From: Scyliorhinus canicula
Taxonomy: Eukaryota
Assembly: GCF_902713615.1 (NCBI RefSeq)
Contig: NC_052147.1
Span: forward strand, 82,238,091 to 82,302,090
Length of the DNA: 64,000 nucleotides
Direction of reading: 5' to 3'
Shown here: positions 1 to 64,000 of the stretch, one piece after another
Position numbering within the stretch: position 1 is the stretch's first letter
How the letters are laid out: each line of letters begins with the position of its first letter
The notes under the pieces: generated by a model
What the model was told of the DNA's origin: nothing
Seen by the model: only the letters and a program-made list of their open reading frames with translations
Database searches by the model: none
Translations under genes and position numbers: made by a program

Positions 1-332
1 TAGTATAACAGTAATTTGACCATATTTACATGCTAAATAAAAGGGCCTGAATGATACAGTGAGGATCTGATGTCCTGGTACAGGCTTGTTCATGCACCTT
101 AAATTGTGGCACCCAGGCATTATCCATCAGATAATACACTCTACACAGGTACAGACATCAATCCAAATACGCAGCCCACCATAATTTCTGTGATGTTGCT
201 TTATCTCAGCATGCTCTTGGATAAAGCGAATTAGTGTTTTATTGAAGACATATCAAAATACTATGCATGTTCTGAAAATTGTTTACATTTGATTTATTCA
301 TTTGATATAAGATATTTGTTTTTTTTAAATAG

Positions 333-466
333 CTGAGCCACTGACTTTTCCGTCTGGAACTGGCCAATCATTTATTATGGGTTCAGATGATGTGCTGGAA
401 AGTGTTTTGGGCCTTGGTGACCTTGCAGACTTGACAGTAGCAAATGATGCAGACTTCAGTTATGAT
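333..466 (+). CDS. STRN3: STRN3 (striatin-3) internal coding exon
   Basis: AG acceptor at 331-332 after a T-rich tract and GTAAGT donor at 467. Translates (x)EPLTFPSGTGQSFIMGSDDVLESVLGLGDLADLTVANDADFSYD, matching the vertebrate striatin-3 segment before the WD40 domain. Ends in phase 0. Confidence 0.93.
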
Positions 467-689
467 GTAAGTATCTAATTAATGTAACTTAAATAGATTC
501 TAACTTTGCATTTTTTGTATTTAAGCAGCTATAATTGTTTTGGACAGATCATAGTTTGGGATAAAATAAGGACCAGAGACCGTCCTTCCCAAGACTGATA
601 GAAAAAGCGCTAATATGAACAACCCATTGTGTCTTCAATTCTTGTTAGCAAGCTTCGATATGTCTCAGTATAAAGAATAGAAAGAAAAT

Positions 690-1450
690 AAGAACTTGCA
701 TTTTATAGCCTATACAACACCACCATTAGAAAATCTTATGAGGAAAGGCTGATGGACTTGAGGTTGTTTTCGTTAGAGAGAAGAAGGTTAAGAGGTGACT
801 TAATAGAGGCATACAAAATGATCAGAGGGTTAGATAGGGTGGACAGCGAGAGCCTTCTCCCGCGGATGGAGGTGGCTAGCACGAGGGGACATAGCCTTAA
901 ATTGAGGGGTAATAGATATAGGACAGAGGTCAGAGGTGGGTTTTTTACGCAAAGAGTGGTGAGGCCGTGGAATGCCCTACCTGCAACAGTAGTGAACTCG
1001 CCAACATTGAGGGCATTTAAAAATTTATTGGATAAGCATATGGATGATAAGGGCATAGTGTAGGTTAGATGGCCTTTAGTTTTTTTTTCCATGTCGGTGC
1101 AACATCGAGGGCCGAAGGGCCTGTACTGCGCTGTATCGTTCTATGTTCTATGTTCTATGTTCACTGTTGTAATGCAGAGAAATATGCTAGCAGATTTACA
1201 CACTGCGAGGTTCCAGGAACAATAGTGAAATAGATTATATATTTTGGGAGAATTTGGATGAGGAATAAAGGTTGACCAGAACATATGGAGAACTTTCTTT
1301 CCTTCAAATATTATCATGTGATCTTTTACTTTAGACAGGATGTCAGTTTGACAAAGGCAATGCAACACCCTTCATACGGGACTGAAGTGTCAGCCTATAT
1401 ATGTTGAAGTTTCTGGAAGGGGCTTGAAGTCATGACCTCCTGCATGTCAA
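690..1450 (-). mobile_element. Old DeuSINE-like (SacSINE1/AmnSINE1 type) remnant, interrupted by a CR1 fragment
   Basis: Degenerate motifs (gatcttttac; actgaagtgtcagccta; ggggcttgaa; cactgttgtaatg; aacttgcatttta) resemble the reverse strand of Deu-domain SINEs. Recognised from memory. Confidence 0.5.
733..1162 (+). mobile_element. CR1 (HER1-like) LINE, 5'-truncated 3' end
   Basis: CR1 ORF2 C-terminus (LFSLERRRLRGDLIE...TRGHSLKL...FFTQRVV..WNALP), GGGCCGAAGGGCC stem-loop and (GTTCTAT)n tail. Confidence 0.92.
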
Positions 1451-1950
1451 AATTTCAAGTCAAAGCTGACAACTCTGAAATGTAAATTAAAGTCAGCGCA
1501 GACATGAAATGGCCATACTCCTGAGATAGATGCACCATTCCATGATTTTTGTTGTTATGATGCATTGGAAATGTTTGTTTTGTGAACTCGTGGCAAATTA
1601 TTTGGTTCAAGCTACTGTCAATCAGTCAAAAAGTATCGCTGAATAGTGCGCTAGATGAGCCTTTTTTTTTCAAACCCACAGGTTGTTTTATTGTTCAGTT
1701 AGGCGTAGAGTTTATGATTTATTTGTATGCAAACATATATTGTCAGACTTGAGCAGCTTGTTTGTTGTTTACAATATTGAGAGTTTCACCAGACTGTCAT
1801 TGGCAGGTGTCAAATTAAGGGTAGGTGCTTCCCTAGATTTAGATTTGAATTTATTGTCATGTGTACTGAGGTACAGTGAAAAGTATTCTGCGTACAGTCC
1901 AGGCAGATTGTTTCATACATGAAAAATATGATAAATACACAATGTAAACC

Positions 1951-2133
1951 AGGGGCTGGTTTAGCTCACTCGGCTAAATCGCTGGCTTTTAAAGCAGACC
2001 AAGCAGGCCAGCAGCATGGTTCGATTCCCGTACCAGCCTCCCCGGACGGGCGCCGGAATGTGGCGACTAGGGGCTTTTCACAGTAACTTCATTGAAGCCT
2101 ACTCGTGACAATAAGCGATTTTCATTCATTCAT
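1951..2133 (+). mobile_element. tRNA-derived SINE with (TTCA)n tail
   Basis: A-box-like tttagctcactcgg, B box ggttcgattccc and ttcattcattcatt tail. Confidence 0.8.
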
Positions 2134-2204
2134 TAAATACATAGACATTGGAACATACGGAGAATGCTACACGTGGAGAGGCCAGTTCAGTCCATAAGAG
2201 GGTC

Positions 2205-2386
2205 ATGAAATGAAATGAAAATCGCTTATTGTCACGAGTAGGCTTCAAATGCAGTTACTGTGAAAAGCCCCTAGTCGCCACATTCCAGCGCCTGTTCAGG
2301 GAGGCTGTTATCGGAATCGAACCGTGCTACTGGCCTGCTTGGTCTGCTTTCAAAGCCAGCAATTTAGCCCTGTGCTAAACAGCCCT
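2205..2386 (-). mobile_element. Second copy of the same tRNA-derived SINE, inverted
   Basis: Reverse complement aligns along the full length of 1951-2133; (TTTCA)n tail. Confidence 0.8.
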
Positions 2387-2490
2387 GAGGAATCTGGTAA
2401 CAGCGATGAAGAAGCTGTTTTTGAATCTGCTTCTGCCTGATGGAAGCGGTTGGAAGAGAGAATAACCCAGGTGGGAGGGGTCTTTGATTA

Positions 2491-2836
2491 GGGGCAGCAC
2501 GGTAGCATTGTGGATAGCACAATTGCTTCACAGCTCCAGGGTCCCAGGTTTGATTCCGGCTTGGGTCACTGTCTGTGCGGAGTCTGCACATCCTCCCCGT
2601 GTGTGCGTGGGTTTCCTCCGGGTGCTCCGTTTTCCTCCCACAGTCCAAAGATGTGCAGGTTAGGTGGATTGGCCATGATAAATTGCCCTTGGTGTCCAAA
2701 ATTGCCCTTGGTGTTGGGTGAGGTTACTGGGTTATGGGGATAGGGTGGAGGTGTTGACCTTGGGTAGGGTGTTCTTTCCAAGAGCCGGTGCAGACTTGAT
2801 GGGCTGAATGGCCTCCTTCTGCACTGTAAATTCTAT
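2491..2836 (+). mobile_element. HE1-like V-SINE (long form)
   Basis: tRNA-like head, V-domain core GCGTGGGTTTCCTCCGGGTGCTCC..TTTCCTCCCACAGTCCAAAGA, and CR1-type tail (gggctgaatggcct...ttctat). Confidence 0.88.
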
Positions 2837-5006
2837 ACTGCCTGCTTTCCCAAGGCGGTGTAGACTGAGTCAATGGATGGGAGGCGGGTTCACGGAATGG
2901 ACTGGACGATGTTCACCACTCTCTGAAGTTTCTTGCGGTCTTGGGCCAAGCAGTTGCCATAGCTGGCTATGAAGAAGCCACATAAGATACTTTTTATGTT
3001 GCATCTATAAAAATTGATAAGAGTCAATGTGGACATGCTGAATTTCCTTAGTTTCCTGAGGAAGTATAGGCGTTGTTGTGCTTTCTTGGTTGTAGCGTTG
3101 ACATGGATGGACCAGGACAGATCGTTGGTGATGTGCAAGCCCAGGAATTTGAAGCTGTCAACCATCTCCTGTCAAATACAGGCTTGCGATGCTGTATCTA
3201 AATCCGCAAAGTGCGATGAATAATTTTGGTGCGCTCCAATAGCTGCATGAGAATATGATATAGTGGGTAATGTGGCTTACAAATGCTGAGGACTGGGTGC
3301 TTAATATTCAAGGTGTAGTAATCCAGGAGACACAAAAAGGAAGGTCAAAAGTATAGTTGCACTTGCAGTTTGCAACACAATTGTACCACCCCAATATGGG
3401 TAGAGCTAAGAAATAGGAAGGGTGCAGTAACATTGTTGGGACTTTACTACAGGCCTCCCAAAAGCAAGCGTGAAGTAGAGGTACAAATATGTAGACAGAT
3501 TATCGAAAAATGTAGGAGCAATAGGGTGGTCGTGATGGGAGATTTTAACTTCCCCAACATTGAATGGGACTCATGTAGTGTTGGAGGCGTAGATGGAGCA
3601 GAATTTGTAAAGAGCATCCAGGAGAGTTTTTTAGAGCAGTATGTAAATAGTCCAACTCGGGAAGGGGCCATACTGGACCTGGTATTGGCAAATGATCCTG
3701 GCCAGATGGTTGAAGTTTCAGTCGGTGATTACTTTGGGAATAGCCATCACAGTTCCGTAAGTTTTAGAATACTCCTGGACAAAGACGAGAGTAGTCCTAA
3801 AGGAAGAGTGCTAAATTGGGGAAAGGCCAAGTGTAACAAAATTCGGCAGGAGCTAGGGAATGTGGATTGGGAACAGCTGTTTAAGGGTAAATCCACATTT
3901 GAAATGTGGGAGTCTTTTAAGGAAAGGTTGATTAGAGTGCAGGACAGACATGGCCCTGTGAAAATGAGGGATAGAAATGGCAAGATTAGGGAACCATGGA
4001 TGACGGGTGGAATTGTGAGACCAACTGAGATGAAAAAGGAAGCATACATCAGATCGAGGCGACTTGAAACTGATGAAGCTTTGGAGGAATATCGGGAAAG
4101 TAGGACGAATCTCAAACGCGCAATAAAGAGGACTGAAAGGGGTCATCAAATATCGTTGGCTAACAGGGTTAAGGAAAATCCTAAAGCCTTTTATTCGTAT
4201 ATAAGGAGCAAGAGGGTAACTAGAGAAAGGATTGGCCCACTCAAAGACAAAAAAGAGGGAATTTATGCGTGGAGTCAGAGGAAATGGGTGAGATGCTTAA
4301 TGAGTACTTTGCATCGGTATTCACCAAGGAGAGGGACATGGCGGATGTTGAGGCTAGGGATGGATGTTTAAATACTCTAGGTCAAGTCGGCATAAGGAAG
4401 GGGGAAGTTTTGGGTATTCTAAAAGGCATTAAGGTGGTCCCCAGGTCCGGATGGGATCTATCCCAGGTTACTGAGGGCAGTGAGGGACGAAATAGCTGGG
4501 GTCAGATATCTTTGCAGCATCCTTGAGCACGGGTGAGATCCCGGAGGACTGGAGAATTGCTAATGTTGTCCCTTTATTTAAGAAGGGTAGCAGGGAAAAT
4601 CCAGGGAATTATAGACCTGTGAGCTTGACGTCAGTGGTAGGCAAACTGTTGGAGAAGAATTCTTCCTCAAAATCCCCCCGATTATTCTTATACCGTGAGC
4701 CACTGAAGTCCGGCTTCCACAAAGACACACTTTCAAATCTTTGTTTAAACAATGCTTTACCTCAGCTGCTTCTATCAAGGTTTTGCCTCCAGGTTTTACG
4801 CCTCCTCCTTCCTGATTCCTTTGTCTTGACTCTTGCACAAATTCCTCACAATTTGCTTTAATTATTGATTCCTGGACTGTATTAAGGTGGCACCAAACTT
4901 TTGATTTTTCTCTGACGTCTGTTTTCCCACTTTAAATCTGGTCACTGCAACTGTCCCTTTAATTCAGAATACTTTATCTGCTTTTCCCTTGATCTCTCCT
5001 GAACAA

Positions 5007-5223
5007 AGGGCGGCACAGTGGTTAGCATTGCAGCCTACGGCGCTGAGGACCCGGGTTCGAATCCCGGCCCTGGGTCACTGTCTGTGTGGAGTTTGCACAT
5101 TCTCCCCGTGTCTGCGTGGGTTTCACCCCCACAACCCAAAGATGTGCAGGCTGGGTAGATTGGCCACTCTAAATTGCCCCTTAATTGGAAAAAATAATTG
5201 GGTACTCTAAAATTTTTTTAAAA
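5007..5223 (+). mobile_element. Short V-SINE with A/T tail and 13-bp TSD
   Basis: tRNA head and shortened V-domain. TSD CTCTCCTGAACAA at 4994-5006 and 5224-5236. Confidence 0.85.
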
Positions 5224-6010
5224 CTCTCCTGAACAATACCTTGTTAAACCTTTCGGTCTCTGCTCCCTTAACTTCAGACTTCCCCACGGTCGGCTATTGC
5301 AGAAAATATGGAGCCATGGGATTCAGGGTGATTTAGCAGTTTGGATCAGAAATTGGCTCGTTGTAAGAAGACAGAGGATAGAGGATGGTGGTTGATGGGA
5401 AATGTTCAGCCTGGAGTTCAGTTACTAGTGGCGTACCACAAGGATCTGTTTTGGGGCCACTGCTGTTTGTAATTTTTATAAATAGCCTGGAGGAGGGCAT
5501 AGAAGGATGGGTGAGTAAATTTGCAGATGACACTAAAGTCGGTGGAGTTGTGGACAATGCGGAAGGATGTTGCAGGTTACAGAGGGATATAAATAAGCTG
5601 CCGAGCTAGGCTGAGTGGTGGCAAATGGAGTTTAATGCAGAAAAGTGTGGAAGGAATAACAGGAAGACAGAGTACCGGGCTAATGGTAAGATTCTTGGTA
5701 GTGTGGATGAACAGAGAGATCTCGGTGTCCATATACATTGTATTTAAACCTCACCACTATTCTTAGACTTCTTAGGTTTCCCCTTTACGAAACAAGGGTC
5801 AAGAGATTCTAAATGGTGGCCAGGGATTCACACTCCCCAACTCTTATACAGACTTTAGCAGGTGCTATTCAGGTCAAACTAGTTTTTCAAGTTATTCCCT
5901 GGGATAACCCGTATCTTTATAGAAGAATTTGATCTACTTACCACCTAGTAGCATCGATCCTGGGTCCCGCGTTGCTAGGTAAGTAAAGTAGACTTTTGTA
6001 ATAAACCACT

Positions 6011-6354
6011 AGAACATAGAACATAGAACATAGAACAGTACAGCACAGAACAGGCCCTTCGGCCCTCGATGTTGTGCCGAGCCATGATCACCCTACTTAA
6101 ACCCACGTAACCCGTATACCCGTAACCCAACAATCCCCCCATTAACCTTACACTACGGGCAATTTAGCATGGCCAATCCACCTAACCCGCACATCTTTGG
6201 ACTGTGGGAGGAAACCGGAGCACCCGGAGGAAACCCACGCACACACGGGGAGGACGTGCAGACTCCACACAGACAGTGACCCAGCCGGGAATCGAACCTG
6301 GGACCCTGGAGCTGTGAAGCATTGATGCTAACCACCATGCTACCGTGAGGCCCC
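6011..6354 (-). mobile_element. V-SINE with HER1/CR1-derived 3' tail
   Basis: V-domain, plus tail ACATCGAGGGCCGAAGGGCC...(TTCTATG)n shared with the CR1 3' ends in this window. Confidence 0.9.
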
Positions 6355-6358
6355 TGTT

Positions 6359-7029
6359 TCGCAATACCCTTTCTGTCCATGTGATTCCACATCAAGTACT
6401 CAATATCATGAGAGGGCCTTCATGTTAACCTGACCTTGGTTTGCCAGCTTACTGGCAGGGAGGTTTCCTGTTAATTATTCTGGGGCATTCCAGCCTTTCA
6501 TTCCTTTATCTTTTGAAAGTATTGTATTTTCTTGTTTCAGGTTTAAACTTTAAGTTATTTTATTTTTTCTTTTAAAAGATAAAATCACTGTCTTTACAGA
6601 AAAGTAAAAAGATCTTGCATCTGGATTCTCCTGGTCGGTTAATCAGACCTTCCTGGGCCTCCTCGACAATCTCTCTTCTTTATCTTTTGGTCTCCTCCCG
6701 GTGGATTTGCTGTTCTGCTCGGTTTTCGTGTTCAGTTCTTCCCATGACCGAGATCACCCTGCAGGCTGGGGCCGATCTAGGATATATATCACCTTTAAAA
6801 CAGCTTTGCTGGTTACATGACATTATTCTAAAGTATTTTCTTCTGCTCCTGATCGCAATACCCTTTCTGTCCATGTGATTCCACATCAAGTACTCAATAT
6901 CATGAGAGGGCCTTCATGTTAACCTGACCTTGGTTTGCCAGCTTACTGGCAGGGAGGTTTCCTGTTAATTATTCTGGGGCATTCCAGCCTTTCATTCCTT
7001 TATCTTTTGAAAGTATTGTATTTTCTTGT
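6359..7029 (+). repeat. 177-bp direct duplication (6359-6535 = 6853-7029)
   Basis: Identical sequence from TCGCAATACCC to TTTTCTTGT at both positions. Confidence 0.9.
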
Positions 7030-10000
7030 ATTCTTAAATGTTTCAAGTTATTCAAAATTATGATTCTGACAATTCCAATCAATTGCTTGCTAAACTAAAT
7101 AACTTCTATTAAAGGGTATAAAACTCATTCTCTTTATTTAACTTAAAACTTAATTTTTTATAATAATTTCTTGAACTAAAGATATTAAGTTACAGCATGA
7201 ACTGCTTCCTTATCTCAAGACCTGTGTGATAATGGCTGTCTGCTTTCTAAACAACCTTTGTCTGCAGTTAACCCTTCGAGCGCCTTCTGCTATTTCATTT
7301 TAGCATTTCATTACATTTACTTTAATGGGATCTTTTCTGTTACTTTGCTTTTTCTCATGTTCCTTGGGTTTTAACATCAGACCTTCATGTTTCAAATTAC
7401 ATCTTTGCATTTTCATTAACAACATAGATCCCTGAAAGTTGCCACCCAGGTTGATAGGGTTGTTAAGAAGGCGTACGATGTGTTAGCTTTTATTGGTAGG
7501 GGGATTGAGTTTCGGAGCCATGAGGTCATGTTGCAGCTGTACAAAACTCTGGTGCGGCTGCATTTGGAGTATTGCGTGCAGTTCTGGTCGCCGCATTATA
7601 GGAAGGATGTGGAAGCATTGGAAAGGGTGCAGAGGAGATTTACCAGGATGTTGCCTGGTATGGAGGGAAGATCTTATGAGGAAAGGATGAGGGACTTGAG
7701 GCTGTTTTCGTTAGAGAGAAGGTTAAGAGGTGACTTAATTGAGCCATACAAGATGATCAGAGGATTAGTTCGGGTGGACAATGAGAGCCTTTTTCCTCGG
7801 ATGGTGATGGCTAGCACGAGGGGACATAGCTTTAAATTGAGGGGAGATAGATATAGGACAGATGTCAGAGGTAGGTTCTTTACTCAGAGGTAAGCGCGTG
7901 GAATATCCTGCCTGCAACAGTAGTGGACTCACCTTTATTAAGGGCATTTAAATGGTCATTGGATAAACATATGGATGATAAGAGAATAGTGTAGATGGGC
8001 TTTAGAGTGGTTTCACAGGTCGGTGCAACATCGAGGGCCGAAGGGCCTGTACTGCGCTGTCATGTTCTATGTTCTGAGACATTCTTTCTCTCCCAATTCC
8101 CAGGCTGTATGGACTTTATCTGGTTCTTTGGGAAGTCTGCCTTTTTGGAGCACCCCTGCCCTGCCCAGCTTTTCTTCTGGCAGAGCTTCTTTTTTATAAA
8201 TCATTTTGTTGGCATTTCCTATATTTCTAAGCAGTTTTTTAATATATATATATATACATCACATTTAATTTCCTTAATTATACAGAGGTTTAGATTGTCC
8301 TTTGTTTAACTGACCCTATGTGCATTTTGTTGCCCTCTGGATTGATCTACGGTTTCTCCCCCTTCCCCGTTGGCCCACCCCCCACCACCACCACACACAC
8401 AGCCTCGTATGTGCTTTTCTTTTATTTTACAGACAGGGTGGAGAGAGAAGAAAAAAGGGAGAGGGTGGTTTCCCCACCTTCTCCCCCCCTTTCCCGGGTT
8501 GCGCAGTCTTTTGGTACCTCATCTATCTTGCTTTTTAAAAAATTCTCATTAGGTTACTCCTTGCTGCTGGCCTCGAACAGGTTTTGGAACAGACCGACGA
8601 ACTGCCCCCAAGTATCCAGGAAGCCTTCCTCTGACCCTCGGGTGGCGTACTTAATCTTTTCCAGGTGGAGATATTCCGAGAGGTCAGGGAGCCAGTCTGC
8701 AGCTGAGGGTGGTGCTGCCGATCGCCAGCCGAGCAGGATTCTCTGGCGTGCGATTAGAGAAGCGAAAGCAAGGGCGTTGGCCCCCTTCCCCATGTGTAAC
8801 TCTGGCTGCTCCAATACCCCGAAGGTTGCCACTATTGGGCATGGCTTCACCCTCACCCCCACAACCTTGGACATTGCCTCGGAGAAGGCTGCCCAGAACC
8901 CAGCAAGCTTGGGGCAAGCCCAAAACATGTGGGTGAACCGCTCACATTTGTCCTCCACCTTTGGGAAGAACCTGCTCATTGGGGTTCTGGTCAGATGCGC
9001 TCTGTGCACCACTTTGAGCTGCGTTAGGCTTAGCCTTGTGCAGGAGGAGGTGGAGTTCACCCTGCTCAGTGTTTCGCTCCAGAGTCCCCATCCCACCTCT
9101 GTCCCCAGTTCGTCCTCCTAATTTTGTCTGCTCTCGTCCAGTGGAGTCCGGGCTATGTCCAGTAGCTGTCTGTACATTTTCCCACATAGCCCCCCCTTCG
9201 TTGCTTGTGCCTATCGGGTCCTCTAGTAGTGTGGTTTCTGGGGTCCCAGGTACCCTACTGTCTCTTTGCGGAGGAAGTGTTTTATTTGGAGGTGTAGCAT
9301 TTCTTGTCCTTTCGCTAGCCTCCACTTCCTCGTCAGTTCATCTAGTGTCGCCAGTCTGTGTCCTACGTAGAAGTCCCCGACCGTCAATGTGCCCCCGTCC
9401 CGCCTCCATCTTTTGAAGGTGGTATCCAGCATGGCTGGGGGTTTATCTGTGATTGCCGCATATGGGAGCCATGGGGGACATTTTGGCTATCCCGAAGTGT
9501 TGTCTCAGCTGGGTCCACGTTCTCAGCGTGGCCGCTACCACTGGGCTCGTTGTGTATCTTGTTGAGGAGTATGGGAGTGCTGCTGTGGCCAGGGCCCAGA
9601 GGGTCATTTCTTCACAGGATGCCTCCTCCATTTGTACCCAACCTGTGTCGGGTTCTTGTACCCATCCCCTCACTGAAGATCGGAATGGATCTAAAGAGGA
9701 AGAGGAACCTTTCAGTGCGTTCATCTTGATCGTCTGCACTCTCCCTGCCAGGGAGAGTGGGAGTGAGCCCCACCTTTGAAGGTCTCTTCTTACTTCCTCC
9801 ACCAGGCTGGTCAGGTTCCACTTGTGGATCTGTGTCCAATCTCTCGCTATCTGGATCCCCAGGTAATGGAATCTGTTCTGGGCTGTTTTGAACGGGAGCC
9901 CCTCCAGCTCTCTCCCTCCCCCGTTTGGGTTCACTGGGAAAGCCTCACTTTTGCCCAGGTTAAGTTTGTAGCCTGAGAAGGTTCCAAACTCTTTCAATAT

Positions 10001-10562
10001 TTGCAGTATTGCCTTCAGTCCCTCCTGTGGCTTCGAGACATAGACGAGCAGGTTATCTGCATAGAGTGAGACTCTGTGCTCTCTGTCTCCTCTCCGGAAT
10101 CCCTTCCAGCTTTTCGCGTCCCGCAGGGCTCTCGCCAGGGGTTCGATCGCAGGCGCGAACAAGAGTGGGGACAGGGGGCAGCCCTGTCTTGTTCCTCTCT
10201 GCAGCTGGAAGTATTTAGAGCTGGTGGTGTTAGTTCGGACACTCGTTTTGGGAGCGTTGTACAGGAGCCTCACCCAGGCGGTGAACCCCGCTCCTACCCC
10301 AAACCGTTCCAGTACCTCTGAGGTATTTCCATTCGACTCTGTCAAATGCCTTTTCTGCGCCTAGGGAGATGATCACCTCTGGTGTTCTCTCCCCAGAGGG
10401 GGTCATTCGTACGTTTAGCAACCGCCTGATGTTCGCTGTGAGCTGCCTACCCTTCACAAAGCCTGTTTGGTCCTCTGCGACCACCTCTGGTACACAGCGC
10501 TCCAGCCTTTTGGCCAGGACCTTTGCGAGTATTTTCGCATCCACGTTCAGCAGTGAAATCGC

Positions 10563-10893
10563 AGAATTTACAGTGCAGAAGGAGGCCACTTGGCCCATCG
10601 AGTCTGCACCGGCTCTTGGAAAGAGCACCCCACCCAAGGTCAACACTTCCACCCCATCCCCACAAACCAGCAACCCCACCCAACACCAAGGGCAACCTTG
10701 GACATAAGGGCAATTTATCATGGCCAATCCACCTAACCTGCACATCTTTGGACTGTGGGAGGAAACCGGAACACCCGGAGGAAACCCACGCACACACGGG
10801 GAGGATGTGCAGACTCTGCACAGACAGTGACCCAAGCCGGAATCGACCCTGGAGCTGTGAAGCAATTGTGCTATCCACAATGCTACCATGCTG
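10563..10893 (-). mobile_element. HE1-like V-SINE nested in L1 ORF2
   Basis: V-domain core and tRNA head interrupt the RT just before ISLLNVDAKIL. Confidence 0.88.
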
Positions 10894-12920
10894 CCTATGG
10901 GTCTGTGTGATCCACATTCCATCAGGTATTTATCTTGGGTATCCGTGAAATTGTGGCCTGCGTTAATGTGGGGGGCAGGGTGCCCCTTGTCAGTGAGTCC
11001 GCGAACATATCCCTTAAGTGTGGGGACAGGACTGGTGCGGATTTTTAGTAGAAGTCCACCGGGAACCCGTCGTGTCCCGGTGCCTTCCCGGCTGCATGGA
11101 GCTGATGCACTCCATGATTTCTCCCAGGTCTATTGGTGCTTCCAGCTCTCTCTCTCTCTTCGTACAGTCCCCAGTAGAAGGTCTCAAATGCTCGATTGAC
11201 CTCCTTTGGCTCTGTTACCGGTCTGCCTCTGCTATATTTTACCTGCGCTATTTCCCTTGTGGCTGCCTGCTTTCTCAGCTGGTGAGCCAATAGGCGGCCA
11301 GCCTTGTCTCCGTGTTCGTAGAAGGTCCCCCGTGTGTGGTGGAGTTGGTACACTGCTTTCCTAGTGGATAGCAGATTAAAGTCCATTTACAGCTTTTTTC
11401 TCTCCACCAGCAGCTCTACAGTCGGGTCCTCGGAGTATTTTCTGTCGACTTCCAGGATGGAGTCCACCAGTTGTTGCCTGGCCACCCTCTCTTCCCCATC
11501 TCTGCTTGCCTTGTAGGCTATGATCTGTCCTCTAATCATGGCCTTCAGTGCCTCCCAGAACATGGAGGGTGAAATCTCCCCGTTTTGGTTGTTACTAACG
11601 TAGTCACCTATGGCCAGCAATGTTTTTTGACAGAAGGCCTTGTCAGCCAAGAGATCCGTGTCCAGCCTCCAGTGGGGCGCTGGCACCGGCCTGTCTCCAA
11701 CCTCACATCCATATACGGTGGAGCGTGGTCAGAGATAATGATTGCAGAGTACTCTGTTCCTGTGATCCCTGGCAGCACCGATTTCCCCACTGCAAAGAAG
11801 TCAATACGGGTGTACTTTTGAGAACTCCATGAGTCCACCGCCCCCATCTGCTCCATAAATGCTCCTAGTTCCCTGGCCATGCCAGTCTTTTTCCCTGCTT
11901 TGGGGTTTGATCGGTCGGTCAGTGGATCCTGTACACAGTTGAAGTCACCCCCCATGATCAGTCAGTGTGTATCAAGGTCGGGGATTTCTGCCATGGTCTT
12001 CTTTATGAATCCTGTGTTGTCCCAGTTGGGAGCATACAAATTTACCAGTATGACCGGTGCCCCTTCCCGGACACTGCTGACCATGACGTACCGTCCCCCT
12101 GGGTTTGTAACTGTCTTGGTTTCCGTAAACCTCGCCCTCTTGCTAATTAATACTGCCACGCCCCCTAGCCCTTGTCCCGTAGCATGAGTTGTATGTCTGT
12201 CCCACACAGCCCTTTCTTACCAGCAGTCGGTCCTTCTCCCTCAGGTGCGTCTCTTGTAAGTAGATAATGTCTGCTTTTAGGCTGCTTAGGTGTTTGAAGA
12301 CTTTGGATCATTTAACCGGGCCGTTGAATCCCCTTACGTTCCAGGTGACAATCCTGGTGGGGGGTTTCTGACTCCCCGGGCCTGCGGGATCACCCATACT
12401 TACCTGGTGGACGCGCCCCTGCATTCCGGGGTTTCCCTTCGTTAGGGGGCCGTCCAAAATGGCCGCGGTCGCTGCTCTCGCCATGAGGTCGGGCTCCGGG
12501 GTTTCCTTTTGTCCAGGGGGCACCCAACATGGCCGCCAGCTGTGTGTATGCCACATGGCTGCGCCCCTGCACTCCAGGGTCTCCCTTCGCCCTGAAGCCC
12601 TCCCGAGTGGTTGTTTGTGGCGCCATCTTGGTTCCTCACCCTGCTCCATGCCTGCCGAGGTCTGTGTTCGTGCTGTTTATCTACCTCACCCTTCTCTTTG
12701 CTTCTCTTCTGTTCTGCGCTCTTACCCCCCCCCCCCCAACTCCTCTCACTCCCTCCCATAGTCTCTGTTCGCCCTCTGTGTTCTTCTCCCCCCACCCCAC
12801 CCCCTCTGCCCTGTCCCCCCTCCCCCTCTTTGTGCCAAGCGCTCCCTCTCCCTTGAGAGGCGTACCACGGCCCTCCTTTCTTCCTGCCCTCCCGCGTTGG
12901 CCGTCCGCACTAGCACGGTG

Positions 12921-15900
12921 ATAGATAGATTAGATTAGATAGTAATCACACTCCGGAGAGTGCCTTGTCCGAGTCGTCGACGGTTTGTACTACCACCTTA
13001 GCATATTACCACAGCCGGAACTGTGTGGTGGACTGGGGAGGAGGGGATCTTGTTCAGTACTAAACGACCTTTCATTCCGCAGGTTTCCAAGCGTGGTGTC
13101 ACCACCCACCAATTACGAGCTGTAGACCGGTTAGTTATAAACGATACGTCCGGAGACGGCCAACCCTTTATGTGCAGACATATTTGTCATAATTTGATCA
13201 CAAAAGGCTTACTGTGACGGAACTAACAGTTATCTCTAACTACCGGCTACATATGTACAATGGGAGCAACCGGCCATCTCGCACTCCCGGGATAAGGCCA
13301 TTTGTCTGCCTTTACCCGACCCTTCGGGGGTGAGCTTGTCTTCACCAGCTAGAGTCTGGGAATGTCTATTGGTATCCCTTACCTGTCGCTGAAGATTTGC
13401 AGTAATTCCAGCGTCAGGGAGATTGTAAGTCGGGATACCTGCTGGGCGAAACTCTTATACCGTTCTATTCCGAGGAACTAACAGGGTGTTATTCAACTCT
13501 AGCCATTTGCCTCTCGCGCCCAGCACAAAGCCAAAGTGTTCCAGCTGAGAGCCTCCTGTTAGCTCCATGATCTCCGATCCCAAGTAGTTATATTTGAGCC
13601 TTTTCTCATTCCATGCTTTCTCAAGTGATGTTGTCCTCGTAACGGACTGTGACATCCACCAATGCTATTTTCTGGTCCTTCCTGAATATAATATCAGGTT
13701 TCCAGAGGGTTCCGTTTTTAGCCACTAGCCTTGGTTCTACGTAGGATGTCCATCCGTACTTGGATACATACATGCGTACTTGGTCTAGGATCTTGTTGTG
13801 ACGCTTGATCTAGCCATCTTTACAAACGGGCAGCCACCCGAAATGTGTGCCAGCGTCTCATTTGGTGCGTCGCACCTTCTGCACGCTTTGACAGAGTTTG
13901 GACGTCCCCTTGATAGGGTAGTCCGTGTAGGGTATAAGTTGGTGCGGAGCAACAGGTTATTGATCAGTCTATGCGACTTCAATTGATGGAAGGATCTTAT
14001 CCATGTACTGGATATTTTATCGTTATGATAATATGTAATGCCAGCGCCCTGGCTGATCAGGTTTCTTCACTTTTGGAACTCCCATTCCCTCCACGCAGCG
14101 TACCGGTTCACCGGCTTCTCTCGGGGCCGGTCTTGGTCTCTCAACATGGGCAATGCCGCCTCGACAAGATTTCCGGGGTCCTCCTCGTCCGGGTTACAAT
14201 CTGACGCGTTAGAAAGGAAGTCCTCGACTTCCTTTAGGACCTTGAGCCTGCGCAGTCCCCTGATGGTGTCAGTATTGCTTTCCTCCCGGTACTGGAAGGA
14301 CGCCCTTATGACCCTGTCCGTGGATTTCTCGAGTGCTTCGCGTTTGCGAACAATCGCGGATGGAATCTGCACTTCGAGTTTGGGCATTCCCAGACCACCA
14401 TTCCTGTAGCTCGAGTATAGGAGTCCGTCAGTCACGTGCGGTGGGAGGTGTAGGATTTCCTTAGTGGTGTTCCGTATGAGTTGATCCAGTTTTCGGAGCG
14501 TATTCTGCGATACTTCGGACAGGATCAAGTGAAAATACATCCTGGGGATGACATGGGTCTTCAGGACCTCGAGTTTCTGTGCTGGCCGGAGGGCCGCCGC
14601 CTGTAAAGCACAAGTCCAGGCTTTGAGCTTCTCCGACCACTCCCCTTCTGTCACGCCAGCCCATGGGTCTATTCGGGCTCCCAGGTATTTCTCTGTGTCA
14701 TCTGGAGGGATGTAGGCGATTACCTCGTCCCCGAGCTTCCAGTTTTCGTAGTGGTTGTAAATGAAGGTTTTCGACTTGTGGGTGAAGTGAAAACCTTTGG
14801 TCTTGTTGATATTTATCGCCAAGCCCGTATTTATGCAAAAAGACCGGAGTAGCTTCAGGTTCTTAACCATCCCTGCATGAGAGTCACTCAGAAGGGCAAT
14901 GTCATCCACGAAGGCCAAAGCAGAGCAGTTGACTCGGTTCTCTCCAAGGGGCATGACGACCCCTGAGTTGGCCTCCTCCAGGGAGCATATCAATGGATCC
15001 AGAGCTATATTGAATAGAATTGGCGAGAGTGGGTCTCCTTGTTTGACACCCCTCCCAATGTTTATTGGAGCGGTCTTAGTTTTGTTCCCTTCGACCATTG
15101 TGGTATTTTCCGTGTACAGGTCCTTGACCAATGTAATGAAATTCGCTGGTAATTTCATCCTTTGTAGTGTTTTGACAATTAGTTTGTGCCCAACCGAGTC
15201 GGAACGCTTTTGCTAGATCGACAAAGACAACTGCGAGGTCCTTTCTTTTCTTTTTTGCTCCCTTGATGATATTTTCAAGGATTGCAATGTTCTCATTGCA
15301 TCCGGGAGTAGCTGCTAGGAAACCCTTCTGCCTAGGGTTAATCCAAACTGTCTCGCTGAGACGTTTCGCTATGATCTTTGTAAAGAGGTGAAGCAGCATA
15401 GGACCGATGGTAATCAGGCGGCAGTTGTCAATGTCTTTCAATCGTTCTTGATCCTCGCACTTAGGAATCAAGACCGTTCGACTCTTTTTGAGTGAATCAG
15501 GGATCGTTGCTGATTTTAACCAAAGGGAGAAGAGCCGAGGTAGCCGTGTCTCATCCTCGTCATGAATGTCCTGGATGTCTATCAATTTCATGCCATCCGG
15601 ACCGGGCGTGCTTTTCTCATCCACGCCCTTGATTGCTTTAGTTACTTCTTCTACCTCAATTGGTTTCATTAGCTCCCCCTTATCAGTATTACCTTTGTAA
15701 GTGGCGAACTTGCTTACGTTTGCCTTGTTATTGGGTTTCGAGAGTTTGTTTCGAAAGCTCCTCAATGGGTAGAGGACATGTGGATGTGGAAGGGATTAGT
15801 GTGGGAAACATGATTAGTCTTGCCAGTTGGCGTCTATTATTCTTATAGAGTATCTGAGTGTCTCTAAAGATTGCCTTCCGGGTGGCCCATCTTTTGCGTG

Positions 15901-17200
15901 CTCTGCTATTAACGTTGCACGTCTCTTTCCGTTTCCTTCCTTCCTGACCTCTGCGAGGCCCTTGAGCTCTTTGGGGTTTCTTCCCCTTTTTCAGCAGTAC
16001 ATTGGTGATACTCTCCACTATCCCAATGCCTTCAGCCCGGCTGTCGGGGTTATTCCTCACGCACAGTAATCGTTCAGCTTTAGTAAGCTGTTCATCCACC
16101 TCCCTGTGTCTAGGGGTGGCTGTCGGTGGTCTTATCACTATCTGTGGACGTGGGCTTGACGTATCGGGTCTGCTCGTCTCCCCTTCAGACTCTGGTTCTG
16201 GGACCTCTTCCTCAAGATGGTCCTCAGGTGCTGCTGGGGCTACCGCTAGGGTCCTTGGCAGAATTCTGCGTTTGTCTGAGATTTGTTTCGCAGACTTAGT
16301 TGTCAAGACAGTGGCAATCTTTTTATTGATAAACCGCTCCCCCACAAACTGTACCTCAAGTTGTCTCAAGAGGGCAACCTCCTCAACGGACCACTTTTGG
16401 TCTCGCCTCCCCGGCTTGGTAATGACTTTGATGGACTCGAGCCGTTTCTCGTTTCGCAGAGCCGGATGCTCGTGCCTTTCATGTTGCCCGAGTCCAATTT
16501 TGGTCGAGAACCGTTTCTCGCAAATGCTGCAACCAAAGGCACCGGCCGGAGCCGTTTGCCTTATTCCGTTGCATTTTGCAAAGTGGCAGGCGATAGCGTG
16601 GTACTCGCCTGTTTTGCCGCATTTCGAGCATTTGGTTCTGATGGATTTGACCTGATGGTTTTTTGTCATATGACTATTAAATAGTCCCATGCTGGGGAGG
16701 ACGGAATCGCAGATCCTGCAGTAGAACCCATCGGTGGGATAGTGGATCGTTACCTCTTTAACTGCTGTTCGGTCATAAATGAGTTCGATAACGACCTCTT
16801 CCACGAAGGCGACCGTATCGGCTGGTTCATCGCACAGATTTTGTGCACCCAAATTATTTCCCGTTTCCGTTCCCTGTTTCCCGTTCTTGTATTTCTTGCT
16901 ATAGAAGGTTTGTGTTACTAATACTCCTGTCGGGTGGGTCGCCCGCTCAGGTTCTTCTATAGCAGTGTTAGTGTCATCAACTATTGGGGATACTGGTCTT
17001 TCTAGTCTGGCACCCGGACTCAGCTCCCAATAGGGAAGGAGGTATTGTCTAAAAGGTCTCGCGTCTGCGGTGGACGCTGTTACTAGCCCGGCGGGGCGGC
17101 TAGAACATGGGCAGCATCGGCATTTATCACAGAGCGCTGCTGCTGACACATCTGCGGGGCGGTTTGTCCGGGACGCAGCCCAACCGGTCTCATCTATCAA
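12921..17200 (-). mobile_element. R2 non-LTR retrotransposon (A-lineage architecture), outside rDNA
   Basis: CCHH (CRICD...HMTKNH), CCHC (CSKC...HFAKC) and CCHH (CSICEKRFSTKIGLGQHERHEH) fingers. Myb (WSVEE...KSAKQISDKRR). RT (PGPDG, RQKGF, DLAKAF, GVKQGDPLSP, AFVDD, KYLG). CCHC (CRRC...HISGGC). RLE (RHN..EP..KPDII..DVTV..EKRLKY). The 5' boundary (~17200) is approximate. Confidence 0.9.
13379..17200 (-). pseudogene. R2 single ORF, disrupted by several frameshifts and a stop
   Basis: Pieces 15728-17311, 15076-15765, 14067-15158, 13785-13982 and 13455-13655 are colinear parts of one R2 protein ending ...LLQIFSDR* (TAA at 13381-13379). Confidence 0.85.
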
Positions 17201-20200
17201 TCTCCCAGTACTTGCCCTGCTCTGGTCCTGTTTTACCTTCCTTTTGCTAGCCCTTGTCTCGTCCTCCTGCCCGCCTTTCTCGCCCTCGTTCACCTTGCTC
17301 CGCTCCCCCATTGCATTGAGAGAAGGAACGAGCCCGGGAACGAGTCAGCACAGTCCCTCGCAGTACACCAAACACGTGTACAGTTCCTGATCTTATTGTC
17401 TCTGTTTGCAGTCTGCCCTCCGCTCTTTGTTCTGATTCTTCCTTTCTTTTCCATCCCTGTCGTTTTCATGATGGCCGTTGCGGCTGTCCCTCCTCCAGTT
17501 TGTTCGCTGTAACAAACTCCTCTGCTGCTGCTGGGGTATTTAAAAAACAGCTCCTTCCCCTCGAATGTTACCCAGAGTTTGGCCGGGAATAACATCCCAA
17601 ATTTGACATTACTTTTGTAGAGTGCTGAATTGGCCTTGTTGAATTCAGCCCTTTTGGCCAAGTCCGCCCCAATGTCGTGGTACACCCTTATGATCTTCCC
17701 TTCCCAATGCTTGATTTCGTCTGCCGGGCCCACATAAGGATTTTCTTCCCTGTCTTGGAACCTGTGCAGCTTCATGATAATCGCTCTGGGCTGCTCCCCG
17801 GCTTTGGGCCTGGGTCAAAGCGACCTGTGCGCCCTGTCGATTTCTGGGAGGTTTGGAAATTTCTCCCTTCCCACTAGCTTGCCCAGCATTTGAGTGACTT
17901 AGCCTCTGCCCTCCATCCACTCTGGCAGACTCACTATTTTAACATTCTGCTGCCTGGACCTATTTTCCTGGTCCTCCACTTTCCCTTTTAAGCTCCCCTG
18001 AGTGGTTACCAGCCTTTGCACCTCGGTTTCCTGAGTTACCATCCTATCGCTCTGGTCTGAGGCGGCCCTCTCCAACTCCAGAATCGTGTTCTCCTGCGCC
18101 TCCACCTTCCTTTCTAGGCCATCGATGGTTCGCTGCATTTTGTCCGTTGTCTCCGCCAGCATCTCCTTCATCATTGTGTGGAGCTCCGTCCTGAGCGCCT
18201 CCCTCATGGTGTTTATCTTCGTTTTTATCTCCTCCTTTATGGCGTTTATCTCCGTTTTCAGCGCGCTTCTCCATTCCTCCCCCTGTGCGAGGGGGGGGGG
18301 GGGTGGCGGCCGCCGCCGCGACCCGTTCCTGCTCCATTGCTCGGCTCGCCAGCTTTTCCGCTTCCCGGTTCGCCTGAACCTCCACCTCGCCCCGTGGGGT
18401 CGTCTGCCTACGCGGCCGCAGCTCCTGCTTTTTTCCTTCGCCTTCGCTGCTGCTCCTTCTTGCATCTCGCCGTCCCCCCGATTTATTATTATTTGCAGGC
18501 ATATGCCTGTTATGTGCCTTTCTCTTTTTTCCCTGAGGTTTGGTGCAAGAAAGAGATTCTTTTTTAAAAAGAACATTTTTATTTTGTTTTTGTCTTATCC
18601 TCTCTGTGCTCCGACTTTCAGGCAGTTTCTTGTTGCGATCCCCACTCCTCCTCCACGTGAAGCTGCCCCGCTGACCGGGACCAGTCTCTCCTCTTCTTTT
18701 TCTCTTCAGCTCTGTGGAACAGAGCTTTGGCGCCTAGGCAGGGCGAGGGAGGCGGGGCCAATTTCGCAGGGCTCTAATTCTTTTTAAGAACCCGCCGGAA
18801 AAACCCCCGAAAAATAGCCGTGATTTTGTGGATCTGCGGCCGCTCCGTTTGCGAATGCCATCGGAAGTTTGGCTTCTTCTGGCAGAGCTGTGAGATATTC
18901 ACTGTCCGGCTCACCTGTATGTCCAACAGACGCACACCCCAGTCTCACGCACGCACACCCCTCACTCACACATGCTCACCCCCCTCATGCACACGCACGC
19001 ACACATACGCGAACCATTGCAAATTCCGATGAAAGTTCACCAAGAAGAAATGTAACTCTGTTTCTCCCTAAGAAGCTGCTAGTGGCCCTAATGAATATTT
19101 TTAACATTTTCTATTTGCTTTTCATGGTTCCTTCTTTGCATTCTGTATTGACATTATCGAATCATAGAAAGGTTACAACACAGGAGACCATTTGGCTCAT
19201 CCTATCCATGCCTGTCCTCGGACACCCAGGTGCCCTTTCTAATGCCACCTTCCTGCACCCGGTTCACAGCCTTGTAGCTTAGAGCACTTAAGGTGCAGAT
19301 CCGTGTATTGGACAACCAGCACAGACCTGGTGATTCTCCCGTCGCTTTCCGCATGTTTTTCACGCGGTGCTGGTGCTAGCCCCTCACCGGTAGCGGAATC
19401 GGTGCAGGTGTGGTCCCGATTTTTCTGTCATGGTACTCCACGGATCCTCCGATGGCGTCAGCACCTAGATGCAGGAAGGAGAATCCAGCCTATGTACTCT
19501 AAGGGGGTTTTGATAGTGGTGTTTGAAATCAAGAAAGTTTTAGATAGAATAAATAAAAATAACCTACCCCCAATATCTGAAGGATAGCTAACCAATGGAC
19601 AATGACTTAGTTTAATAAGCGGTAGTTCCAGAATGGATATGAAGAAAATATATCTGTGCATTGAGTTTGGAATGCAATGCCTTAGAGCATGTTGGGTAAG
19701 GATAAAATAAATACCATCAAATGGAATGGGTATACATTTGACATAGGAAATTTTCATGGTTTCTGGTGAAGAGAGGTTTGACTGGATACATTGTGTTGCA
19801 TTTCGAAAGAGCCAATGCAGAAGTGATGGATTGAATAGAACTTACCTGAAAAACACCTATTTAAAAACTCCCATTACACCCCCTTTGCATTCTACTTTCT
19901 TTTGTTTTGCTATTCGTGCCATTTGCCTTTTTTCCATCACGGAGCACAACTTTTGTTCTTTCCTCCTCTCTCCACCATTCCCTGCCTCTCCCCTCTCCCC
20001 TCACATTCAAAACCTGTTGCAGTGCAAATAATCATCAGTTCTGATGGAAGTTAAACAAGTTGGATGTAATCCTGTTACTCCCTCTCCCACAGATGCTGAG
20101 GGTCCCACTGGATATTTCCAACATTTCCTATTTCTATTCCATGTTTCCAAAGTCCACTGTGTATGGTCTTGATCATAATCGTCAGTGTCGGACAATTATC

Positions 20201-21295
20201 TCTCAAAAAAACAATCCAGTATGCCTCTCCTGTCGCTGCCGCAAACTACTTTTTTCCGCTTCTCGTCTCCTGCCGGCTCATCTTTGCTGTTGTTCGTGGG
20301 CTTTTCTGCCCAGCAACAGTGAGATCGAATGAATCAAATGGGCCAATCAAAGCAAGGCATCTCAGAGTACTGGATGCTGATAGCCTGATCCAGTGCTCCA
20401 AGGGGCCTTGCTCTGATTGGCCTGTTTGTTTTCAGTAATTATTTTAAAATTTTGAGCATTGGAGCTGGAGTTTGATGGATATGTGGTGGCCACCAGCATC
20501 AAGGATCTCCTGGAGACTCTTCATGGATTACTTGGGGTCCACAAACCTCAGTTTAGGAACCCCTGCTTTAGAAATATATTGTCTTCTCGCTATAGCAACT
20601 CGATGAACATTCAGTAGGTTCAATACACTGGTGCTACTATTCCCTTCACAAAGTAAAATACACTTGCCTGTGTCTACCACATTAGAGAAATTTGAGAACT
20701 GCTGCCTTCAGCAAGAACGCTTGGGGCAGTCAGCTGTAAGTTGTCCTTATTTCCTTTTGTGTTATTTCTGAATTGAGAAAATACATTATTGGCATGGCAC
20801 TTTTCAAACTTTACAAATTTGCAGTTGAATTTCGCAAGTCTTTCATAAGATTTGGCACATTCTCTAATTTGCATATTTTCAGTAAAGTGCGATTCATATA
20901 AAACCCTTAGTTAAAGGATTGACAGATACTTCACTGTCACGGTCAACCAGTGTCAGTGCAATGGGTATAAGTTGTGTTCTTGGATGAACATTATTGAACA
21001 GTTAACTGTTTGTTATCTTTTGCTGTTATTAACTTTGATTATCATGTGCCGAGTGGGTGAAATGGTCACACTAAATTGCCCCTTAATTGAGGGAAAAAAA
21101 TAATTGGGTACTCTAAATTTATTATCAATGCCAAAGAGAAATTAATGTTTTTTTTAGCAGATAATTCCAGAAACCATGCTCCTTGTTAGCTCCTAAATTA
21201 GGTATACTATCAGAACCATGTTGTGAATAACAAATGTATATTACTAAATTGATTTCCAAGTATTGACCTATTGAGGATCTCCCAATTGTAATATA

Positions 21296-21479
21296 GGGCT
21301 TGATTCTCTGGTTCCCCCAGCCGCATGTTTCTCAGCCGCGTGCCGTTTGCTGGTGGCGGGACTCTCCACTCCCGCTACTTGTCAATGGGATTTCCTACTG
21401 AAGCCAACACACACTGCCAGGAAACCGGCGGACTGGTGTGTGCTGCTGGCGGGAATATAATGGCCAGAGAATTCCAGCC
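21296..21479. mobile_element. PIF/Harbinger-type MITE
   Basis: TIRs GGGCTTGATTCTCTGG / GGCTGGAATTCTCTGG and 3-bp TSD ATA. Confidence 0.75.
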
Positions 21480-21559
21480 ATAATCTTTTCCACCAGACTG
21501 CAAGAGAGAGGCATGTGGAAAATCTGGTCTGGTTACATCTTTCAGATAGGAAATTCTCA

Positions 21560-22440
21560 CTTACCAACATGGAAGGTCTGGAGAATTATGAATGTTACAC
21601 CATTGTTCAAAAAGGGGTGCAAGGATAATGCAGGCAACTACAGTCTAATCAATTTGACTTCAGTGGTAGGGAAACCTCTGGAAACTATAGTTCGGGACAA
21701 AATCAATAGCTACTTAGATAGGTGCAGGATAATTAAGGAAAGTCAGCATGGATTCGTAAAGGAAAATCATATTGAAGTAATTTGCTGCAATTTTGTGAGG
21801 TGGTAACAGAAGGTTCATAAGGGCAATGCTGTTGATGTGCTGCATATGGATTTTCAAAAGGCATTTGATAAAGTGCCTCACAACAGACTTGTGAGCAAAA
21901 TTCAAACTCATGAATCAAAAGGGCTTGTGGGCACTTGGATAAGAAATTGGCTACAGGAAACAGAGTGGTGATAAATAGATATTTTTAAAATTGGAGGAAG
22001 GTTTGCAGTGGAGTTCCACAGGGTACAGTGGGACCCTTGTTCTTCCTGATTTATATAAGGATATAGACATGTTTGTTGGTGGATTGGACAGACAAGTGGC
22101 AGATGAAATTCAATGCTGAGTAATGTGAGGTGATTCACTTGGCAGGAGAAATGTGGAGAGACTATCAAATAAAGGGAGAAACTCCTGAGGAGATGCAGGG
22201 ACAAAAGGGACTTCAGTGCATATGTAAGTAAATCATTGAGGTAGCAGGGTATGTTGAGAGAGCAGTTAATAAAGCATATGGTATGCTAGGTTTTATCAGT
22301 ATGGGTATTGAGTACAAGAGTAAGGAGGTCATGTTAAGCTCAGAAGACACTGGTTAGACCTTATCTTGAGTACTGTGTCCAGTTCTGGGCCAATATTTGA
22401 GGAAGGATGTGAAGACATTGAGTATCGAGGAGATTACCGG
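21560..22440 (+). mobile_element. Old CR1 RT fragment
   Basis: WRIMNVTPLFKKG, NYSLINLTSVVGK, SQHGF and DFQKAFDKVPH, with many lesions. Confidence 0.8.
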
Positions 22441-22444
22441 ACCA

Positions 22445-22753
22445 ACATAGAACATACAGTGCAGATGGAGGCCATTCGGCCCATCGAGTCTGCACCGACC
22501 CACTTCCACCCTATCCATAACCCAATAACCCCTCCTAACCTTTTTTTGGTCACTATGGGCAATTTATCATGGCCAGTCCACCTAACTTGCACATCTTTGG
22601 ACTGTGGGAGGAAACCGGAGCACTCGGAGGAAGACCATGCAGACACGGGGAGAACATGCAGACTCTGCACAGACAGTGACCCAGCGGGAAATCAAACCTG
22701 GGCCCCTGGTGCTGTGAAGCCACAGCGCTATCCCCTTGTGCTACTGTGCTGCC
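22445..22753 (-). mobile_element. V-SINE
   Basis: V-domain, tRNA head and CR1-type tail. Confidence 0.85.
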
Positions 22754-23339
22754 CCGACTAGACCCCAATTTATCTTAAGAAATCAGATGAGAAACCCCAG
22801 CAATTTTTAATTTGTAAAACTGTGAGGAAAGGATACTTAGGCCCAGAGTGATTCCATTGACAAATAGGGATTTTTAAATATTAAAACAAACATTAATATT
22901 AACACAGTATTAACCACATTAACATCACAGGAAACCAACTCTACATTTAACAGTTAAACAGTTTTTTAAAAATGGAAACATGTTAACTACTACCTTATAA
23001 CTTTCTCTTATTTCTAATTAAGCAAAGCCCATTACAGATCAAAAGCCACTTCTAAATAAAGTTAGTAAACACAGGTTTACTTGATGTACACTTGTATAGA
23101 GATTTCTTGGAAAAACTGCTTGGAGAGAGAGGGAAACCTTTTCAGGGACAGCCTGCAAATTCTTCTGTCCCTGTCATACTAAACATCCTACAGCTTGCTA
23201 TAGACCTGGCTCCTTACACTAATTACATTATCTGTAACCCACTCAGACCCCATGACCCCACACACTTTCATTCCAGCCAAGAAGATGACGGCCCAGATAT
23301 GAGCTGCGTGCCCCCCCCCCCCCCCCCAACTCCGATTTG

Positions 23340-24380
23340 CAGACCCAGAGCTTGATCAAATGTTGGATGCAATGGAGGAAATGCAGGATACCCTCTTCCC
23401 TAGGGTGGGCAGGAGGCTACCGCCTGCGGTCAGCACCGGGCCTCGGCAGAGCGGGTGAGTGCTGCGAGTCTCACCAGGCTGACTGGCATGCAGTATCGCA
23501 AGAAGATGAACAACTTCCTTAGGGCAGCTCGGGTGAGTCACCACCTCTGTCCCCCTGGCATCATTCTCATCTCTGCCACCTCGCTTCACCCCCCCCACTC
23601 CTCTAGAGACCAACCAAAACCCATGTGCCTACATCTTCCTTACATCCCACCTTGCACCACCATGCCACCAGCTACAACCCCCCACCCCCTCGTGTAACTC
23701 ACCTTCATGCATCTCACATGTTCTTCATGTGTCCCCTAGGAAAAGACGGCCCATAACAGAAAGGAGCGGGAGAAGACCGAAGAGGGAGTCCCTGACCTTT
23801 GGGTTCTCATCCCCGCCAAGCAGAGGGCGATGGCATTATCCAGGAAGGTGCATGAGAGGGCTATCTCCGAGGCGGAGGTTGGCATGCAACAACCGCGTGA
23901 GCCCCTAATGCAAAATGATATCCCTATAGCAAGTGAGTGCCCCCCCCTCCCAAAATATCACCATGTGTCTGTTCTTTTGCCTTGCAGGATCACCAACAGA
24001 CCATGCTGGCCCGTCTGGGGTTCCTTGCCTCAGCCACAACCCAACACACCCTGGAGGACCAGTCCAGGAACGACATTGACTTCACGGCACTGCATTCACT
24101 TGCACGCTCCCCATTGCAGAGACTATCACTTCAGTCGGGCACTTTAATGAAGAGGCTACTAAGTCATCTTCTAGAGTGCACGTCACACATGCTGTAGCAC
24201 ATCAGGTGGAGGTAGGACCTCCCAAAGGAGCGGGCAAGCAGAGGGCTGCCTGATCCCAGGAACCAGCTGGAGTCCGGACAGGTTGCACTTCTGGAAAGAA
24301 TGATCCCATCACTGGTGGAGATGCAGACGCAGAGCCAGGATCTACAGGAGGGGTGTCAGCAACTTTCTAGCGCCTGCAGA
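23340..24380 (+). mobile_element. Harbinger Myb/SANT-like ORF remnant with GT-AG introns
   Basis: VSAASLTRLTGMQYRKKMNNFLRAAR|gtgagt...ccctag|EKTAHNRKEREKT..VPDLWVL matches Harbinger-associated Myb/SANT DNA-binding proteins. Confidence 0.6.
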
Positions 24381-24384
24381 TGCA

Positions 24385-25660
24385 ATTAATGGCTGCTTAC
24401 TTCAATGCATGTAGGTTCAACACAAAGTAAATGAATAAATGACACAAATTGAGGTTAATAGCTATGATCTTACAGCCATTACAGAGACTTTGACTTTGTT
24501 AAAAGGAGATCAAAGCTGGGAACTAAATATTCAGGGGTATGTGATTTTTCATAAGGACAGGCAGGCAGGAAAGTGGGTGAGGAGGTAGCTTTGTTACTAT
24601 TAGATGCAATAATTACGATAGCAAGAAGTGATCTTGGCTCAGAAGATGTACAATTCGTACTGGTGGAGGTAAGAAATAACAAGGGGAAGAAGACAGTAGC
24701 GGGAGTACTCAATAGGTCGCTTAACAGCTATATTGGAGGACGGAGAATAAATCAGAAAATAATTGAGGACATTTGCAAAAGGCAGTACATTAATCATGGG
24801 TGACATTTGGAACAGTTTGCTAGAACAATATTTTGACGGTCCAACTGGGGATCAGGCTATTTTGGAGCTTGTTTAATAAAAATCTCAGCAGTAGCACGAG
24901 GGGACATAGACTTAAATTGAGGGGTAATAGATATAGGACAGAGGTCAGAGGTGGGTTTTTTACGCAAAGAGTGGTGAGGCCGTGGAATGCCCTACCTGCA
25001 ACAGTAGTGAACTCGCCAACATTGAGGGCATTTAAAAATTTATTGGATAAGCATATGGATGATAAGGGCATAGTGTAGGTTAGATGGCCTTTAGTTTTTT
25101 TTTTCCATGTCGGTGCAACATCGAGGGCCGAAGGGCCTGTACTGCGCTGTATCGTTCTATGTTCTATGTTCTAAAGGATCCCCTAGGAACAGTGACCATA
25201 ACATGGTAGAATTTAGCATTCAGTTTGAGAGTGAGGATCTTGGGTCAGAAACAGCTGTGCTCAATTTAAATAAAGGCAATTACAAAAGAATGAGGGCAGA
25301 GTTGGCTGGAAAATACTGGGAAAGAGGTTTAGCAGAAAAGATGGTTGATCAACAATGGCAGGTGTTTATAAAAATAGTTCATGACTCACAACAAAGACAT
25401 ATCCCAGTGAGGAAGAAGGATTCTAGGAAGGGGATAAAGTAACCACAGTTAACCAAGGAAGTTAGGATAGTATTAAACGGAAAGAAAAATCATTGTGTGG
25501 CATCAATTAATGGTAACCCAGAGGATTAGGAAAACTTTAAAAAGCAACAAAAGGTGACCAAAAAAAGAGGTAAACTTGCAAGTAATATAATAATGGACTT
25601 CTTTAAATATATAAAAAGGAAGAGAGAGGCCAAAGAGAACATGGGTCCCTTTAGAGAATT
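24385..25660 (+). mobile_element. Old CR1 endonuclease fragment with a nested young CR1 3' end (24892-25172)
   Basis: EN motifs (VEVRNNKG, NSDHNMVEF). The nested piece is nearly identical to 877-1160. Confidence 0.8.
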
Positions 25661-25667
25661 AGTTGAG

Positions 25668-28650
25668 GGGACTTCCATTGGCGTTATGTAGGGGGAAGAC
25701 GTAGACGAGGTGGCTCCCGGTAGGATGATGTTCGTTTCGTCCTTTTCACTTGTTTCTGGGGATATTTTCATTTAGAAACCCACTTGTTTAATGGAATAAG
25801 TTACCACATAGGTGAACTGCCTGGAAAACCCAGGGGGGAAAAAGCCTGAAAGTAGAAATTCGACGACTGACTCAGAAAAAATGATGGAGGCACCCTCTGT
25901 GACTCCAGCCACTCCACTAACAGCTGAGATGCTTACTAGCAGCTTGGCAGCAAAATTTGACAAATAGGAGTGGATTGAATCTGGGGACTTCCGCAAATCA
26001 ATGGAAGAGGCCTTGGCTCCTACTCGTTGGCATTTGAGAGAACCAACGAAACGGGGTGAAACGATGGAAGGCAAGGAGGTGGCTCTTTCGAGGGAAAGTG
26101 ACCAGATTGCGCCATTGGAATTGGAAATGTCTTTGATGGCCGATGAAAATAAAGTGCTGAAGGCCAAAGTGAATGATTTGGAGAATCGCTATTGGAGACA
26201 AAATATCCAAATTGTGGGGCTGCCAGAAGGGACGGAAGGCCCAACTTTTGCAAAGATGTTTGGGAAGATGGTGGGGGTGGAAAGATGGTCAGGTAGAGTG
26301 GACTCGCATCCCCTCCCAAGCTGGACCGAGCCCAGCGGCCTCTTCGATAGAAGCCCCGCCCAACATATCTGTGAATTTTCAGAACTTCAAGAAAAAGAGC
26401 GGGCTCTAAGGTGGGCAAGGCAGTATCGCGACAACAAATGGGATGACCACACCATCAGGTTCTATCAGAATGTGGGAGTGGAGCTGGCATAGAAGAGGGT
26501 GGTGTTGAACATGGCCAAAGCCACTCTGTATAAAAGTGGTTTTGGGGTTTGGGGTGGTGTACCCGGCACGGCTAAGAGTACATTGCGGGAAAATACGTTT
26601 TTTTGATGCATCGGAGTGTGAATGTGTCTTTAATTCACTTGTCTCTCAGTCCGGAAGAAACGGTTTCGAACACGTTCGTACTTTAGAATATTCTTTATTG
26701 CGATCGGGGCAGCCCTCTAGGTATTCTAAAGAACCACCTCTGAGAGTGCCAAAGGTCTGCTCAAAACATCCTTTTTTTATATGTTTTTTTAAGAGGGCTG
26801 TCCCTTGCATTCACTTGAGCTTGCGCCCATTACAAAGCATAGCTTGTTTTTACCATAGATCCAATACATGATTAACTTGTTATTGCCATAATTTCGATAC
26901 ATTATTTTACAGAATTTGAGGTTATCTATTGGCACATGAGTATATAGCAGTTTTAGCAAAAACAGCAGGTGTTTAGCCACAGTATCAATGGCTCCCACAT
27001 TTCATATTCCGTCATCCAACCATCTTCCCTTGTTTCTCAAGGCTATTCGGCTTACAGTCATGAGTCGGCTCACAAATTCAATAACAACTCCCTTATTTGT
27101 AACTTTCCACTAATGTGTCCCATTAATTCTGGCTTGTTCTAGCTATTAACCCTTGCTTCACATTCTCAGGAGGAGCGGATGCCTTTGTAAAGAAGCACGG
27201 GCTGATGGAGGATTTTGGATTTTGGGGATAGGTGTGTTGATATGTAGAATTGTTGGGGTCCCTTATTCATGCATTTTTTTGTTTTTTGTTTGGGTTGAAT
27301 GTTTTGCAAGTTAGATTTGGGTAGGAGGTTTCATCTTTTGTGGGTTTTTGCTCTATTTGTTCTAACAGTTGACTCTTAACTGCTCCCTTGAGGGTAATTA
27401 GGGATGGGCAATAAATGCTGGCACAGCCTGCGACGCCCACGTCCCATGAACAAAAAAAAAACACAGTTGTGAACATATATAGCTCCCTGCTGGAGTACTA
27501 AGTTTTAAGGGGGTTTTATACTTCGTGTCTTTTTTCTGTAAGCGTTTTTCTTCACTCTCAGGGCAGAAGCTGCCCTGCTAGTCAAAATGTTAGCTAACTG
27601 GAGGGTGCTGAGGGGTTGACTGCAGCTCTGTTTTAGATCATGAGCTTAATGTTTTGTTCTGTTTGGGGTTAGGTTTATTAGAAGTAGGTTTTAGTGGTTT
27701 ACGTTCACCATACTGTTTTCTGTATGCGTATTTGAGTGCAGCAGTGTCTGAGGGCAGAGGCGAGTGGGGGGGGGGCAGGGGTTATTGCTGATGGTAACTT
27801 CAAATCAATCTTGTTGGGTTTCGTGGCCATCTTGGGTGGGCCTGCTTGCTGTACATTCTATGTAACTGTTGGATAATCCCTCTTGGCGGAATTAGCTGAC
27901 TCCGGAGACCAAGGCGGGTGGTGGGAGGCTACCATTTCACTTGGGCACCTGGAATGTCAGGGGGTTGAATGGGCCCAGTGAAAATGTCGAGGGCATTTGC
28001 TCACCTTAAGAGTTTAAATGCCGATGTGGTGTTTCTGCAAGAGACTCACTTGCGGGTCAGACAGAAGACAAGGTCCAAAAGATTGTGCAGGTTAGGTGGG
28101 TATGGGGTATCGGGAATAGGGCGGGACAGTGGGGCCCAGTAGTCTGCTCTTTCAGAGAGTCAGTGCAAATTTGATGGGCTGAATGGCCCCTTTCTGCAAT
28201 GTGGGAATTCTGTTTCTATGGTTGCAGAAGGGGTGGGTGGGAAAAGGTTTTCATTTGTTAGTAGGGGCTGAGGTGCAGCAATTTTAATCAATAAAGTGTT
28301 CCGTTTTCTGCCGCTAAGATCTTGCCTAACCATGATGTAAGACTGTCATTGTCTATGGATCTATGACACTGAGTGTCTTTAAGACAGAGAAAGATAGGAT
28401 CTTGATTAATAAGGGGATCAGGAGTTATGGGGAGAAGGCAGGAGAATGAGGATGAGAAAAATATCAGCCGTGATTGAATGGCTAGGATCGGCTAGATGGG
28501 CCGAGTGGCCTAATTCTGCTCCCATGTCTTGTGGTCTATGCTCTAAACTGTGACGAAACAGATTTTATTAATAAGCTGCTGGCCTCTATCTCTGATTTGA
28601 ATTCGCATCAGCTTATTTTGGGGGGTGACTTCAACTATGTTCTGGACCCA
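25668..28650 (+). mobile_element. L1-like LINE 5' part (5' UTR, ORF1, start of ORF2), fragmented
   Basis: GACTTCC start, ORF1 DLENRYWRQNIQIVGLPEG (26001-26492), and EN motifs (tggaatgtcagggggttgaat; FLQETH; LILGGDFN). Confidence 0.8.
26617..27168 (-). mobile_element. Solo LTR (552 bp)
   Basis: Ends TGTGAATGTG / CACATTCTCA (9/10 inverted) and 4-bp TSD GGAG (26613-26616, 27169-27172). On the minus strand, TATAAA (26781-26776) precedes AATAAA (26699-26694). Confidence 0.8.
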
Positions 28651-28659
28651 GGATGGAGA

Positions 28660-29850
28660 CCCAAGGATGGAGAGGCAAGTGGTGAGGATGACGCAAAGAG
28701 TCTACACAAGGACATAGACAAGTTAAGTAAATGGGCAATAACTTGGCAGATGGAATATTATGTAGCTGATGTGAACTTATGCACTTTAGTAGAAAGAATA
28801 AAGGAACTGAATATTATTTAAATGGAGAAAGACTGCAGAAAGCTGAAGCTCCAAAGTATTTGGGGGTCCTTTTGCATAAATCACAAAAAGCTAGTATGCA
28901 AGTTCAGCAGGTAATTGGGAAGGCAAATGGTATGTTGACCTTTATTTCAAAGGGAATGGAGTAGAGAAATGGGTATGTCTTGCGAAAACCATACAAAGCT
29001 CAATTATTCCATACCTGAAATACTGTGAACAGTTTTTTTGTCCTTTTACCTCAGGAAAGATCATAGAAACATAAAATTTACAGTTCAGAAGGGGGCCATC
29101 GAGTCTACACCGGTCCCTGAAAGAGCACCCTACCAAAGCCCACACCTCCACCCTATCCCTGAGACCCAAAAATCCCACCTAACCTTTGGACACGATGGGG
29201 CAATTTAGCATGACCAATCCACCTAACCGGCACATATTTGCACTGTGGGAGGAAACCAGAGGAAAACCACACAGGCACGGGGAGAGCGTTCCAACTCTGG
29301 ACAGACAGTGACCCAAGCCGGGAATCAAACCCGGGTCCTTAGCGCTGTGAAGCAACCGCTGTGTTACCATGCCGCCCTAATAGATAGAAATATATACTGG
29401 CAGTGGAGGCAGTCCAGAGAAGGTTTACTAAGTTGATCCTGGGTACGGAGGGAATTTCTTGTGAAAAGAGGTTGAGTAGATTGGGCCTGTACTTATTGGA
29501 GTTTTAGAAGGATTTTGTGACCTGATTGAGACATATAGGATTCTCAGGGGGCTTGACACGGTAGATGCTGTTAGAGTCTTGGACCAGAGGGCATAATCTC
29601 AGAGTAAAGGGTCACAGATTTAAGCCAAGATAAGGAGAAGCTCCTTCTCTCAGGGTAGTGAATCTGTGGAATTATTTACTGCAGAGTGGTGTAGAGGCTC
29701 GATCGTTAAATATGATCAAGGCTGAGATAGACAGATTTTTAATCAGTCAAGGAATCAAAGGTTATGGGGATAAGACTAGTTGAGGATTATATTATCAGAT
29801 CAGTCATGATCTCAAAGAATGGCCTACTGCTCCTTGTCTTATGGGAATGA
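28660..29850 (+). mobile_element. Old CR1 3' fragments with a nested V-SINE (29062-29377, minus)
   Basis: LHKDIDKLSKWA..WQM, YYLNGERL, gggcataatctcag motifs and a CR1 3' UTR. Confidence 0.75.
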
Positions 29851-29997
29851 TGCTCGCTGAATTGTTCATCTGGAGAGCCAGTCCAGTTCAGACAAGATGA
29901 GTTGAATCGTCGTCTTCTGTGTTGTAACAATTCTGTAATTCTATGATTCTGTGAACTAGCGACAGACAATAAATGCAACCTTGCTCAAAATACAATG

Positions 29998-30891
29998 GGT
30001 GGGATTCTCTGATCCCCAGCCGAGTTGGAGAATCCCCGGGAGGGGGGGGGGGGGGGGGGGCGCGAATCCCGCGCCGGCTGGCGTATTCTTAGGTGCCCGC
30101 TTTTCGGGCGGGGGCGGGATTCCCGCTGCACTGCTCGGGGGCCGTTGGCAGCTGGCCTCCCGGCGATTCTACGGGCCCCAATGGGCTGAGCTGCCGTCCA
30201 TTTTGGTCAGTCCCGCTGGCGTGAATCACTCAACTCGCGCACCGGCAGGACCTGGCAGATGAGTATGCGTGGGCGGTCCTCGGGTGGGGGGGAGGGGGGG
30301 ATCCGACCCCGTGGGGGGCCCCCACGGGGGCCTGGCCCGCGATCGGGGCCCTTCAGAGAAATGGAGGATGAATGGAAATTTGATAGAAGTGTTCCAAATC
30401 ACAAGAGCTCTGGACACAGTAGATGGGGAGAAATTGTCCCCATTGGCATAAGGGTCGAGAACCAGCAGACATTGATTTAAGGTGATTGGCGAAAGTACGA
30501 GAGGCCACATGAGGAAAAACTGTTTTCATGCAATGAGTGATTAGGATCTGGAATGCATCTCCGATGTGGCCTGGCCCGCGATCGGGGCCCACCGATTGGC
30601 GGGCCGATCTCTCTGGCTGGGGGCCTCCTTTCTTCTGCACCGGCCCCTGTAGCTCTGCACCATGTTGCGTCGGGGCCGGTGCAGCGAAGGGAGCCACTGC
30701 GCATGTGCGGAACCCGCGGCGCCCAGTTCACACGGGATCAGCAGCTGGAGCGGCGTGGATCGCTCCAGTGCCATGCTGGCCCCCTGTAGGGGCCAGAATT
30801 GCTATCCTGAGGCCGTGTTGATGCCGTCGAGAAACGCGACGGCGTTTCGGACACCGTCAACACTTAGCCTCAGGATCACAGAATCCCGCCC
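29998..30891. mobile_element. GC-rich Harbinger-type MITE
   Basis: TIRs GGGTGGGATTCTCTGATCC / GGGCGGGATTCTGTGATCC. Internal sequence resembles 58761-59452. Confidence 0.75.
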
Positions 30892-31590
30892 ATGATGAGC
30901 CAAATGGCCTCCAAAGCTGTGATTCTATGATAAAAGAGTAACTATAGTTGAAAATATTTATTGCCTATGAATTTATTCTGAATGTCCAGAGAACATGAAA
31001 GGTTCTATTTAAATTAAATGATTTCTAATTTCTGAATGCTAACCAGTCTCCACATGGAATGAGGAGTACTTTACTGCAACGCACTGGTCGAACATGTGTA
31101 TTAATGTTTGCTTCAGCTATTAATCTTTCCTCAATTACCATACAACTTCAAAAAGTAGGCTTACAAATATTTGATTGTGCAAATCTTTAGAGGGACTCTT
31201 GGAAATTATTTTCTTGATCATCCTGTTGATGATGAATCGTGCAATACAGAAGATCCCAATAAATGTAAGCCCCTGCAAAAAATCATATGGCAATAGTAAG
31301 AACCATCTGTCAAGCACACCTTACTTTGCTTCGATTCTTTGGCTGAGGTTAGGCCTTGTCGGGCACGACGGGTGAATTCCGAGAGAGCCCCACATTAGGA
31401 TTCGCGCCGGGTGCTGGGCCGATCTCGAGTCACCCGACACGCTACCCTGCGACGGTGGGATTCAGATAATGATATTTAAATGAGCCATTTGGTTCATTTA
31501 AATATCCAGAAGCTGCATTCACCCACCGCCTGGGAGCTGATGGCCATGCCTGTGAGGCCTCCATCGGGAGCTGATTCAGTTGTTTTAAAA

Positions 31591-31832
31591 AAAAATGTTT
31601 ATTTTTATTTTTTTAATAAATTTAGAGTACCCAATTATTTTTTCCAATTAAGGGGCAATTTAGCGTGGCCAATCCACCTATCCTGCACATCTTTTGGGTT
31701 GTGGGGGTGAAACCCACTCTGACACGGGGAGAATGTGCAAACTCTTCACAGACAGTGACCCAGAGCCGGGATTCGAACCCGGGTCCTCAGCGCCGTAGGC
31801 AGCAATGCTAACCACTGTGCCACCGTGCTGCC
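31591..31832 (-). mobile_element. Short V-SINE with 14-bp TSD
   Basis: TSD CAGTTGTTTTAAAA at 31577-31590 and 31833-31846; A-rich tail. Confidence 0.85.
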
Positions 31833-32189
31833 CAGTTGTTTTAAAATTGTGCTTGCTAAGAAAAGGAAAATACTTAATTTTGTAATCTAAGTGATGAAAC
31901 CACGAGTTATTAAAGCTAAACAGAGATGCAGTTAATTTGCATGAAGACCTCGTAAATAAGTTGTAGCACATTGACCACCCATGCTTTTCTTTTTTAACTC
32001 TCTTGTGAACCTATTGGAGACTATTGACATTTAAAGAGGAACCTGAGGATCCAGCAATTGACCGACAAAACGATGTCACAAGATGTCATGATCTTAAACA
32101 AAAATAAACTTTACATAAGAATTAGTCAAAGCAAACACTATTAACTTAACACTATAGTTTCTAGTTACATATGTTATGAAATCAGTTCT

Positions 32190-32416
32190 GGGCAGCACGG
32201 TGGCGCAATGGTTAGCACTGCTGCCTCACGGCGCCGAGTTCCCAGGTTCCATCCTGGCCCTGGGTCACTGTCCGTGTGGAGCTTGCAGATTCTCCGTGTT
32301 TGCGTGGGTTTTGCCCCCACAACCCAAAAGATATGCAAGCTAGGTGGATTGGCAACACTAAATTGTCCCTTAATTAGAAAAAATGAATTAGGTACTCCAA
32401 ATTTTTATTTTTTTTA
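32190..32416 (+). mobile_element. Short V-SINE with 14-bp TSD
   Basis: TSD ATGAAATCAGTTCT at 32176-32189 and 32417-32430. Confidence 0.85.
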
Positions 32417-32694
32417 ATGAAATCAGTTCTACCATTTACTTGCCCCATTGAATTTCCTTATACACTACAACTATCTTGCACTTCCAACACATTTACATCT
32501 TTCCTTAAATAAGGAGACCAATGCTGTACACAGTACTCCATTTGTGGTCCCACCAGCCCACAAGGTATGTCACTGCACTCCAGATTTAACTTCAATGCTC
32601 CTCGATGTTCCAGCAGTTTCAGAGGTAATATTTCATGGGTTTTCTTCCATTAGGTTTTTGACTAAGTGCCCCTTTTATTTGATACCTCACAAGC

Positions 32695-35600
32695 AGAGCT
32701 TCTGATTGGCTGTTCCGGGGAGATTTGCATACGTGCAGTGCGGTCAGCGTAAGTTGAAGGTGGTTTGTGAAGGGGCTGTTCTCGAGTGACAGCTTTACCC
32801 GAAACACTACTTACGTAGTGTCTCCCACCCATCCTCCTCCTCTAACCAAAAAAAAGTTCTGTCTGTTGGATTGCTAAACTAACAAGTTTTTTATTTTTAT
32901 TTTTCAGTAGTTGGGAAGTTAGTTCAGTGGGAATGGAGGCTAGGGCAGTTGAATGTTCCTCCTGCAGAATGTGGGAGGAAGGAGTCACCTCTGGTGTCCC
33001 TTCTGACTACATCTGCGGGAAGTGCACCCAACTCCAGCTCCTCGAGAGCCACGTTAGGGACCTGGAGCTGGATGAACTTCGGATCATTCGAGAGGCGGAG
33101 GAGGTTATTGAGAGGAGTTATAGGGAGGTAGTCACACCTCAGGTAAAAGAAGAAGGTAGATGGGTTACCGTCAGGGGAGGGAGAGGGAACCGGCAGGTAG
33201 TGCAGGGATCCCCTGTGGTCGTTCCCCTCTATAACAAGTATACCGTTTTGGATACTGTTGCGGGGGACGACTTACCAGGGGTAAGCAATAGGGCACAGGT
33301 CTCTGGCACAGAGTCTGTCCCTGTTGCTCAGAAGGGAAGGGAGAAGAGGAACAGAGCACTTGTCATTGGGGACTCCATAGTTAGAGGAACAGATAGGAGG
33401 TTCTGTGGGAACGAAAGAGACTCACGGTTGGTGTGTTGCCTCCCAGGTGCCAGGGTTCGTGATGTCTCTGATCGTGTTTTTGGGATCCTTAAGGGGGAGG
33501 GGGAGCAGCCCCAAGTAGTGGTCCACATAGGTACCAACGACATAGGTAGGAAGAGAGATGGGGATTTGAGACAGAAATTCAGGGAGCTAGGGTGGAAGCT
33601 GAGAGCTAGAACAAACAGAGTTGTTATCTCTGGGTTGTTACCCTTGCCACGTGCGAGTGAAGTGAGAAATAAGGAGAGAGAGGAGTTGAACACGTGGCTA
33701 CAGGGATGGTGCAGGAGGGAGGGTTTTGGTTTCCTGGATAATTGGGGCTCATTCTGGGGTAGGTGGGACCTCTACAAACAGGATGGTCTTCACCTGAACC
33801 AGAGGGGTACCAATATCCTGGGGGGGAGATTTGCTAGTGCTCTTTGGGGGGGTTTAAACTAATTCAGCAGGGGGATGGGAACCTAAATTGTAGTCCCAGT
33901 GTACAGGATGTTGAGAGTAGTGAGGTCAGGGATAGGGTTAAAAGTTCGAAAGAGGGCACCGGCAAGCAGGACGCTGGTTTGAAGTGTGTCTACTTCAACG
34001 CCAGGAGCATCCGGAATAAGGTGGGTGAGCTTGCAGCATGGGTTGGTACCTGGGATCTCGATGTTGTGGCGATTTCGGAGACATGGGTAGAGCAGGGACA
34101 GGAATGGATGTTGCAGGTTCCAGGATTTAGATGTTTCTGTAAGAACAGAGAAGATGGTAAAAGAGGGGGGGGGTGTGGCATTGTTAATCAAGGAAAGTAT
34201 TACGGCGGTAGAAAGGACGCTTGAGGACTCGTCTACTGAGGTAGTATGGGCCGAGGTTAGGAACAGTAGAGGAGAGGTTACCCTGTTGGGAGTTGTCTAT
34301 AGACCTCCGAATAGTTCCAGAGATGTAGAGGAAAGGATTGCAAAGATGATTCTCGACAGGAGCGAGAGTAACAGGGTAGTTGTTATGGGGGACTTTAACT
34401 TTTCAAATATTGACTGGAAATACTATAGTTCGAGTACTATAGATGGGTTAGTTTTTGTGCAGTGTGTGCAGGAGGGTTTTCTGACACAGTATGTAGACAG
34501 GCCAACAAGGGGCGAGGCCACATTGGATTTGGTACTGGGTAATGAACCGGGCCAGGTGTTAGATTTAGATGTAGGTGAGCACTTTGGTGATAGTGATCAC
34601 AACTCGGTTATGTTTACTTTAGCAATGGGCAGGGATAGGTATATACCGCAAGGCAAGGATTATAGTTGGGGGAAAGGCAATTATGATGCTATTCGGCAAG
34701 ATTTAGGATGTATAGGATGGGGAAGGAAACTGCAGGGGATGGGTACAATCGAAATGTGGAGCTTTTTCAAGGAACAGCTACTGCGTGTCCTTGATAAGTA
34801 TGTACCTGTCAGGCAGGGAGGAAGTTGTCGAGCAAGGGAACCGTGGTTTACTAAGGAAGTTGAAGCACTTGTCAAGAGGCTTATGTTAGGATGAGACATG
34901 AAGGCTCAGTTAGGGCACTTGAGAGTTACAAGTTAGCCAGGAAGGACCTAAAGGGAGAGTTAAGAAGAGCGAGGAGAGGACACGAAAAGTCGTTGGCGGA
35001 TAGGATCAAGGAAAACCCTAAGGCTTTCTTTTGGTATATCAGGAACAAAAGAATGACTAGAGTAAGATTAGGGCCAATCAAGGATAGTAGTGGAAAGTTG
35101 TGTGTGGAATCAGAGGAGATAGGGGAAGCGTTAAATGGATATTTTTCGTCAGTGTTTACACTGGAGAAAGACAATGTTGTCGAGGAGAACACTCTGGTTC
35201 AGTCGACCAGGCTAGATGGAATTGAGGTTCAAAAGGAGGAGATGTTAGCAATTTTGGAAAATGTCAAAATAGATAAGTCCCCTGGGCCAGATGGGATTTA
35301 TCCTAGGATTCTCTGGGAAGCCAGGGAGGAGATTGCAGAGCCTTTGTCCTTGATCTTTATGTCGTCTTTGTCGACAGGAATAGTGCCGGAAGACTGGAGG
35401 ATAGCAAATGTTGTCCCCTTGTTCAAGAAGGGGAGTAGAGACAACCCTGGTAATTATAGACCTGTGAGCCTTACTTCGGTTGTGGGTAAAATGTTGGAAA
35501 AGGTTATAAGAGATAGGGTTTATAATCATCTTGAAAAGAACAAGTTGATTAGCGATAGTCAACACGGTTTTGTGAAGGGTAGGTCATGCCTCACAAACCT

Positions 35601-36762
35601 TATTGAGTTTTTTGAGAAGGTGACCAAACAGTTGGATCAGGGTAAAGCTGTTGATGTGGTGTATATGGATTTCAGTAAGGCGTTTGATAAGGTTCCCCAC
35701 GGTAGGCTATTGCAGAAAATAAGGAAGTATGGAATTGAAGGTGATTTAGCGGTTTGGATCAGTAATTGGCTAGCTGAAAGACGACAGAGGGTGGTGGTTG
35801 ATGGCAAATGTTCATCCTGGAGTTCAGTTACTAGTGGTGTACCACAAGGATCTGTGGGTTAGTAAATTTGCAGATGACACGAAGGTCGGTGGAGTTGTGG
35901 ATAGTGTTGAAGGATGTTATAGGATACAGAGGGACGTAGATAAGCTGCAGAGCTGGGCTGAGAGGTGGCAGATGGAGTTTAATGCGGAAAAGTGTGAGGT
36001 GGTTCACTTTGGAAGGAGTAACAGGAATGCAGAGTACTGGGCTAATGGCAAGATTCTTGGTAGTGTAGATGAACAGAGAGATCTCGGCATCCAGGTACAT
36101 AAATCCCTGAAAGTTGCCACCCAGGTTAATAGGGCTGTTAAGAAGGCATATGGTGTGCTAGCCTTTATAAGCAGGGGGATTGAGTTTCGGAACCACAAGG
36201 TCATGCTGCAGCTGTACATAACTCTGGTGCGGCCGCACCTGGAGTACTGCGTGCAGTTCTGGTCACCACATTATAGGAAGGATGTGGAAGCTTTGGAAAG
36301 GGTTCAGAGGAGATTTACTAGGATGTTGCCTGGTATGGAGGGAAGGTCTTACGAGGAAAGGCTCAGGGAATTGAGGTTGTTTTTGTTAGAGAGGAGAAGG
36401 CTGAGAGGTGACTTAATAGAGACATATAAGATAGTCAGAGGGTTAGATAGGGTGGACAGTGAGAGTCTTTTTCCTCGGATGGTGATGACCAACACGAGGG
36501 GACATAGCTTTAAATTGAGGAGTGATAGATATAGGACAGATATCAGAGGCAGTTTCTTTACTCAGAGAGTAGTCGGGGTGTGGAACGCCCTGCCTGCAAC
36601 AGTAGTAGACTCGCCAACTTTAAGGGCATTTAAGTGGTCACTGGATAGACATATGGATGAAAATGGAATAGTGTAGGTCAGATAGGCTTCAGATGGTTTC
36701 ACAGGTCGGCGCAACATCGAGGGCCCAAGGGCCCGTACTGCGCTGTAGTGTTCTATGTTCTA
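32695..36762 (+). mobile_element. Near full-length young CR1 (HER1-like) LINE
   Basis: 5' UTR and intact ORF1. ORF2 EN+RT has a frameshift in the G-run near 34165, a lesion near 34880 and a small deletion after GVPQGSV. Ends in the 3' stem-loop and TTCTATGTTCTA tail. Confidence 0.93.
32933..33862 (+). CDS. CR1 ORF1: zinc finger/leucine zipper plus SGNH esterase domain
   Basis: CSSC...CGKC; GDSIVRG, LPGA, HIGTND and DGLHL blocks of the CR1 ORF1 esterase. Uninterrupted from ATG 32933 to TAA 33862. Confidence 0.85.
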   Translation: MEARAVECSSCRMWEEGVTSGVPSDYICGKCTQLQLLESHVRDLELDELRIIREAEEVIERSYREVVTPQVKEEGRWVTVRGGRGNRQVVQGSPVVVPLYNKYTVLDTVAGDDLPGVSNRAQVSGTESVPVAQKGREKRNRALVIGDSIVRGTDRRFCGNERDSRLVCCLPGARVRDVSDRVFGILKGEGEQPQVVVHIGTNDIGRKRDGDLRQKFRELGWKLRARTNRVVISGLLPLPRASEVRNKEREELNTWLQGWCRREGFGFLDNWGSFWGRWDLYKQDGLHLNQRGTNILGGRFASALWGGLN

Positions 36763-37335
36763 ATTGTTGATGCCTTCATTTCTTGTTCTGATTGACGGCA
36801 GACACCCATTTGCCTTCTCACACCTTCCAGCCGTCCATTTTCAGCCACAAGGGTATGCGGGAACAATTATATATTTCTTCCTCTAGCTACAAGCCAGGCA
36901 AATCTTCCAGCTGAGCTTTCCCTTCTGAAATCCAAACTGAGCTTGAACCCCACCCACATTCTGCACGGTGAACAGAAGTTAGTTTCTTCTCTGCTTAAAG
37001 TGCAGGCCTGACAAGCCATCATCCCCTGTTGGCGCTATCAATCCAGTGAACTGTAGTCTACATCAGAATTGCAGTGGCTGACTTTGAGTGAATGCCTAGA
37101 TAACTTAAATGGAACCTTCAATCCACAGCCTATCTCTGTGAGAAAGTGGTATACTTTGGGGTGTCCTCGAGGGGAAATATTAATTACTTTAACTGTCGAA
37201 CCCATGTGCATAATTTATATTTCTAATAGATGTAATTGCCCTCTCTCCAGATTCCCCAGTTCCACTAAGGTTTTCAGAGATGAATTACCCATATTTAAAT
37301 TAGAGAGGAACATACGAATTAGGAGAAAGAGTAGA

Positions 37336-37871
37336 CAAGATGTAACGAGTGGTATGCCACTGGGATCAGTGCTAGTGCCTCAATGTTTTATCATTTATTT
37401 AAACAATTTGGATGAAGGGACCCAAGATATGGTTACTAAATTTGCTGATGACAATGATAAGTAGAAAGAAGAGAACGTAAAGAGGCTAACAAAGAGATAT
37501 AGATAGATTAAGTGAATGGGCAAAGATCTGGCAAATGGACTATAGTGCGGGAAAATGACAAATTAACCATTTTGGCAGGAAGAATAAAAGAAACATATTA
37601 TCTAAATGGTGAGAGATTGCAGAACTCTGAGATGCAGAGAAATCTGGGGATCCTACTGCATGAATCACTAAAGATTATCCCATTCACTTAACCTGTCCAT
37701 ATCCCTTTGTAGCCTCTATATGTCCTCTCCACCATTTCTTTCCTACCTATCTTTGTCATCAGAAAATTTAGCAACCATATCCTCGGTCCCTTCATCCAAA
37801 TTATTTAAATAAATTATAAAAAGTTGAGGCACTAGCACTGATCCCAGTGGCATAACACTCGTTGCATCTTG
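37336..37871. repeat. Inverted pair of old CR1 RT fragments (37336-37520 and 37679-37871)
   Basis: The second arm is the reverse complement of the first (e.g. tgccactgggatcagtgctagtgcctca), with scattered mismatches. Confidence 0.75.
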
Positions 37872-38039
37872 CCAACCAGGAAATTACCCATTCCTCTTTC
37901 ACCAAATCTGCCTGATTACCTTGCCTGCTGTAACGTCTTTAATAATAGCTTCTAACGTTTTCCCTATGACAGATATTCCAATCCCAGCTCACCTTACTAC
38001 TGGACAAGTCAAATCCCAGGGCGGAACCAAGCTTGATAG

Positions 38040-39910
38040 ATCCTGGGTGGGATTTGCCGTCAGGCAACGTCAAAATTTGGAAAGGCGATTGGGCCAAGAA
38101 TCAGTCTTGAAGCCATCGTGGCTGGCGCCTGGTTCACGCCAAATTGCAATTCTCTAGTACCTCGACTCCACACGTACACTAAACGGCGTTTGTATATCAT
38201 TAGTAGTTCTGACCTGGTGTTCTCCGGGACCTCCGAGATGCTTCGCTCCGGGGGATTTCATGATGGCGAGATTCACTTGTGCATTTAAAAATCGGAAATC
38301 AGTCGTAGCTGATGAGGGAGAGAAGGAGGACACGCAGAGGCGTGATCATGGCTGCTGGTGTCCAATGGCCCCTGGGCTACTCCATGGGACCGGGGTGTGT
38401 CTGGAGCTAACCCATGAGGATCCCCGCCACCTGGCTCTGCCAGTCCTAGAGGCTCACCCTTGCCTCGACCAGGATCTGCATGCTCACTGGCAATGGAGCA
38501 CAGGGAGCAGAAGTCACCTGTGCGGTGTTGGCCTCGGTGGAATGCATAGTCGGCACCACTTCCTGCTTCTGTGGTGGGACTCCTCTCACTGCACCTGTAC
38601 GCTTGCTGACAGCCCCTCGCGTAGTCCCTGGTTCTGCGACTGCATCTCCACAATCGATGGGACCGTCTATTCCAGAAGCCCAAAACCCATCTGGATGGCA
38701 GCTAGCCCCAGAGATCGGGCCGCCCTCCGAACGACTTCCCTCTTGGGGGTTGCTACCTCCATCTGTACTGGAGCATGTGTGTGGTGCGCAGATAGTGTCC
38801 CAGGAGCCTCTTCATTAAAGTGCCGAACCGAGGTGTCTCTGGGAGGGTGGAGGATATTGGAGACAACTGTGACGGGAAGTTAGTGTCTTTCCCAGACTCG
38901 AGCTCCGGGTTTCACGGGATGCGGGTCGATGGTTCCCGTCCATATCGGTATCATTGTCGTTGCTGGTCGACCCCTGGGGTTGGGGGAGGGGGCCACCAGA
39001 AGGGCCTGCCTTATCACCAGCAGCTCCTGCAAGACACCAGACAATGATTGCATCGTGGCTCAGTGATGGGGGTGTGTGGGGGGAGTGGTGGTGGATAAGC
39101 GGGTATGGGGGTGATGGAGCGGGGGTGTGAGGGTGACAGTGGGTGGGGGTGGGGGGAGGTGACACACATTCCATGGGGAACTGCAAAGCAGCGGGGTCTC
39201 ACTTGCTCACCTGATGCTGACCTCTGCCCCGGCGACTGCCCTTTCTTCGGGCCTCCACCCGCGTCCAGTGCCCCCTGCTCTGCTGTAGGGAGGGGCCGCA
39301 GGTCTAGTGGTTCTTCTCTCCCTATTAGCAATTGTGAATGACCTTCAATTTGACGCATGCAGCCCAGGGTTTGGGTAGCTGGTGGCTTCAGTGGCCAGGA
39401 TACCTGGCCTTGGCAGCTGGCATGTAGTGCAGGGTGGGGTTCGGTTGCTCTCTAATGGGGGTAGAGGTTACGGGTGTGGGGGGAGGAGGGGTGTTGGTGC
39501 TAGGGGCACAGTGCTGCCTCTTCACCCTGGCCGCCTTGAGGAGGTCTTGCAGTTTCTTTCGGCACTGCTAGTCGGTCCTCGTGGTATTGCCCACTTCGCT
39601 GATGGCCTCTGTCACCTGCATCCAGGCCCAGCGAATGGCAGCAGCTGGCACCCTGGGGTACAGGGTCTGCCACTTCTCCTGCATGGTATCCAGCAGGGTC
39701 TTTAGTTCAGCATCCATGAACATTGGTGCTGCTTGTCTTGCTGCCATCCCTCCACACAGCATTTCTCATTGGAATTGATTGCATTCCATGTAGCGCCGGT
39801 ACTAACAACTTAATGGTCAGTGAATTGCGATGCCAAATTGGCTGTCGTGGAAGTCCACTAATCCTGCCCCGACATCAACACTTAGTCTCAGGAACGGGGA
39901 ATATGGCTCC
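38040..39910 (-). mobile_element. Harbinger-derived element with Myb/SANT ORF remnant
   Basis: MAARQAAPMFMDAELKTLLD...WMQVTEAIS...RT..QCRKKLQDL. The end sequence tcaacacttag.ctcagga is shared with the 29998-30891 MITE. Confidence 0.65.
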
Positions 39911-42900
39911 CTAACTTTGAACTTTTTTTCCCCGAGAGAGCCGACTAACGGCTGCCACCTCTGGGTGAACCCAACCATTGACCCTCTTAAGGCAAACTTT
40001 ATCTTCTTTAGACTGAGAAACCCAGCCATGTCACTAATCCAGGTCTCTGCACTCGGGGGCTTTGAGTCCCTCCACATTAGCAAGATCCATCTCCAAACTA
40101 CCAGGGAGGCAAAGGCCAAGACTTCGGCCTCTTTTGCCCCCTGAACACCCAGCTCTTTCGACACTCCAAAGATCGCCACCTCCGGGCTCGGCACCACCCG
40201 TGTTTTTAGTACCGTGGACATTGCCTTACCAAAACCCTCTAAGTTTCGGGCATGCCCAAAACATGTGGACATGATTTGCTGGGCTTCCCGCACACCCTGC
40301 ACACCTGTCCTCAACACCGAAGAACTTGCTCATCCGGGCCACTGTCATGTGTACCCGGTGGACTACCTTAAACTGTATCAGGCTGAGCCTGGCACATGAT
40401 GAGGATGTATTAACCCTGCTTAGGGCATCCGCCCATAGACGCGCCTCTATCTCTCCTCCTAGCTCACCCTCCCACTTGCCCTTAAGCTCCTCCCGGACCG
40501 GAGTGTCCTCTGCCTCCGAGAGCTCCTGGTAAATATCCAATACCTTACCCTCTCCCACCCAGGTACTGAAGGCGACTCTATCCTGTATCCCCCGTGGCAG
40601 CAGCACGGAACCTGCTTTCTCGGGAAGTTTTGCACCTGCAAATACCTAAACCTGTTCCCTGCTGGTAATTCAATCCCCTTTGCGTAAAGCGAGACCCGGG
40701 GCTCCAACTCCCTCCCCTCCCCCGAAACCAGCCCTTTCCAGTTCATAGAGGCCCTTAATGCCATGGCCAATGGCTATATGGCCGAGCAAACAGTAATGGG
40801 GAGAGGGGGCTCCCTTGCCTCATCCCTCGGTGTAGTTCAAAATAGCCCGACCTCAGCCAGTTCATACGCACACTCGCTACTGGTGCCTGATAGAGCAACC
40901 GCACCCAATCAATAAAGCCCTCCCCAAACCGTCCCAGCGCCTCCCATAGGTGATTCCACTCCACCCAATCAAAAGTATTATCCACATCCATTGCTCCCAC
41001 CACCTCCACCTTCTCGACTTTTGAGGGCATCATAATAACATTTAAAAGCCTTGAGTTGCCTGCCCTTTACAAATCCTGTCTGGTCTTCCCCTGTCACCCC
41101 CGGGACACAGTCCTCTATCCTTGTGGCCAGTATCTTAACCAGCAGTTTGGCGTCGACATTCAGTAGAGATATTGGCCTGTATGACCCGCATTGCTCCGGA
41201 TCCTTCTCCATTTCGGAATCAGTCAAATCGAGGCCTGTGACATTGTTGGGAGGAGGATTCCCTTCTCTCGTGCTTCATTGAATGTCCTCACCAGCAACGG
41301 GTTCAATATCTCTGAAAACTTCTTATAGAATTCCACCGGATAGCCGTCAGGCCCCGGGCCTTGCCCGACTGCATGCCCTCCAGCCCCTCAATTATTTCCT
41401 CAATCTCAATTGGGGCTCCCAGCCCTTCCACTAGATCCACAGCAACCCTCGGGAACCTCAACTGATCCAAAAACTGCCTCATCCCCTCCACCCCCGCCGG
41501 TGGTTCCAACTCATATAAATTACAATAATAATCCTGAAACATCTCATTCACCCCCACTGGGTCCAGGACAGTATTTCTGCCTCTACTCTTTACTCTCCCT
41601 ATCTCCCTGGCCGCCTCCCTTTTCCTGAGCTAGTGTGCTAACATTCTGCTTGCCTTTTCCCTGTACTCATAAATCATCCCCCTTGCCTTCCTCAACTGTT
41701 CCATTGCTTTCCCTGTAGTCAACAGCCCAAACTCCGCCTGTAACCTCCGCCGCTGCCTCAGTAGCCCCGCGTCCAGGGCCTCCGAGTATCTCCTGTCCAC
41801 CTGGAGTATCTCCTCCACTAACCTATCCCTCTCGCATCGTTCCGCCTTTTCTCTGTGGGCCCGTATCGAGATTAATTCCCCTCTGACCACTGCCTTCAAA
41901 GCTTCCCAAACTGTTGCTGCAGAGACCTCACCCGTATCATTTGTTTCCAGGTAGTTCTGGATCGCTTCGTCCGCTAGCAACCCCACATCCAGTCTCCACT
42001 GCGGGCGTTGCCCTCTCTCCACACTAACCTGTAGATCCACCCAATGTGGGGCATGATCCGACACTGCGATTGCCGAGTATTCCGTATCCACCGCCCCGGT
42101 ACTTGCGCCCTGCTCAGAACAAAAAGGTCGATGCGAGAGTGTACCTTGTGGATATGTGAGAAAAAAAGAAAAACCCTTCTCCCTTGGCCGTGCAAACCTC
42201 CATGGGACTAAACCCCCCCCCCCCCCCCATCTGTTCCATAAACCCTTCAATTCCTTTGCCGCAGCTGGCCTCCTCCCTGTCCTGGATTTTGACCGGTCGA
42301 ATTCCGGATCAATGACTATTAAAATCTCCCCCCGCATGATCAGGTTATGTGACTCTAAGTCTGGGATCTTACCTAACACCTGCCTCATATATTCCACATC
42401 GTTCCAATTCAGAGCATATATGTTCACGAGTACCACCCGCACCCCCTCCAGCTTCCCACTCACCATTATGTATGTATCCCCCTTGTCTGACACGATTCTC
42501 TCTGCCTCGAATGCCACTTGTTTATTGATCAAGATCGCTACCCCCTGGTCTTTGAGTCCAGCCCTGAGTGGAATTCTTGGCCAACCCACCCCTTTCTCAA
42601 TCTATAACCTTTATGTGTGTCTCTTGTAGCATTGCCACGTCTGCCTTCAGCCCCCTCAAATGCACAAACACGCGAGCCCCCTTGACCGGCCCATTCAACC
42701 CTCTGACGTTCCATGTAATCAGCCTTCAGCGTGGTTGGGGGTGCTTCCTCCCCCCTCTCCCCCCAGCCGACTGCCCATCATCCTTTTTAGGCCAGCCTCT
42801 AGCTCGCGCCCTCCGTCTCCTCGAGCTCTCTCTCGGGCATTCGCCATTGCCGACCTCCCATTTGTCCCCTAGTTACAGTCCCGTCCCCCCCCCCTCCGTG

Positions 42901-43230
42901 GCCAAAGCAGCTACCCCCCCTCTCCCGCCCCACCCCCCCCAGCAACAGCACTAGAAACCCAACCCCACAAGTCAAGCTCCAGCTTAACACCTGCTCGCCC
43001 CCCACTGTGCTTCCGAGAGTCAGCTGACCCATACTGACTTGGTAGCGCCCGCCCGTGGAACCAAGCAGTCTGCCTCCCCATTGTTCTCTTCCCCCCCCCC
43101 CCAACTTGGATAAACATATTAAAAGCATCACTATCCCCCGTAAATAAAACATCAGAAAAACAGTGAAGAAACAGCCACTTTAGGAACAAAAACACCCAAA
43201 ACAGAACCAGCCCCAAAGACCATCCCCCCT
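39911..43230 (-). mobile_element. L1-like LINE ORF2, decayed
   Basis: TWNVRG, SDHAPHW, YRPISLLNVDAK, RQGSPLSP and HMFWACP. Confidence 0.85.
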
Positions 43231-44368
43231 ATAACAGCTCACTGCAAGACAAAGAGGCCCTTTGGCCCATCATGTCTGCACCGGCCATCAAGCACCTATC
43301 CTAATCCCATTTTCCAGTACAGTATGGTGGATGCAGATTCAGTTGAGATATTGAAGATGGCATTAAATTATTACTTGAATAGACACAATGTACAGGAATA
43401 TGGGGAAACGGCATATGAATAGCATTGTCTTTTAAGTTTTATACTATCTACCATCTTGTTGCCGTGAGTGAAAACCAGATGAGCTCAAGTGCTTCAGCGA
43501 GCCAAACAGTCATGATATTGTGGTGAATGTGTGCCCTGGTATGCTTTTAAGGCCACTGTCTCCCAGAGTTGAGATATTGAAGAGTTTGTGTGGGCAGAGA
43601 TGTGTTGGATAATTTGGAACTGCTCTTACCACAGTCTTAAATGTAGCTTCAGTCTCTCCCGACATTCCCTTGGAATTGAATTGCTCATATCAGGAGCAGG
43701 ATTCTCCCGTTGCTGATGCAGAAATCACGTTTGGCGATCAGCCGGAGAATCCCCGTTTGTGACGAGCTGGAAGCGAAAGAAAGCAAGTACTAGCTGAGAT
43801 ATCACTAAGCAAGACACTTAAAAAATTAAAATTTTAAAAATCAACTTGGGCCAAGTAGTGATAAAAATTTAAATTGTCATTTAAAACATCAGCCAGCAGA
43901 TGGAGCTGTGCGCAAAAGATGAGACAAAGTTTCAGAGCACCAAGCATTCCAGAAAGTTCGAAATCACCATCTACTGGTGCCACACAGCACTGCCACAATT
44001 CAGTGCAGAAATATTTCCACAACTATTCAATAACATGCAAGCTTCTGATCTTACTATCCCATTTACCAACTCTGGTGTTGCTTTAAGGAAGGCAATGCAT
44101 ATACTCTTTTAACCATTACCACTCCATTGTGGGTACCAGTCTTGTCTGCTGCATCTCTCTTTATTCTGTTTTGCTTGACGTGTGCATCGCTGACCAGGCC
44201 AGCATTTATTGCCATCTTTATTTGACCTTGATGGTGAGGGATGAGCACTGCCTGCAATTGCTGCAATCCATGCCCCATTGTTAATCCATGCTCTTGTTAA
44301 TATTTTTGTAGTTTCCAATGGACTGGCCTTTAACCTCCTGTCTGACCTACTTCTGATACATAGATGAT

Positions 44369-44554
44369 GGCCCAAATTCTTCGGCCGTTAGGAATTTATT
44401 TTTCCGTTGCCAGCGCATCGTCACCCACAGGTTCCGATGGTGTGGGGTGACTTCAATGAGAAATCCCATTGACAAGCGGGAAGATAGAATCCCGCCTCCA
44501 GCGAATGGCTTGCTGCTGAGAAACAAATGGATGGAGGACTGGAGAATCTAGCCT
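44369..44554. mobile_element. Harbinger-type MITE (same family as 21296-21479)
   Basis: TIRs GGCCCAAATTCTTC / AGGCTAGATTCTCC and 3-bp TSD GAT. The internal cccattgacaag motif is shared in reverse orientation. Confidence 0.7.
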
Positions 44555-45659
44555 GATATGTTTGTTGTATATAAACGTTGCAATATAAATCCTGCCCATT
44601 TTGGGCGGCATCACTTTTTAGCAAATCTGCATATTAGAGCAAGACAGTTAGTCTCACTTTAATGTGCAGAATCCTGAGGTAACCAAGGTGTGGAATCTAC
44701 CTATTCGCCTCGGAGACCTCTGGCAAGCGTAGTTCAGCACTGTCCCACGACACGACTTCCCCAGCCCTATGGGAATGTCCCCGCTCCCCCTATACCTGCG
44801 CAGGGCACTCCTGGCCCGATCGCTAGCACACACAATGCCAGGTTGGCACCTTGGCAGTATCAGCGGGCACCCAAATGACTTCTGCACTCTAGGAATTCTA
44901 TGATTTGTAAGGTAATTTTAAATAAGATGGGGTGTTGGGCGATGGGGCAGTAGTTTGCAAGGGCATTTTGGTTTTTTGAGAAGAAGGCTTTTGAAAACAC
45001 ATTTAAATGAGGCAGAAGCACCTGGAGAGAGAAAACTGCTAAAAAAATAAAAATAATTAACATGGGTAGACGAGTTGTCAGATTTAGTGGACAAGTAGAG
45101 GAAACAGGAGGTGGGTCTCATGCACAAGATGAACTCCGAGATGGCATAAGGGGAGATGGGAGAAAAATATCTGAAGTCAGGGGAAGGGAAGTTGGAAACT
45201 TTTGAGGAAGATTAGCCTAATAGGCTAGTGGCAGAGAGAGACTCAGCAACGTTAGCTGACCAGATGTTCACGATCTTGGTGACAGCAAAGCTGTGCTAAC
45301 CAACTTAGTGTTGGAGGTGAGGCTGTAGACAATGGTGAAGAAGGGTTTAAAGAGAATATTTTGCAGTAGAGAAAAGAAGCTGGGAGTTACCTTTGCAACC
45401 TAAAAATGTGATGGGGCATTTTGATTACAACTGATTCATTTTCACATTGAGTACAAGGAAAAGAGTTTGGTTGGGATTTTTCAGTGCAGCACATAAAAGT
45501 GGTGCTTGTTGTTGCAAAGAAACAAAGCAAAGTCTTAATGGCAGAACAATGGACAGCTCTGTGTGAAAGTGAACACATGAAATCAAGATGAAGACTGGCC
45601 CTTGGCAAAGAAAAAGCGCAAATCAAAATGTCAGACCTGGTCTGAAGTTATTGAACTCC

Positions 45660-46085
45660 ATTTTGAATGCATAAGGCTGTAAAAATCCTTATTCGAAGAT
45701 GAGGTGCTGTTCCTCGAGCTGGAATTGGGCTTCACTGGAATGTTGCATCAGGCCAAGGAGAGAAATGCGAGTATGAGAGCAAGGTAGTGAATTGAAATGG
45801 CAACCAACGAGAAGGTTGAGATCATGCTTGCGGAGTGAGCAGAGATGTTCGACAGAGTCATCTACTCCGTGTTTGGTCTCCTGAATGTAGAGGAGACAAC
45901 ATTGTGAACAGCGACTACTGCATACAAAATTGAAAGAAGTACACATAAATTGCTGCTTCACCTGCAAGGAGTGTTTGGGGGCTTGAACAGTGAGTAGAGA
46001 GGAGGTAAAAGGGCAGGTGTTACGTTTCCTGTGATTTCATAGAGGTGCCTGGGAAGGGACGAAATGTTATGGTGATAGAGGAGCA
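45660..46085 (-). mobile_element. Penelope-like element, GIY-YIG endonuclease remnant (continues at ~51640-51830)
   Basis: FMCTSFNFVCSSRCSQCCLLYIQETK...EHL...VGCHFNS resembles the Penelope GIY-YIG domain. The upstream part NRVPLV...DATT.HIF lies beyond the Gypsy insertion. Confidence 0.7.
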
Positions 46086-47546
46086 ATGCTTTGCAGTTAT
46101 GATCTGGAAGGTGGTAATTGTCATGCTAACCAAATCCCAAAAGGAAACTTTGCCAGCGATCACAGCGATTTTTAATTTGTTTTTTACTATGAAGGACCAT
46201 ATGTACTGAAGTCAGGAGTCTCAAATTCCAGCAACACTTTTCAGATGTTAAATAGTAAATAAAAACATTTATAAAGAAAGGAAAACGTAAACATGCAAGA
46301 TTACATTTACGAATTGCTTACAACATAAATCTCAAAAGGCTGCAAAGCTAACATCAGACTTAGAGTTTCTTTTTTGATGAGTGAATGTATTCTGATTAAT
46401 TCAACTTCTGTGAGAAGTATCATACTGACTTTTCAATTTCCAGTTCTCCATCTTGTAATAACACAGCACCAACACTAATAGCACTCACATCAATGGCCAC
46501 CTTAAATTGCTTTGTGTAATTAGGTGCCGCTAGAACCAGTGTCATAATCAGCACGTTTTTCAAACTGTCAAATGCATTATGACACTCTTGTGTCCATTGA
46601 AATTTTCTGTTCTTTTTTTAGTAATTCGGTCAATGGAGCAACCATACTAATAGAATTTGGCACAAACGTCTGATGAAATCCATTTATCCCAAGAAATCTC
46701 AAAACTTCTAATTTTGGTGTAGGCACTGGGAATTCCACAATGCCTTTTATTTTTGCACTTTGTGAGGCCACTTGACCATGTCCAACAGTGTGGCCTACAT
46801 ATGTAACTTGCACTTTACAAATTCACTTAGCCATGTTTACAACAAAATTAGCTTTTTGCAGTCGATCAAACAGTTCCTTCAAATGTTGCAAATGCTCCTT
46901 CCACATTTGACTGAAAACGTACCAAGTCATCAATATAAACAGTGCAATTTCTCACTTCTGCAATTACTTTGTTAGTCTTTGAAATGTTGCCAGTTGCCGG
47001 TGAATTCTTCATACTAAATGGCATAACTTTGAACTGATATCGCCCACCTGGCATTACAAAAGCTAATATCTCTTTCGCCCTTTCAGATAAGGGTACTTGG
47101 CCAATGTTGTCACAGCAAGTCGATTTTTGTGATAAACTCTGAACCACTTTCTCAATACAATCTTCCAAACATGGAATTGGATATGCATCCGCTTTTGTTA
47201 CTGCATTCACTTGCCAATAATCAATACACAGCCTTTGTGTTCCATCCGGTTTTGGTACCATCACAATTGCTGCAACTGGGTGAATTCCAATTGCTACAAC
47301 TGGGTGTTATTCTGAAGCATAAATTCAATTTCTTTTGCACTTGAGCTAATTTTACTGGATTTAATCTATTGTTGCCTTATTGAAACAGAATCCCCCACAT
47401 CCACATCATGTATTATAAATTTGTTTTTCCCAGCTTATTCCACAAAAAGCTTTGCATGACTGATAGCTTTCCCAATTCACTTTGACACTTGTCTGGAAGG
47501 TAACTCAGCATCACGTGTTAGATTCCTAAGCACTTACGTTGTCCAT

Positions 47547-47857
47547 GGCAGCAGTGACACTGCTGCCTCACAGCGCCAGGGTTTTGAGTTCAATTCCGGC
47601 CTTGGGTGACTGTGTGGAGTTTGCTTGTTCTCCGCCTGTCTGTATGGGTTTTCCTCCGGCTGCTTTGGTTTCCGCCCACTTCCAAAGATGTGCGGGTTAG
47701 GTGGATTGGCCATGCTAAATTCCCCCTTTGGGTCCAGGGATGGGCAGGTTAGGTTGCGGAGTGGACAGGGGAATGGACCTGGATAGAGTGCTCTTTCGGA
47801 GGCTCGATGCAGACCCGGTGAGCTGAATGGCCTCCTTCTGCACGGTAAGGATTCTAT
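47547..47857 (+). mobile_element. V-SINE nested in the Gypsy element
   Basis: tRNA head, diverged V-domain and ttctatg tail. Confidence 0.8.
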
Positions 47858-50800
47858 GAAACTTCAGTCAAATTCAGAATCCTTCATTTTTACCCTCTTT
47901 TCCTTGTCTACCAGTACCAATACCACCTCCTGGTTATCTTCCTTGTTGAAGTACTTTTAAGCATATTTAAATGGCACATGGTTTGATTTTTCCTTCTTTA
48001 TGGGGTGTTTATTAAATAAATAATTTACTTAATTCAATCTCTTTTCAATCCAACAAGATCCACTAAACCTTGCCTTTAACAGTGTGCCTGAAACCAGCAA
48101 CAATACTAACCCCTTTTCCCTAGCCACAATACTGCAAGCCTCTTTAATTTTAATCTGCATTTTCCTTCATTACTTGCTGCGATGTCTGTAAATGTTTCCT
48201 AGCTAACTCAGATGTTCTGCTCAATCTTTCTTTGAATTTTGTTGCATAATCCAGGAGAGTCTTTTCGGAACTTTGACTCAGGCAAGCAGGCACTTAAAAT
48301 GAATAGGGCCAAGTTGAATGTTCTATGTAAACACAACATGGGTAGAAATTTGCATTGGGAGATAAGTGAGGATTTGGAGTTTTAGCTGTTGCATTTCAAA
48401 GGGAGGTAATTTCCCCTGAATCAACTAGAGTGGTTCCACTGTCTCATGCCATAAATTAATTCAAAAGCAATGAAGCCTGTTGATTCATTAGGGGCGTCCT
48501 TAATAGCAAACAACAAGAATGAAATCCCTCGATTCCAATCCTGTGAGTAGTCTTGACTATCTGCTCTCATCATAATCTTTAAACTCTGATGCCATCTCTC
48601 TAAGGCACCTTGTGATTCCGGGTGATAGGCTGTTGACCTCAACTTCTTTATTCCTATACCCTCAATACTTTTTTAAACTGCTGTGACATGAAATTCAAAC
48701 TCTGATCCAACGATTTTCCCTTTGGTAACCCACATCTTGCATTTGGTCAATCGTCTACAATCCTCTTTGCTGTAATATTTCTTAAAGGTATTGCATCTGG
48801 AAATCCATGATTGTTAGCGAGTAGTGGTTTCCACTTTTAGTTTTAGGGAGGGGCCCTATAATCAATCAGGACCCTGTTAAAAGGTTCCTCAAACGCTGGA
48901 ATTGGAATTAAAGATGCAGGTTTAATTATTGCTTGAAGTTTTCCTACCACTTGCCGTGTGACATGTATGACAGAATTTGACTGCATCTTTACGTAGTCTA
49001 GGCCAATAGAAATGTTTTCCTAAATTCCTAAGTGCCCAGTGGCTGAAATTTCATGTGCCATTCTCAATATTTTACCCCTTTTCATCTGCCGGATCGTGAA
49101 GTTTCCATTTCCTTATCAACATGCCTTATTTGTGGATCTTTCTGCTGTAACTCTACTAATTTCACTGAACTAAACACTTCAGCCTCACTCTCTCCAACAA
49201 TCTCCTCCTGAAGAATCAGCTAACTGAATATCAGCATATTTCCATGTCTTTTAGATTCTTCCTCTCCCATTTTCAACATGTGAGTTTGTGACCTTACTCA
49301 ACAGTCTAGAAACAATTTTAATATCTTTTCTTGCTCATCCCTGTACATGTGAATCTACGCTTCTTTCGCATATAAAATCTTTGAACATCTCTCTAACCTG
49401 CCCTTCAAAATTCCTTTGGGTAAGGTGTGAACACATTCCTATTTATTTAGTTATTACTAATCTCTTCTTTTCCACTTGTACAAAAGCTTGTCTTGCCCCA
49501 AATTCTCAGAGCCCCTAGCACTCTTACAGAACTCTTTTGAGTCCCATGTTACTGCCATGTTAGGTTTTCCATTCAACCACGAACAAGTTGACTTTGTGTG
49601 CTCAACCTTATTACATGGAAATACTTAAGCCTTTGAGTATAATTTCCTCCATCAGCACCTTACTCTGTGATCTGAGGAGACATTTCCTGAGAATGTCCAG
49701 CTGTCCCTTCTCTTCCCTGGCTATTCGCCTTCCTTTTACCATCCACCTTCTATCTTTCTCTAGTTTAAGGGGGTGATGGAAAAAGCTTTTGATCTGTAAA
49801 CCAGCTCTTCCTACCTAGCCATTTTAACCCTCTAGTCTTTAACATGGATTCTAACTACCAAAGGAAGTTGTTCTTTAAATCCTTCCAAAATAATTATTTC
49901 TCTGAGAGCTTCATATGTTGTCTCTATCCTTAATGCCCATATCCAACAGTGAAAATTACTTTGTTTTAACATCTCAAACTCAATGTAAGTGTGTCCAGGC
50001 TGTTTCCTTGCACTCTGAAATTTCTGTCTGTATGACCCAGAAAACAATTGATACAAACTAAGGATAGCTTTCTTTACTGCGTCGTACTTCACCAAATACC
50101 TCTTCTGACAGCAATGCATATACCACATGTGTTGAACCTATTCTAAGCGCAATGTCCAGAATTCCTTTGCTCAGCCATTTTCTCAAATGAAATAAAGAAT
50201 ACCTCCACAACCCTTTCCTCATACTTTGAGAGGGCTTTCGCAAATTTAAATGGGCCCAGGTCTGGTAATAAATTCTTCCCCACTACTCTTTTATTAACTT
50301 GCAGACTTTCAAGCTGGTAATCTCTCACTTTATCCTTTCCTCCTATGTTAACTTCTCCCTTTCATGTATTTTTTCTTGTTGCTGCCTTTCTGTTTGCTCC
50401 CCTGGAAATGCTGGTTCCCACTCCTTTTCTTCCCTTTCTCTTTCCTCTCGTTCTCTTCCTTTTACCTCCAATTCAAGTTATTCCATTTACAACTGAACCT
50501 TAGACAATTCTAGTGACTCATCCCTTGGCGAACGTGATCCCTTGGTGAATGTGATCTCTGGTATCCCTTCCAATTTCGAATGCTGCGCTATCATCTCAAC
50601 TATGTCTGCTCTCCTCGCCCTCTAAGGCTAATTCTAACTGAAATTTATCCACCAGTTCCGTTTACTGAGCCATTGTTACTCTCTGTAAACCAGTCAGGGT
50701 TACATCTTCCACTCTTGGCCTTTGCCAAAGCCATTTTGCAGTCCAACTACTTTAAAATCTCAACACTCTCTCTGGAATGTGATACACGTAGCTTTTAAGT

Positions 50801-50981
50801 TTACCAACTCCAAGCCAATCAAATATTTTTTTAAATCCTGAAAAGGATCCCCCCCCCCATTTTGTTATGATCTGGTGTGTGTTAATTGCTGTGCTGACCA
50901 AAGGAAACTTGGCAAGCTATCAACAATTTTACTGAGAAGATGTGTGCTGAAGTCAGGAGTCCCAAATTCCAATAACACTTT

Positions 50982-51317
50982 ATAGAACATAGAACAGCAC
51001 AGAACAGGCCCTTCAGCCCTCGATGTTGTGCCGAGCAATGATCACCCTACTTAAACCCACATACCCGTAACCCAACAATCCCCCCATTAACCTTACACTA
51101 CGGGCAATTTAGCATGGCCAATCCACCTAACCCACACATCTTTGGACTGTGGGAGGAAACCGGAGCACCCGGAGGAAACCCACGCACACACGGGGAGGAC
51201 GTGCAGACTCCACACAGACAGTGACCCAGCTCGGGAATCGAACCTGGGACCCTGGAGCTGTGAAGCATTGATGCTAACCACCATGCTACCGTGAGGCCCC
51301 TGCTACCGTGAGGCCCC
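50982..51317 (-). mobile_element. V-SINE with CR1 tail nested in the Gypsy LTR
   Basis: Nearly identical to 6011-6354, with a 17-bp tandem duplication of its head (51284-51317). Confidence 0.88.
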
Positions 51318-52049
51318 TTTAGGAGACCTTAAATAGTAAATTAAAACATTTATTAACAAAAGAAAACTTAGACATGCAATATTACATTTACACAATGAAA
51401 ATTAGTCTTGCAGAACATTCCCCCATTCTCTCCCCCCCCCCAAAGATTTCTACTTGGATAGACTCACAAGTAAACCCCCCTTTAGGCAATAGTCCCTATA
51501 GATATTTAATTTACAAAAAAATACAGTAATATTACCACAAGGTACCCACTGTTACTATAAGTAAGATATGTCACAGCGCTTCTCTCTCTCTCTTCCCGCT
51601 GTGGACTGCTTTTTGAAAAAAACTATTTTTGGAAATAACTTTTTGTGCACAGTTGCATAAGAAACCGTTTCTTCAGCATACTGGCAGGGCAGTGGGGAGT
51701 GGAAGATGTGTAAGGTAGTGGCATCATGGTGGAAGAGGATCCTTTCAATATGGAGGCAGGTGGGGACAAGCGGAACCCTATTGCGGTTCTGGGAGGGAGG
51801 GGAAGGCGGAGACCAGAAGTGCAGGAAACACAATTGTGGAGGTAGCATCAGAGCAAATATGAGCGGAACAGAGAACCTGAGAGAAAAAACGTATATAACA
51901 GTGTTCTGCAGTTCTCATCACATTTGGAAAACTTTATAGTCAGGATTCTTTTGTGTGGAAGTGGGGATATCTTGTTTCGTTTTGCCAATATTATTATTTT
52001 ATTCTGGTGCAGCAACATAATATATTTTTAACCATATGTTCATTTTCAG

Positions 52050-52225
52050 TTACCAGCTAATAAGGATGCATTTAGGAAGACATGGAACCCCAAGTACACA
52101 CTACGGAGTCACTTTGATGGAGTACGTGCTTTAGCTTTCCATCCTGTAGAGCCTGTGCTGGTTACAGCCTCTGAAGACCACACCCTTAAGCTTTGGAATC
52201 TCCAGAAAACTGTCCCTGCCAAAAA
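52050..52225 (+). CDS. STRN3: STRN3 next coding exon (first WD40 repeat)
   Basis: TTTTCAG acceptor ending at 52049 and GTATGT donor at 52226. Translates LPANKDAFRKTWNPKYTLRSHFDGVRALAFHPVEPVLVTASEDHTLKLWNLQKTVPAK(K). Joins the 333-466 exon in phase 0 as ...FSYD|LPANK..., as in striatin-3. Confidence 0.95.
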
Positions 52226-52957
52226 GTATGTTTTTTAAGTTGCTTTTGTATAATTGAAATTTACATATGACAGAGGTAGAAATTAATATTTTTGCGTGCA
52301 CGTTTCCAGGTCCAGGTGGGTACCACAAAGAGAGGTTTTGCAGCATGACTTTCTGTACCGGAATGACATTCTATATATGCACAACACCATATTGATGCCC
52401 ATTCCAGGTGGCTGCCTGAAACAAAATATAGGCATTAGATAAATATGTCAATCAGGGTACTGTGTCTGAGACAGGACCCTTTTATGAAATTAATGCCTTT
52501 GTGCTCCTGAAATGTGGCTCCCTTAACTTACCCATCAGTTATAGCATGAGGCAGCTTGCATCAGTACTATTTAAAAATAATTTTAATCTTTATTTAGTTA
52601 AGTCTCAGATCTTTTTTAATTTTCTAGGTCCTTATAGACCACCCTGGCAAGTATTCGTCTGTGAGAGACATCTCTCTAGACAGTGAATTTGTGGAGGGCA
52701 AGAACTAATTCACAGGATTTGCTTGTTATCAATCGCTGACTATGTAAATGCTGCCACTTAACCTCCTAAATCAGGAAGAGCAGCAGCAGCAAAGATCTAT
52801 ATCAGCTGCAAGAAGTGGCCAAACGAGGCATTGCAATATTTGGGTTTTCATGTATGAGGCAATGGAAAATAGGCACTTAACCTATGCCTCCTGTTAGCAT
52901 GAGAATTGGAGTGTAACACAAGGCAGGCAGTGAGCTGCCTGTGAAAATGAAGGTTAG

Positions 52958-53146
52958 GGCGGCACGTGGCACAATGGTTAGTATAGCTGCCTACAGCACT
53001 GAGGACCCAGGCTCGAATCCCAGCCCTGGGTCACTGTCAGTGTGGAGTTTACACATTCTCCCTGTGTCTGCGTGGATTTCACCCCCACAATCCAAAGATG
53101 TGCAGGTTAGGTGGATTGGCATGCTAAATTGCCCCTTAATTAAAAC
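52958..53146 (+). mobile_element. Short V-SINE with 14-bp TSD
   Basis: TSD AAAATGAAGGTTAG / AAAATGAAAGTTAG at 52944-52957 and 53147-53160. Confidence 0.82.
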
Positions 53147-53259
53147 AAAATGAAAGTTAGTGTGCCTCTAAACATATATCCCTCTGGCTCCTTCTAAAGT
53201 GCTTCTCGTGACATCAGCCTGTGGTGCACTCGGTGTTCTGTGAGTGTCATTGCCTTCCT

Positions 53260-53770
53260 CGATTAGGCTCATGAGCAGGAACAAAGCACAACGGTTTGCC
53301 GGCATTCCCGCAGATGTACGACATCATGGACTACACCCTTGAATGCTTGCATGCTTCCAATAACGAGTCAGCACTGCTTCAACAGGAAGGACTTCCATTT
53401 CCTCAATCTTCGTTTTGTGCGCACATGTTCTGAATCATGTGATTTTTTATGGCATAACCATGAGGTTTTCAGGTATCGCAGTATTCAACTTCTTTATTCA
53501 GCCGTCTTGGCAATCTGGCTGCTGGAAATGATGGCTTTCCCCTCACCAGTGGCTCTTAATTCCTTCCAGGAATTCAGGCACAGATGCTAAGCATCGATAT
53601 AATGAAAACTGCATAACAATGGTTCTGATTGAGCAAACTATTGTCGAATCCAAAACAATAGATCCACCGTCTGGCATTTCGAGAAGGATCCTCAGTACAA
53701 CCCAGAGTAGTTGTCAAGATTCATAATCATTTGCTGCATGTTCTGCAGCAGCAGTTCCCAAATGTGGATT
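53260..53770 (+). pseudogene. Degenerate Harbinger (HARBI1-like DDE) transposase fragment
   Basis: FNRKDFHFLN (cf. NRKGFHSLN), WLL(G)D.GFP-like, IEQTI and QYNPE*LSRFIIICCM motifs occur in the expected order across frames. Confidence 0.6.
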
Positions 53771-53859
53771 GCGACCCCCAGGAGATCACTGGAGTCACAT
53801 TTGGAATTGCCAGCTCCCCCTTCTCTTAGCAGCAATGGTAACTGTGTAAGAGGAGTCAA

Positions 53860-54072
53860 TGGTAGCCATGATGTGGAGATGCCGGCGTTGGACTGGGGTG
53901 AGCACAGTAAGAAGTCTTACAACACCAGGTTAAAGTCCAACAGGTTTGTTTCAAACACGAGCTTTCGGAGCACGGCTCCTTCTTCACCTGAAGAAGGAGC
54001 CGTGCTCCGTAAGCTCGTGTTTGAAACAAACCTGTTGGACTTTAACCTGGTGTTGTAAGACTTCTTACTGTG
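53860..54072. mobile_element. Palindromic Penelope-derived insertion carrying minimal hammerhead motifs
   Basis: 84-bp inverted arms 53903-53986 and 53989-54072 with one mismatch; core CTGAAGA-AGGAGC-CGT-GCTCC-G(A/T)AA-GCTC. Flanked by the direct repeat ACTGTGTAAGAGGAG(T/A)CAA. Confidence 0.75.
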
Positions 54073-54622
54073 TAAGAGGAGACAACCCAATCTGGATGGG
54101 TTGTCTCCTCTTCCCAGTCAAGGAGGACAGCCCTGAACCCACTGGATCAATTGCACCAAACAGCACTTTTAGCGGCGAGTGTGAATGGGCTGAGCTGACT
54201 TGGCACAGGCAGAGATTGATAGAAACTGTAACCGAAGTACAGGAGAAAATGTGAGGCTGATACCTGAAGTTGAGTGGTAACTTCAAACTTTACTGTGTCT
54301 CTATCCCTGTTTGCCTGTTGCACAGGCTCCTTACTCTGGGCTAGTAAACCAAAAGACGGGCTGGCCAGTATGTGTGGGTGCGGAGGGAGGTTAGGAAGAA
54401 GTGTGTGAGGGGGGGGGTTGAATCCTCTATTACCAGAGAATATGGAACATTTGACTGAAAGCTACATGAGAACATTAAATAAAAAATTTTCAAAGTTCTT
54501 TAAAACCAGATTCTTATAAATAATCTCTGAATATATGTTGATCTATAATAACTGAACTTGTATACAAAATGTTGTTGTTCTGCCTTATTTGCTTTTTGTT
54601 ATTAATGGCATCTGGGTCATAT

Positions 54623-54977
54623 TGGGCAGCACGGTAGCATAGTGGTTATCACAAATGCTTCACAGCTCCAGGGTCGCAGGTTCGAATCCCCGCTGGGTCA
54701 CTGTCTATGCAGAGTCTGCACGTTCTCTCTCCCTTGTCTGCGTGGGTTTCCTCCGGGTGCTCCGGTTTCCTCCCAAAGTCCAAAGATGTGCTGGTTAAGT
54801 GGATTGGCCATGCCGAATTGCCCTTAGTGTCCAAATTGCCCTTAGTGTTGGGTGGGGTTACTGGGTTATGGAGATAGGATGGAGGTGTGGGCTTGGGTAG
54901 GGTGCTCTTTCCAAGAGCTGGTGCAGACTCGATGGGCTGAATGGTCTCCTGCACTGTAAATTCTATGAAATCTATGA
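54623..54977 (+). mobile_element. HE1-like V-SINE (long form)
   Basis: tRNA head, V-domain and ttctatgaaatctatgaa tail. Confidence 0.88.
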
Positions 54978-55249
54978 AATATTACTTTTCAAGTGCTAGA
55001 AAATTGGGAAGCACAGCTCTATCACTCAAAGCTGAGTTGTTGTTGAGTTATCTGAGAAGGAAGTGGAGCAGAAAGATAAAGAATGGCTTGAGGAACCAGA
55101 GGATGCAGAGAAAGAGCACAATGCAGCAGCATTAGGGCTGCCAGAGTAATAAAAAATTATTGAACAGTTTCTCCCGAATAATCACTCCCCCACCTAGTCA
55201 TCAACATTCCTTCTCAAATCTGACCCAGTCCCAAAACAATGTTTAATTT

Positions 55250-58200
55250 TTTCGTTTTTTTTTAGACAGTATTTTATTGAGGCATTTAGAATTCTAACAA
55301 TTTTAAACATCAAATTTCAAGAACAAAAACCCAACAATATAACCAAAAAAAAACCCACCGATAACAAACCCCCGCCAACATGGCTTACACAAATAGAGTC
55401 ACTTTCCCCAGCCCCCTGCCGTTGTTTCTCCTGCCCTTACTCGTCTCCCCCTTCCCCACCCCCCCTTCCCCATGCTGACAGCTTAATTTTTCTCAAAAAG
55501 GCGATGAACAGCTGCCACCTCCGAGCAAAACTCTTCAACGAACCCCTCAAAGCGAATTTAATTTTCTCGAGTCTGACAAACCCCGCCATGTCGCTAACCC
55601 ATACCCCCGACTTCAGGGGTTCCGAGTCCCTCCATCCTAGTCGGATCCGTCTCCGGGCCACCAGGGAGGCAAAGGCCAAGACATCAACCCCTCTCATCCC
55701 CTGGGCTCCCGGATCTTCTGACATGCCAAAGATCGCCACCTCTAGATTCGGTGCCACCCTTATTTTTAATACCTCTGACGTAGACATAGACATGAATTTA
55801 CAGTGCAGAAGGAGGCCATTCGACCCAACGAGTCTGCACCAACGCTTGGAAAGAACACCCCACACCTCCACCCAATCCCCGTAACCCAGTAACCCCACCT
55901 AACCTTTTTGGACACTAAGGGCAATTTAGCATGGCCAATCCACCTAACCTGCACATCTTTAGACTGTGGGAATAAACCAGACGTCGGCAAATCCCTGCCA
56001 AAATCCACTCCGCCTCGGACATGCCCAAAACACATAGACGTGGTTCGCAGGCCCCCCTGCACAGTGCCCACATCTACCTCCACCCCCTCAAAGAACCTGC
56101 TCATTCGGGCCACAGTCATATCTGCCCTGTGCACCACATTAAATTGTATCAGGCTGAGCCTGGCACACGACGAGGATGCATTGACTCACCTCAGAGCCTT
56201 TTCCCATAATCCGGCCTCCAACTCCCTACCCAACACTTCTACCCACCTACTCTTCACCTCCCCTATCAAAGAACAAAGAAAAGTACAGCACAGGAACAGG
56301 CCCTTCGGCCCTCCAATCCTGCGCCAGCCATGCTGCCCGTCTAAGCTAAAATCTTCTACGCTTCCGGGGTCCGTATCCCTCTATTCCCATCCTATTCATG
56401 TATTTGTCAATTTGTGTATTTGTGGGGCTCCATCCTACTCCATCAGTTCCTTACAAATCTCTGAGACCTTCCCCTCTCCTACTTCTGTTCTCGACACCAC
56501 CATATCCTGTAGTCCCCGGTGCAGCAGGTGCGGGTAGGTCGAAACCTGCCTCGGCATCAAATCTTCACTTGTAAATACCGAAACCCATTCCCACCTGGCA
56601 ACTCAAACACCTCCTCCAGCTCCTCCAAGCTCGGGAAACCTCATCAATAAACAGATCTCCAAATCTCTCGATCCCTGCCCGCTGCCACCTACAAAACCTC
56701 CCCATCCAGCCCACCCACCCTCCAACCCCATGTGCTGTCTCCACACCCTCAGGACTGCCACTACTTCCGGGCTTTCAGAGTACCTGGCCGGCGAGAATGG
56801 CAGAGATGCCGTTAACAGTGTCCCTAAACTCATGCCCCTACATGAGCCCGCCTCCGCCCATTCCGAAACCGAACCCTCCCCCGCTTCCCACTTCCTGACC
56901 ATCGCAATATTCGCCGCCCAGTAGTAATTGATAAAGTTCGGAACAGCCAGCCCACGTTTCTGCTCCAGCAGCACCTCTTTAAGCCGTGAGGTTTTACCAA
57001 CCCAAACTAATCCCGAGATCATTGTATTCACTTTTTTAAAAAGCACCCTGGGGATAAAAATTGGAAGGCACTGAAAAACAAACAACAACTTCAGGAGGGC
57101 CTTCATTTTAACTGTTCGTACCCGCCTCGCCAATGATAATGTCCGTACCCGCCTCGCCAATGACAATAGGAGCGCATCCCACCTCCGAAAGGCCCCCATA
57201 TCTGTTCTACCAACCGATCCAAATTCAGGTTATGCAGCTGTTCCCACTCCGGCACCACCTGGCTACCCAAATACCGAAAGATCCCCCTACCACCTTGAAA
57301 GACCCCCCCCCCCCCCCCCCCCCCAACCACCACCACCACCGTACTATCCCTTGCTAGACCCTCAATGCTCTGTGCCATTGCCAACAGCTCTGTCGCCAAG
57401 GCAAACAACAGTGGGGAAAGTGGGAACCCCTACTTGGACCCCAATGAAACCTGAACTAGTCTGATCTCACCCTGTTCGTCTGCACACTCTCCATCGGTGC
57501 CTAGTGTAGCAACCGGACCCAGTCCGCAAAGCCCTGCCCAAACCGAAACTGCCCCAGGACCTCCCATAAGTATTCCCACTCCACCCGATCAAAGGTCTTC
57601 TCCGCGTCCGTGGCCACCACCACCTCAACTTTGCATCATAACCTCCTAATGTTGGTCACCAAATGCCTCCCCTTTACAAACCCCGTCTGGTCCTCCCCTA
57701 TTACCCCTGGGACACAATCTCCAATCCTCGTGGCCAGGATCTTCGCCAACAGTTTGGCATCTACATTTTACGGAGAGATCGGTCTGTATGACCCACAATT
57801 TTCCGAGTCCTTATCTCGCTTTAAAATGAGGGAGATCGACGTCTGTGCCAAAGTCGGGAGGAGCACTCCCAACTCCTTTGCCTCATTGAAGGCCCTTACC
57901 AACAGTGGTCCCAACACCACCGAGAAATTCTTGTAAAATTCCACCGGGTACCCGTCTGGTCCCGGGACCTTACCTGATTGAATTGCCTCCAGCCCCTCCA
58001 CTACTTCTGTCAGTTCAATTGGGGCCCCCAGGCCCTCCACCAGCCTCTCATCAACCTTTGGGAACTCCAACCCTCCCAGAAACCTCCTCATTCCCTCTTC
58101 CCCGGCTGGGGCTTCCAACTCATACAATTGTCTATAAAAGTCCCAAAACACCCCCGCCGGGTCCAGGACCGTATTCCCACCTGTGTGCTTCACTTTCCGA

Positions 58201-60645
58201 ACCTCTCTCGCCGCCTCTTGCTTCCTCAACGAGTGCGCTAACATCCTGCTCGCTTTCTCCCCATACTCATATACCGCCCCTCAACCTTCTCAACTGCCCT
58301 ACTGTCTACCCGTAAATAACAGCCCGAATTCCATTTGCAACCTCTGCCCTTCCTTTAACAGCCCTTTCTCCGGGGTCGCTGCATATCTCCTGTCCACCTG
58401 CAGGATTTTTTCCACTAGCCTTTCTATCTCCGCCATCTCCCTATGTGCCCAAATCAAAATAACTCCCGCCTGACCACTGCCTTCACTGCCTCCCAAACTG
58501 TACCTGCCGAAACCTCCCAGGTGTCATTAATCACTGCATAGCCCTAGATTGCCTTCCTCACCCGCTCGCACACCTCCTCCTCCACTAACAGACCCACATC
58601 CAGCCTCCATTGCTGGCGCTGGGCCCACCCCTTTGCTCTTTGTAAATCCACCCAGTGCAGGGCATGGTCCGATAGCACTATCGGCGAATACGCAATATCA
58701 ACCACCCCTACCAACAACGTCTTAAAGTCGTACCCCTACAATCAACCGATGAGAGTCCAGGGGCGAAATTCTCCGACCCCCCGCAGGGTCGGAGAATCGC
58801 CTGGGACCGGTGAAAATCCCGCCCCTGCTGTGGCCGTAATTCTCCGCCACCCGGGAATTGGCGGGGGCGGGAATCACGCCTCGCCGATCGGCGTGCCCTC
58901 CGCGCCGATCAGCGAGCCCCCTGCGGCGATTCTCCGGCCCGCGATGCGCCAAAGTCCCGCCGCTGAGAGGCCTCTCCCGCCGCCGTTGTTTCAACCACCT
59001 CTGGTGGTGGCGTGTTTGGCGACGCGAGCGGGCCCCCGGGGTCCTGGGAGGGGGGCGCGGGGCGATCGGACCCCGGGGGGTGCCCCCACGGTGGCCAGGC
59101 CCACGATCGGGGCCCACCGATTGGCAGGCGGGCCAGTGCCGTGTGGACACTCTTTTTCTTCCGCCACCGCCACGTCCTCCACCATGGCGGATGCGCCGGT
59201 GGTGGCGGCAGCTGACGCACTGGCGCATGCGCGAACCGGCGAAGGCCTTTCGGCCAGCCCCGAAGCCGGGCTGCGGGCGTCAAAGGCCGTTGGCGCCGGT
59301 TTTGGCGCCAGTCGGCGTGGCACCAACCACTCTGGCGTGGGCCTAGCCCCTAAAGGTGCAGAGAAGTCCGCACCTTTGGGGAGGCCCGACGCCGGAGTGG
59401 TTGGCGCTACGCTGGGACCCCCCGCCCCGGCGGTTAGTGGAGAATCCCGGCCCAGGTCAGGGATCATCCCCAGCACTTGCCTCATAAATTCAACATCGTT
59501 CCAGTTCAGGGCATAGATGTTTACTATCACCACCAGCATCCCCTCCAGTTTCCCACTTACCATAATGTAGCTTCCCCCAGAGTCAGCAACTATATTTCTC
59601 ACCTCAAACGCCACCCGCTTATTGACCAAAATCGCCCCCTTTCATTTTAGAGTCCATTCCCGAATTAAATACTTGCCCAGTCCATCTCTTCCTCGGCCTA
59701 GTCTGGTCCCCCACCTTCCGGCGAGTCTCTTGTAGCATGGCCACATCCGCCTTCAATCTTTTTAAATGTGCAAACGTATGGGCCCTCTTGACTGGCCCAT
59801 TCATTCCATGCACGTTACACGTGATCAGCCTCTTGCCCTCCCAGGTGCAGCGCTTTGTCTGCCTGGCCCACCTCATTATTTAATCCTTGTCTAGGAACCG
59901 GTGCAACCGCACCACCATCACCCATGGCAGCTTGTTCCCCTGGGGCTTCCTCATTAGCGCCCTAGGCACTCAATCCACCTCCAAAGACCATGCGAATGCA
60001 CCCTCTCTGAGCAGCTTCTCCAGCATCCTCCCCACATACGCGCCAGCATCGGCTCCTTCACTCCCCTCCGGCTAGCCCACGATCCTTATGTTCAGCCTAC
60101 GTGACTGGTTCTCCAGGTCTTCAAACTTCTGAAGCCGCCTCTGCTGGTCTCACATCAGCCCCATCTCTGCTGCCATCGAGGCAAGCTGCTCCTCGTGTTC
60201 CCTCGCCACCACCTCCATCTTCTGAATCACCTGACCCTGGGCTGCCAGCTTCCTTTCCACACGGTCGACCACCACCTTAATCAAATCCACCACCCGGGCC
60301 AGGTCCTCCAGACTCTTCTTGAGTTGCTGTGTGAACGTCTCATTCAGGAAGCTCACCAGCTGGTCCGTTGATCATTGAGACGGCAGGGCCGCTCCCTGCC
60401 CCTCCGTCATCTCCACATGCGTTGCGGGCGCCACGCCAGCTCCAACCGACTGATTCTCTCTTTTTCGACCGCATCTGGCCCTCAGCTCCATACACCAGTG
60501 GGTCAATCTCTTCCACTCACTCTCCTACACCTTTTTGTCTCCTCATATTCACCTATTAACTGGGGGAAAGGTCCGAAAAAAACGCCACAAGCGGGAGCCA
60601 CCAAATATGCGACCACTCACTCCACAGCCACCACCGGAAGTCCCC
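55250..60645 (-). mobile_element. Near full-length L1-like LINE (decayed) with nested SINE, CR1 tail and MITE
   Basis: 5' GGGACTTCCGG, ORF1 coiled coil/LEN motif, EN (TCNVHGMNGPVKR, LQET), RT (GPDGYPVEFYK, YRPIS) and poly(A)-like 3' end at ~55250. Confidence 0.85.
58761..59452. mobile_element. GC/CpG-rich Harbinger-type MITE (692 bp)
   Basis: TIRs GGGCGAAATTCTCC / GGCCGGGATTCTCC and 3-bp TSD CAG. Removing it restores the L1 EN sequence (IPDL|DSHRL). Confidence 0.85.
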
Positions 60646-60747
60646 TTTATTTTTTCCTAACCCTCTGAAGACAACAGCTAAACTAAAGACAACATTTTAC
60701 TTTACTGCTCCAAAATACTCTTTACTTTGACAACTGGTTATAACATA

Positions 60748-61235
60748 GGGCGCGATTCTCCCAAAAGGGAACAAAATCCCCAGTGAGCGTGTTTAGCTGC
60801 GTATTTCCAGCATTCGCAGTGCCAAGAAGCACATCGCTATTCAACGCGGCTCGCATTGTATAAGGGGCCTGAACGGGGAATGCGTGACCAAGGCCGCATA
60901 TAGGCGTTTTGAGCCCTCGTCACACCCTCTCCAACAACACCCAAGCCAGGCACCCTGGCCCGACCGCGCATGTGTAAAAAATGCCAGCTTGGCACCTTGG
61001 CAGTGCCAGGCTGACACCCAGGTGCCACTGCCAGGGTGCCCAGGTGGAACCAGCTGTGACAGGGCACCACCCTGCCCAAAGGGCATGCAGCTGGGGAACT
61101 TCAATCCCCTGGGAGACCCCCCCACAAGTGCCGTTCCATCTGATCCCCGTTTGTGGGGACCAGTGCCGAATAGCGCTCACCCGAGATCTCCGAGGCGAAG
61201 GGGATGAATTCCAAATCCTTGGGTTCCTCGGGAAT
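60748..61235. mobile_element. Truncated GC-rich Harbinger-type element
   Basis: Starts with the family TIR GGGCGCGATTCTCC and shares ttggcaccttggcagt with 44600-44880. Confidence 0.55.
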
Positions 61236-61239
61236 CTGC

Positions 61240-61730
61240 ACGTCTCTCAATTTACACCCATTCAAATAATAATCCGCCGTCCTATTTTTGCAACCAAAGT
61301 GAATAACCTCATTAATCCATATTATACTGCATCTGCCATTCATATGCCCACTCATTCACATTGAAGCATCTTGTGTCGTCTTCACAGCTCGCCCTCCCAC
61401 CCAACTTTATATCATCTGTACATTTGGAGATAGTACATTTAGTTCTGTTGGCCAGATCATTAATATATAACGTGAACATTTGGGGTGCTAGCAGAGATCC
61501 CTGCGTACGGTGCGCCAGTAGTCACTGCCTGCCAATTGGAACAAGACCCATTTATTCCAACTCTTTGCTTCCTGTCTGCTAACCAACTTTCTATCCATCT
61601 CAAAACACTATCTACAATTCTATGCACTTTAACTTGACATAGGGATCTGGTATGTGAGACTTTGTCGAAAGCTTTCTGAAAGTCTAAATACACCACATCC
61701 ATCGGTTCTCCCTGGTCAATTTTACGAGTT
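61240..61730 (-). mobile_element. Old CR1 RT fragment
   Basis: MDVVYLDFQKAFDKV...WLADRKQRVGING and EVIHFG..N...YYLNG. Confidence 0.8.
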
Positions 61731-63449
61731 ACATAACTATTGCCTATCTGAAAATTACCCTTAGGCAGAGTCCTAGCTCCTTTCTGTTGTTGGTTACCTA
61801 TTAATGTTTCTGAGGTAGTTTTTCAGTGGCTACAAATGGGAAATGTTTGATTGCTGATCTTTAGGGCACTTGAGATGGGAATGATAGCAATTGTTGTTCA
61901 GATGCACCTCCAACATGCAGACCTCTGAGTGTAACTACACCACATGGATTATAATGATTCAAGAGGGTGGCTCACTTGCGGATAATTTGTGATGTGAAAC
62001 AAGTACTGATCTTGCCGGAGACCCACTAATCCCATGAATGAATAAAGAAAGATCTGGTGAATTGTTCTCAGCGCCAGTCTCTGAACTGGTGTCTAAACGT
62101 CTATAAATTGAGTTATGCATCCTGTTCTGAAGAGCTGCTCCCTTTTTCTGCTTTCCAAAGGTTGTGTGGAGTTTCTGGACATGCAGTGGAAAAACGTAAC
62201 CTGGTTTAGCTTCAATGATTTGGATGAGCAGAAACCACTGAAAGCAGCTTCTGAAAGCAGCATGATGTGAAAATGTGAGGTTTTAGGAGTAAGGGAATTA
62301 GGGGAATGTGGTCTAAAACCCTGCAGGACTTGTTCTCCAGCCTCATCAGATTGAAAGCTCCTGATACATCTCTGCTCACAATGTCCATCGCTCATCATTT
62401 ATGTGGAGACAGCAGAGAATGAATGATGGCCATGTCATATAATTTCCTGCTCCCTCTTGTATATAAGATTACCCTATGAGAAAAATGGAAGTAGGCCAGC
62501 GCTTGTGCAGTGCGAAGTTTGACGGCATGCTTATTAAGGTAGCAAGGTGTTTCTGGTGCATAATCAATGGCAGAATTGTGAAGTGGTAAAGGAAGTACCA
62601 GTGAGGAGAATATTAGTGGGAGTACATGCAGATGAAGAGTGCTGATGATAGGAGAAGAGTGCTGTAATTGATTGAAGGAAGTATTGTGAGCAATGGAGCA
62701 AATATGTAATGAGCACCTGTGCAAGTTTCAGGAAAGAAATTCAACTTCCTGCATTGCAGTTAACATAGACATAGAACAGCACAGAACAGGCCATTCGGCC
62801 CTCGATGTTGTGCCAAGCAATGATCACCCTACTCAAGCCAACGTATCCACCCTATTAAGCTCTAGGAATGATATTTCTGGCACTTACTTGCTCTGCCACG
62901 TTTGCACAATCATACCACACAGCTAGCTTTGATATATTCTGGCTTGCTGGTGGATTGGAGATTCCCTTCTATTACTTTTGCCAACCTGCACCACTCATCC
63001 TTCCAGCACAGCATTAGAAAAATGAGGGGCCCTTGCAGATTTACCATTGGCCACAATCCTCAGTTATCCTTTCCTGCAGCTAAAGTGCACCGCCCCAAGT
63101 GCAGACTGCCATTAAACAGCATCAGCAAAACACAATATTGATGCCCCCCCCCCCCAAACCAATGAAGTGATCTGCAATGAACAGTGCAAGTAGTGATGGA
63201 AGCCCATTTATTTTAATGGTGGGAACACGCCTCACACAGAACTCATTCTACACCTGGAAATGTACATACACCAATCTCTACACCATAGATTCATAACTTT
63301 ACAATTGTATGTGAACTAAGATGTAAGCTATTCAGTTGTATGACAAGTGTGAGTTAAAAATATAATTGGGTGATAATCATAACTTGAGGGAGGCTTGGTG
63401 GAGACATTTTATTTATTTGTTTTGTCCCCATTGCTGTGGGCTTGTGGCA

Positions 63450-63663
63450 TAGGTGAGGTTATGTGTAAAGTTGCCATAATCCCAGGTAACCATAGGCTGC
63501 TTTCCCCTTTTGAGGAGGAGAGCTGACTGGTGGTGATTTAACCTGAGGATCACCACACCTCAGGAAAGGGGCACGGTTGAATAACTTCAGGTATGGGAAT
63601 TGAACCCACGCTGCTAGTCTCCCTCTGAATCAGCAGTCTAGCCAACTGAGCTAAACCGGCCCC
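63450..63663 (-). mobile_element. tRNA-derived SINE
   Basis: Head gggccggtttagctcagttggctag and B box gggttcaattccc, similar to the 1951-2133 head. Confidence 0.6.
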
Positions 63664-63756
63664 GGGTGAGGTTATGTACACAGATGATAGCAAATGATAT
63701 GTGCTCAACCACACTGGCATAATGCAGCATTGCTTTAACATATTGTCTACTGTTGA

Positions 63757-64000
63757 GGGGACCAACGGTGATGTGTAAGAGCAAGTCGCACGAAAGGTGG
63801 CTCCCACCAGGGTCCTTGTTTTTCGATCCCTTTTGCTCGTTTTTTGGGGGTTCTTTGTTTTTAAATCCAGCTGGCAGATCTCGGTAACGGTTAGTCGACA
63901 GAGCTATGTTGAAGTTCCTGATAAAAAAGCCCTCTGGAAAGAAACCCCACACTGGTAACCCGGCAAGACAATTTGAAGGAGAGAAGATGGCAGAGGTGGC
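63757..64000 (+). mobile_element. L1-like LINE 5' UTR running off the window end
   Basis: The gtcgcac...ggtggctccc motif is shared with the 5' UTRs of the L1s at 25668 and 60645. Confidence 0.55.

Follow-up and report, generated by a model that had tools for sequence, protein, structure and literature searches.

How did an A-lineage R2 retrotransposon come to lie in the middle of an L1 element, and does its position mean that shark R2 has changed its target? The copy in question is found in a 64,000-nucleotide stretch of the Scyliorhinus canicula genome (contig NC_052147.1; the window, in what follows), where it occupies positions 12921–17201 on the minus strand, 4281 bp in all, inside the spacer between ORF1 and ORF2 of an L1. 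We consider it likely that it is an old ectopic, or off-target, retrotransposition of a resident R2 of lineage A that is specific to 28S rDNA.

The relic has the domain set of an R2 non-LTR retrotransposon, with zinc fingers and Myb, a reverse transcriptase (RT), a CCHC knuckle and a PD-(D/E)XK endonuclease, all on the minus strand. Its N-terminal region (15728–17201) carries three zinc fingers ahead of Myb in the CCHH-CCHC-CCHH order of lineage A: ZF3 (CCHH, 16720–16655), ZF2 (CCHC, about 16630–16571) and ZF1 (CCHH, with the KIGLGQH motif, 16531–16466), followed by Myb (16393–16265, with KSAKQISDKRR) and a spacer. The RT, with VDLAKAF and FVDD, lies at 15765–14070; with the thumb and a terminating stop it fills 14067–15765, as delimited by RVT_1, the match to PDB entry 9nl2 (E 4e-61) and frame analysis. 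A linker with the CCHC zinc knuckle (13785–13982, the knuckle at 13883–13830) matches Pfam zf-RVT and PDB entry 9nl3 (E 3.5e-12), and the restriction-like endonuclease (RLE; 13455–13773), which is split between two frames with PDB matches at E 1.7e-6 and 5e-9, retains KPD..DVT (13701–13648) and EKRLKY (13607–13590). The 3' UTR (12943–13454) is identified by its terminal part, which aligns with the 3' ends of bamboo-shark R2s, and by a contig of the dominant R2 variant (X2) that spans 12943–13353. The preliminary description had listed these domains and the motifs KIGLGQH and K.AKQISDKRR, and all of them were confirmed.

For every piece, the best PDB match was an A-clade R2 protein (9dou R2Tg, 9nl2, 9nl3), far ahead of Bombyx R2, which reached E 5.5e-4 at the N-terminus, against 4.5e-37 for A-clade R2, and 3e-35 in the RT. 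The RT phylogeny proposed earlier as a check, with D, NeSL, R4 and Utopia among its references, was obtained in part: in a quick tree of 65 rows, without curated references for those four groups, the copy fell inside the clade of vertebrate R2s with three zinc fingers (birds, turtle, fishes, sharks), with SH-aLRT values of 96–100 on the shark-turtle nodes, and was nested among 28S-inserted members. The tree and the PDB scores both place the copy in lineage A.

The flanks are host DNA of a different kind. On the downstream side (9443–12920, minus strand), the rest of the spacer is followed by ORF2, whose RT (9443–10922, RVT_1) has human L1 ORF2p as its best PDB match (E 2e-41), and the flanks are assigned to L1 because of this match. 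On the upstream side (17202–18576, minus strand), part of the spacer and the end of an ORF with coiled-coil content stand at the very high contig depth typical for a high-copy repeat. From its position and coiled-coil content this ORF is a putative ORF1; Pfam and PDB searches recognised neither the ORF1-like nor the endonuclease-like L1 pieces. Comparing the window with itself revealed no further copy of R2 or of L1.

Contigs from other copies of this L1, assembled from four public runs, join 12920 straight to 17202 and skip 4281 bases, so that the insertion begins at 12921 and ends at 17201; the start of the span first given (12921–17200) was correct, while its end has to be moved to 17201. 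The rebuilt empty site reads ...TACTGGGAG GGGGGC CACCGTGC..., and the insertion site of the relic is GTG|GCCCCC. Between 12920 and 17202 the empty sites hold GCCCCC(C) or GCCCTC, about six letters that the occupied site does not have, and therefore about 6 bp of target was deleted at insertion; there is no target-site duplication (TSD) at the borders of the relic.

Could the locus have arisen without retrotransposition, either as an assembly chimera or by relocation, at the DNA level, of an rDNA fragment bearing R2? Misassembly is frequent for rDNA and its insertions, as PMC13188248 also notes, but contigs that match the window at 99% identity or more, and that come from two different studies, run across the two junctions (X1, 12623–13035, on the 12920 side; X13, 17058–17353, on the 17202 side), and the locus is therefore not an assembly chimera. 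A relocated fragment would fit poorly with the absence of even a single 28S nucleotide beside the element, and the 6% divergence of the copy from the rDNA variant shows that it is no misplaced rDNA read. We regard an origin of this sort as scarcely credible.

Nothing in the surroundings resembles the usual home of R2. The copy is not inserted at TTAAGG|TAGCCAAATG, the position that otherwise marks membership, since its flanks are L1 and no rRNA or other Rfam family was found in the window at gathering or E-value thresholds. Nor did Rfam recognise an HDV-like ribozyme or an R2 3' element, either in the window or in the region. A search that allowed three mismatches or fewer to the 16-nt 28S target gave chance-like matches only, none of them at the junctions, and local alignment of both flanks and the rebuilt empty site with that target was no better than with shuffles. 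The flank alignments and empty sites thus uphold the earlier claims that the flanks are L1 spacer DNA without the 28S target and that no TSD is present; with the zinc fingers, PDB matches and tree, the L1 flanks also support the description of the element as an A-lineage R2 outside 28S.

Where, then, do the other copies of this family reside? The public runs of S. canicula contain a dominant R2 variant that is 93.8% identical to the window copy over 3.8 kb of contigs and has a depth of about 50–95, mostly about 60, in DNA run X2, these being contig depths that do not convert to copy counts or to a ratio of rDNA to ectopic copies. At 12943 the variant departs from homology to the window and continues, in R2 sense, as AA|TAGCCAAATGCCTCGTCATCTAATT (X2, X14), which is the canonical 28S R2 site at its exact position and a perfect match over the 27 nt visible. 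Judged from those 27 nt of 3' flank, the abundant copies of the family appear to be inserted at the 28S site. The evidence is of the 3' (TPRT) junction only, and because the 3' UTRs of some fish R2 families contain 28S-like sequence (PMC5035012), a flank of this length is no absolute proof of rDNA residence. In several bins the dominant variant by itself accounts for the whole contig depth, so that a large number of similar copies elsewhere would hardly fit.

Relatives in other sharks show both kinds of location. Three relics of the same clade lie outside rDNA in the bamboo shark Chiloscyllium punctatum, at different loci with unrelated flanks; they are 85–89% identical to each other, no LSU rRNA was found within 8 kb on either side of them, and L002–L004 had no Rfam match to rRNA, an HDV-like ribozyme or an R2 3' element. 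Two of the three ectopic bamboo-shark relics, L004 and L006, start with a 28S leader (23/24 and 18/20 nt, scores reached by 0 of 2000 shuffles), which indicates that stray copies in sharks were made from rDNA co-transcripts and implies 28S-R2 co-transcripts in this sister family. Among relatives whose flanks could be read, the closest lie in 28S: L001 has the 5' junction ...ATGACTCTCTTAAGG|R2, with an Rfam LSU match of 2e-25, and L003, from C. punctatum, has the 3' junction R2|TAGCCAAATGCCTCG at the canonical site. Three gene models of the clade in Scyliorhinus torazame, known from the models and scaffold size, are on scaffolds of 255–487 kb. The homologues P0001, P0003 and P0004 come from one S. 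torazame assembly. L004 was considered as an ortholog of the window locus and rejected, its flanks being unrelated, and (AATCT)n beside the 5' end of L005 was rejected as an R2 junction: it is a SINE tail next to an assembly gap, and the SINE most simply inserted into the R2 relic.

These observations bear on the first of the two readings offered earlier, that of a shark R2 family with relaxed or changed target. Under it, an R2NS-like lineage with relaxed or lost specificity would be spreading through non-rDNA sites, with the window copy as an ordinary member, as the three C. punctatum loci with their unrelated flanks and the S. torazame models on long scaffolds might be taken to indicate. However, the dominant variant has a canonical 28S 3' junction, whereas an R2NS family would consist of many near-identical non-rDNA copies with no 28S population; the 28S leaders on two bamboo-shark copies point to an rDNA origin and not to a dispersed master; every ectopic copy seen is old and broken, 6–15% diverged, with no young one among them; the bins in which depth is accounted for by the dominant variant argue in the same direction; and no target motif is shared among the sites compared. 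The L1 site has no similarity to the 28S target. It had been stated beforehand that finding essentially all other copies at the canonical 28S site would count against retargeting, and this is largely what we see. We therefore think a relaxed lineage unlikely, and the window copy gives no sign that R2 has acquired a new target specificity. The off-target insertion proposed as the alternative is favoured instead. The three C. punctatum relics and the three S. torazame gene models, which lend some weight to a mild form of relaxed targeting, together suggest that stray R2 insertion is recurrent in sharks and more than a one-off accident. One tentative extension is that A-lineage R2 in sharks stays at home in 28S yet is measurably leaky, so that dispersed strays accumulate and are preserved by a slow-evolving genome. 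It is possible, with similar reserve, that such strays would comprise full-length copies with ribozyme-processed 28S leaders as well as truncated ones like that in the window.

The structure of the copy is in keeping with a stray insertion of the resident R2. It is 5'-truncated, not full-length: in protein alignment it begins at residue 17 of the homologue P0002, and it is devoid of a 5' UTR, a start codon and about the first 16 codons. The dominant variant extends at least 255–276 nt past 17199 in all four runs, and because this extra sequence aligns with the 5' region of bamboo-shark R2 copies, it is more R2 and not 28S; about the first 220–280 nt are missing from the window copy. With the 5' part went any HDV-like self-cleaving ribozyme of the kind that accompanies 28S co-transcription, and Rfam detected none. 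Contigs from RNA-labelled runs are among those used here, but they are no proof of R2-28S co-transcripts in S. canicula. The earlier statement that the copy is inactivated is borne out by four frameshifts, near 15728–15765, 15201, 13773–13809 and 13628–13655, and by an in-frame stop at 14067–14069 that ends the RT segment. Relative to the dominant variant, the frameshift at about 15201 in the RT is a +1 indel and that at 13628, inside the RLE, a 5-nt deletion; mismatches with the current rDNA variant amount to 6.2%.

At the 3' junction the copy carries a filler of 22 nt, (ATCTA)n-like (12921–12942, minus strand), beginning where homology to the dominant variant ends; TRF reports four copies of a period of 5 at 12922–12940, the sole repeat of its kind in the window. 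The filler has no counterpart in the 28S-resident variant, which reads AA and then 28S at that point. Such a tail raises the question of whether another LINE, for example one that makes (ATCTA)n or (AATCT)n tails, copied the R2 RNA in trans or through template switching, and the same pentamer does form the tail of a bamboo-shark SINE (L004:2459–2473, L005:6962–6981). Against this, no LINE or SINE in the 64-kb window has a tail of this type, those present being (ATAGAAC)n-like or (AATTCTGT)n-like, and no 3' UTR of a partner LINE lies between tail and R2. Copying by L1 in particular is improbable, as the poly(A), the TSD of 7–20 bp and the TT|AAAA-like site of an L1-mediated processed pseudogene are all absent. 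Overall, we hold copying in trans to be very unlikely. A double template switch during L1 retrotransposition (L1 to R2 to L1) was also considered and rejected, since synthesis would need to come back to the L1 RNA no more than 6 nt from the point of departure.

For the off-target retrotransposition that we prefer, we suggest the following course. RNA from an rDNA copy of R2 would have been reverse-transcribed onto a 3'-OH in the L1 ORF1-ORF2 spacer, at the plus-strand end ...GCACGGTG-3' (window 12920), supplied either by a stray nick of R2's own endonuclease or by a pre-existing break. Synthesis would have started about 2 nt short of the usual R2 3' end, after the 22 nt of filler, and stopped or been joined about 220–280 nt before the RNA's 5' end, the joining step removing about 6 bp of target. 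Having no 5' UTR or ribozyme, no start codon and no Pol I context, the copy would have been dead on arrival and would then have decayed through the mismatches, frameshifts and stop. The borders, empty site, truncation and decay are observed, as is the dominant variant's 3' junction with 28S; we infer the nicking enzyme and the origin of the filler.

A-clade R2 proteins are under development for site-specific gene insertion. Taken alone, the window copy is an ordinary dead retrotransposon copy, and R2 outside rDNA has a precedent in Drosophila. What makes the copy useful is its clean resolution: the borders are exact, the empty site is known, and the 6-bp deletion, the truncated 5' end and the filler at the 3' end show what an A-lineage R2 insertion that missed the 28S gene looks like. 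Natural strays in sharks could tell how often A-clade off-target events arise and with what junction structures, and, if shark R2 is indeed leaky, would serve as a natural record of the off-target sites of A-clade R2 and of the way in which it integrates there.

Among known systems, clade A vertebrate R2s (zebra finch R2Tg/TaGu and turtle PlaMe; PMC12180492) share with the window copy its domain order and the KIGLGQH and AKQISDKRR motifs, whereas the window copy is outside 28S, has no 5' UTR or start codon and is broken. The same host group includes angel shark R2Sqj (PMC5035012) as well as the shark and ray R2s of lineages A and D (PMC13188248); in the portions of these reports used here, R2 is defined by its 28S flanks and strays are not described, and the dominant S. 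canicula variant and C. punctatum L003 resemble these elements in lying at the canonical site. Non-rDNA R2 copies in five Drosophila species, incomplete and diverged, were judged to be no source of active elements (Stage & Eickbush 2009, PMC2718515). Like the window copy, they lie outside 28S, are often incomplete and differ from the rDNA population; they are, however, of the insect D type and 1–2% diverged, while the window copy, a vertebrate A-lineage element, is diverged by about 6% and has exactly known borders and a known empty site. Outside 28S, R1 insertions begin at their 5' end with 7–28 bp of upstream 28S and finish, at the 3' end, in non-templated nucleotides or in a few from 28S (PMC2718515), the former pattern recalling the leaders of 18–24 nt on L004 and L006 and the latter the filler of the window copy, even though R1 is a different element with an APE endonuclease. 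Finally, the flatworm families R2NS-1_SMed and R2NS-1_CSi, described as non-sequence-specific in PMC5035012, are R2-clade elements at non-rDNA sites, as is the window copy. Their copies, of clades D and C, are there given as more than 98% identical to the consensus and present at many sites, whereas the shark's abundant variant sits in 28S and its strays are old.

A single R2-type non-LTR retrotransposon lies at 12921-17201 of the window on the minus strand, split into six reading-frame pieces. Reading 5' to 3' on that strand, it carries three zinc fingers, a CCHH finger (16720-16655), a CCHC finger (about 16630-16571) and a CCHH finger with KIGLGQH (16531-16466), followed by a Myb domain with KSAKQISDKRR (16393-16265), a reverse transcriptase (RT) with VDLAKAF and FVDD (15765-14070), a CCHC knuckle (13883-13830) and a restriction-like endonuclease (KPD..DVT, 13701-13648; EKRLKY, 13607-13590). 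Structures of A-clade vertebrate R2 (9dou R2Tg, 9nl2 and 9nl3) were the top Protein Data Bank match for every piece, with E values of 4.5e-37 for the N-terminus (5.5e-4 to Bombyx R2), 4e-61 for the RT (3e-35 to Bombyx R2), 3.5e-12 for the knuckle, and 1.7e-6 and 5e-9 for the endonuclease. The preliminary description, which had listed the full R2 domain set and its motifs, was therefore correct on both counts. It had also proposed an RT phylogeny, and in a quick maximum-likelihood tree of 65 RT-thumb rows, from which curated D, NeSL, R4 and Utopia references were left out, the window copy nests inside the three-finger vertebrate R2s, a clade that includes birds and ray-finned fishes. It groups first with Scyliorhinus torazame proteins (support 98), next with Chiloscyllium punctatum (bamboo shark) relics together with the database protein P0002, and after these successively with P0007, a 28S-inserted C. 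punctatum R2 (P0009) and a turtle R2. On this tree and the domain order, we assign the copy to R2 with A architecture.

Self-comparison found no second copy of the R2 or of its flanks within the window, and contigs from public sequencing runs of the same organism were therefore placed on the region. Those derived from other copies of the repeat around the R2 run straight from 12920 to 17202, leaving out 4281 bases and having GCCCCC(C) or GCCCTC in their place. They represent the empty site, so the insertion spans 12921-17201 and about 6 bp of target was deleted. The insertion produced no target-site duplication, and none had been visible in the first description. The repeat around the R2 is a LINE of high copy number, lying on the R2 strand. 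Since an ORF1-like coiled-coil ORF (17290-18576, minus strand) lies upstream and a LINE RT (9443-10922, minus strand), matched best in the structural database by human L1 ORF2p (E 2e-41), lies downstream, the R2 occupies an L1 inter-ORF spacer, in line with the earlier reading of the flanks. Both R2/L1 junctions are real, because they are crossed by contigs, from runs of two studies, that match the window at 99% identity or more (X1, 12623-13035; X13, 17058-17353). An Rfam search of the window found no rRNA or other Rfam family, and the likeness of either flank or of the rebuilt empty site to the 28S target was no better than that of shuffled sequence, in keeping with the first description, which saw no 28S target in the flanks. 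A SINE-like repeat is present in many window copies (10563-10895, 2493-2834, 54625-54964, 6144-6347, 51089-51293 and others) that are 70-92% identical among themselves; one sits inside the L1 ORF2 RT region beside the R2 host site.

One dominant contig set covers the R2 body in every run; across 3.8 kb it shares 93.8% identity with the window copy. Its depth in DNA run X2 is about 50-95, mostly near 60; contig depth is hundreds to thousands for the L1 flanks and 2.5-3 for single paralogous contigs. On the 3' side, the dominant contigs cease matching at 12943 and continue in R2 sense with AA and TAGCCAAATGCCTCGTCATCTAATT, a junction observed in X2 (depth 60) and X14 that is the canonical R2 site of 28S; TAGCCAAATGCCTCGTCATCTAATT also directly follows the intact, 28S-inserted C. 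punctatum R2. Given this 3' junction, the resident R2 family is 28S-inserted. The RNA-labelled runs contain dominant-variant contigs, including the R2/28S 3' junction (X14), and a contig of the dead locus crossing its 5' junction (X13); these could reflect R2-28S co-transcription and read-through of the dead locus, or merely DNA in the libraries. The closest database proteins are S. torazame gene models (84% identity over the RT), C. punctatum gene models and the metagenome-derived P0002, whose contig begins in 28S (98 nt, up to ...ATGACTCTCTTAAGG; Rfam LSU, 2e-25) and passes straight into the element. Public names are misleading for three R2-like proteins (P0038, P0088 and P0011): two bear Aeromonas MAG labels, probably through fish-host contamination, and one, a turtle R2, bears the label of a PDE3B isoform.

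On the 5' side, the dominant contigs extend at least 255-276 nt past 17199 in four of four runs, and this extension aligns to the bamboo-shark R2 5' region about 220 nt inside the element. The window copy starts at residue 17 of P0002 in the protein alignment. Both observations indicate that it is a 5'-truncated derivative of the resident family, without 5' UTR or start codon; R2 ribozymes are located in the 5' UTR. Comparison with the dominant variant further shows that the window copy carries frame-changing indels at 15201, 13809, 13628 and 13479, another frame change near 15728-15765, close to indels at 15755, 15795 and 15804, and an in-frame stop at 14067-14069. Together with the missing start codon, these bear out the description of the copy as inactivated. 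The longest ORF (15728-17311, minus strand) takes its ATG (17311) from the L1 spacer and stays open across the border into the truncated R2 N-terminus, in the same frame; the fusion is apparently fortuitous.

Three C. punctatum loci hold R2 relics of the same clade (L004, 7136-11626; L005, 6981-11102; L006, 6403-10705), on scaffolds of 4.4, 2.0 and 0.53 Mb, respectively. Pairwise identity among the relics is 85-89% across 4.1-4.4 kb, and their flanks are unrelated. Both 28S target motifs are absent from all three loci, and no LSU rRNA was found within 8 kb either side of L004. The L006 relic opens with 28S positions -28 to -5 (23/24 nt) and the L004 relic with positions -20 to -1 (18/20 nt), scores reached by 0 of 2000 shuffles; the L005 5' end lies against an assembly gap and the tail of a SINE. 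The relics' 3' ends, ...CAAAATA and ...CAAAATAGC, consist of the element end and perhaps 2-4 nt of 28S. L004 and L006 each have a possible short target duplication, TTGTGTAA and ATTG(G)TG, respectively. The bamboo-shark strays are copies of 28S co-transcripts deposited elsewhere, the two with readable 5' ends deriving from rDNA copies. Stray R2 insertion thus seems recurrent in sharks.

The priming 3'-OH of the window copy lies at plus-strand 12920 (...GCACGGTG), and a 22-nt (ATCTA)n-like filler (12921-12942) separates the target from an R2 3' end that is short by 2 nt. R2's own protein probably carried out target-primed reverse transcription from a stray nick or pre-existing break in L1, and 3' initiation would have been loose, since the L1 target offered the 28S tail of the RNA nothing to anneal to. 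The filler pentamer is identical to the tail of a C. punctatum SINE (L004:2459-2473, L005:6962-6981), as if another LINE had mobilised the R2 copy in trans, but no other repeat in the 64-kb window carries such a tail and we therefore consider trans-mobilisation improbable.

An A-lineage R2 outside 28S is thus confirmed by its clade, its L1 flanks and the lack of 28S sequence. The suggestion of a shark R2 family with relaxed or changed target found no support, as the dominant variant has a 28S 3' junction and all stray copies observed are old and broken. The other suggestion, a rare off-target insertion, is supported in its off-target part by a 5'-truncated derivative of a 28S-inserted resident family. 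The strays raise the modest question of how leaky shark R2 is. The window copy is one more case of an event whose kind is already known. R2 in cartilaginous fishes had been reported before, as R2Sqj (PMC5035012) and as A- and D-lineage elements of sharks and rays (PMC13188248). In Drosophila, Stage and Eickbush (PMC2718515) described non-28S R1 insertions that have 28S leaders and, at their 3' junctions, a few nt that are either 28S or non-templated; in five species they also found R2 copies outside rDNA that were incomplete and diverged; the window copy and the bamboo-shark strays match this pattern. In contrast, the true non-specific R2 families, R2NS-1_SMed and R2NS-1_CSi and also the sponge R2-homologues (PMC5035012, PMC13188248), are defined by having many near-identical copies at varied sites, which is unlike the pattern of shark R2 seen here.
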